The notes beneath the pieces were generated by a model, which saw only the letters and a program-made list of their open reading frames with translations, was not told where the DNA came from and made no database searches. DNA of 32,000 bases from Copranaerobaculum intestinale (lineage in GTDB: Bacteria; Bacillota_I; Bacilli_A; Erysipelotrichales; Erysipelotrichaceae): positions 690,001 through 722,000 of the forward strand of contig NZ_WUUQ01000002.1 in the NCBI RefSeq assembly GCF_009831105.1, in the 5' to 3' direction. Each line of letters begins with the position of its first letter. Within the stretch, counting starts at the first letter, position 1. Position numbers and translations under genes: made by a program. Of the stretch, positions 1 through 32,000 are shown one piece after another.

Positions 1-926
1 TGACCGACCAAAAGTGTTTTCACATCCGGATTCGCATCTACAAAATCAACCATTTCCTGTGTGATATCCGAACCGATATGGGGGCGGTCGGGATTTCCGA
101 TATATGTTATCTGATCATCATCGATGTAGTAAAGCATTAAATTATGCAAATAGCTGGAAAAGTTTGTATTAACTGCTTCAACATTTGGCATCGGCACCAT
201 AAATAGACTTTCTACATAAAGCGGCGTCTTTTCGTTTAGATATGTAATCCGCTGGTCGTCAAATACTGTGGGCATAGCTTCCCCTGCCGAATGAATCTGC
301 CTGCGGATTTGCCGCTCCCGCTCACTCATCACATAGCTTCCGCTTACGCGCATACTCGCTGATTCGATAAAGCTGGCTTCCTCCGAATGCCAGGCACTGC
401 CATACATTGACATAAGGTCATCAGCAAGTGTAACATCATAGAACGAAAAGTTTTGATATCCTTCTAATCCATCAAACATCGTTCCCTGAATATGAAGGCT
501 ATTCCCTTTCCCCTCACAAAGATGGCTATATGCTAGATTTACATTCGAATGAAGCAAGTGCAGCTCCATCGTTTCAATGAGGCTTCCGTTCTCCATGCGG
601 CTGCCAAGACATAATTCATATTCTTGTTGCTGCTGATCATCTGTAAATGTCATGATATATTTAGAATCACATGATGCTTTAAATACATGAACTCCGGTTT
701 GATCGAGAAGTACACCACCCAACAAACGTGAATGATTCAAAGATACAATCCGTCCACAGCGCTGATATGCCGGCTGATCCCAATAGAGGGAGTCCTCCTT
801 GACGATCGTTGATACCGGCATTTGATCGATATAAACCGTCTGATTGATACATGCCATTGCGAATGGAACATGCTCATCATCGGAATAGATCGTTAGGTCA
901 TAGCATACATTCGAATTCCATTTCAT
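1..926 (-). CDS. Hypothetical protein, C-terminally truncated by the window edge (at least 308 aa); translationally coupled partner of the Hint-domain gene
   Basis: Own minus-strand reading. ATG at 926-924 lies one nt after the TGA (930-928) of the upstream gene. The frame stays open to position 1 (MKWNSNVCYDLTIYSDDEHVPFAMACINQ...GNPDRPHIGSDITQEMVDFVDANPDVKTLLVG). It is missing from the ORF track only because no stop lies inside the window. No signal peptide, TM segment or motif I recognise. Confidence 0.6.
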   Translation of the reverse strand, partial: MKWNSNVCYDLTIYSDDEHVPFAMACINQTVYIDQMPVSTIVKEDSLYWDQPAYQRCGRIVSLNHSRLLGGVLLDQTGVHVFKASCDSKYIMTFTDDQQQQEYELCLGSRMENGSLIETMELHLLHSNVNLAYSHLCEGKGNSLHIQGTMFDGLEGYQNFSFYDVTLADDLMSMYGSAWHSEEASFIESASMRVSGSYVMSERERQIRRQIHSAGEAMPTVFDDQRITYLNEKTPLYVESLFMVPMPNVEAVNTNFSSYLHNLMLYYIDDDQITYIGNPDRPHIGSDITQEMVDFVDANPDVKTLLVG

Positions 927-927
927 A

Positions 928-2391
928 TCAGTTTTTCCCTTCCATTTCCACAAGTATTTCTGTGATCATATGCTTAGCGGATTCACCAAGCAGAGCTTCC
1001 CATAACGAAACCTGAGTGAGCAGCTTATCAATGACCGCATGTCGTTCAGCTTCTGCCAGATCAGCGATCCTTCGCTTCAAATAAGCAAGTGTAAGCTGTG
1101 GATATGCCAGCAGGCAGGGATAACCATTTGCATAGTAAGAATGAAAGCCGTCATAAACATGAAGATCGTAGCAACAGGCATGCTTTGTATTTTCTGTGAT
1201 GTGTATCCGTTCTACCACAACTTCATGCGGTTTCCCTTGATCATCAAGCTTGATAATACGATCACCTATTTTCAAAGTCTTTACTTGAAATTCCGGACAG
1301 ATCATATTGGTGGCTGCCGGCTGTGGTGCACACCAGCCCCGCTGGGTCATGATCGCATGATCCAAAGACATAAACGGAATATCCTCATTGACCGCGTATA
1401 GAAATGCAACCTGATGATTTTGGACCAATTCATCAGAAAGATAGGACTCACTTCCCTGTACATTTAATATCATATCATTCTTGCTTGTGCATTCGATTGG
1501 CACACATGTCCCATTCTTCAATCGTATTAGCGTACCAGCCAGCACACAGCCACCGCTTTCCTTTTTGTAACAGCCGTTGGCATCACCCGTGCTTTTGACC
1601 CACGCAACTGCTGCTTCACCATAAAAATGTTCATCATAGGCTCGCCTCGTGATAACTTCACCGCCGCCATATGCTTGATAAGCATCATGATGAACCGTTC
1701 TACAGCTTTCACTGTAGCGCTTGACATCTTGATTCATGGTTTTATAGATTGACATATCTTTTCCCAATTCATTGACAAATAATGTTGGCCAGTCATAATC
1801 CTTCAGATATTCATCCAGTTGATATACTTTACAAAAATTCGCATCGAACATTTTCCAATTTTCAAGAACTCGATCAGCAGCTGCATCATTGTGACAGTGC
1901 AGCATCAATAATAACACTTTAAAACGCCATATTTTGGTAATATCCGATTTATACATATTAAAAAATAAACGCTGCGAGATTGCAGCCTCAAACGACGGAT
2001 CAATTACATAAGGCTTCAAGCCGTAAGCATAATAGCCGGTCACGGCAATTTTTTGATAATACTGTTTGAAAACCAGTTCTTCGTTCTTACATTCACTGAA
2101 TTTTGCCTTGATATCCTCCACGCTGCAATTCGTGACAATTTTTTGCACTTCCTCATAACTGCTTTTGCTGATGAGATAAGCGGTATAACGCACCGCCAGT
2201 TTCACCAAATTCTGATAATCGCTGTCGGCGGCAGATGCATATGCAATGTCAACAGCTGTTCCGCTGCCATTATAAAAAGTACTGCCGGTGCTGCAGTCAA
2301 TGTATTTCAGAATGTATATCATTTCCTTACGAAATACATTTCCCAGTTCTCCTGCCCGCAAGAGTTGATTCATCAATTCACTCGTATTCAT
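928..2391 (-). CDS. Hint-domain (Hedgehog/intein-like, BIL/PT-HINT type) autoprocessing protein with an uncharacterised 281-aa N-terminal domain and a ~57-aa helical C-terminal tail
   Basis: 487-aa ORF with an AAGGAGGA SD just upstream of the ATG at 2391. Hint-like blocks: aa 280-290 GG|CVLAGTLIRL, aa 341-353 MSLDHAIMTQRGW, aa 407-425 CYDLHVYDGFHSYYANGYP. There is no terminal His-Asn plus Cys/Ser/Thr splice junction. No signal peptide or TM segment. Confidence 0.7.
   Translation of the reverse strand: MNTSELMNQLLRAGELGNVFRKEMIYILKYIDCSTGSTFYNGSGTAVDIAYASAADSDYQNLVKLAVRYTAYLISKSSYEEVQKIVTNCSVEDIKAKFSECKNEELVFKQYYQKIAVTGYYAYGLKPYVIDPSFEAAISQRLFFNMYKSDITKIWRFKVLLLMLHCHNDAAADRVLENWKMFDANFCKVYQLDEYLKDYDWPTLFVNELGKDMSIYKTMNQDVKRYSESCRTVHHDAYQAYGGGEVITRRAYDEHFYGEAAVAWVKSTGDANGCYKKESGGCVLAGTLIRLKNGTCVPIECTSKNDMILNVQGSESYLSDELVQNHQVAFLYAVNEDIPFMSLDHAIMTQRGWCAPQPAATNMICPEFQVKTLKIGDRIIKLDDQGKPHEVVVERIHITENTKHACCYDLHVYDGFHSYYANGYPCLLAYPQLTLAYLKRRIADLAEAERHAVIDKLLTQVSLWEALLGESAKHMITEILVEMEGKN
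1102..1548 (-). other. Hint domain segment (aa 282-430) of the 487-aa protein; candidate nucleophile Cys282 at codon 1548-1546
   Basis: Codon 1548-1546 is TGT (Cys), preceded by GGT GGC (Gly-Gly). This is the same Gly|Cys context as the Hedgehog autocleavage site. Domain borders were estimated by eye. Confidence 0.55.
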
Positions 2392-2485
2392 AAATCCTCC
2401 TTTTTGCTCATTTGAGTGCTGATGCTTATCGTTTGCTTTCGGCGCTCATCCGCCTTTTGCATAATTTTCCAGTTTCTTCCATTTC

Positions 2486-2516
2486 ATTATACATGCAAAT
2501 GTTGTAATTATGTTAA
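2486..2516 (-). promoter_or_regulatory. Candidate sigma-A promoter of the Hint-gene operon
   Basis: Minus strand has TATAAT (2491-2486) and TTAACA (2516-2511), but the 19-nt spacer is long. It lies between the pdp terminator and the Hint gene and would give a ~95-nt leader. Confidence 0.3.
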
Positions 2517-2520
2517 TAAT

Positions 2521-2555
2521 GAAAAAATTCTGTCAAAATTTAGACAGAATTTTTA
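2521..2555. terminator. Rho-independent terminator after pdp, with bidirectional hairpin geometry
   Basis: Stem ATTCTGTC (2527-2534) pairs with GACAGAAT (2543-2550) around an 8-nt loop. It is flanked by an A-run on one side and a T-run on the other, so a U-tract follows the hairpin on both strands. Confidence 0.75.
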
Positions 2556-2559
2556 ATAT

Positions 2560-3858
2560 TTATAAGATTTTTTCAATTAAAGATACAGGTTTTGCTTCTT
2601 TTTCATTGATCACAAAGGTTTGATAGAAATCTTCTATCCAATCCGGTGTCAATGTTTGATTACTATGAATAACCGCTAATGGTTCATCCAAAGAAACCTT
2701 ATCTCCTACTTTCTTAGAAAGTACGATACCGACCGCGGGATCTACCGGATCTTCTTTTACCATTCTTCCTGCACCTAAGCGCATGGCTAGATTACCAAGT
2801 TCCAACGCCTTGACATCATGGACATAACCAGCCTCACGACTCTTGATTTCAATCGTCATGGCCGCGGCTGGTAAGGTTTCCGGGTGATCGATCTGGTTCA
2901 CATCACCATGCTGCCATTCCACCATTTCACGCAGCTTTGCCAAAGCACTGCCGTCTTCAATCGTTTTCAGCAGCATCGCTCTTGCGGCCTCCTGATTATC
3001 CGCCAGCTTCGCCTGTTCCAGAATGACGCTGCCTGCCCCCAAGCACAGCTCCATAAAATCGCTTGGTCCTTCCCCTTTCAGGGTTGCGATTGCCTCTTTT
3101 ACTTCCAGGGCATTACCGATTGCATCACCCAGCGGTTGATTCATATTGGAAATCAGTGCCCTCGTATCTTTACCCAGTTTTTTACCGATGGAAATCATGG
3201 TACTGGCGAGCTCTTCGGCAGACGCAGAATCCGGCATGAACGCGCCTTCTCCGTATTTAACATCCAACAAAATGGTATCGGAACCGGCGGCAAGCTTCTT
3301 TGACATGATACTGCTGGCAATTAACGGAATGCTATTGACTGTCGCTGTAACATCACGAAGTGCGTACAGCTTCTTATCCGCGGGTACAACTTCACCGGTC
3401 TGACCGATCAGTGCAATACCGATTTCATTAACCTGCTTGATGAATTCCGCTTCACTCAAGCCGATCTGAAAGCCGCTAATCGACTCCAGTTTATCTAATG
3501 TTCCTCCCGTATGACCGAGCCCGCGTCCTGACATCTTAGCTACCTTTGCATGACACGCCGCAACCATCGGCATCAATGACAGCGATGTTTTATCTCCCAC
3601 TCCGCCGGTGGAATGCTTATCGATTTTAATACCGTCAATGCTCGATAAATCAATCACATCACCGCTGTGCAGCATTGCCGTTGTCAAAGCCGTGATCTCA
3701 TCAATGCTCATCCCCTGAAAACAAATAGCCATCAACAGGGCGCTCACCTGATAATCGGGGATTTCATTCGCGACATAACCGCGAATGAAAAATTGAATTT
3801 CTTCTTCGCTCAACGCTTCCCCCTGCTTCTTTTTTTCAATGATATCTACAAAACGCAT
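2560..3858 (-). CDS. pdp: Pyrimidine-nucleoside (thymidine) phosphorylase
   Basis: 432 aa. The N-terminus MRFVDIIEKKKQGEALSEEEIQFFIRGY and the KHSTGGVGDK / GRGLGHTGGTLDKLE motifs are typical of Pdp/DeoA. Confidence 0.93.
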   Translation of the reverse strand: MRFVDIIEKKKQGEALSEEEIQFFIRGYVANEIPDYQVSALLMAICFQGMSIDEITALTTAMLHSGDVIDLSSIDGIKIDKHSTGGVGDKTSLSLMPMVAACHAKVAKMSGRGLGHTGGTLDKLESISGFQIGLSEAEFIKQVNEIGIALIGQTGEVVPADKKLYALRDVTATVNSIPLIASSIMSKKLAAGSDTILLDVKYGEGAFMPDSASAEELASTMISIGKKLGKDTRALISNMNQPLGDAIGNALEVKEAIATLKGEGPSDFMELCLGAGSVILEQAKLADNQEAARAMLLKTIEDGSALAKLREMVEWQHGDVNQIDHPETLPAAAMTIEIKSREAGYVHDVKALELGNLAMRLGAGRMVKEDPVDPAVGIVLSKKVGDKVSLDEPLAVIHSNQTLTPDWIEDFYQTFVINEKEAKPVSLIEKIL

Positions 3859-3870
3859 AAAAATTCCTCC

Positions 3871-4329
3871 TCACCGTTCAAAGGTTTTTATCTGAAAACC
3901 ACGCATTGATTGACATGAAACTTGTCTCAATGCCGGATCAAGCTCGGGAAAAAAAGTATCTCCCGCGTAAGCACCGGGAATAACCGATAAATACAGGCGA
4001 TCAATATACGGCATTGCCTGTTCATAAATGGATGCTCCGCCGCTTATGATCAATTCTGCTTTTGAGTTTCGATGCTCATTCAGCAGTTTAAGCAGGTTAT
4101 CACAGCGTTCATCCCCTTCAAAAAGCATAAGATCGTGATGCGTCACCACAATCACTTTTCTTCCGGTTAGCTGTTTGGGCAGATGACGATACGTCGTCGC
4201 CCCCATTACCAGCGTATGTCCCATGGTTTTATCTTTAAACCATTTCATTTCATCCGAGATATGCCAAGGCATTACGCCATGACTGCCAATTATCCGATTT
4301 TCAGCCATGGCTGCGATCGCACTTATCAT
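3871..4329 (-). CDS. folA: Dihydrofolate reductase
   Basis: 152 aa. MISAIAAMAENRIIGSHGVMPWHISDEMKWFKDKTMGHTLVMGATTY matches the DHFR N-terminal signature. The ATGA start/stop overlap with the upstream gene indicates an operon. Confidence 0.88.
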   Translation of the reverse strand: MISAIAAMAENRIIGSHGVMPWHISDEMKWFKDKTMGHTLVMGATTYRHLPKQLTGRKVIVVTHHDLMLFEGDERCDNLLKLLNEHRNSKAELIISGGASIYEQAMPYIDRLYLSVIPGAYAGDTFFPELDPALRQVSCQSMRGFQIKTFER

Positions 4330-5027
4330 ATCTGCTTCAATGCTGTCAGTTCAGCTTCATCCAAGTATCGCCAAGCTCCCGCATCCAGCGATTCATCCAA
4401 TGTCAGTGATCCCATTGTCAAACGCTTCAAATATAGTACTTCATTATCAACTGCCTGCATCATCCGTTTGACCTGATGATATTTACCTTCTTCAATTGTC
4501 AGCAAATACACTGTTTCCTTCAGCTGTTCGATCTTGGCCGGCAGACACTGTTCACCCTGATCGATGAGGATACCGGCCTGGATGCGTTTAATTGCTGCTT
4601 CCGTTAATTCCTCACGCACATGAACTTCATACGTCTTTGCCACATGATGACGCGGTGATAAAAGACGGTGCGCCAATGCCCCATCGTTGCTGATGAGCAG
4701 CAGACCTTCCGTATCAATATCCAACCGTCCGATTGGGAAACAATCCGGCGGCAGAATATCATCAATCAAATCCATCACTGTTTCGTGAAGAGTATCCTGC
4801 GTTGCGCTGATTACGTCCCGCGGTTTATTCAGCATGATATACACCTGAGGATCATATTGCAGGATTTCATCATCGATCCGTATTTCATCACGATCCTCCT
4901 GAATATTCAAGCCTGCTTTTAAGACGATTTCACCATTTACCTGAATCCGTTTCGCACGAATCATTTTCTTTACTTCATTACGAGTAAACAAACCGCTGTT
5001 TGCTATGTACTTTTCAATTCTCATCAT
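4326..5027 (-). CDS. rsuA: RsuA-family 16S rRNA pseudouridine synthase (S4 domain plus PseudoU_synth_2)
   Basis: GRLDIDTEGLLLISNDG catalytic motif and an N-terminal S4-like MRIEKYIANSGLFTRNEVKKMI. I place the start at ATG 5027 (MMRIEKY), which overlaps the TGA of the flippase gene, rather than at the ORF-track start 5090. Confidence 0.85.
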   Translation of the reverse strand: MMRIEKYIANSGLFTRNEVKKMIRAKRIQVNGEIVLKAGLNIQEDRDEIRIDDEILQYDPQVYIMLNKPRDVISATQDTLHETVMDLIDDILPPDCFPIGRLDIDTEGLLLISNDGALAHRLLSPRHHVAKTYEVHVREELTEAAIKRIQAGILIDQGEQCLPAKIEQLKETVYLLTIEEGKYHQVKRMMQAVDNEVLYLKRLTMGSLTLDESLDAGAWRYLDEAELTALKQI

Positions 5028-6640
5028 ACGTGATGTTTCTTTCCTTTCGACCCAATATGGAAAATTGTCTGTGGCAGTTGGAAGCACCAAGTGATGCCTA
5101 AGTAAACTGCTATCGCCAAAAGTCCGCTGACTCCCAGTTCAATCAAGCCGATAATCCGGCCGGCTGTATAAGGACGAAATCCAATGAATTGTAATCCCCA
5201 AGCAACTGCCCAAATCCCCAAAACACCAATCAGCATCAATACAAATTTACGTACAGTATACATCCATCTGACATGAAATCGCGTTGACAGATGATATGCA
5301 TTGATCAACAGGCAGACAAGCATCGCTGCCACAGATGACAGCACCGCTCCAGGAAATCCGAATTTTGCCAGCAAAATATAGGTAATCGAGAGCTTCACAA
5401 TCGTATAGACGCCTAAACTCTGCAGATTCTTTTTACGCAGACCTCCCGCCATCATCAGGGAGTTGATAACCGGCAGCACAGTACTGAAAAATCCCTCCAG
5501 GGCAAACCAGGACAGCAAATGTGCATTTAAATCCAGATTTGTAGAACCGAACATGACATAATAGATCGGCTTTGCAAAAACAAACAGACAAAACGAAATC
5601 GGCAGCGCAAGATACAATACGCTGTCAAGGCAGTCACTGATGTGCTTTCGCACTCCACGATCATCATGAGCAGCCAAAGATCTAGTTATGTAAGGGATAA
5701 TGGCAATACTGAAGCCAGGTGCCAATACCATTGGAATTGATAATAATTTATTGATGTTGGCATATACCGGTCCGGTAATATTCATAATTTCCTTTGAAGT
5801 CATCCCAAATGCGCCTAATCCAGACGGTAAAAAGAACGTGTTGATGATCATGTCACTGTATCCCAGCACAGCAGAAAGCAGGTAAGGAACAGCAATGAGT
5901 ATCATTTCGCGAATCAGCTCCCGTTTATCCTCATTGGACGCTGCTGTCTGCTCAACAGCCAGCTTTTCCAATTCGGGAATTCTGGTTTTATCGCGATGGG
6001 CAAATTGGATAATGGCAAATATCGCTGCTACAGTAGTCGAGATAACACCGAAATAAACAGCCCAAATCCGTTCCTGATGAAAGACATATACAGCCAGCGC
6101 ACTCATACCAAGCAGAAAAACTACGCGGCTGATCTGTTCCAGTATCTGATTGGCAGCATATATATCCATTTCATTCAGGCCCTGATAAAAGCCTCGCATC
6201 GAGCTTAATATGGCTACAAAGAATAAAGCAAACGATAAGACGATCAATACATTGCGCATCGTTGTCACATACTCTGGACCAACTACCAGTTTCGCAAAGA
6301 TACCGGATGTCAATAACAAAAACAGGGTGGTAACAGCCCCGACAACGATCATCAGCCGGCTGGCAAGCCGCTTGACTAAAAGCGAGGTTCGATAGTCTCC
6401 GCGCATCATATATTTGGATACCATCGTTGCAACCGCAAACGGAAAACCGCTGATGGATATATTCAATACATAGGAATAAATATTATAGGCAGTTCCATAA
6501 TAGGTTAGATTTTCTGTAGTTTGAATAATCGCATTAAACGGTACTACATAAATAATACTGATTACTTTAGAAATAAAAATACCGGCAGTGGTAATCAGCC
6601 CGCCGGCGATGATGGACTGTTTCGTTTTACTCATAATCAT
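5024..6640 (-). CDS. MOP-superfamily polysaccharide/lipid II flippase (YtgP/MurJ/SpoVB-like), polytopic membrane protein
   Basis: 538 aa and hydrophobic throughout. The N-terminus KQSIIAGGLITTAGIFISKVISIIYVVPFNAII...YYGTAYNIY is typical of YtgP-type flippases. Confidence 0.75.
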   Translation of the reverse strand: MIMSKTKQSIIAGGLITTAGIFISKVISIIYVVPFNAIIQTTENLTYYGTAYNIYSYVLNISISGFPFAVATMVSKYMMRGDYRTSLLVKRLASRLMIVVGAVTTLFLLLTSGIFAKLVVGPEYVTTMRNVLIVLSFALFFVAILSSMRGFYQGLNEMDIYAANQILEQISRVVFLLGMSALAVYVFHQERIWAVYFGVISTTVAAIFAIIQFAHRDKTRIPELEKLAVEQTAASNEDKRELIREMILIAVPYLLSAVLGYSDMIINTFFLPSGLGAFGMTSKEIMNITGPVYANINKLLSIPMVLAPGFSIAIIPYITRSLAAHDDRGVRKHISDCLDSVLYLALPISFCLFVFAKPIYYVMFGSTNLDLNAHLLSWFALEGFFSTVLPVINSLMMAGGLRKKNLQSLGVYTIVKLSITYILLAKFGFPGAVLSSVAAMLVCLLINAYHLSTRFHVRWMYTVRKFVLMLIGVLGIWAVAWGLQFIGFRPYTAGRIIGLIELGVSGLLAIAVYLGITWCFQLPQTIFHIGSKGKKHHV

Positions 6641-7209
6641 TCTTCTCCCGTCTCATTGCTGGTATCTTTCTCATAATTCTTATCGGTTTGAGACGTTTTC
6701 TGCTTTGCTTTTTTTTCATCATAGGAAAAATTGAAAAAAGCCTTTGAGGTATTCAGTTTAGCATAATCCTTCCAGGTTACCATGACCTGTAGGGTAAATG
6801 TATTCTTTTTAGTATAACCATTCAGCTGAATCCCTTTATGAAAACCTCGCTTGGCATTCACTTGAAAAGGTATCATATTGTATACGGCATCTTCATCATC
6901 GATAATACCTAGATTTGGCATCATATCGGTGGTATTCACTTTTGTGGAATCCACGATGATCGCCTCAATATCATACATTGCAATCTGCGGCTTATCGATC
7001 GTAACCGTATATTCATACTCGCCGTTTTTTGCTTTTGTTACATCCAGGTCATATCGAAACGGTATATTCTGTGACACGGCACCTTTATTATCCTCTACCG
7101 TCTGAATGTACTCGTTGTATTTTTCTTCCCGCTCCCGATCACTCAGCCCGCCGGCGGAACATCCAGCCGTAAGTCCTGCAATCATCAGCATAAGTAGGAA
7201 TTTGCGCAT
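6637..7209 (-). CDS. Lipoprotein of unknown function
   Basis: Signal peptide with lipobox: MRKFLLMLMIAGLTAG|CSAG. AGAGGTGA SD. Start/stop overlap with the downstream flippase gene. Confidence 0.75.
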   Translation of the reverse strand: MRKFLLMLMIAGLTAGCSAGGLSDREREEKYNEYIQTVEDNKGAVSQNIPFRYDLDVTKAKNGEYEYTVTIDKPQIAMYDIEAIIVDSTKVNTTDMMPNLGIIDDEDAVYNMIPFQVNAKRGFHKGIQLNGYTKKNTFTLQVMVTWKDYAKLNTSKAFFNFSYDEKKAKQKTSQTDKNYEKDTSNETGEE

Positions 7210-7226
7210 GCAATCACCTCTTCGCT

Positions 7227-7235
7227 ATTATAACA
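7227..7235 (-). promoter_or_regulatory. Extended -10 promoter (TGTTATAAT) of the lipoprotein-flippase-rsuA-folA-pdp operon
   Basis: Minus strand reads TGTGTTATAATAGCGAAGAGGTGATTGCATG. The TGn-TATAAT element sits about 18 nt upstream of the ATG at 7209. No good -35 element. Confidence 0.45.
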
Positions 7236-7255
7236 CACTTTCGATTATTCCTATA

Positions 7256-7285
7256 TGAAAAATAACGACCGTAATGGTCGTTATT
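7256..7285 (-). terminator. Rho-independent terminator of the DUF1540-type gene
   Basis: A 10-bp stem, AATAACGACC (7261-7270) with GGTCGTTATT (7276-7285), encloses a 5-nt loop and is followed by a U-tract on the minus strand. It overlaps the stop codon. Confidence 0.75.
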
Positions 7286-7445
7286 TACTGCAGTTACACT
7301 GGAAGGATTTACATTCTGTCTCATGGGAAGTATTTGGCAGGATGCAGTTATCGCAGCTCACTGAAATTTTTTCTGCGCAGCAATGATTCTCTTTGTGAAA
7401 CTTACAAGAATGTACGCTGCAAAGAATTTCCGTCTTATTGTTCAT
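7281..7445 (-). CDS. Small Cys-rich protein, DUF1540-like (54 aa); not in the supplied ORF track
   Basis: AGGAGGTG SD lies 5 nt before the ATG at 7445. Translation: MNNKTEILCSVHSCKFHKENHCCAEKISVSCDNCILPNTSHETECKSFQCNCSK. The C-x-V-x2-C...HC-x-A-x2-I-x-V pattern matches what I recall of DUF1540. The gene has its own terminator. Confidence 0.6.
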   Translation of the reverse strand: MNNKTEILCSVHSCKFHKENHCCAEKISVSCDNCILPNTSHETECKSFQCNCSK

Positions 7446-7474
7446 TGGGACACCTCCTACATCTTATTGTGGAG

Positions 7475-7666
7475 TCAATCCAGCGATTTATCCAAATAGA
7501 CGAGGAGGGCTGAGAAACAATAAATCTGTTCATCCTCCACCGCGGTTACCGCTGTGGAAAAGCTGATGTCGATCAATTCATACGCTTGATTTTCCTGAAG
7601 AAAGGAATTGATAGCATCGGTTAAATCATCTTCATGTTCCTCATCAAATACTTTTACCTGCACCAT
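7475..7666 (-). CDS. Cse60-like small sporulation protein (63 aa)
   Basis: MVQVKVFDEEHEDDLTDAINSFLQEN...IDISFS...IYCFSALLVY resembles B. subtilis Cse60/YteV as I remember it. GGTGAT SD. The family call is from memory only. Confidence 0.5.
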   Translation of the reverse strand: MVQVKVFDEEHEDDLTDAINSFLQENQAYELIDISFSTAVTAVEDEQIYCFSALLVYLDKSLD

Positions 7667-7713
7667 TTCTGATCACCGTATTCATTATAAACGAGGCGTA
7701 CATGCAAAGTATG

Positions 7714-8574
7714 TCAGATTAACGCATACCAGTGATCAAGTTCCTTTTGCATTGCTTCATCAACCGGGGTCAGCGGCAGCCGCAGCTGATTGAGACATAA
7801 CCCTTCCTTTTGAAGCAGATATTTCAGCGGACCAGGACTGGCTTGTTTAAATAATAAATCAGCTAGTGCTTTAAACGCCTGATCTTGTTCATCCAAATCC
7901 ACCGAAGTATCAAAGAGTGTCAGATAATTTTTCAAATCTTTCATATTAAGATGACCCATGACAGAAATAATACCGCACATTCCGGCTTCCAGCCCTTCCT
8001 TCAGATAGCCGTCCTCGCCAGAATATACCTTGAAATCAGGTCGAATGCTCTGTACCTGATGAACAATGTCCAAATCATGTGATGCCTGCTTCAAAGCTAC
8101 GATTTGATCGAAATCCCCAGCCAGATGACAAAGCGTATCTCCAGTGATGGATATTCCGGTACGTCCCGGCACATTGTATACCATGATCGGCAGCTTGGTG
8201 CTGGATACAATTTTTGCATAATGTTCATAAAGTCCTTGCTGGGAAGGCTTATTGTAATACGGCGTGACGATCAATAGGCCGTCAATATTGCGATGCTCAA
8301 CCTGCTTTACAAATTCACATGTCGCAGCCGTATCATTACTGCCGCAGCCAAACCAAATCTGGCCGCGACCGCGGGTACGTTCAATCACATAATCCAGAAT
8401 ATCTAATTTTTCCTGCATAGAAAGCGTCGGGGATTCTGCGGTGGTTCCGCATACGATAAATCCATCACAGTTTTCTTCCAATAATTTATCAATGATACGT
8501 CCCAGCGCATAAAAGTCGATATACAAATCCTCATCAAAGGGAGTTATCAGCGCGACTAATGCTTCTCGTTTCAT
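7714..8574 (-). CDS. dapA: 4-hydroxy-tetrahydrodipicolinate synthase
   Basis: 286 aa. ALITPF...GFIVCGTTAESPTLS, TPYYNKPSQQGLYEHY, YNVPGRTG and the active-site Lys context ALKQAS. Confidence 0.92.
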   Translation of the reverse strand: MKREALVALITPFDEDLYIDFYALGRIIDKLLEENCDGFIVCGTTAESPTLSMQEKLDILDYVIERTRGRGQIWFGCGSNDTAATCEFVKQVEHRNIDGLLIVTPYYNKPSQQGLYEHYAKIVSSTKLPIMVYNVPGRTGISITGDTLCHLAGDFDQIVALKQASHDLDIVHQVQSIRPDFKVYSGEDGYLKEGLEAGMCGIISVMGHLNMKDLKNYLTLFDTSVDLDEQDQAFKALADLLFKQASPGPLKYLLQKEGLCLNQLRLPLTPVDEAMQKELDHWYALI

Positions 8575-9161
8575 ATATGCTTCTCCTCATAACCTCTTAA
8601 AAGCGGCTGAAGCTGCACCTGTTCCATCGCAGAATCTAAGGTATCCTCTGTAAACTCCCACTTTGCTACAATACTGGTCGGTTTATTGAATGGTGAATCC
8701 TGTGCAAAGGGTATGGCATAAATGTGCTTCGTTGCCAAAAGACGCATCAGATTTACACCGGAGATTCCCAATCCGTCATTCGTCGCAATACCGATGACAA
8801 TATCCTTGTTGTTGCGGATCATTGCCTTCGCTGCCAAGGTAACCGGGCTATCATAAATACCATTTGCCAATTTTGCGCATACCGTAGCCGTCATCGGCAC
8901 AATACACATGATATCGTAAGCATTGGATGGACCTACTTTCTCCGCTTCAACGATTGTTGACATGACCTTATGACCACTGATGCGCTCCACCGCTTTGATG
9001 AAGTCATCACGCTCAAAAAAGCGGGTGGACAAGGTGTTGACATTTTCGGTTACAACGACCTGCACATCGTTGTTAGCAGCCAATCTCGTAAGCTGATCCA
9101 ACGCATGCTGATGGTTACAGAACGATCCGCATATTCCCATTAATATATGCTTGTTTTTCAT
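8571..9161 (-). CDS. dpaB: Dipicolinate synthase subunit B (flavoprotein)
   Basis: MKNKHILMGICGSFCNH...VVVTENV...IVPMTATVCAKLANGIYDSPV is SpoVFB-like. The start was moved to ATG 9161, which forms an ATGA overlap with the dpaA stop. The ORF-track start 9263 lies inside dpaA. Confidence 0.85.
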   Translation of the reverse strand: MKNKHILMGICGSFCNHQHALDQLTRLAANNDVQVVVTENVNTLSTRFFERDDFIKAVERISGHKVMSTIVEAEKVGPSNAYDIMCIVPMTATVCAKLANGIYDSPVTLAAKAMIRNNKDIVIGIATNDGLGISGVNLMRLLATKHIYAIPFAQDSPFNKPTSIVAKWEFTEDTLDSAMEQVQLQPLLRGYEEKHI

Positions 9162-9931
9162 GATTTCAATTCCTCCCGTATGGTTTCCGCTATGATATTG
9201 CCGGCGCTTTTCCATGCATAGATGGCCGGCAATGCCTTTGCCTTGATCAACTGGATGCCGCACAGCATTGCATCCTTCTCATCAATCAGTGCACCGCTGG
9301 CAATATCAATGATCAGCGGCGAAGGGTTCCAGCTCTCCATAAGCCTGCGGTCAATAATTTTTGCCGGGGCTGTATTGATGATAACATCTCCGCAGCCTTC
9401 AGCTTTCCATTCATCTATTGAAATACTGTCTGGTTCCCCCTGACAGACTCGTCGAACAATTCGTGTCGGAACCTCCAGCGCTTTCAGCCACTTCACAATT
9501 TCCTTTCCGCAGGTACCATAGCCGATGACATCTACCTGACAGTCCTTAATCGATTTTGCCGTGTGATCGATTAACAGACAAAGTGTTCCCTCCGCTGTCA
9601 GAACGGCATTTTGTTCTATTAGACGAGCATGCTCCATATAGAAGTCACAGTCATACGCCAGCTCCTTGATAAATGCATTCGGCAGTCCACAGAATACCTT
9701 AGTATGGTCACCTAAGGAAGCCCAAAATGACATAGGGATTGCCAGCTGCTGACCCTTAATCGTCATGATACCTTTATCATCAGGCCCAAACATCGGCAAA
9801 ACCAGCACATCCGGTATGGTTAATTTATCCATATTCGTAAATTCATTGATCAGATACGTATCATATGTTTTACAGAGATTAAAATACACCGCCTGCATTC
9901 TTTGATCACTATTTACAACGGCTATTTTCAC
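9158..9931 (-). CDS. dpaA: Dipicolinate synthase subunit A
   Basis: SpoVFA-like: VKIAVVNSDQR..., NAVLTAEGTL, VIGYGTCGKEI (Rossmann), ALPAIYAWKSAG. The start is reassigned to GTG 9931, 6 nt after AAAGGAGAGG. The ORF-track extension to 10015 would run through the tyrS terminator. Confidence 0.8.
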   Translation of the reverse strand: MKIAVVNSDQRMQAVYFNLCKTYDTYLINEFTNMDKLTIPDVLVLPMFGPDDKGIMTIKGQQLAIPMSFWASLGDHTKVFCGLPNAFIKELAYDCDFYMEHARLIEQNAVLTAEGTLCLLIDHTAKSIKDCQVDVIGYGTCGKEIVKWLKALEVPTRIVRRVCQGEPDSISIDEWKAEGCGDVIINTAPAKIIDRRLMESWNPSPLIIDIASGALIDEKDAMLCGIQLIKAKALPAIYAWKSAGNIIAETIREELKS

Positions 9932-9955
9932 AATGATCCTCTCCTTTTTACAGGC

Positions 9956-9982
9956 TATACTATGTGCAAACACCCAGAGTGT
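9956..9982 (-). promoter_or_regulatory. Candidate sigma-K-type promoter of dpaAB
   Basis: Minus strand reads AC-16 nt-CATAGTATA, which fits the AC / CATAnnnTA consensus. It ends about 25 nt upstream of the GTG start. B. subtilis spoVF is sigma-K dependent. Confidence 0.35.
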
Positions 9983-9995
9983 TAAAGAAAGATGC

Positions 9996-10027
9996 AAAAG
10001 AAAAAGGAACAGCATATTCCTGTTCCC
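9996..10027 (-). terminator. Rho-independent terminator of tyrS
   Basis: Stem GGAACAG (10006-10012) pairs with CTGTTCC (10020-10026) around a 7-nt loop. On the minus strand it is followed by TTTTTCTTTT. Confidence 0.65.
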
Positions 10028-10079
10028 TCATACAGCTCTGTTTCATTTCACTGTTAACGGTGTGCTTTAAACATTTGTT

Positions 10080-11309
10080 TTATTGTTTGATTACATAGTA
10101 ATTGCGTTTTCCGCGCTTGATCAAGGTACAGCTATCAGCCAAGGCGTTTGCTTTTGTAACGATGAATTCTCCATCCTGTACCTTTATTCCGTTGACCTGA
10201 ATAGAACCCTGTGCTATCCATTCTCTGGCTTCACGCTTACTGGAGGCAATCTTTGCCTGTACCATCAGCTCCAGCAGTGATAACGCATCCGGTAGTTCAA
10301 TCTTTTCAAAATTGTTAAATGCATCCGCTGCTTCATCCTCACTCAACTCGAGAATATTACCTTTGAAGAATGCATCGGTTATTTTCAGTGCCTTATTCAG
10401 CTCGGCATCCCCATGCAGAAACAATACCACTTCGCGAGCCAATGCCTTTTGAGCTTCACGCTTATGCGGTTCACTTTTCACTTTTGCTTCCAGATCATCA
10501 ATCGTTTCTTTGTCTAAGAAAGTCAAACGCTTTAAGTAATCGATAACTTTTTCATCCTCGGAATTTACCAGAAACTGATACATTGCGTACGGTGAGGTCA
10601 TATTTCGATCAAGCCATACGGTTCCCGACTCACTCTTGCCGAATTTTGTACCGTCTGCTTTCGTGATCAATGGCATAGTCAAACCATAGCATTCAACATC
10701 GGCACCGTGCTTTTTACGAATCAGTTCCAGTCCTGAGGTGATATTCCCCCACTGATCCTGACCACCCAGCTGCAGAGTGCAGTTATGGGTTTCATATAGG
10801 TGCAAAAAATCAAGTGCCTGCAAAATCATATAAGAAAATTCGGTATAACTGATGCCGCTGTCAAGCCGGCGCTTGACTGTATCTTTATTGATCATATAGT
10901 TAATGTTGAAATGCTTGCCGTAGTCACGCAGGAAATCAATCACGGTGATATCCTTGGTCCAGTCAAGATTGTTGACCATCTCAAAACCAAAAATCGCATC
11001 AATCTGTTTACGCAGACAATCATAGTTATGCTGAAGCCGTTCCTTTGTCAGCATGGAACGTTCACCGGTCGCTTTCGGATCACCGATAAAACCGGTTGCC
11101 CCGCCGACCAGCATGATCGGGTGATGGCCATGCTCCTTTAAACGCTTTGCCATCAATAAAGATGACAGATGACCGATATGCAGACTTTCACCGGTTGGAT
11201 CTGTACCGATATAAAAAGTCAGTCCTCCCTCGTTCAGCTTTGCTTCCAGTTCCGGGCTAGTCATATCATTAATCAGACCGCGCCATTTTAATTCATCAAA
11301 CAATTTCAT
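10080..11309 (-). CDS. tyrS: Tyrosine--tRNA ligase
   Basis: 409 aa. Class I HIGH motif (LHIGHL), KFGKS (KMSKS-type) motif and a C-terminal S4 domain. AGGAGGAA SD. Confidence 0.95.
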   Translation of the reverse strand: MKLFDELKWRGLINDMTSPELEAKLNEGGLTFYIGTDPTGESLHIGHLSSLLMAKRLKEHGHHPIMLVGGATGFIGDPKATGERSMLTKERLQHNYDCLRKQIDAIFGFEMVNNLDWTKDITVIDFLRDYGKHFNINYMINKDTVKRRLDSGISYTEFSYMILQALDFLHLYETHNCTLQLGGQDQWGNITSGLELIRKKHGADVECYGLTMPLITKADGTKFGKSESGTVWLDRNMTSPYAMYQFLVNSEDEKVIDYLKRLTFLDKETIDDLEAKVKSEPHKREAQKALAREVVLFLHGDAELNKALKITDAFFKGNILELSEDEAADAFNNFEKIELPDALSLLELMVQAKIASSKREAREWIAQGSIQVNGIKVQDGEFIVTKANALADSCTLIKRGKRNYYVIKQ

Positions 11310-11327
11310 AACATTTCCTCCTAATAT

Positions 11328-11547
11328 AAAAAAACGTCCTTATCCAAGGACGCTAAAGATAACGTGGTACCACCTTAGTTCATATCGCTTATGACATGCA
11401 CTCTCACGTTGATAACGGAAACCGCTCCGATACTGCTTTTGACAGTATGCTCCAAGGTGTATTCACTGAGCTTTGCGTATCGATTCTCACCAACCATCGA
11501 TTCTCTTGAACGAAAGGATTCAGCTACTCTTTCTTATCTTCACTTTA
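11328..11547 (-). promoter_or_regulatory. T-box leader (tRNA-Tyr sensing) with intrinsic terminator
   Basis: Minus strand shows an AGTA box, an AGAGA box, the specifier context GUGAA-UAC-A (UAC at 11461-11459), an F-box CCGTTA, and the T-box sequence AACTAAGGTGGTACCACGTT (11380-11361). The terminator is CGTCCTT-GGAT-AAGGACG plus T7 (11354-11328). Confidence 0.88.
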
Positions 11548-11553
11548 ATATCT

Positions 11554-11581
11554 AGTATATCCTATACCAAAAAAAAGTCAA
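11554..11581 (-). promoter_or_regulatory. Sigma-A promoter of the tyrS T-box leader
   Basis: TTGACT (11581-11576), 16-nt spacer, TATACT (11559-11554). Confidence 0.6.
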
Positions 11582-11653
11582 CAAGATTTCCTGTTTGATC
11601 AATATTCAGGAATGACAAACAATACATTTCAACCGTTATCTGATTTCAAATCA

Positions 11654-11684
11654 TAAAAAAGACATGATGCTTGATCATGTCTTT
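11654..11684 (-). terminator. Rho-independent terminator of the ccpA-like gene
   Basis: A 10-bp stem, AAGACATGAT (11659-11668) with ATCATGTCTT (11674-11683), is followed by a T-run on the minus strand. Confidence 0.75.
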
Positions 11685-11692
11685 ATCAGTGC

Positions 11693-12685
11693 TTATTTCG
11701 TTGACTGGCGCGGCGTATAAATGTAGCTTAATTCAATTTCTTTATCAATGACCTCATCATCCTCTTTCAGCATCTTGGTCATTACTCGCATCGCTACTGC
11801 CCCCAAATCATAATCCGGAATCTTAAATCCGGTGATCTGCGGTCTCGCCATCGCGTTATACTTACTATCAAGGATACACACCACTTCCATATCATCGGGA
11901 ATCATCAGTCCGTTTTCTTTTGCGGAATTCAAAACAGCCATTGCCTGCGAATCACGATATGTGATAACCAGCTGATGTTTATGCGTTTTGAAATATTCTT
12001 TCAGATACAGATATGAAGAACGATATTCCTTAGGAATCTCAACAAAATTGTCAAAAGTCAATCCCTTATCTTCCATTGCATGCTGCAATCCATCATTCAA
12101 CTGCTTCAGCATTGCCGGATTTTTACGATCCTCAATCAAAGCGATATCAGTGATACCCTTTTCAAGATACTGCGCAGCAAACTCATAGATCAATTTTGCA
12201 TAGTCTACGTAAACCGATCCAATTGTTTCATCGCTCATACGGTTTCCAATTACCACGATCGGCACCTGATAGCGTGTCAGCGTATTCAGCTCATCTTTGC
12301 ATAATTTATCATTGAAAATGACCACACCGTCAACACGAGACTTAATGATCGTTTCAATGATATCATTCATTTCCGTGATTCCTTCGGTCGTCGTATGCAG
12401 AACGATGTTGTATTTATAAATCTTTGCAACATCGATCAGACCATTGATGATTTGTCCGGTATAAAAGAAACTCGCCTCTGGAACAATCAATGCGATGGTC
12501 GTTGTTTTCTGCAAAGCCAGCCCCTGCGCGATTGCATTCGGTTTATAACCAAGCTTCTCAATCGCTTCCTGTACTTTTATCCGCGTATCTTCACGAACCA
12601 CTTCTGACCCATTGATAACTCGGGATACAGTGGCTAGTGAAACATCCGCCTCTTTCGCGACATCGTATATTGTTATGCGTTTCAT
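11693..12685 (-). CDS. ccpA: LacI-family transcriptional regulator, CcpA-like
   Basis: HTH MKRITIYDVAKEADVSLATVSRVINGS...KPNAIAQGLA plus a periplasmic-binding-protein fold. Its position next to ytxH/ytxG/murC matches the B. subtilis ccpA neighbourhood. The orthology call rests on synteny. Confidence 0.7.
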   Translation of the reverse strand: MKRITIYDVAKEADVSLATVSRVINGSEVVREDTRIKVQEAIEKLGYKPNAIAQGLALQKTTTIALIVPEASFFYTGQIINGLIDVAKIYKYNIVLHTTTEGITEMNDIIETIIKSRVDGVVIFNDKLCKDELNTLTRYQVPIVVIGNRMSDETIGSVYVDYAKLIYEFAAQYLEKGITDIALIEDRKNPAMLKQLNDGLQHAMEDKGLTFDNFVEIPKEYRSSYLYLKEYFKTHKHQLVITYRDSQAMAVLNSAKENGLMIPDDMEVVCILDSKYNAMARPQITGFKIPDYDLGAVAMRVMTKMLKEDDEVIDKEIELSYIYTPRQSTK

Positions 12686-12697
12686 ATGCGTACCTCT

Positions 12698-13291
12698 CTA
12701 TTCTTCCGGTTTATTTTTATCATCCGGATATATGTCTGTTTTCACCTCGATAACTTCAGGTTCTTCTTCATGCTCCTCCAGCACTTTCTTTAAACTATCA
12801 TATGCGCTGGATGCAATATGCAGCGTACCTCGTTTTACTTTTTTTACGGTTTCTTTCACCCGTTCATCCTCTTTCACCTGATGAACCTTTGTACTGACAT
12901 CATTCATTACCTTTTGCACATTCTCGTGCTGTATGACGTCCTGAACACCGCTTGAGATTTTATTGCCGATATGTTTAGACGCAGCTTTTACGGTTTCTTT
13001 TCCGCTTTTCACTTTATCATTTTCATTCACCTCGGCCACAGCGACTTTTACTTTCTGAATCAGCAGGGCTGTCTCCAGCTTTACTTTTTCCTTATATGCC
13101 GCAACCTTATCCGGATCATGATTCTCTTTCAGCCATGCTTTAAAATCAGCAAATAATACTGTTACCTCTTCTGTAAATTCATCCAGAATTTTGCGTTTTT
13201 CCTCATTATCATGTTCATCGTCGACATGAATGATATGATATCTTGCTTCTTCTTCCATTGTTTCCGCTTCCTTCATATTCTGGTCTTCCAT
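12698..13291 (-). CDS. Highly charged helical protein of unknown function, in the position of B. subtilis ytxH
   Basis: 197 aa, rich in Lys/Glu, no TM segment. AGAGG SD 9 nt upstream of ATG 13291. Confidence 0.6.
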   Translation of the reverse strand: MEDQNMKEAETMEEEARYHIIHVDDEHDNEEKRKILDEFTEEVTVLFADFKAWLKENHDPDKVAAYKEKVKLETALLIQKVKVAVAEVNENDKVKSGKETVKAASKHIGNKISSGVQDVIQHENVQKVMNDVSTKVHQVKEDERVKETVKKVKRGTLHIASSAYDSLKKVLEEHEEEPEVIEVKTDIYPDDKNKPEE

Positions 13292-13313
13292 GCCTGATCG
13301 CCTCTTTTCTTAG

Positions 13314-13706
13314 TTATTCTGCTCCTGTTTCCTCATCTGCCGGATGACACGATTTTGTTTCATCCTCCTGCTTTGCCGTACGCAGCACCCAGTTTTTTAT
13401 CGACGAAAAATTCTCGATGATTGCCACCAATGTAGAACGTACTACATTCTTGGACATTTCATGCACATTATCCACCGTTTCACTAAGCTCATTCAAAGTG
13501 TTCAAAGGTTTATCCAAAGCATTTAATTGTCGATTTGTGATTTTTAATGTCTCATCCGCGGTATCTGCCGCCTGCTTTGCCGACACCAGAAGCTGGATCA
13601 AACGGCGAAAAAATATAATCAGAAACACCAGCAGTATAGCGCCTAAAATCGGTAAGCATTTAGAAGCTACCGCACTGGTTAATTCCAACAGCTGATCTAA
13701 ACCCAT
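13314..13706 (-). CDS. DUF948 (YtxG-like) membrane-anchored coiled-coil protein
   Basis: 130 aa. One N-terminal TM (LPILGAILLVFLIIFF) followed by the helical region LDKPLNTLNELSETVDNV. GGAGGTG SD. Position matches ytxG. Confidence 0.65.
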   Translation of the reverse strand: MGLDQLLELTSAVASKCLPILGAILLVFLIIFFRRLIQLLVSAKQAADTADETLKITNRQLNALDKPLNTLNELSETVDNVHEMSKNVVRSTLVAIIENFSSIKNWVLRTAKQEDETKSCHPADEETGAE

Positions 13707-13723
13707 ATGAACACCTCCACTAT

Positions 13724-13752
13724 ATATTACAACAGTTTGAAACCCATTACAA
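13724..13752 (-). promoter_or_regulatory. Candidate sigma-A promoter of the ytxG/ytxH-like pair
   Basis: TTGTAA (13752-13747), 17-nt spacer, TAATAT (13729-13724), immediately after the murC stop. Confidence 0.3.
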
Positions 13753-13754
13753 TA

Positions 13755-15056
13755 CTATTGAAAACTTTTTACAATGTTTTTAAATTTATAAATATCCTTG
13801 CTGCTCATAAACAAATAAACAGCCGGACCGCGCTTCGCAAGCTCACTTGCGGCTTCTTCATCTTCCTGAATAACGCGGACATTTTCCATGCGGTCGGCAA
13901 GATCTTGGATCGTAATATCAATTCCCGCTTCCTTCGCAGCATTTTTTGGAAAATGACAAAGATAAACTTCATCCGCTTCATCAAATGCCTTGGCAAATTC
14001 ATCCATAAAATAAAATATACGGGAATAACGGTCCGGTTTAAAAACGGCAATTAATTTTTTATCCGGAAAGCGCGTCCTTGCTGCTTCAATCGTTAAGCGA
14101 ACCGCAGTTGGATGATGAGCATAATCATCAATATAAACATTATCGCCATTCACTTCAATATTGAAACGACGCTTTACTCCCGGAAAGCTGGCAAGTGCAT
14201 CCTGCAGCTGCTCAGCCGAAATACCCTCCATGATTCCAACCGCTATTGTTCCAAGAGAGTTCCATAGGAAAGGTTTCCCCACAAACGGAAGTTTAAAACT
14301 GCCAAAGAAAGAATCGTGGAGATAGACATCGTAGCTGGTTCCTTCGCTGTTTTCCACCACATTGCGCGCCTGTACATCATTTTGGTCGTGCAGTCCATAG
14401 AACAGATGATTCACATGCAGATTTAATGATCTGGTATTTTCTTCATCACCGAACAGCACGACTCCTTTTTTTACCTGATTGGCAAACTCTTCAAAAGCAC
14501 TGATATAATCTTCGATATCGCGGTAATAGTCAACATGATCCAGTTCAATATTTGTGATGATCGCATAATCCGGATGATAGGCTAGAAAATGCCGCTGATA
14601 CTCACAGGATTCCAATACAAAGTACCGGCTGTCCTTCGGCATTTCTCCGGTTCCGTCACCGATCAGATAACCGCTTGGGGCAATTTGCTGCATCACATGT
14701 GCCAGCAGCCCGGTCGTGGTTGTCTTGCCATGAGTGCCGGCTACGCTGATTGACGTATAGTCCCCAACCAGTTTACCCAAATATTCATGATAGCGGTAGC
14801 AGGTTACTGAGGGCATGGAACGCGCCTGCTTAACTTCTGGATGATCTTCACCAAATGCATTTCCAATAATGACTGTACTGTTTTCTTGAATATTCTTCGG
14901 ATCGAAAGGATAGATTGGAATATTTCGTTCTTCCAGCGGTTTCTGAGTAAAAATATATTTATCGATATCCGAACCGGTTACCGTTTCTCCCAAATCCGCA
15001 ACAATCTCTGCCAGAGATGCCATTCCGCTTCCCTTTATGCCAATAAAATGTATCAT
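13755..15056 (-). CDS. murC: UDP-N-acetylmuramate--L-alanine ligase
   Basis: 433 aa. MIHFIGIKGSGMASLAEI, GTHGKTTTTGL (P-loop), DDYAHHPT. Confidence 0.95.
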   Translation of the reverse strand: MIHFIGIKGSGMASLAEIVADLGETVTGSDIDKYIFTQKPLEERNIPIYPFDPKNIQENSTVIIGNAFGEDHPEVKQARSMPSVTCYRYHEYLGKLVGDYTSISVAGTHGKTTTTGLLAHVMQQIAPSGYLIGDGTGEMPKDSRYFVLESCEYQRHFLAYHPDYAIITNIELDHVDYYRDIEDYISAFEEFANQVKKGVVLFGDEENTRSLNLHVNHLFYGLHDQNDVQARNVVENSEGTSYDVYLHDSFFGSFKLPFVGKPFLWNSLGTIAVGIMEGISAEQLQDALASFPGVKRRFNIEVNGDNVYIDDYAHHPTAVRLTIEAARTRFPDKKLIAVFKPDRYSRIFYFMDEFAKAFDEADEVYLCHFPKNAAKEAGIDITIQDLADRMENVRVIQEDEEAASELAKRGPAVYLFMSSKDIYKFKNIVKSFQ

Positions 15057-15071
15057 GACCTTCTTCGCTCC

Positions 15072-15806
15072 TTATTCTTCTTCATCGATGGCAAATACAT
15101 GTTCTTCATCACTTGCTTTGATAGCTTCTTCTCCTCCGAACAAAGAGAACTGCATAACATCATCATTGTCATCGTCATCATCCTCCGCCAGCAGATCCTC
15201 CAGCGGCATATTTAATATATCCTCGTGAGATGGTTCATCCTTACTAACTGCTTCGCTATTATCTATGATGCTGCGCTTTTGAGCGGCGGTTACCGCCAAT
15301 TTTTCCTTCGCCTGATCTTCCATTTCCTCTAATTCGGTTGCACCGTACATAGGGGAAATGATCGTACCCAGAGGATTTTTTTTCTTCACCCGAACAACCG
15401 GAGAATCCTGATCCATTTCCTTTCGTGCCTCAATATCTTCCTTTGTGCCGAAAATCGGTGAAATTACCGGAGAAAACTCATAATCACGTTTGGTATCCAT
15501 CCGCGGTGTACTCGAAGCAACAGTACGAGGAGAATGTTTGGGCTCATCTAAATCAATAAATCGGTTTTTCTGTTTCCCATCCGATTCCGTACGTATTGAT
15601 TCATTTGTCGCCTGCGGTTTGCTTACCGGTCGTTTTGCCTTTACCGGTTCTTCCTTGACCGGCTTAGCCATTGAATTTTGCTTCATCGGTTTTTTCTCTT
15701 CTTTTTTCTCAAAGACAGGTGATGAAAGACTTACCGCTTCCAAAGGTTCTTCAATCAGTTCCTCTTCCTCTTCTTCAAATAAAAACTTTAGTATATTTTT
15801 AAACAT
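15072..15806 (-). CDS. Acidic, low-complexity (probably disordered) protein with duplicated [VI]ISP[IM][FY]G motif
   Basis: I place the start at ATG 15806 (MFKNILKFLFEEEEEE...), giving an 8-nt overlap with the ytpR stop. The ORF-track start 15860 lies inside ytpR. Acidic runs at both ends. Motifs VISPIFG (15467-15447) and IISPMYG (15362-15342). Confidence 0.6.
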   Translation of the reverse strand: MFKNILKFLFEEEEEELIEEPLEAVSLSSPVFEKKEEKKPMKQNSMAKPVKEEPVKAKRPVSKPQATNESIRTESDGKQKNRFIDLDEPKHSPRTVASSTPRMDTKRDYEFSPVISPIFGTKEDIEARKEMDQDSPVVRVKKKNPLGTIISPMYGATELEEMEDQAKEKLAVTAAQKRSIIDNSEAVSKDEPSHEDILNMPLEDLLAEDDDDDNDDVMQFSLFGGEEAIKASDEEHVFAIDEEE

Positions 15807-16431
15807 GGTGTTTCTCCCTTTCCGCAAAAAATGAAGCTCCGATCTGATAAGTGTCATCAAGAATCAAAAGGCCTTTTTGTTTTTCTTCAACTAAGCCAAG
15901 CTCCCATTCACTGCACAGCATACCATGCGATACAGCGCCTCTTAACTTACCGTCGCGAATCAATCGGCCATTCGGCATTACGGCATTATTTAAAGCCGCC
16001 GGTACATAAATTCCAGGTGCAGCATTGTGAGCACCGCAGACGATCTGAAGCACTTCCGCTCCGACATCAACCTGACAGATATGCAGATGATCGCTGTCCG
16101 GATGATCCTCCATACGGATAACATGCCCTACTACGATACGCGGGGTAAAGTCATGCTGAAGCGGTTCGAATCCCACCGCCTGCAAACCCCCATTCACGCT
16201 GGCAAGCAACTCCTCGCTCATCGGCAGATAGCCGTCCCTTCCCGGATATTCAGCTTGACTGATATTATAGCCGAGCAGTTCACCTTTCTTATTATACATA
16301 GCAGTAACATTGCCTATGGACTTTGTCGAAGCTACTGTATCTTCATCGTTTACCTTTATCAGTAACAGGCCGGGAAAAGCCCGATCATTTTTAAAAACGC
16401 GGATAATATCTTTACTTTTTTCAATACTCAT
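15799..16431 (-). CDS. ytpR: YtpR-like tRNA-binding-domain protein
   Basis: 210 aa. The C-terminal OB tRNA-binding domain HPDSDHLHICQVDVG...LQIVCGAHN...GKLRGAVSHGMLCS is like PheT-N/CsaA. Confidence 0.8.
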   Translation of the reverse strand: MSIEKSKDIIRVFKNDRAFPGLLLIKVNDEDTVASTKSIGNVTAMYNKKGELLGYNISQAEYPGRDGYLPMSEELLASVNGGLQAVGFEPLQHDFTPRIVVGHVIRMEDHPDSDHLHICQVDVGAEVLQIVCGAHNAAPGIYVPAALNNAVMPNGRLIRDGKLRGAVSHGMLCSEWELGLVEEKQKGLLILDDTYQIGASFFAEREKHHV

Positions 16432-16763
16432 TTTAAGCCTCCCAAAAACGCATCAATTTCCGCTTCGGTCTTTCGTTGTTTAGGAACAAAACGGCCGATC
16501 TCGGCTCCGTTTTTAAACGCGACAAAACTGGGAATTCCCAAAATCATCAAATCTACACACAAATCCATCCATTGATCACGATCCACATAGACAAAATGAT
16601 ACTGTGTATATTTCTTCAATAAATTTGGCAGAAATGGTTCCAAGAAACGACAATCCGGACACCAATCCGCCGAGAACGTGAAAACACTGATCGTCTCTCC
16701 TTGTTTAATTTCTTCAAATTGTTTCAATGATTCTAACTTTGGCATATCTGTTTTCATAATCAT
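16428..16763 (-). CDS. ytpP: Thioredoxin-family protein (YtpP-like)
   Basis: 111 aa with a WCPDC redox motif. Overlaps the ytpR start. Confidence 0.8.
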   Translation of the reverse strand: MIMKTDMPKLESLKQFEEIKQGETISVFTFSADWCPDCRFLEPFLPNLLKKYTQYHFVYVDRDQWMDLCVDLMILGIPSFVAFKNGAEIGRFVPKQRKTEAEIDAFLGGLK

Positions 16764-16771
16764 TTCCTCTC

Positions 16772-17503
16772 TTATTTCGGTGATTCCGTTTCCCGATAAT
16801 CCTGATCGATCAGAAAGCCTTCTTCGGCATAGCGGCCATTCAGATAATTCAAACTATCCTTACGGTTCTGCTCCGCTTTTTTCAGCGAAAAATCAGCGAC
16901 GATCTGTTTCTTATCATATTCAATAGACTGCATGATCTTCATCATTGCAGTTACTGCCGGCTTTATTTCTGCTGCGGGAATCAGCGCGTAGAAATCCACG
17001 ATTGTTCCATTTAAATGAAGCAGATACTGCTTTCCATCTAAGGTCTGAATAAAAAGCTCATAGGGAAAATATTGATTATTACCATTTTTATAAATTCCCT
17101 GATACTGCATATTTCCGCTTTTATCCTTTTTCATCGTAATGCTTTGTTTTTGCTGCTTGCTCACCGACGTAAGCGATAAGCTTTTTGATTTACTAGACTG
17201 TTCTTTTTTATCTAATTCTCCATTTAAATAAAAACGGTCAATGATGATTGCCGAAGCATTGAAATTCATGATAATTTCAAACCCATCCTTACGGAAAACC
17301 TCACTAAGCGGGGTACTTTCTTTTTTTCCTACCTCGCCGGGAAGATAGTAATTATAATATTTTTTTGTCATGGTTGCGGTAGGTCTGGCATGATTCTGCG
17401 TGCTCTTTTTCAGTAAACTGCGTATTGCATCGCTGTCAATATCCACGCGGGCACAGCCGCTTAGAAGCAATAGTACAGCACTGAGAAGCAAGGCTTTTTT
17501 CAT
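16772..17503 (-). CDS. Lipoprotein of unknown function
   Basis: MKKALLLSAVLLLLSG|CARVD lipobox. AAGGAGGGA SD. Confidence 0.7.
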   Translation of the reverse strand: MKKALLLSAVLLLLSGCARVDIDSDAIRSLLKKSTQNHARPTATMTKKYYNYYLPGEVGKKESTPLSEVFRKDGFEIIMNFNASAIIIDRFYLNGELDKKEQSSKSKSLSLTSVSKQQKQSITMKKDKSGNMQYQGIYKNGNNQYFPYELFIQTLDGKQYLLHLNGTIVDFYALIPAAEIKPAVTAMMKIMQSIEYDKKQIVADFSLKKAEQNRKDSLNYLNGRYAEEGFLIDQDYRETESPK

Positions 17504-17541
17504 GTCATCCCTCCTTTAAAAAACTTCATATATCTTGTTTT

Positions 17542-17550
17542 ATTATATCA
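17542..17550 (-). promoter_or_regulatory. Extended -10 promoter (TGATATAAT) of the lipoprotein-ytpP-ytpR-murC operon
   Basis: Minus strand reads AATGATATAATAAAACAAG...AAAGGAGGGATGACATG. Confidence 0.4.
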
Positions 17551-17583
17551 TTATTTTTTATGAAATAATCAATAAAATAACAA

Positions 17584-17603
17584 ATCTGCCTATTCAGGCA
17601 GAT
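17584..17603 (-). terminator. Terminator hairpin after trmB
   Basis: ATCTGCC (17584-17590) pairs with GGCAGAT (17597-17603) and overlaps the TAG stop. It is followed by TTGTTATTTTATT on the minus strand. Confidence 0.5.
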
Positions 17604-18249
17604 CATGATTGTGACTTGGCACATTCCATATTGCACGATAGATTGGCTGGCCTTTTTCCATAAAGCGACGTTCGTATTCTGTAATGACATCTTCATCATG
17701 TGGTTCACGGCGAAAATCAACGCTGACATCGTAAAGCTCCCAGCCCTCTGCCGCAAATTCCAGCAGACTGTATTCAAACAGCGCGCTGTTATCTGTTTTC
17801 ATAATAATTTGCCCCTTATCGCTTAAAATCCGCTCATATTTTTTCAGAAAACGGCTGTTGGACAAACGGCGCTTGGTCGTTCGTTTCTTGGGCCAGGGAT
17901 CCGAGAAATTCAGATGAATGGCATCTACTTCGCCCGTTTCAAACCAGGCGTCGATCTGCTCTGCATCACCCCATATAAAGCTCATAGCTTCACTGTGCAT
18001 CGATTCTTCAAACTTGCGGACGCTCAAGCCAGCCGCACTTTCATTTTTTTCGATACCGATCCAGCCGATCTGAGGATACAGAACTCCCATACCGACCCAG
18101 TAATCACCTTTGCCGCAGCCAATCTCAACATGAAGTGTTTCACAATTCAGCTGCTGTTTCCATCGTCCCGCAAGCTGAGCAGGTTCATGTGCAACCACCT
18201 CTGCCTGCATCAGCAGATTGTGAGCCCATTTCAGTTTACGCATTCTCAT
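17590..18249 (-). CDS. trmB: tRNA (guanine46-N7)-methyltransferase
   Basis: 219 aa. VEIGCGKGDY (SAM motif), NFSDPWPKKRTTKRRL. Confidence 0.9.
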   Translation of the reverse strand: MRMRKLKWAHNLLMQAEVVAHEPAQLAGRWKQQLNCETLHVEIGCGKGDYWVGMGVLYPQIGWIGIEKNESAAGLSVRKFEESMHSEAMSFIWGDAEQIDAWFETGEVDAIHLNFSDPWPKKRTTKRRLSNSRFLKKYERILSDKGQIIMKTDNSALFEYSLLEFAAEGWELYDVSVDFRREPHDEDVITEYERRFMEKGQPIYRAIWNVPSHNHDLPE

Positions 18250-18252
18250 CGA

Positions 18253-19653
18253 TTATGCACCTGCCAGTTTTTCCAAGGCTGCCGCATAAATACCAATAGA
18301 AAGCATCAATTCATCTAAATGAACGCCTTCGTCTTCCTGATGCGGTCCGCCAACAAAAATATCTGACGGCTTTGGATTTGGAAACTCCGGACCATACGCA
18401 ACAAAATTATCGAAATTACGGGCATATGTACCGCCGCCGATAGTCATGATCGGCGTGAATTGATCTTGACTGTAAGCACGATATGTATCCTCCAGTGTTT
18501 TCACCAGCTTTGAATTCGGATCGACATACAAAGGCGCCTTGTCATTGCCAAGAGTTAAATCAAATGTCAAATTCTCTGCATCCAGCTTATCACGAATACC
18601 TTTTAAGATCGTATCCTTATCCGTATCGTTTGGATAACGGATATCAATTACGACATGTATGCCATTCTCATCCAGCTCCACGACACCTGTATTCATGGTT
18701 AAAAAGCCCATAACGGCTCCTTCTTTATAAATATCGCATGGTTTCCCCTGCCAGTCGCAAAGGGTTTCATACAGACTATTGCATGTCTTATCATGAAAAG
18801 CCGTACCGACAAAATTCAGGATATGCAACGCCGCATTGACGCCTAGATACGGCATTGCCGCATGAGCTGCCTTTCCTTCCACAAAGATATGCGCACGCTC
18901 CTGATCAAGCTGTTCTACATGACCTTTAAGCTGATTCGTATCCAAATAGAATTGAAATACACTGTTCATATGAGCATTCCAGCCGCGGATGATCGCATCT
19001 GCTTTGCCAATGACAATATTGGGACGCTCACCGGCATGTATCGATTCAATTACCGTTTTTTGTTTGCCCTTCAAATCGACCACCAAAATACCTTTTTCTC
19101 CATAGATCAATGGAAAATTCGCATCGGGTACAAATCCCATGGTCGGAATCTCTGCATGTTCTTTATAGTAATGCATACAAGCCATTCCGCTTTCTTCATC
19201 ACAGCCGTAGATCAGCATAATCTTACGCTTCAAAGGAATCTTGCTGTCTTTGATCAGCTTCAACGCATAAAAGCCAGCCAGTCCCGGACCCTTGTCATCC
19301 AATACGCCGCGGCCAAACATAATGCCATTTTCAATTTCACCGCCCAGCGGATCTTTACTCCAGCCCTCACCAATCGGAACAATATCCAGATGTCCTAAGA
19401 CTCCGACGCTTTCTTCCCCTTCTCCAAATTCGATCACGCCGGCATAGCCATCGATATCCTTTACCGTAAAGCCTTCCCGGCGGCCCATTTCCAGCATCGT
19501 ATCCAGTGCATCCCGACAGCCTTTGCCAAACGGCATGCCTTTCGCTGCCTCTGCTTCATTCTTCAAAGAAGGAATACGGATCAGGGAACGCAGATCCTCT
19601 ATAAAAGATGTTTCATATTGTTTTGCTTCATCTAACCATTTCACAGTCATCAC
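18253..19653 (-). CDS. pepV: M20-family dipeptidase (PepV/Sapep-like)
   Basis: 466 aa. GHLDIVPIGEGWSKDP, GRGVLDDKGP, DEESG. The ORF-track start 19653 is a GTG; the ATG at 19650 is an equally plausible start. Confidence 0.85.
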   Translation of the reverse strand: MMTVKWLDEAKQYETSFIEDLRSLIRIPSLKNEAEAAKGMPFGKGCRDALDTMLEMGRREGFTVKDIDGYAGVIEFGEGEESVGVLGHLDIVPIGEGWSKDPLGGEIENGIMFGRGVLDDKGPGLAGFYALKLIKDSKIPLKRKIMLIYGCDEESGMACMHYYKEHAEIPTMGFVPDANFPLIYGEKGILVVDLKGKQKTVIESIHAGERPNIVIGKADAIIRGWNAHMNSVFQFYLDTNQLKGHVEQLDQERAHIFVEGKAAHAAMPYLGVNAALHILNFVGTAFHDKTCNSLYETLCDWQGKPCDIYKEGAVMGFLTMNTGVVELDENGIHVVIDIRYPNDTDKDTILKGIRDKLDAENLTFDLTLGNDKAPLYVDPNSKLVKTLEDTYRAYSQDQFTPIMTIGGGTYARNFDNFVAYGPEFPNPKPSDIFVGGPHQEDEGVHLDELMLSIGIYAAALEKLAGA

Positions 19654-19664
19654 CTCTGGTGATT

Positions 19665-19673
19665 ATTCTACCA
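19665..19673 (-). promoter_or_regulatory. Extended -10 promoter (TGGTAGAAT) of pepV with a very short leader
   Basis: Minus strand reads TGTGGTAGAATAATCACCAGAGGTGATG. Confidence 0.45.
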
Positions 19674-19971
19674 CAAGTTATGCTTATACTCCAACGTGAT
19701 TACGATATTCTTGCATGCTTTTTTCAGCCTGTACCCTTCATACCGTAAAGCATCAAATTCCTGTGCCCGCCGATATATCTCATAAGCATTCAAATTTTGC
19801 CCGTAATATATACCCACAACAATATTGATTATTATACTTATGTCACCTTCCAAATACTAAATGATTAATACTGTATGATGTGCGCTGCCAATAAAGTTAT
19901 CTTCATCTTCATTCCTGTTGTATTTCTTTAGACTCATACATAATACAAGTAGATGCGGTTGAGATGTAAGC

Positions 19972-20004
19972 AGAGAAAAACGGATGCCGCTTGACATCCG
20001 TTTT
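19972..20004 (-). terminator. Rho-independent terminator of pnp
   Basis: A 9-bp stem, AAACGGATG (19978-19986) with CATCCGTTT (19995-20003), is followed by TTTTTCTC on the minus strand. Confidence 0.75.
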
Positions 20005-20006
20005 GA

Positions 20007-22214
20007 CTATTCTGCTGTTGGCTCACTGTCAGCAGGCTTTGTTTCTGCCTTTCCTTCGCTGCCATCTGCTTTCGTTTCTTTATGTTCACGCTTTGGTCTT
20101 TCTAAAAGCGCCTTGCGGGAAACATTGACTCTTCCCTTCTCATCAATTTCTGTAACTTTTACTTTTACAATATCACCGAGCTTCAGTACATCTTCTACTT
20201 TTTCAACTCGTTCATGAGCGATCTTAGACACATGAAGCAGTCCATCCGTTCCCGGGAACAGGTTGACAAACGCACCAAATTTTTCAATACGGACAACTTT
20301 TCCTTCGTATACTTCACCAACTTTTGCTTCTTTTGTCAAATCATCGATCATCTGAGCAGCTTTCTTAACTGCGTTCATATCCTGATGATAGATAACCACC
20401 TGACCGTCATCCTCAATATCGATCTTCACATCGTCACAGGCTGCAATAATCTGATTGATCATCTTACCATTAGGCCCGATAACATCGCGAATCTTATCTA
20501 CTGGAATCATCATCTTGAAGATCTTAGGTGCAAATTCGCCTACTTCTGGACGCGGTTCGCTAATTGCATTCAGCATATTTTCCAGAATCTGCGCGCGGGC
20601 AGTCTTTGCCTGAGCCAGTGCTTCTTCAAAGATATCCTTTGTAATGCCGTTGACCTTGATATCCATCTGCAGCGCAGTAATGCCTGCCGTCGTTCCGGCT
20701 ACTTTAAAGTCCATGTCGCCAAAGTGATCCTCCATGCCTTGAATATCCGTCAATACTGTGTAGCGATTGGAAGCCTCATCCATGATCAATCCCATCGCAA
20801 TTCCGGCAACCGGAGCCTTGATTGGAACACCGGCTGCCATCAAAGACATCGTTCCGGCACAGATCGAAGCCTGTGAAGAAGAACCGTTGGATTCCAGCAC
20901 CTCTGCAACAACACGGATCGTGTAAGGAAATTCCTCCAGCGTTGGCAATACCTGAGAAAGCGCCCGCTCGCCCAGTGCACCATGACCGATTTCTCTGCGT
21001 CCCGGTGACCCCATGCGACCGGTTTCCCCTACTGAATACGGCGGGAAGTTATAGTGATGCATGAAACGCTTTGTTTCAACCTCTGTCAGATCATCAATGA
21101 TCTGATTGTCATTGATAGCACCCAAGGTCGTAACGCTCAGCACCTGCGTTTCACCACGGGTGAACAGAGCACTACCATGTGCTCTCGGCAAAATATCCAC
21201 CTGTGAGTTCAATGGACGGATTTCGTCAATTTTGCGTCCGTCCGGACGAATCTTATCTTCAATGATCAGACGGCGTACTTCATCCGCTTCTATACCATGA
21301 CAGATTTCTTTTACCTGTTTCAGCACTTTTGCTTTCGTGCTGTCATCTTCATATGTTTTAGCTTCGAAAACCGCAATCGCTTCTTCCGTCAGCTCGTCGA
21401 TCTTATTGTAGCGTTCCAGCTTACCCTCGATCGATACCGCGGCGCGGATTTTCGCCTCAAAGCTCGTTCGAACTTCCTTATCAATTTCTTCATCAACGCT
21501 GTACAGCTTGATTTCACGTTTTTCTTTGCCGGCAGCGGCCACGATTTCCTCCTGGAACGCAACCAGTTTTTTGATATGCTCATGTCCAAACATAATCGCA
21601 CCGAGCATTGCTTCTTCGCTGACTTCTTTTGCGCCGGCCTCCACCATGTTAACCGCGTATTTAGTACCGGCAACCGTTAAATGAATATCACTTCGCTCCT
21701 GCTGCTCATTGGTCGGATTGATAACATATTCTCCGTCAACGCGTCCAACGATCACGCCGGCAATCGGTCCATTAAATGGAATATCCGATACACACAGTGC
21801 CAAAGAAGCACCAAACATCGCCGTCATTTCCGGAGTACGATCCTGATCAACGGATAATACCGTATTCACGACCTGAACTTCGTTTCGGAATCCGTCAGCG
21901 AACAGCGGACGAATCGGCCGATCGATCATGCGTGCCGTTAAGGTCGCATGCTCACTCGGTCTTCCTTCACGACGCAAAAAACCGCCGGGAATCTTACCTA
22001 CTGAATACAATTTTTCTTCAAACGTAACAGTCAGCGGAAAGAAATCAAGTCCTTCCTTGGCTGTTTTACTGGCAGTCGCCGCTGATAATACGACGGTATC
22101 ATCATAACGTACAAGCACGGACCCTCCGGCTTGCTTTGCGATTTCTCCAGTTTCTACTGTGAGCTTCCTCCCACAGAAATCTAAACGAAATACTTGTTTA
22201 GCCAATGTCTTCAC
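20007..22214 (-). CDS. pnp: Polyribonucleotide nucleotidyltransferase (PNPase)
   Basis: 735 aa with two RNase PH domains, KH and S1 ([20 protein letters not shown]). The Lys/Glu-rich C-terminal tail is longer than usual. Confidence 0.96.
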
Positions 22215-22305
22215 CTCATTTTACAATTTTATCTATACAATCATAGCATAATTCCCACGATAAAGAAATGATTTTCGAATCCTTTCCTAATCACTGTGAT
22301 AGCCA

Positions 22306-22330
22306 TAAAAAAACTCCCGAGCGGGAGTTC
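22306..22330 (-). terminator. Terminator or attenuator between rpsO and pnp
   Basis: AACTCCC (22312-22318) pairs with GGGAGTT (22323-22329). It is followed by T7 on the minus strand. Confidence 0.7.
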
Positions 22331-22332
22331 TC

Positions 22333-22599
22333 TTATTTACGCAGACCTAAGCGAGCGATCAGGTTCTTGTAACGTTCCAGATCATTCTCTTTTAAGTAAG
22401 CCAGCAGATTGCGGCGGCGTCCTACCATTTTCATCAGACCGCGCTGTGAATGATAGTCGTGCTTGTGTTCTTTCATGTGTTCAGTCAGACGATTGATCTG
22501 TGCAGTCAGCACTGCAACCTGTACTTCAACAGAACCAGTGTCGCCTTCCGTACGGGCATACTCTTTCATGATAGCCTGTTTTTCTTTTTTCAATAACAT
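22333..22599 (-). CDS. rpsO: 30S ribosomal protein S15
   Basis: 88 aa. [37 protein letters not shown]. Confidence 0.96.
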
Positions 22600-22709
22600 G
22601 TCTATTTCCTCCTATTAATTAGACCTTCCGTACCGAGTGATCGGTTGAGGATTCCTGATTCCCAGTACAAAAGCGTAATCAGTATAGCATGATACGGCAT
22701 TGAAAACAA
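22600..22709 (-). promoter_or_regulatory. rpsO promoter plus ~75-nt leader (possible S15 autoregulatory structure)
   Basis: TTGTTT (22709-22704), 17-nt spacer, TGcTATACT (-10 at 22686-22681). The leader can pair GUACUG with CGGUAC, or alternatively form ACCGA-UCAC-UCGGU. The regulatory role is inferred from other Bacillota only. Confidence 0.4.
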
Positions 22710-22754
22710 GGGATAATTTACTTGAAAGATGCTTTCTTGATCGAAGCTTTGCGG

Positions 22755-22760
22755 TATAAT
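22755..22760 (+). promoter_or_regulatory. -10 element (TATAAT) upstream of the only plus-strand gene
   Basis: TATAAT lies 22 nt upstream of ATG 22783, with the AGAGGTGA SD in between. No convincing -35 element. Confidence 0.35.
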
Positions 22761-22782
22761 AAAAAATGAAAGAGGTGATTGT

Positions 22783-23649
22783 ATGAAAATCGCATGGATT
22801 GGAACCGGCGTTATGGGAAAAGCGATGCTTCAGCATCTATTTGCAGCGGGACATGAGGTGTATGCCTATAACCGCACCTTGGAAAAAGCAGCTGATCTGA
22901 AAGCAAAGGGGATATCTGTATGTTCAACGATTGAAACTTGTGTAGCCCAAAAGGATGTCGTATTTACGATGGTCGGCTACCCTGAGGATGTCGAGGAAAT
23001 CTATTTCGGTAAAGACGGCATTCTCACACATGCAAAACCGGGCGCTCTGCTGATCGATATGACCACATCCTCGCCGAAGCTTGCAATAAAGATTGCGGCT
23101 TCAGCCAAGGATTTTCAAGTTTTAGATGCCCCGGTATCCGGCGGAGATAGTGGAGCCCGCAACGCTGCTTTATCCATTATGGTAGGCGGTGAGAAGGAAG
23201 CCTTTTTGGCGGCCAAGCCGCTCTTTGAAACAATGGGTACCAATATTTGTTATATGGGGCCATCCGGCAGCGGACAGCACACCAAAGCAGCTAACCAGAT
23301 CGCCGTAGCCGGAGCAACTGCCGCCATGAGCGAAGCTCTTTACTATACCGAGCAGGCAGGCTTAAATCCTGAGCAGGTTCTGGCTGCTATTACCAAGGGC
23401 GCAGCCGGAAGCTGGCAGTTAACCAACATGGCACCTCGGGTGTTAAAGGAAGACTTCGCGCCGGGATTCTATATCAAGCATTTCATAAAGGATATGCATA
23501 TTGTGCAGGATGTTATGAATGAACATCATATTCATCTGGAAATGCTGGATACTGTCTGCTCCATGTATGAGGATATGATGGTAAACGGAATGGGCAATGA
23601 AGGTACACAATCTCTCATCAAGTATTATCAAAAAGCAAAAGAAAAGTGA
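22783..23649 (+). CDS. NAD(P)-dependent beta-hydroxyacid dehydrogenase family oxidoreductase (3-hydroxyisobutyrate / tartronate semialdehyde reductase-like)
   Basis: 288 aa. MKIAWIGTGVMGKAM (Rossmann), LDAPVSGG, GSGQHTKAANQI. Confidence 0.85.
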   Translation: MKIAWIGTGVMGKAMLQHLFAAGHEVYAYNRTLEKAADLKAKGISVCSTIETCVAQKDVVFTMVGYPEDVEEIYFGKDGILTHAKPGALLIDMTTSSPKLAIKIAASAKDFQVLDAPVSGGDSGARNAALSIMVGGEKEAFLAAKPLFETMGTNICYMGPSGSGQHTKAANQIAVAGATAAMSEALYYTEQAGLNPEQVLAAITKGAAGSWQLTNMAPRVLKEDFAPGFYIKHFIKDMHIVQDVMNEHHIHLEMLDTVCSMYEDMMVNGMGNEGTQSLIKYYQKAKEK

Positions 23650-23673
23650 TCATGCCGGTATGATCATTTTTTT
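23647..23673 (+). terminator. Rho-independent terminator of the dehydrogenase gene
   Basis: TGATCAT (23647-23653) pairs with ATGATCA (23660-23666) and is followed by T7. Confidence 0.7.
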
Positions 23674-23770
23674 ATGAGCCGCTTTTCCTAATTCTCTCTT
23701 TTTAATGTTAATCCAAAATATCGCTGGCGGATCCTTTATACTCATAAAAACATATGCATCTAACGTCAAT

Positions 23771-23795
23771 AAAAAAAGCACAAAATGTGCTTTTT
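23771..23795 (-). terminator. Rho-independent terminator of hemW
   Basis: AAAGCACA (23775-23782) pairs with TGTGCTTT (23786-23793). A T7 run follows on the minus strand. The hairpin abuts the hemW stop codon (23794-23796). Confidence 0.7.
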
Positions 23796-24885
23796 ACAGG
23801 AATTCTAACAGTACGTCATTCAAAAAATGTAAACCGTGATCGGTTGCGCGAAGATGACGATGACATTCGTAAAGCTCCCCTTTTTTTATATTTATTTCTT
23901 TGGCCTGCTTGAACACATCATCAAACGATACGTGAAAAGCATCTTCAAAAGCCTGATATGAGAGTCCTTCCTTCAGACGAAGCCCCATCATGACCATTTC
24001 AAACATTTCATCCTTTTGGGACAGCGTGATCCAGGAAGGCTCCTGTTCTCCTTTTATATACGCATGCAAATTCTTCGGCATGTCATAGCGCTGATGATCC
24101 AGCTTTCCGCTGGCGCCGCATCCAATTCCATAGAAATCATGGTAATACCAATACTGCTTATTATGCATGCTTTCATATCCCGAACGGGCAAAACTGCTGA
24201 TTTCATATTGATGAAATCCTTTATTCTCCAGTATCTGAATCGCTTTATCATACATTTCGCCTTCCAATGTCGGATCGATATTGGTAACACCCATTCGCCC
24301 GAATGCACTATGCTCTTCTATCGTCAGGGCATACAGCGAAATATGTGTGATCGGCAGGGCTGCAGCCTGTAATAAATCCGCTTCCCACATTGCCATAGTC
24401 TGGGTTGGAAGACCATAGATCAAATCGATCGAAATATTGTGTATTCCTACCTTTTTTAAATCCTGAATTGCATTTACAACATCATTTGTTCGATGACAGC
24501 GATTCATCATATGCAGTAAATCCGGATGAAAACTCTGTACGCCCATTGATATACGGTTCACGCCCGCTGTATGCATGCAGCTGATTTTATTGGCATGCAG
24601 CGATTCTACATTGACTTCAACCGTATATTCTTCCACACTTTGCCGGTAAGGCTTAAGCAGTTGAAACAGAGCTTCCAGCTGATCTGACTGTAAGCTTGTG
24701 GGAGTTCCGCCACCGATGTAAAGGGTTTTTAAATCAGTACTGGGCTGCTGTTTGGCAAGATCGAGCTTCAGCGCTTCCAGATACTGATCACTCAAGCCGC
24801 GATGATAGCCACAGCGGAAAAAATCACAATACGCACATATGGCATCACAAAATGGAATATGCACATACATTGACTGCGCCATCAT
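23794..24885 (-). CDS. hemW: Radical SAM heme chaperone HemW (HemN-like, oxygen-independent coproporphyrinogen oxidase family)
   Basis: 363 aa. YVHIPFCDAICAYCDF (CxxxCxxC). AAGGAGGT SD. Confidence 0.9.
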   Translation of the reverse strand: MMAQSMYVHIPFCDAICAYCDFFRCGYHRGLSDQYLEALKLDLAKQQPSTDLKTLYIGGGTPTSLQSDQLEALFQLLKPYRQSVEEYTVEVNVESLHANKISCMHTAGVNRISMGVQSFHPDLLHMMNRCHRTNDVVNAIQDLKKVGIHNISIDLIYGLPTQTMAMWEADLLQAAALPITHISLYALTIEEHSAFGRMGVTNIDPTLEGEMYDKAIQILENKGFHQYEISSFARSGYESMHNKQYWYYHDFYGIGCGASGKLDHQRYDMPKNLHAYIKGEQEPSWITLSQKDEMFEMVMMGLRLKEGLSYQAFEDAFHVSFDDVFKQAKEINIKKGELYECHRHLRATDHGLHFLNDVLLEFL

Positions 24886-24895
24886 CTAACCTCCT

Positions 24896-25642
24896 TTACA
24901 AATTTCCTATATCATCTTTCTCTTTTTCCTTTAAACGCATTCGATTATGGATGAAATAGACAAGTGCCTTGCAGGTTGGCTTCTCCAATACTCCGGTATG
25001 CAGCGATATCAGAGCAGGCTGTTCCTTATAAGCCCTTGTGATTGCCGTACGGATTGACTTTTCCACGCGGGTATACGTCGTACCGTGTTCCTTGGCTGTT
25101 TCTACCAGTATTTCTTTCATCGTTAAGCTGCAAAAAACCGGTTCACTCTTCAAATAAATCGCCGTTGTCAAATACTTGTGACCATTTAAATGAATAGGTA
25201 TTCCTTTTTGTTCCAGCAGACGTCCTACAAACGTCTTGATGTTATCCTTGATCGATTCTTCATACTGCTGAGTATCACTCTCTAAAGAAACAACATTAAA
25301 TATATCTTTGCACGTGTACGGTTTGATTAAAAAATTATCGATTTTATGCTTGATTGAGAAATGAACTGTCTTCCCATCTAATTCACTGTACAAAGCGATG
25401 ATATGTAAATCTTTCAGCTGATCATGATTACAAAGCTCCTCCATCAGAATTTCAGCTTTTTCCAAATTGATTTCAGGATTGATAATCAAAATATCCAAAT
25501 GAAGTGCCAACAGCTGATTAACGTCTTCCACAATCGTTGTAGAGGTACCTACCAGATTGCCGTTCTGGGTTTTGTTGATATTGATTAAAAATTCCTTAAT
25601 CAGATCCAGATCGTCTACACATAAGAAAATATTGTTAAGCAT
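24896..25642 (-). CDS. Spo0A-like regulator: degenerate receiver domain (Asn at the phospho-acceptor position) plus Spo0A_C-type DNA-binding domain
   Basis: 248 aa. The C-terminal half aligns by eye with B. subtilis Spo0A: GIPIHLNGHKYL vs GVPAHIKGYLYL, TTYTRVEKSIRTAITRAY vs TTASRVERAIRHAIEVAW, KPTCKALVYFIHNRMRL vs KPTNSEFIAMVADKLRL. Receiver: CVDD (acidic pair kept), DILIIN vs DVLVLD (Asn55, codon 25480-25478), LIKPY (Lys kept). Confidence 0.7.
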   Translation of the reverse strand: MLNNIFLCVDDLDLIKEFLININKTQNGNLVGTSTTIVEDVNQLLALHLDILIINPEINLEKAEILMEELCNHDQLKDLHIIALYSELDGKTVHFSIKHKIDNFLIKPYTCKDIFNVVSLESDTQQYEESIKDNIKTFVGRLLEQKGIPIHLNGHKYLTTAIYLKSEPVFCSLTMKEILVETAKEHGTTYTRVEKSIRTAITRAYKEQPALISLHTGVLEKPTCKALVYFIHNRMRLKEKEKDDIGNL

Positions 25643-25675
25643 TACCTGCGGTAAAACGATCTACTGCCTATGTAC

Positions 25676-25684
25676 ATTTTACCA
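25676..25684 (-). promoter_or_regulatory. Candidate extended -10 promoter (TGGTAAAAT) of the Spo0A-like gene
   Basis: Minus strand reads GAATGGTAAAATGTACAT, about 33 nt upstream of ATG 25642. The SD is weak (GCAGGT). Confidence 0.3.
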
Positions 25685-25695
25685 TTCTCCCTTCC

Positions 25696-26619
25696 CTATA
25701 CTACATAATACATAAATTTCTTCCCAATTCGCTGCTTTCGATACCAGTTCTGTTTAACGATACCCTCAAGCGAGTAACGAGCAGTTTCATAGCATACCTC
25801 TGCAAAAGTCATATAATCCCTGATCGTATAGTAATGGTCAACCTGATTATGGGTGACATAAAAACCTGCTTGATGCTCACTTAACATCGGATACTGCTGC
25901 AGCAGTTCCTGTTTCGATAATATTCGCACGTCATCTCGCGCATTCCTACCTAATGATAACACTTGTTTTGATAAATTCAACCGTAACTTGTCAAGAAACA
26001 ATAAAAGCTTATACGTAAGATCAAACTCAGCCGGACTTGAGATATTGATATCAAAAAGCTCTGAAATCGACAAAAATGATAACGGATATAGCATTTTATG
26101 GCTTCCTAACAAGAAAAGGACGAATGCATAACTGGTGACTTTATCAAAAAATTCCAATGCCACAAAAATTCGCAGAATGATGGAAATCTGATCATCAAGA
26201 AAGAAAGCAAAGTGTTTTCTTTGGATTGAATGGTCAATGCCCCATTGATCAAGGAAACGAAACAGCATCATTTCCTTATCGCCTGACAAAGCTATCTGCA
26301 TCTGATTTATGAATTGATGGGCCGTGGACTGCTGACGTTCATTTAGAATACGAGTATCACATTCCCATACAACATGCTCATTACGGTGATCAAAACTGAT
26401 CCCATAGAGCTGATCGGTCAGCTCATTGATACGATCGTTCACACAACTGTTTCTGGTAATATAGTACTCTTTTGCGAATGGGACAGACCAGCGAAACAAC
26501 CGCCGATAATTCTCAATTTCTATCCATATCGGATCGATCATCAGCATTTGAAAATCTTGCGCGACCTCTTCTTTTCGGCAATATTTCATATCGGTGTACT
26601 TCTGAGCAGTTTCAAACAT
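25696..26619 (-). CDS. Hypothetical protein (307 aa), possible C-terminal winged-helix domain
   Basis: AGGAGATG SD 5 nt before the ATG. No catalytic motif recognised; in particular there is no Fic HPFxxGNGR. The C-terminus YTIRDYMTFAEVCYETARYSLEGIVKQNWYRKQRIGKKFMYY looks like helix-turn-helix plus a beta-wing. Confidence 0.6.
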   Translation of the reverse strand: MFETAQKYTDMKYCRKEEVAQDFQMLMIDPIWIEIENYRRLFRWSVPFAKEYYITRNSCVNDRINELTDQLYGISFDHRNEHVVWECDTRILNERQQSTAHQFINQMQIALSGDKEMMLFRFLDQWGIDHSIQRKHFAFFLDDQISIILRIFVALEFFDKVTSYAFVLFLLGSHKMLYPLSFLSISELFDINISSPAEFDLTYKLLLFLDKLRLNLSKQVLSLGRNARDDVRILSKQELLQQYPMLSEHQAGFYVTHNQVDHYYTIRDYMTFAEVCYETARYSLEGIVKQNWYRKQRIGKKFMYYVV

Positions 26620-26694
26620 TTTCTCATCTCCTAGATCATTTTAGCAAAGTAATAGGAGAAAATGGTGATTCTCGACAAACGTTGTCAAAAGACC

Positions 26695-26720
26695 ACAAAA
26701 AAAGCCGCTGAACGGCTTTA
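26695..26720 (-). terminator. Rho-independent terminator downstream of the ABC remnant
   Basis: AAGCCG (26702-26707) pairs with CGGCTT (26713-26718). A T7 run follows on the minus strand. Confidence 0.6.
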
Positions 26721-26736
26721 CAAACGAATGATTTCA

Positions 26737-26941
26737 TCACAATGCTAGATATTCAACATGGGTTACAACGATCACAGTTTTTTGTTGTAAGGTAAATGCT
26801 TTTAGAATGGCGATTACTTCATTACGATTTTCTTGATCCAGATTACCGGTTGGCTCATCGGCGAGGATAATATGAGAAGGCTTCAAAATCAAACGCGATG
26901 AAGTCGAAACATAACAAAACAACAAATAATAGTTTTTTCAT
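26737..26941 (-). pseudogene. Remnant of an ABC-transporter ATPase (Walker B to H-loop only), joined out of frame to a signal-peptide-like start
   Basis: Frame A (TTG 26925) gives ...LILKPSHIILADEPTGNLDQENRNEVIAILK...KTVIVVTH, i.e. Walker B, D-loop and H-loop. Walker A, the Q-loop and LSGGQ are absent. Frame B (ATG 26941, GGAGAAAAGG SD) gives MKKLLFVVLLCFDF... and stops after 28 aa. Confidence 0.65.
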
Positions 26942-26994
26942 ATCCTTTTCTCCAAGATGAAAAGTTTAAACCAATAAAGCATCTCATTGCTTAT

Positions 26995-27043
26995 ACAACA
27001 AAAAATCCCCCATATATATTATTATATCACCAGGGGATTTTTA
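26995..27043 (-). terminator. Possible terminator of lepA (long-loop hairpin)
   Basis: A 10-bp stem, AAAAATCCCC (27001-27010) with GGGGATTTTT (27033-27042), but the loop is 22 nt and AT-rich. Confidence 0.3.
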
Positions 27044-27054
27044 AGCAATTTTAT

Positions 27055-28857
27055 TTATTCATCATCCATTGACAAAACAGCCATAAATGCTTCCTGCGGA
27101 ACTTCCACAGAGCCTACGGATTTCATACGTTTTTTGCCCTCTTTTTGCTTCTCCAGCAGCTTTTTCTTACGCGAGATATCACCGCCATAACACTTAGCTA
27201 AGACATTCTTACGCAGTGCTTTGATATCCGAGCGTGCAATAATCTTACCGTTGATCGCAGCCTGAACAGGAATTTCAAACTGCTGACGAGGAATCAGTTT
27301 TTTCAGTTTTTCACAGATTGCCTTCCCGCGATGATAAGCGAAATCCCGATGGACGATTGTAGATAATGCATCCACAATATCACTGTTTAATAAAATATCC
27401 ATTTTTACAAGTTTATTCGGCTGATAACCGATTAATTCATAATCAAGTGAAGCATATCCGCGGGTACAGGATTTCAGCTTATCAAAGAAATCATAAACTA
27501 TTTCACCCAGTGGCAATTCATAGATGATATTCACGCGGGTATCATCCAGATATACCATATCTTTATAGAATCCGCGCTTATTTTGACAAAGCTCCATGAT
27601 CGGTCCGATATATTCGGTTGGTGACATGATAGACGCTTTTACAAACGGTTCTTCGATATGATCAATCTTGGAAACATCGGGAAGCATGCTTGGATTATCA
27701 ACAAGCGTCATAGACCCATCAGTCAAATAGGCATGATATACAACACTGGGCGCAGTGGCAATCAAATCAATATTATATTCCCGCTCGATCCGCTCCTGGA
27801 TGACATCCATGTGCAAAAGCCCTAAAAAGCCGCAGCGAAAACCAAAGCCCAATGCCTGTGATGTTTCCGCTTCAAAATGCAGTGAAGCATCATTCAGCTG
27901 TAATTTTTCCAACGCATCACGAAGATCATTGTATTTTGCGGAATCAATCGGATACAGACCGCAGTAAACCATTGGATTTAATTGACGGTAACCGGAAAGC
28001 GGTTCAGCTGCCGGACGTTCTGCAAAAGTAATGGTATCACCGACACGAACATCTTTCACTGACTTGATGCTGGCGGCGATCCACCCTACTTCTCCGCAAT
28101 GCAAAATATTCTTTTTCACTTCTTTAGGTGTATGAACCCCCAGTTCAAGCACTTCATATTCAGCTCCGGTAGCCATAAAGCGGATTTTATCTCCAATCTT
28201 CACTTCTCCTTCTTTGATGCGAACATAGGCAATGACTCCGCGGTATGCATCATACAGCGAGTCAAAAACCAGCGCCTGAAGCGGCGCTGATGCATCCCCA
28301 TGCGGTGCCGGTACTTGTTTTATGATCTGTTCCAGGACATCTTCAACATGTAAACCGCTTTTCGCTGATATCAGCGGTGCCTCATCAGCCGGCAATCCGA
28401 TGACATTCTCGATTTCCTGTTTTACCAGATCCGGCTGAGCACTGGGCAGATCAATTTTATTGATCACCGGCAGGATTTCCAAGTCGTTGTCTAAGGCCAA
28501 ATATACATTCGCCAGGGTCTGCGCCTCAATCCCCTGTGCCGCATCTACTACTAAAACCGCTCCCTCACACGCCGCAAGAGAACGCGATACCTCATACGTG
28601 AAATCGACATGGCCCGGCGTATCGATCAGATGAAGCAAGTATGTTTCGCCATCTTTGGCTCGATAGTTCAGTTGTACCGCATTTAATTTGATGGTAATTC
28701 CCCGCTCCCGTTCAAGCTCCATAGAATCCAACAGCTGTTCCTTCATTTCACGGTTCTGCACGGTATCCGTGATTTCCAGAATCCGATCAGCCAGCGTTGA
28801 TTTTCCATGGTCGATATGAGCAATGATGGAAAAATTGCGGATATGTTTCTGATCCAC
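27055..28857 (-). CDS. lepA: Translation elongation factor 4 (LepA)
   Basis: [33 protein letters not shown]. The start is reassigned to GTG 28857, 8 nt after AAAGGAG. The ORF-track start 28884 adds 9 residues that are not part of the conserved LepA N-terminus as I recall it. Confidence 0.93.
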
Positions 28858-28900
28858 ACGCACCACTCCTTTCACAAGTAGCATTATTATATCAAAATCA

Positions 28901-28931
28901 AGAAAAGAAGAAAAGCACTTTTATGTGCTTC
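28901..28931 (-). terminator. Terminator hairpin after fmt
   Basis: AAGCAC (28913-28918) pairs with GTGCTT (28925-28930). It is followed by TTCTTCTTTTCT on the minus strand. Confidence 0.5.
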
Positions 28932-28943
28932 TCCCGTTGTCCA

Positions 28944-29882
28944 TTACTGCATGATTTTACCGATGTCATTCCGTCCGGAGCCATTAAAATACGCTTTGGC
29001 ATCTACCTTATTCTTTCCTTCCAGCTGTAATTCATCCACCAGAATAAAACCATTCGATGCGGCAATGGCATATCCGCCATCCATCATACCGATCATTTCT
29101 CCAGGCTGATATGCATGCGGCTGACGTTTCATCCGTACACGATGAAATTTCATTTTTTTCTGATTCAATATCGCGTAGCCGATCGGTGCCGGGATCAAAC
29201 CGCGAATATGGTTGTATACTTCTTGCACATCTTCGGTAAACGTAATCTTTTCTTCTTCCTTGGATATATTATAAGCAAAGGTTGCGGCTGCTTCATCCTG
29301 CTCGCGAAAGACGGCAGTACCATTCAGGATCAAAGGGATACATTCCATTAATAAATCAGCTCCAGCTAACGATAGCTTATCCGACAAAGAGCCGGTCGTA
29401 TCCTGCGGCTCAATGATAACCTTACGTTGTGCCATAACTGCCCCAGCATCCATTTTCTTTACCATTCTCATAATGGAAATACCGCTTTCTTTATCGCCGT
29501 TTATGATCGCTTTATGAATTGGCGCCCCGCCTCGAAGCTTCGGCAATAAGGATGCATGAACATTGATACTGCCATAGACAGGGGTATTTAATACAATATC
29601 AGGAATGATCTGACCGTAGGCACAGGTTATAATCAAATCCGGATTCCAAGCCAGGATATCCGTATACTCTGTTTTAATAGAAACCGGCTGTAAAACCGGC
29701 AGCTGGTTTGCCAGTGCCAATTCCTTTACCGGTGTCATCTGCAGAAGCTGCTTGCGTCCTACTTTTTTATCTGGCTGGGATACGACCCCTACCACCTGAC
29801 AATTTTCATTAAGCAACCGCTGCAGGATCGTGCAGGCAAATGCGGGCGTACCCATAAATACAATCCGTGTGGATTTTAACAT
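28944..29882 (-). CDS. fmt: Methionyl-tRNA formyltransferase
   Basis: 312 aa. IVFMGTPAFA, NVHASLLPKLRGGAPI. Confidence 0.92.
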   Translation of the reverse strand: MLKSTRIVFMGTPAFACTILQRLLNENCQVVGVVSQPDKKVGRKQLLQMTPVKELALANQLPVLQPVSIKTEYTDILAWNPDLIITCAYGQIIPDIVLNTPVYGSINVHASLLPKLRGGAPIHKAIINGDKESGISIMRMVKKMDAGAVMAQRKVIIEPQDTTGSLSDKLSLAGADLLMECIPLILNGTAVFREQDEAAATFAYNISKEEEKITFTEDVQEVYNHIRGLIPAPIGYAILNQKKMKFHRVRMKRQPHAYQPGEMIGMMDGGYAIAASNGFILVDELQLEGKNKVDAKAYFNGSGRNDIGKIMQ

Positions 29883-29904
29883 AATCGCATCACCTCTGGG
29901 TGAT

Positions 29905-29913
29905 ATTATACCA
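29905..29913 (-). promoter_or_regulatory. Extended -10 promoter (TGGTATAAT) of fmt with a short leader
   Basis: Minus strand reads TGTGGTATAATATCACCCAGAGGTGATGCGATTATG. Confidence 0.5.
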
Positions 29914-29950
29914 CATCCTCATCCGATCCAATAAAAAAAGAACCCGTTTT

Positions 29951-29987
29951 AAAATGCATCCGCATAAAATTAGAGATGATGCATTTT
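29951..29987 (-). terminator. Possible terminator after the yqxA-like gene
   Basis: A 10-bp AT-rich stem, AAAATGCATC (29951-29960) with GATGCATTTT (29978-29987), encloses a 17-nt loop. A T7 run lies 12 nt further downstream on the minus strand. Confidence 0.3.
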
Positions 29988-29997
29988 TGTTTGGATT

Positions 29998-30291
29998 CTA
30001 TTCTGCTAAGCCGTGAAAAATATCCGATACGATAACTGTACTGGTATCTACCAGATCCACAATGAACTGAGAGGTACGCTTTGCCATACTGGAAGCGAGG
30101 TTCTCATCAATTTCATTTAAAGAACTCTTATCCACCTGTGGTTTCACCGGCTTATTTTGAGCAACACTTGATTCAAACTCCGCTATTTTATCATGAAGCT
30201 CCTCACGATCTTTTTCGTGATCATCAGATACATACGATCCAATTGCCACCAGCAGCAATATCAGACAGGCATCAGCGATAAATCTTCTCAT
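29998..30291 (-). CDS. Small membrane-anchored protein, YqxA-like by position
   Basis: 97 aa with an N-terminal TM (ACLILLLVAIGSYV). It sits directly after spoIIP, as yqxA does in B. subtilis. The family call rests on synteny only. Confidence 0.5.
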   Translation of the reverse strand: MRRFIADACLILLLVAIGSYVSDDHEKDREELHDKIAEFESSVAQNKPVKPQVDKSSLNEIDENLASSMAKRTSQFIVDLVDTSTVIVSDIFHGLAE

Positions 30292-30297
30292 CTGTAA

Positions 30298-31170
30298 TCA
30301 CCCCATCATTTTCTCAATCGCCTTGGCCAATACATCCAGGGAGTTGGTCACTTCTTCAAAGGTGTTCTGATCAGCCCCAACTTCAATCAAGATCATGTTC
30401 GGGCTCATCTGCTGATTATAATAAGCCTCTCTGGTCATCGGCGCTTTCATGATACCATTTACATCTTGGTTGATAATGTCAGTTAGTGTCGTTGCAATTT
30501 TCGTTGACGCAGATACATTTTTACTCAAGCCACCGATCACCGTCATCACGCGGGCATAGGATTTCCCATTGATTTCCGTAAAGCAGGCCTCTCTTGGTAC
30601 ACTGTCACGATGAAGATCGATAACCAGATCGAATCCGCCATAGTTGGCAAATGCGTCATTGATAAATTTATTGGATACTGCATAGCTGCTGTTATAGTCC
30701 CAGCCCTGAGAACGTCCGTAGGCAACAAAATCATTGGTTTCCACAACGACATCAATACCTGCCTTCTGCAGTTTTTCAGCCAATACCTGGGCTCCGTCCA
30801 TAACCGTTTTGCCCCCCTGATATCCTTCCTGTTGATGAGTGTTATAAATATAAATCCGTTTCTTTTCCTTTTTATCTGATGCTGATATTTTTGGTGCTTC
30901 CGGAACAACTGGAGCGTCCTGATCCTGGGTAGTCTTATATTCTTTCTCCTGATCGGTTTCATTAGGAATGTTAACCGTTGAATTTTTCGTAATTACATTA
31001 AGCTGATCTTTGATAGACTGCGGCTCACTCAGTGTCCGCTGATGATAAACGAGGGAGGTCAATACTTCATTTTTACTGAGTTTATCTTTTATGGAGCCAA
31101 AAAATGGTGTCGCAAGCAAAAAGGCACTCAACGCTATCAATTTGAAAATAATCTTAAGATTTGTCCTCAT
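30298..31170 (-). CDS. spoIIP: Stage II sporulation protein P
   Basis: 290 aa. N-terminal TM, IYIYNTHQQE, LVIDLHRD, ILIEVGADQNT. Confidence 0.88.
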   Translation of the reverse strand: MRTNLKIIFKLIALSAFLLATPFFGSIKDKLSKNEVLTSLVYHQRTLSEPQSIKDQLNVITKNSTVNIPNETDQEKEYKTTQDQDAPVVPEAPKISASDKKEKKRIYIYNTHQQEGYQGGKTVMDGAQVLAEKLQKAGIDVVVETNDFVAYGRSQGWDYNSSYAVSNKFINDAFANYGGFDLVIDLHRDSVPREACFTEINGKSYARVMTVIGGLSKNVSASTKIATTLTDIINQDVNGIMKAPMTREAYYNQQMSPNMILIEVGADQNTFEEVTNSLDVLAKAIEKMMG

Positions 31171-31218
31171 AAGAAAACCCCCTCTTTCAACGATATGAAA
31201 AAAGCCGGGGGTTTATAC

Positions 31219-32000
31219 CTAAAGTGTATCGAAGGCTGGATGGAAAAATTTATTGAGGGCAGTAGAAACAATATAGATCAAATGCTTTAATTCATCATCC
31301 ATTGATTTCGGAGTAACAATCAAATCAAGGTGATTTTTCTGAGCGAGCTGTTCCAGCATCTTTTCTTTTTCATCATCCAAAGGATCCAGCGCTTCACTGA
31401 GAATAGCACCGATGCTGGTTACCGTGGCAACACCAATCGCAATTACTGGTACATGTAACGCTTCTTCATTCAGGGCATGGCGATGATTTCCTACCCCGCT
31501 GCCGGGACGGATACCGGTGTTGTTGATCTGGATAACCCGATTGATTCTGCCGGTATTACGGGTTGCCAGCGCATCAATTACAAACACGACATCAGGTTGA
31601 TACTCCTCACACACACTTTTCACGATTGCTGAGGATTCCAGACCGGTTTGCCCCATGACACCGGGCTGGATTACCGCCACATTGCCGGTACCCTTCAGCA
31701 TCGAATGATCTTCATTGGCATACAGATGTGCTGTTACCATGATTTCATTGGCAACCCCCGGACCCAAGGCATCTGATGTAATAAAACGATTTCCCAGACC
31801 CACAACCAATATTTTTTGAGGATTCAGTTTCATATTTTTCATCATGATCTCTAAATTCTGCTTAACCGTTTCTACCACCATGTCCCGATGATCACGGTCT
31901 AAAATATTCTGAAATTCAATTGAGACATAGTCACCCTTATCTTTTCCCAAAACATTTTCATCTTCCAATATCTTTATATAGTTTGTTTTGATATCCTGCC
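31219..32000 (-). CDS. gpr: Germination protease GPR, N-terminus beyond the window
   Basis: VVGLGNRFITSDALGP, PGVMGQTG, IDALA, TGIRPGSGVGN. The ORF-track start at 31968 is a TTG, but the frame stays open to 32000 (...QDIKTNYIKILEDEN...). That stretch aligns with residues ~50-70 of B. subtilis Gpr, so the gene continues upstream. Confidence 0.88.
   Translation of the reverse strand, partial: QDIKTNYIKILEDENVLGKDKGDYVSIEFQNILDRDHRDMVVETVKQNLEIMMKNMKLNPQKILVVGLGNRFITSDALGPGVANEIMVTAHLYANEDHSMLKGTGNVAVIQPGVMGQTGLESSAIVKSVCEEYQPDVVFVIDALATRNTGRINRVIQINNTGIRPGSGVGNHRHALNEEALHVPVIAIGVATVTSIGAILSEALDPLDDEKEKMLEQLAQKNHLDLIVTPKSMDDELKHLIYIVSTALNKFFHPAFDTL

Follow-up and report, generated by a model that had tools for sequence, protein, structure and literature searches.

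A Hint-domain protein of Copranaerobaculum intestinale encoded next to a membrane-anchored partner is predicted to process itself

Our analysis of a 32 000-nt stretch of Copranaerobaculum intestinale DNA (the window) suggests that the ORF at 928..2391 is, on balance, the front half of a split two-gene, membrane-anchored system that is a single protein in many other bacteria. The overall model towards which we cautiously lean, with cleavage deduced from conserved residues, combines a novel all-alpha N-terminal domain (N domain), an N-terminal-cleaving Hint domain of the BIL-B/Hog type and a helical tail, tethered together to the membrane. The relevant features of the window are as follows.

928..2391, minus strand: ORF of 487 aa (55.5 kDa) with an ATG start, comprising the N domain, the Hint domain and the helical tail
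1549..2391, minus strand: N domain, aa 1-281 (32.3 kDa), predicted to be all-alpha with a long beta-hairpin at aa 230-257
1105..1548, minus strand: predicted Hint domain, aa 282-429 (16.6 kDa), with block A CVLAGT, block B S342-L-D-H345 and a block F/G-like YDLHVYDGFHSYYANGYPCLLA, without His-Asn
1546..1548, minus strand: codon of the predicted nucleophile, Cys282; cleavage would fall between Gly281 and Cys282
1357..1368, minus strand: block B (S/T)-x-x-H, S342-H345
931..1104, minus strand: conserved helical tail, aa 430-487 (6.6 kDa), opening with a near-invariant Y-P-x-x-T
1..926, minus strand: first 308 codons of the partner gene, which runs out of the window at position 1; the partner ATG (926-924) begins 1 nt past the TGA (930-928) of the ORF
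2396..2401, minus strand: Shine-Dalgarno sequence AGGAGG, 4 nt 5' of the ORF ATG
2507..2536, minus strand: promoter-like TTGACA-18-CATAAT upstream of the ORF, a match to consensus alone
2486-2491, minus strand: perfect TATAAT near the promoter-like site, a consensus match alone
2523..2554, minus strand: 12-bp hairpin followed by a T-run, upstream of the ORF

The product of the ORF is identical to WP_160625320.1 (C. intestinale), and its UniRef name is already 'Hint domain-containing protein'. The original prediction gave the gene its own promoter region after a terminator, and both the promoter-like site, as a consensus match, and the hairpin were present; the latter is likely the terminator of the upstream pyrimidine-nucleoside phosphorylase gene. 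Computation also agreed with the prediction in finding no TM segment and no hydrophobic N-terminus or signal peptide in the 487-aa product. When scanned as a single sequence against Pfam, NCBIfam, PADLOC, PHROGs and PDB, the protein returned nothing significant, its best match being an AXH cross-hit with an E value of 0.04.

Residues 282-429 are predicted by structural modelling to form a genuine Hint fold. The hallmark motifs first read from the sequence, namely Gly-Gly followed by C282VLAGT, MS342LDH345AIMT and CYDLHVYDGFHSYYANGYPC, were all located at the residues originally given. The AlphaFold model of aa 280-430 had a block pLDDT of 75-96, and the check by AlphaFold and Foldseek that had been proposed for this region returned solved Hint domains. 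The best match was BIL2 of Tetrahymena (6y75, E 7e-8, TM 0.74), and further matches included a Clostridium thermocellum BIL, the gp41-1 and Prp8 inteins, Vint and Hedgehog 1at0, the last with an E value of 1e-3 that is weaker than those of BIL2 or the mini-inteins. The companion suggestion that profile searches would identify the domain held only at the level of the family: the query alone lacked a significant match, and a profile of the Hint domain plus tail across the family matched BIL2 over the full domain (E 1.3e-4) as well as the PI-SceI, VMA and Prp8 inteins at block A. The Pfam model Hom_end_hint was matched by 7 of 29 family members, below the curated cut-off and with a best E value of 1e-5. 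Exhaustive profile searching linked aa ~290-440 to tandem-Hint proteins (E down to 8e-84) that themselves bear strong Pfam Hint matches (e.g. Hom_end_hint, 4e-46).

The pattern of conservation across the family is consistent with an active N-terminal junction. The first residue of the domain, Cys1, was present in 196 of 197 aligned Hint instances and the block B His in 199 of 202, with Thr (103 instances) or Ser (89) at the first position of that motif. The residue preceding Cys1 was nearly invariant as Gly or Ser, and Cys282 itself follows Gly-Gly. At the other end of the domain the query reads C426-L-L-A429, then Y430-P431, and inspection of this C-terminus found neither His-Asn nor a +1 Cys, Ser or Thr. 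The near invariance of Cys1 and (S/T)xxH, together with these absences, is in line with the earlier reading of the domain as one of the cleaving (BIL-B/Hog-like) type rather than the splicing type, as predicted from its motifs.

The N domain and the tail had been described as unrecognisable, and this was borne out by Pfam, NCBIfam and PDB sequence searches, none of which matched either part. An AF2 model of the N domain (pLDDT 87.5, pTM 0.81) was all-alpha and had no fold relatives in PDB or among the viral structures of BFVD, which suggests a novel fold. The domain is fast-evolving and contains a conserved helix (YGE..V..W, W264). A conservation survey found no conserved polar residues in it, only hydrophobic or structural positions being kept; given this lack of a catalytic signature, a binding, sensor or pro-domain is likelier than an enzyme.

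The 58-aa tail was found wherever this Hint subtype occurs. It is hydrophilic and only modestly amphipathic, with a mean hydrophobicity of about -0.1 in its most amphipathic window and an amphipathicity of 0.50 compared to 0.40 for shuffled sequences. Hint domain and tail constitute a portable C-terminal cassette, seen also on Sel1-repeat proteins encoded in dynamin-like operons and on a GTPase of AIG1/GIMAP type that has a coiled coil and a GG-CF junction. Its distribution is patchy and the cassette is mobile. Among 120 Hint-tail proteins, 84 had the N domain described here, 40 were fused and 64 ended no more than 35 aa past the tail. The family is a sizeable one: searching with its profile retrieved 678 cluster representatives (E<=1e-10), unrelated Hint proteins included. 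A word-indexed homologue search gave 5-8 relatives and a pattern scan of metagenomes one locus. The family ranges over Firmicutes, Desulfobacterota and, judged by sequence character, Proteobacteria. No relatives were found in viral contigs and phage genomes, and an Aeromonas 'plasmid' match was set aside as a different, secreted Hint protein that ends in VHN and lies outside the family.

The Hint gene and the gene that follows it meet at a TGA-T-ATG junction and are translationally coupled. In the same species the full partner is 836 aa long (812-861 aa among relatives) and has three to four C-terminal TM helices at ~689-785. A survey of linkage to the downstream gene, proposed at the outset, found the partner directly after the Hint gene in all eight distinct split-type contexts examined, which came from genomes of Erysipelotrichaceae, Blautia and Desulfovibrionaceae and from unassigned metagenome contigs. 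Moreover, in 42 of the best 154 relatives the Hint protein and the partner are fused into one polypeptide of ~1400 aa, with a C-extension of ~880 aa that is homologous to the partner from end to end (E down to 6e-85). The two genes form a self-contained cassette that moves between phyla. The original view of a free-standing cytoplasmic protein with no delivery or anchoring module has to be abandoned, as a partner with TM helices starts 1 nt past the stop codon and is fused in so many relatives. For the partner itself, Pfam, NCBIfam, PADLOC, PHROGs and the sequences of PDB yielded no match. A reading of it as a degenerate dynamin-like protein was rejected at an hhalign probability of 0.1 %.

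Under the model that we favour, Cys282 would, after folding, attack the carbonyl of Gly281 in an N-to-S acyl shift, and the thioester would be resolved, most simply by water. The 32.3-kDa N domain would then be freed, and the 23-kDa Hint-tail fragment would stay on the membrane partner, to which it would be covalently joined in the fused relatives. In this way an N domain that had been tethered would become free on the cytoplasmic side of the membrane. As neither the tail nor the N domain has an assigned function, 'release' could be a by-product of, for example, transfer or ligation.

Several other explanations were weighed against this model. It is unlikely that the Hint domain has been kept as a non-catalytic structural or interaction module in a protein that stays full length. 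Inactive Hint-like folds do exist, and the AXH model and ataxin-1 structures cross-match the family; however, Cys1, (S/T)xxH and the preceding Gly or Ser persist while other parts of the family diverge to 12-30 % identity. Only two of the 120 Hint-tail proteins start at the Hint domain, with nothing to cut off, and both lack Cys1 (one also lacks the His); they are conserved elsewhere, as a structural role would allow, but the Cys is lost only in these members without an N-terminal segment. We regard as very unlikely a BIL-type double cleavage or splicing, in which the Hint domain would be excised through Cys282 and Asn429 and the N domain ligated to the tail and partner. Such a reaction has been reported for BIL domains without a +1 nucleophile, and BIL domains are able to cleave at either end (PMC7765530). 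An Asn stands right after the last Hint strand, before an invariant Tyr-Pro, in 105 of 125 relatives, which hints at C-terminal cutting, or even splicing, in many of them as well. Nevertheless, residue 429 is Ala in the query and A, S, D, T, G, I or P in ~15 % of relatives, all of which retain Cys1; the penultimate His is absent, and in the split form splicing would attach nothing more than the 58-aa tail to the N domain. A canonical (mini-)intein interrupting a host gene is extremely improbable: the fold is shared and intein structures are among the Foldseek matches, but His-Asn, the +1 Cys/Ser/Thr and a homing endonuclease are all absent, the flanks are not a known conserved housekeeping protein, and no Hint-less allele joining the N domain to tail or partner was present among the best 154 relatives.

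A further possibility, to which we assign a low probability, is a Hog-like adduct transfer, in which the thioester at Gly281 would be resolved by a specific nucleophile other than water (for instance a membrane lipid, some small molecule, or a hydroxyl or amine group on the partner) and the N domain tagged or anchored through its C-terminus. The order of parts is that of Hog (PMC2362128, PMC7242414), with a variable cargo, Gly-Cys, Hint and a C-terminal helical extension of ~55-60 aa, and the query is likewise predicted to be of the cleaving type. One cassette is found on several unrelated cargos, the Sel1-repeat proteins and the AIG1/GIMAP-type GTPase among them, and the contexts of all of these are membrane-related. 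BIL2, the nearest relative with a solved structure, belongs to a locus for which conjugation of ubiquitin-like domains has been proposed. In contrast to Hog, the query is bacterial and without a signal peptide, and its hydrophilic tail (~ -0.1) has no detectable sequence similarity to the SRR of Hh, which is hydrophobic and membrane-seeking (PMC7242414). The broader proposal that Hint plus tail corresponds in bacteria to the Hog cassette of eukaryotes, cutting itself off and thereby moving the C-termini of diverse cargos, such as the N domain, the Sel1-repeat proteins and the AIG1-type GTPase, onto a non-water nucleophile (a lipid or the partner, for example) at the membrane, would seem distinctly unlikely. 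Bacterial HINT autopeptidases are best known from polymorphic toxins (PMC3482391), and a pre-toxin HINT that frees a C-terminal toxin would suit the mobile, patchily distributed cassette. The query resembles PT-HINT (PF07591; PMC3482391) as a bacterial HINT of the autoproteolytic type that would part a large protein, if cleavage occurs as predicted. In an exported toxin, however, PT-HINT is close to the C-terminal end, a variable toxin domain comes directly after it and an immunity gene follows (PMC3482391), whereas the 487-aa protein shows no signal peptide, no repeats and no domain for secretion or trafficking, its Hint domain is followed by the conserved tail or by the ~880-aa membrane protein rather than a variable toxin tip, and the contexts examined have no conserved small immunity gene downstream. 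The PT-HINT model was also unmatched by the protein, and this explanation is highly improbable, being largely refuted by the architecture. Taken together, the lack of a His-Asn or +1 residue and of any export domain, toxin tip or immunity gene upholds the earlier statement that the architecture is not that of canonical inteins or of polymorphic toxins.

The favoured model of N-terminal cleavage can be compared with further systems. TcdA/TcdB and MARTX toxins have an N-terminal effector, an internal cysteine-protease domain and a membrane-inserting delivery region. By analogy, the fused ~1400-aa relatives consist of an N-terminal cargo, a predicted autoprotease and a long region ending in hydrophobic helices, but they differ in having a Hint rather than a caspase-like CPD fold, neither sequences nor profiles show any similarity, nothing points to export, and in the window the system is divided between two genes. 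BIL domains were described from proteins that are mostly secreted or at the surface, where they lie in hypervariable regions (Amitai et al. 2003, as summarised in PMC7765530). As with B-type BIL domains, the Hint domain of the query is bacterial, begins with a Cys, shows the motifs of blocks A, B and F and lacks a C-terminal His-Asn; this motif pattern predicts a cut at its N-terminus, and the protein in which it stands is likewise non-conserved and fast-evolving. In contrast to BIL proteins, the query has no export signal, its Hint domain always comes with the 58-aa helical extension, and a large protein anchored in the membrane at its C-terminus is coupled or fused to it. BIL2 of the Tetrahymena BUBL1 locus (PDB 6y75, 6tmm) was the best match both structurally and by profile, over the whole domain, although it is eukaryotic, flanks ubiquitin-like domains, ends in Asn143 and shares ~15 % identity with the query.

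Apart from inteins, the Hint domains known in bacteria belong almost exclusively to exported proteins and toxins. Here, a Hint domain that looks active, as predicted from its conserved residues, is built into a non-exported, membrane-tethered system. The other large components of this system are the N domain and the 836-aa partner, both of them unmatched in Pfam, NCBIfam, PADLOC, PHROGs and PDB sequences. Membrane-associated systems related to GTPases make use of the Hint-tail cassette as well. Should cleavage be confirmed, this would represent a new autoprocessing step that could regulate, mature or anchor such systems, and C282A would offer a simple handle on a gene pair in gut bacteria. The cassette may also serve protein engineering, as an N-cleaving Hint domain with its own accessory helix bundle. 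Should the comparison with Hog prove true, bacteria would possess an enzyme-free system for C-terminal anchoring or ligation, and a possible clue to the origin of Hedgehog-type autoprocessing would be at hand. No description of this family, of a Hint domain in anti-phage defence or of a bacterial Hog was found in the literature, in an incomplete search that leaves their absence unproven.

A role in conflict or defence, or in membrane-associated signalling, is possible. Neither the query nor the partner nor a fused relative matched known anti-phage defence proteins (PADLOC 2.0), and in the window and most other contexts the neighbours are housekeeping genes, so the conflict role originally suggested is only weakly supported. 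On the side of such a role, a family gene lies between RADAR-like and HerA genes in one context examined, and a Vibrio plasmid carries a lone partner-type gene beside an IS3 remnant, among IS, helicase and DUF3696 genes.

Three independent lines of evidence establish a Hint fold for residues ~280-430 of the 487-aa protein, as proposed in the original prediction: structural modelling with Foldseek, a family profile and an exhaustive profile search. The AlphaFold model, built with 8 homologues, gave block pLDDT values of 75-96 over aa 280-430, and its top Foldseek matches in the PDB were exclusively Hint domains. The best of these was BIL2 of Tetrahymena (E 7e-8, TM 0.74), with further matches to the C. 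thermocellum BIL, the gp41-1 and Prp8 inteins, Vint and Hedgehog 1at0. A 20-sequence Hint+tail profile matched BIL2 over the whole domain (E 1.3e-4) and PI-SceI, VMA and Prp8 at block A. The exhaustive search of 1.84 billion representatives yielded 2109 matches at E<=1e-3 (678 at E<=1e-10), and tandem-Hint proteins that matched query positions ~290-440 had strong Pfam Hint scores (e.g. Hom_end_hint, 4e-46). The query alone matched no curated model: the best Pfam score was AXH at E 0.04, and NCBIfam and PDB scans returned nothing meaningful. This sole weak match is explained by AXH cross-matching, a general property of the family's Hint sequences. The AXH model PF08517 (ataxin-1/HBP1) gave high scores for genuine tandem Hint proteins (up to E 9e-28) and the ataxin-1 AXH structures 4j2j and 1oa8 were matched by the Hint family profile (E 4e-4); this reciprocity suggests that AXH is a Hint-derived fold.

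Fold and catalytic motifs place the query within the Hint superfamily. Residues were counted in 207 aligned Hint instances from the 154 best relatives: Cys1 was present in 196/197 and the block B His in 199/202, the third residue before this His was T in 103 and S in 89, and the -1 residue was mostly Gly or Ser. The query has a GG/C282 junction and S342-L-D-H345 as block B. Past the last Hint strand the family consensus reads ANG-Y-x-C-L-L-N-Y-P-E-I-T, and at this end the aligned family lacks both His-Asn and a +1 Cys/Ser/Thr, so the predicted absence of splicing motifs held. The Asn of C-L-L-N occurs in 105/125 members and is Ala429 in the query, which would leave N-terminal cleavage as the only chemistry open to it. 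Among 120 proteins with Hint+tail, only P0063 (1148 aa) and P0118 (1123 aa) start at the Hint, without an N domain, and run on into the partner region described below. Both lack Cys1 (Gly in one, missing in the other) and the block B His of P0118 is Gln, losses that would be expected, albeit with n=2, if these residues serve to cut off an N-terminal segment.

The Hint gene is coupled to a second gene, and the elements concerned are:

2554-2523, minus strand: 12-bp hairpin with T-run, likely terminator of the upstream pyrimidine-nucleoside phosphorylase (pdp) gene
2536-2507, minus strand: promoter-like TTGACA-18-CATAAT for the Hint gene, a consensus match only
2396-2401, minus strand: strong Shine-Dalgarno AGGAGG, 4 nt 5' of the ATG
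928-2391, minus strand: Hint ORF, 487 aa
926-924 onward to the window start, minus strand: partner-gene start, its ATG one base past the Hint-gene TGA (930-928); 308 codons within the window
L012 (contig of the same species), 11466-13976: full partner gene, 836 aa

Scans of Pfam, NCBIfam, PADLOC, PHROGs and the PDB returned nothing for the partner protein. It carries 3-4 hydrophobic, predicted transmembrane helices near the C-terminus (~689-785), which speaks against the earlier view of a cytoplasmic protein without any delivery module; the Hint ORF itself has no signal peptide or transmembrane segment, as first described. The motif ..CVPFV..L..P is conserved at the partner's cytoplasmic end. 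A partner homologue overlapped or abutted the Hint gene in all 8 distinct split-type contexts retrieved (Hint protein + partner):

487+836 aa: Copranaerobaculum intestinale
502+826 aa: Blautia
516+839 and 537+812 aa: Desulfovibrionaceae
537+840 aa: metagenome contig
517+857, 517+861 and 508+836 aa: three further contexts

Furthermore, the partner profile matched the C-terminal ~880 aa end to end in 42 of the 154 best relatives (E down to 6e-85), proteins of ~1300-1500 aa with N domain, Hint and tail at the N-terminus. Of the 120 Hint+tail proteins, 84 have the query-type N domain; fusions account for 40, and 64 stop <=35 aa past the tail. The window therefore carries, divided over two genes, what these fused relatives make as one protein: N domain, Hint and tail, then a beta-rich region, a helical region and transmembrane helices.

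The claim that the gene has its own promoter after a strong terminator is matched by the hairpin and the promoter-like site; within 2486-2554, the -35 of the promoter-like site is overlapped by that hairpin. A perfect TATAAT lies at 2486-2491, 95 nt before the ATG. The ~95-115-nt leader had no Rfam match, and base composition did not differ between the ORF and the remaining window. The tyrosyl-tRNA synthetase gene (10080-11309) is preceded by an ordinary T-box leader (11343-11549, minus strand, 123.5 bits).

The N domain was modelled confidently (aa 1-300, 29-sequence alignment; pLDDT 87.5, pTM 0.81) as all-helical apart from a long beta-hairpin that spans 230-257; one helix, YGE..V..W264, is conserved. 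Foldseek found no relative in the PDB (best E 0.66) or BFVD, and PDB sequences matched query profiles in the Hint region only, so this segment is as unrecognisable as first described. An enzymatic 'toxin' cargo is unlikely, as the positions conserved across 91 sequences (F39, F40, F143, W179, V223, G258, W264) are hydrophobic or structural only. The 58-aa tail (Y430-P-x-x-T...) forms four short helices, is hydrophilic with modest amphipathicity, and is conserved jointly with the Hint.

This Hint+tail (42-46 % identical) also forms the C-terminus of ~920-1010-aa proteins with N-terminal Sel1-like repeats and a Tyr/Ser-rich linker. Their genes close operons that encode two or three dynamin-like GTPases and lack the 840-aa partner. 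In these proteins the junction reads SG/C-Hint-tail after the linker, and loci with ~940-960-aa forms were L006:691-8946, L010:2586-10627 and L022:992-7556. In P0099 (579 aa) the same Hint+tail follows an AIG1/GIMAP-type GTPase whose coiled coil is rich in K/E/Q and whose glycine linker ends in GG/CF; the protein would in effect be an immunity-associated-type GTPase with an autoprocessing cassette in the usual C-terminal anchor position. Further members carry an N-terminal transmembrane helix or other unrecognised cargos. A protein identical to the query, WP_160625320.1 (Copranaerobaculum intestinale, Erysipelotrichaceae), is labelled 'hypothetical protein' by NCBI and 'Hint domain-containing protein' by UniRef; the Hint call itself is already known as automatic annotation. 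We found no description of the family in the searchable literature; new here are the membrane system in its split and fused forms, the novel N domain, and a Hint+tail cassette that is portable.

The best-supported mechanism, which we hold somewhat more probable than its negation, is that Cys282-mediated cleavage frees the N domain from a membrane-partnered Hint-tail. Cys282 would perform an N-S acyl shift at Gly281/Cys282 and hydrolysis would then yield two pieces, the free N domain of 32.3 kDa and a Hint-tail fragment of 23.2 kDa; the latter would stay with the membrane-anchored partner or, in fused relatives, be part of it. The fold, the catalytic residues, the lack of splicing features and the partner's coupling and fusion are observed; the cleavage, the association with the partner and any biological role we infer. 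B-type BIL and Hog Hint domains are the nearest in way of working. One C-terminal Hint with a helical extension on many cargos is formally the pattern of eukaryotic Hog proteins (PMC2362128). The query may belong to the Hog group: the architecture fits, but it has no signal peptide or SRR similarity. Hog-like transfer, in which a nucleophile other than water resolves the thioester, we regard as unlikely. A Hint that is merely an inactive structural domain seems equally unlikely. BIL-type double cleavage or splicing is possible for Asn429 relatives but not for the query, and is improbable. Identity as a polymorphic-toxin PT-HINT is very improbable and as a canonical intein scarcely credible, the query having failed the defining tests for each.

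Genome matches occurred in Erysipelotrichaceae, Blautia, Desulfovibrionaceae and Oscillospiraceae, and no relatives were found in the viral contigs or phage genomes searched. Neighbourhoods of the gene pair vary; in the window and the majority of other contexts the flanking genes are housekeeping ones, and in the same species arginase, PBP5-type carboxypeptidase and spoIIAA/AB/sigF genes lie 3' of the partner gene. One context adjoins an ISL3 transposase. On a Blautia-like contig (L003:10688-20719) the partner gene breaks off at 459 aa, and ParB, ArdA, TraG/VirD4, TrbL and methylase genes come next; its counterpart on the otherwise syntenic L002 is intact (826 aa), which points to insertion of a conjugative element into the partner gene. 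These neighbourhoods, which differ case by case and include ISL3, the conjugative element and a plasmid with IS3, fit a self-contained mobile two-gene cassette. The conflict-related role first thought possible is weakly supported, by one metagenomic contig and one plasmid. On the former (L015:1168-6471 and 14495-19429) the pair lies between RADAR-like RdrA/RdrB (RdrA 5e-13; RdrB/adenosine deaminase 2e-25) and an HD protein with HerA ATPase, a setting that resembles a defence island. On Vibrio coralliilyticus plasmid p337 a lone 872-aa partner-type gene (L020:8947-11565) immediately follows the remnant of an IS3 transposase and has DUF3696, DEAD-box helicase and DUF6602 genes close by; the IS may have removed the Hint-bearing half.

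Follow-up and report, generated by a model that had tools for sequence, protein, structure and literature searches.

The master switch Spo0A is taken to be single-copy and gated by phosphorylation, and its gene to mark sporulation potential. A Spo0A-like gene in the window analysed here (a 32-kb stretch of a Copranaerobaculum intestinale contig) raises the question of whether a member of this family can escape that gate, and what it would then do. The main comparative survey, a preprint, recorded extra spo0A paralogues only in Clostridiales and a single spo0A in its Erysipelotrichia genomes (Galperin et al. 2022, 10.1101/2022.02.25.481979), and our literature searches found no described Spo0A pseudo-receiver paralogue. 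The open reading frame begins with ATG at 25642, stops with TAA at 24898-24896, and encodes a pseudo-receiver, a long helix and a Spo0A_C domain in that order:

24896..25642, minus strand: Spo0A-like gene, 248 aa (open reading frame, Pfam, NCBIfam, AF2, Foldseek)
25313..25642, minus strand: pseudo-receiver domain, residues 1-110 (Response_reg match sub-threshold, REC-like fold)
25478..25480, minus strand: codon AAT for Asn55, at the acceptor position, B. subtilis Asp56 (sequence and alignments)
25208..25312, minus strand: predicted continuous helix replacing the flexible Spo0A hinge, residues 111-145 (AF2)
24899..25207, minus strand: Spo0A_C-type DNA-binding domain, residues 146-248 (Pfam, PDB matches, Foldseek)
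25022..25075, minus strand: predicted recognition helix, residues 190-207, T-R-V-E194-K195-S-I-R198 (AF2 and alignments)

The initial annotation had taken the C-terminal part for a Spo0A DNA-binding domain, and profile searches bear this out. The Spo0A_C model (PF08769) matched residues 141-233 at 49.2 bits (E 5.7e-13, Pfam cutoff 25 bits), far beyond chance level, and the PDB Spo0A C-domains 1FC3 and 1LQ1 were matched at E ~1e-6. In the AF2 model (pLDDT 90.8) the C-domain superposes on 1LQ1/1FC3 with a TM of 0.80-0.83 and an rmsd of 2.5-2.9 A (Foldseek), and the DNA-binding half (computed on residues 131-248) has a calculated pI of 9.5. With canonical Spo0A (TIGR02875; 1LQ1/1FC3; C. innocuum WP_240272498.1) the protein shares the receiver fold plus Spo0A_C layout, the HTH fold, the E213/R217 positions, the KPT(N)S motif and a sporulation-gene neighbourhood. 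Its score against the Spo0A equivalog TIGR02875, 41.7 bits, lies under the curated cutoff of 200.

About 40 full-length relatives with 24-40% identity form an unnamed family, of which 30 representatives were found at E<1e-10 in a search of 1.84 billion proteins. Five named genomes carry it, all Erysipelotrichaceae, and as far as seen the family is limited to that group. Queried with this one sequence, a k-mer-indexed protein database returned one match, a 99% identical allele, and an exact-protein lookup of the window's sequence returned no entry. Scanning genomes with the single protein likewise gave no match; matches came with patterns from a 6-sequence alignment, a 20-sequence alignment being too diverse to yield search patterns. 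A metagenome scan added a few loci, all from lineages sampled already.

Whereas canonical spo0A usually adjoins spoIVB, this gene sits between lepA and hemW in every related locus found, in the conserved order gpr-spoIIP-fmt-lepA-(307aa)-gene-hemW, with pnp downstream where the locus reaches that far. The gene had been described as an unusual addition to this window; it belongs instead to a conserved, fast-evolving family of Erysipelotrichaceae whose fixed place is between lepA and hemW. A mobile-element origin was rejected on the chromosomal synteny across genera and on a scan of a viral collection with the family signature, which found no family member. Evolution of the protein is several times faster than that of canonical Spo0A: in one genome pair the identities are 28% for the Spo0A-like protein (N-domain 21%, C-domain 36%), 70% for canonical Spo0A and 85% for LepA.

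The N-terminal half retains the receiver fold. AF2 predicts strands at residues 3-8, 28-34, 51-54, 80-85 and 103-106, and five alternating strand-helix units across residues 3-106, which is a CheY-like fold, with a TM of 0.75 to both DesR (4LE2) and the Spo0A receiver (5WQ0) in Foldseek. The Response_reg match, at 17.9 bits, falls under the Pfam cutoff of 30.2. Where canonical Spo0A has the acceptor Asp, this protein has Asn55, as had been read from the sequence (AAT, 25480-25478): the residue lies under the acceptor in alignments with 3N53 and with the Spo0A of B. subtilis, C. innocuum, Longicatena and c-19, and no formal alignment places an Asp there. Tyr85/Ser86 occupy the Thr position, also in agreement with the first reading. 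The acidic pair and the Lys, initially noted as kept, are indeed present in the window protein (D10-D11 of 'VDD', K107 of 'LIKPY'), but in this it is peculiar, the family as a whole having lost them: the receiver Lys is kept in 3 of 42 members and lost in 39. The acceptor column across the 42 is mostly D or Q, plus E, with N, H, R and T once each. The single Asn belongs to this window's lineage only; many members still have Asp, but the rest of their pocket is dead. All 21 strong family matches (E <= 2.4e-42) contain PF08769 and lack PF00072.

Judged by sequence, the receiver thus has neither the acceptor Asp nor the intact quintet of a TIGR02875-type Spo0A, and the pocket is degenerate family-wide. 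Together with the modelled fold these features define a pseudo-receiver, for which phosphorylation at the canonical site appears impossible. With its pocket dead, the protein would not respond to the kinases or the phosphorelay that control Spo0A. Erysipelotrichia are without the Bacillus phosphorelay (PMC13492147).

Constraint in the family is strongest in the recognition helix, and the HTH is where the residues with little or no variation are grouped. E194, K195 and R198 align with B. subtilis Spo0A E213, R214 and R217, which we take to be the base-contacting residues in the Spo0A-DNA structure; the first and third positions are E and R in 42/42 members, and the second is K in 41/42. G154, V193, E194, R198 and A204 are invariant across the family alignment, and T189, R192 and K195 invariant or almost so, the exceptions being Leu (P0009), Cys (P0012) and Arg (P0011), respectively. 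The near-invariant canonical signature SRVERAIRHAIEVAW has diverged here to TRVEKSIRTAITRAY, as initially noted and as both the translation and the alignment confirm, with RVEK family-wide in place of the RVER of canonical Spo0A. A constrained HTH that keeps the three base-contact positions most likely still binds 0A-box-like DNA, and binding to 0A-like boxes is plausible on these alignments; the Arg-to-Lys change at a G-contacting position may, however, shift specificity, so that the target is perhaps not the 0A box.

Two further segments set the protein apart from canonical Spo0A, which has a longer, flexible hinge and nine residues more at its sigma-A-activating helix. Aligned with four canonical Spo0As, the protein shows a nine-residue gap opposite B. 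subtilis 227-240, presumably the sigma-A-activating segment (~227-240), and the AF2 model has just a 4-residue helix there. The hinge is ~17-20 residues shorter by alignment gap, and in its place stands the predicted helix 111-145 (pLDDT 68-82 in its middle). Foldseek on the whole chain ranks two response regulators highest, EutV and VraR, with AmiR also among the matches; EutV and AmiR have a long alpha5 helix. From the missing residues and the predicted long helix we infer a constitutively assembled binder that would not activate transcription in the manner of Spo0A.

An action mainly through protein-protein contacts is also conceivable. The pseudo-receiver would then titrate kinases or Spo0E-type phosphatases, or heterodimerise with Spo0A~P and so poison or retarget it, and DNA binding would be secondary. 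Its receiver fold is predicted at high confidence, the N-domain is closest to Erysipelotrichaceae Spo0A receivers (it also matches them when searched alone), and with D10, D11 and K107 kept the pocket surface of the window protein is still receiver-like. Against this, conservation in the genome pair above is lowest in the N-domain, the pocket residues vary within the family, whereas one would expect conservation in a protein that imitates a conserved partner surface, and the strongest constraint falls on the recognition helix. We consider this reading unlikely. The competitor and decoy mechanisms proposed at the outset are conjectures.

Whether the gene is a paralogue was addressed in its relatives, since the 32-kb window holds no canonical spo0A. 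In a Longicatena MAG, canonical spo0A (L029) and the syntenic Spo0A-like gene (L005) share one contig, and 'Bacterium c-19' (GCA_009917405.1) has both in one assembly (L027, L036). Because the canonical gene co-occurs, the Spo0A-like gene is a true paralogue in these two genomes, where the earlier claim of paralogy holds; the window itself shows no second copy. The Clostridiales paralogues are comparable in being a second Spo0A-family gene next to the canonical one in the same genome. As to its origin, the cluster that scores best among canonical Spo0As, which have a full receiver, is that of C. innocuum. That the gene could instead be the organism's only Spo0A, an orthologue freed from phosphorylation, agrees with the lack of a canonical copy in the window and is otherwise hardly credible, given the low equivalog score and the two relatives in which a canonical Spo0A, 70-76% conserved, is encoded elsewhere; on this co-occurrence the sole-orthologue reading was rejected.

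The gene appears to belong to a small operon with its own promoter, whose elements are:

25696..26619, minus strand: orphan 307-aa gene, open reading frame directly upstream of the Spo0A-like gene across a 53-nt gap
23794..24885, minus strand: hemW-like radical-SAM gene, open reading frame, gene order shared by all related loci
26671..26679, minus strand: 0A-box-like element TTTGTCGAG, core TGTCGAG, a 6/7 match to TGTCGAA (cross-genus comparison)
26638..26646, minus strand: extended -10 element TGCTAAAAT, exactly 24 nt downstream of the 0A-box-like element
26701..26719, minus strand: terminator-like hairpin, between the upstream genes and the operon

The 307-aa gene is probably the first of the operon, and the hemW-like gene, which starts 10 nt past the Spo0A-like stop and is preceded by AGGAGG, is probably co-transcribed. 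Orthologues of the 307-aa gene stand at 5/6 genome loci. Its product has no match among Pfam, NCBIfam, PHROG and PDB profiles and its single-sequence structure model is unusable (pLDDT 37.6); conservation is strong over its last ~70 aa, which by eye resemble a winged helix.

The promoter was detected only through cross-genus comparison, a generic promoter scan of the window doing no better than shuffles. In five lineages a box (TTTGTCGAG, TTTGGCGAA, TTTGTCGAA, TTTGTCGAA and TTTAGCGAA) is followed after 24 nt by TGnTAnAnT, with spacers unrelated in sequence, and across both strands of ~230 kb this pattern has five occurrences, all at the operon promoter. The [Eubacterium] hominis locus has neither the box nor the 307-aa gene. 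The candidate 0A box is centred near -43, upstream of the extended -10. Spo0A contacts bases G2, C4 and G5 of the 0A box (PMC3485338), of which C4 and G5 are invariant in the five lineages. A 0A box at this place suggests that expression is probably induced by Spo0A~P, or autoregulated; it could also serve canonical Spo0A alone and so be uninformative on the target of the Spo0A-like protein. Elsewhere in the window the perfect core TGTCGAA appears once (16324) against 4.9 expected by chance, so 0A boxes are not enriched across the whole window.

The composition of the operon bears on whether the protein might respond to an unconventional signal, through phosphorylation elsewhere (on Ser/Thr/Tyr or an Asp nearby), or through a small ligand or the 307-aa protein bound to the pseudo-receiver. 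The two genes are conserved together and diverge about equally fast (34% identity for the 307-aa protein versus 28% for the Spo0A-like protein in one genome pair), many family members have Asp in the acceptor column, and partner-controlled pseudo-receivers such as AmiR-AmiC exist, AmiR being among our fold matches. Yet genes for a kinase or a sensor are absent from the operon, Asn takes the acceptor position in the window protein, and [Eubacterium] hominis has the Spo0A-like gene without the 307-aa partner; we regard such control as quite unlikely.

The conserved promoter also speaks to the idea that the gene is what is left, decaying or without function, of a duplicated spo0A that is carried along between two housekeeping genes. 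Divergence is certainly very fast, one family member is called 'hypothetical protein' by NCBI, and in the nearest allele (L001-L003) the otherwise invariant DNA-contact Glu of the recognition helix is altered (E194G), with non-synonymous changes outnumbering synonymous ones 3 to 1, a pattern compatible with relaxed constraint in this lineage. A remnant would nevertheless have to account for intact frames of constant length in identical position in at least seven divergent lineages, for invariant residues concentrated in the HTH, for two domains with confidently predicted folds, and for a dedicated promoter; we regard it as distinctly improbable.

Several known systems resemble parts of this arrangement. 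Gut phages carry receiver-less Spo0A_C proteins, for which signal-independent action on the Spo0A regulon has been proposed (PMC10294663). These and multi-repeat Spo0A_C proteins likewise place the Spo0A DNA-binding domain outside phosphorelay control. The protein studied here differs from phage and plasmid stand-alone Spo0A_C proteins in its folded, N-terminal receiver-like domain and in its non-mobile, chromosomal locus, syntenic across genera. Atypical or pseudo-receiver response regulators include AmiR, HP1043/HsrA, ChxR, FrzS and C. difficile CmrT. They too have a receiver fold without a working acceptor, presumed to be a dimerisation or partner module, and a constitutively competent output; to our knowledge none has a Spo0A_C output or a link to sporulation, and the likeness is architectural, with homology reaching no further than the receiver superfamily.

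Taking this together, we favour, at a probability of roughly 0.6, a phosphorylation-independent, Spo0A-derived DNA binder, Spo0A-controlled or autoregulated, that modulates 0A-box genes. The initial observation is confirmed in all details and its interpretation partly supported. On this view a lineage-specific duplicate of Spo0A in Erysipelotrichaceae has kept the receiver fold while its pocket died, the family also losing the catalytic Lys and one acidic residue. The analysis establishes the domain identity, the dead pocket, the family and its synteny, the paralogy in relatives and the promoter footprint; the DNA target, the loss of sigma-A activation, the dimer state and the direction of regulation are deduced. 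Encoded with the orphan 307-aa gene and hemW behind the conserved 0A box, the protein would sit on 0A-type sites as a brake, filter or lock for part of the Spo0A regulon, and its induction by Spo0A~P or autoregulation would close a feedback or feed-forward loop. More tentatively, the system may form a two-tier initiation switch in sporulating Erysipelotrichaceae, in which Spo0A~P induces the operon and the phosphorylation-blind copy and its orphan partner then occupy 0A-type sites and, independently of kinase input, lock or limit the Spo0A programme. The 307-aa protein would here be a co-evolving, DNA-binding-like partner, and a conflict with Spo0A mimics carried by phages could be what drives both proteins to evolve so fast.

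If the favoured reading is true, spore formers common in the human gut would have a further level of regulation, in the form of a conserved Spo0A copy that is blind to phosphorylation and has a 0A-box promoter, and one gene, one promoter box and one candidate partner offer a testable handle on it. The family also bears on annotation: calls of 'spo0A present' based on Spo0A_C can catch this paralogue, which is now labelled hypothetical.

The C-terminal half of the Spo0A-like protein (residues 141-233) matches the Pfam Spo0A_C model with 49.2 bits (E 5.7e-13, cutoff 25) and, in a phmmer search against the PDB, the C-domain structures 1FC3 and 1LQ1 of Spo0A (E ~1e-6), confirming the identity proposed in the initial annotation. 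Every element of that description of the gene is correct: the diverged recognition-helix signature reads TRVEKSIRTAI as claimed, the acidic pair and the conserved Lys of the receiver pocket are retained (D10, D11, K107) with Tyr85 at the Thr position, and formal alignments with the solved receiver 3N53 and with the Spo0A proteins of B. subtilis, C. innocuum, Longicatena and bacterium c-19 align Asn55 with the phospho-acceptor Asp. Two model scores fall short of their cutoffs: 17.9 bits for the Pfam receiver (cutoff 30.2) and 41.7 bits for the NCBI Spo0A equivalog TIGR02875 (cutoff 200). The protein departs from Spo0A proper in that it lacks the acceptor Asp and the sigma-A segment (see below), has a diverged signature and scores too low with the equivalog model; it has the make-up of a response regulator with a pseudo-receiver and a Spo0A_C output domain. 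The earlier interpretation as a phosphorylation-independent factor was largely right and incomplete, in that the gene belongs to a family and to an operon with a conserved 0A-box promoter.

Features of the operon and of the modelled protein
24896-25642, minus strand: Spo0A-like ORF, 248 aa
25480-25478, minus strand: codon 55, AAT (Asn55)
25696-26619, minus strand: orphan protein, 307 aa, heading the operon
26638-26679, minus strand: promoter element (in related loci: L004 8974-9015, L005 8976-9017, L007 9054-9095, L027 8942-8983)
26719-26701: terminator-like hairpin preceding the orphan gene
Residues 3-106: receiver-like domain of five alternating strand-helix units (AlphaFold2)
Residues 111-145: single long helix (AlphaFold2)
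Residues 153-166, 175-186, 190-207, 209-212 and 224-247: helical C-domain (AlphaFold2)

A word-indexed protein search retrieved a 99% identical allele as the sole match, whereas exhaustive HMMER against 1.84 billion representatives gave 527 matches at E<1e-3 (30 at E<1e-10), including about 25 full-length proteins of 230-250 aa with 24-40% identity. We tabulated 42 family members against B. subtilis Spo0A. The acceptor column holds mostly Asp or Gln, next Glu, and in one case each Asn (in the window protein), His, Arg and Thr. At the position of the receiver Lys, three of the 42, the window protein included, keep Lys and the others have Ala, Glu, Gln or His. Of the DD pair, generally only one acidic residue remains. 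The variable acceptor, lost Lys and reduced DD pair indicate that the whole family has pseudo-receivers, the window protein being atypical in having lost the Asp yet retained DD and Lys. The N-half is nearly devoid of invariant residues (Pro108 in both alignments, Asp50 in one of the two); in the C-half, G154, A183, T188, T189, R192, V193, E194, K195, R198, A204 and K-P-T form a core that is invariant or nearly so. All 21 strong family proteins with precomputed Pfam results carry PF08769 and lack PF00072, and the sole source name among them is 'hypothetical protein D5266_02960 [bacterium c-19]'. Some of the better matches have an odd architecture of two to four tandem Spo0A_C copies and no receiver (P0013, P0017, P0025, P0023 and P0028).

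An AlphaFold2 model built from the 21-sequence family alignment had a mean pLDDT of 90.8. In Foldseek searches of the PDB its C-domain superposed on DNA-bound Spo0A 1LQ1 (TM 0.80, rmsd 2.5 A) and on 1FC3 (TM 0.83), and its N-domain on the receivers of DesR (4LE2) and Spo0A (5WQ0), both with TM 0.75. The best whole-chain matches were the response regulators EutV and VraR, with AmiR also among the matches; EutV and AmiR have a long alpha5 helix. The calculated pI is 9.5 (basic) for the C-domain and 4.6 (acidic) for the N-domain. Aligned with B. subtilis E213, R214 and R217, which are reported to make the base contacts in the Spo0A-DNA structure, the family has Glu (42/42), Lys (41/42) and Arg (42/42). 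Nine residues are missing opposite B. subtilis ~227-240, the sigma-A-activating region, where the model has just a 4-residue helix, and the hinge is ~17-20 residues shorter than in canonical Spo0A. This combination suggests that the protein still recognizes 0A-like DNA, perhaps with a shift in specificity, but would not activate sigma-A RNA polymerase in the manner of Spo0A.

Is the gene a paralogue or a diverged orthologue? Among canonical Spo0As with a full receiver, P0027 scored best in our unbiased search; it falls in the same cluster as C. innocuum Spo0A WP_240272498.1, and as a query it led to canonical Spo0As assigned by name to Amedibacillus, Longicatena, Erysipelotrichaceae and bacterium c-19. 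By exact lookup, Longicatena contig JAVWIF010000003.1 carries a canonical spo0A in the order recN - spoIVB - spo0A - dinB-like - spoIIM (L029) along with the pseudo-receiver gene (L005), and bacterium c-19 assembly GCA_009917405.1 likewise holds both (L036 and L027). The gene is therefore a paralogue in these two relatives, from which we infer paralogy in the window's own organism, for which the analysis covered 32 kb. Intact gpr, spoIIP, dipicolinate-synthase-like and spoVB-like genes in the window fit a sporulating lineage. The stretch 5024-10015 (minus strand) comprises the spoVB-like flippase (5024-6640), a dapA-like gene (7714-8574) and, at 8571-10015, a flavoprotein gene and a 2-hydroxyacid-dehydrogenase-like gene that as a pair look like dipicolinate synthase B and A. 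A previous survey reported spo0A paralogues in Clostridiales only and a single spo0A in the Erysipelotrichia genomes surveyed (Galperin et al., 10.1101/2022.02.25.481979).

Scanning one genome per GTDB species, we found full-length members in Erysipelotrichaceae only (an uncultured Erysipelotrichaceae MAG, a Longicatena MAG, [Eubacterium] hominis, Amedibacillus dolichus DSM 3991 and Candidatus Merdibacter), and a scan of viral contigs found none. These five carriers and bacterium c-19 share the window's gene order, gpr - spoIIP - formyltransferase-like - lepA - (~300-aa orphan) - Spo0A-like - hemW, except that the orphan is absent in [Eubacterium] hominis and the formyltransferase-like gene in bacterium c-19. 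Farther downstream, rpsO, pnp, an M20 peptidase gene and trmB follow in most loci, within locus extent. The Spo0A-like gene is fast-evolving but fixed in position.

Protein identities
LepA, to window: 78-85%
PNPase, to window: 76-83%
HemW, to window: 46-54%
Spo0A-like protein, to window: 26-36%
LepA, Longicatena vs bacterium c-19: 85%
Canonical Spo0A, same pair: 69.6%
Paralogue, same pair: 28% (N-domain 21%, C-domain 36%)
Orphan neighbour, same pair: 34%

This is an undescribed, syntenic, Erysipelotrichaceae-restricted family of Spo0A paralogues with pseudo-receivers; our literature search found no description of such a family. For workers on sporulation and two-component systems it is, in our view, of moderate to high interest, and it lends itself to direct tests.

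A gap of 53 nt separates the orphan from the Spo0A-like gene downstream, and one of 10 nt separates the latter from the following hemW, which is preceded by an AGGAGG of its own. Cross-genus comparison of the region upstream of the orphan revealed one architecture in all lineages with an intergenic gap there: a 0A-box-like 9-mer, exactly 24 nt, and an extended -10.

Promoter elements upstream of the orphan gene
Window: box TTTGTCGAG (26679-26671), 24 nt, extended -10 TGCTAAAAT (26646-26638)
Erysipelotrichaceae MAG: box TTTGGCGAA, 24 nt, extended -10 TGCTAAAAT
Longicatena: box TTTGTCGAA, 24 nt, extended -10 TGATAAACT
Bacterium c-19: box TTTGTCGAA, 24 nt, extended -10 TGCTAAAAT
A. dolichus: box TTTAGCGAA, 24 nt, extended -10 TGCTATACT

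The spacers are unrelated in sequence among lineages. Across ~230 kb, comprising both strands of the window and of related loci, the pattern occurs five times, always at the orphan promoter. By our own estimate, a fixed-position match to TGTCGAA with <=1 mismatch in AT-rich sequence has a probability of ~1e-3, so that four independent repeats are not due to chance. Setting the -10 at -12 to -7 puts the box core at about -46 to -40, the position type of Spo0A-activated sigma-A promoters, e.g. spoIIG. The core corresponds to the Spo0A consensus TGTCGAA (<=1 mismatch), with invariant C4 and G5, the positions contacted by Spo0A (PMC3485338). In [Eubacterium] hominis both orphan and box are absent and the Spo0A-like gene directly follows lepA (L006 9785-9967; L041, L042); in Merdibacter the orphan overlaps the lepA end. 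Given this conserved promoter, the operon is most likely either controlled directly by Spo0A~P or subject to autoregulation by the paralogue; the sequence fits both alike.

Orphan orthologues are present in five of six genome loci and evolve as fast as the paralogue. Their C-terminal ~70 residues are strongly conserved (...YYTIxxYMxxxxVCYETARYSLExLVxxxWYxKQKxGKKFxYY) and by eye look like a winged helix; searches of Pfam, NCBIfam, PHROGs and PDB gave no match for the protein, which has a single borderline hydrophobic stretch (residues ~137-175). Speculatively, it may be a partner or co-regulator of the Spo0A-like protein. Right after the orphan stop (25643-25695, minus strand) comes a strong SD-like GGAAGGGAG and a 5-codon mini-ORF (ATG GTA AAA TGT ACA TAG), the Spo0A-like ATG itself having in front of it just an AGG that is weak and too close. 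The other genera also have purine-rich SD-like elements in this place, and the arrangement may reflect translational coupling or a leader ORF.

The nearest allele (99% identical), from three metagenome assemblies (L001 3589-4335, L002 1474-2220, L003 635-1381), differs from the window by C71R, E194G and Y229C and by just one synonymous change; E194 is the family-invariant recognition-helix Glu. Together with the fast evolution, this pattern may reflect a relaxation of constraint, or functional loss, within parts of the window lineage.

The formyltransferase-like gene (Formyl_trans_N and Formyl_trans_C; 28944-29882, minus strand) sits amid sporulation genes, conserved between spoIIP and lepA in most related loci. 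Between lepA and the operon (26737-26925, minus strand) lies what remains of an ABC-transporter ATPase gene, 62 codons from its 3' end, with Walker B 'LADEPTGNLD'. At this site the near-identical strain L001 (1-2511) carries the ATPase gene intact (209 aa) and, upstream, a gene of 626 aa, so the difference is a strain-level deletion or rearrangement.
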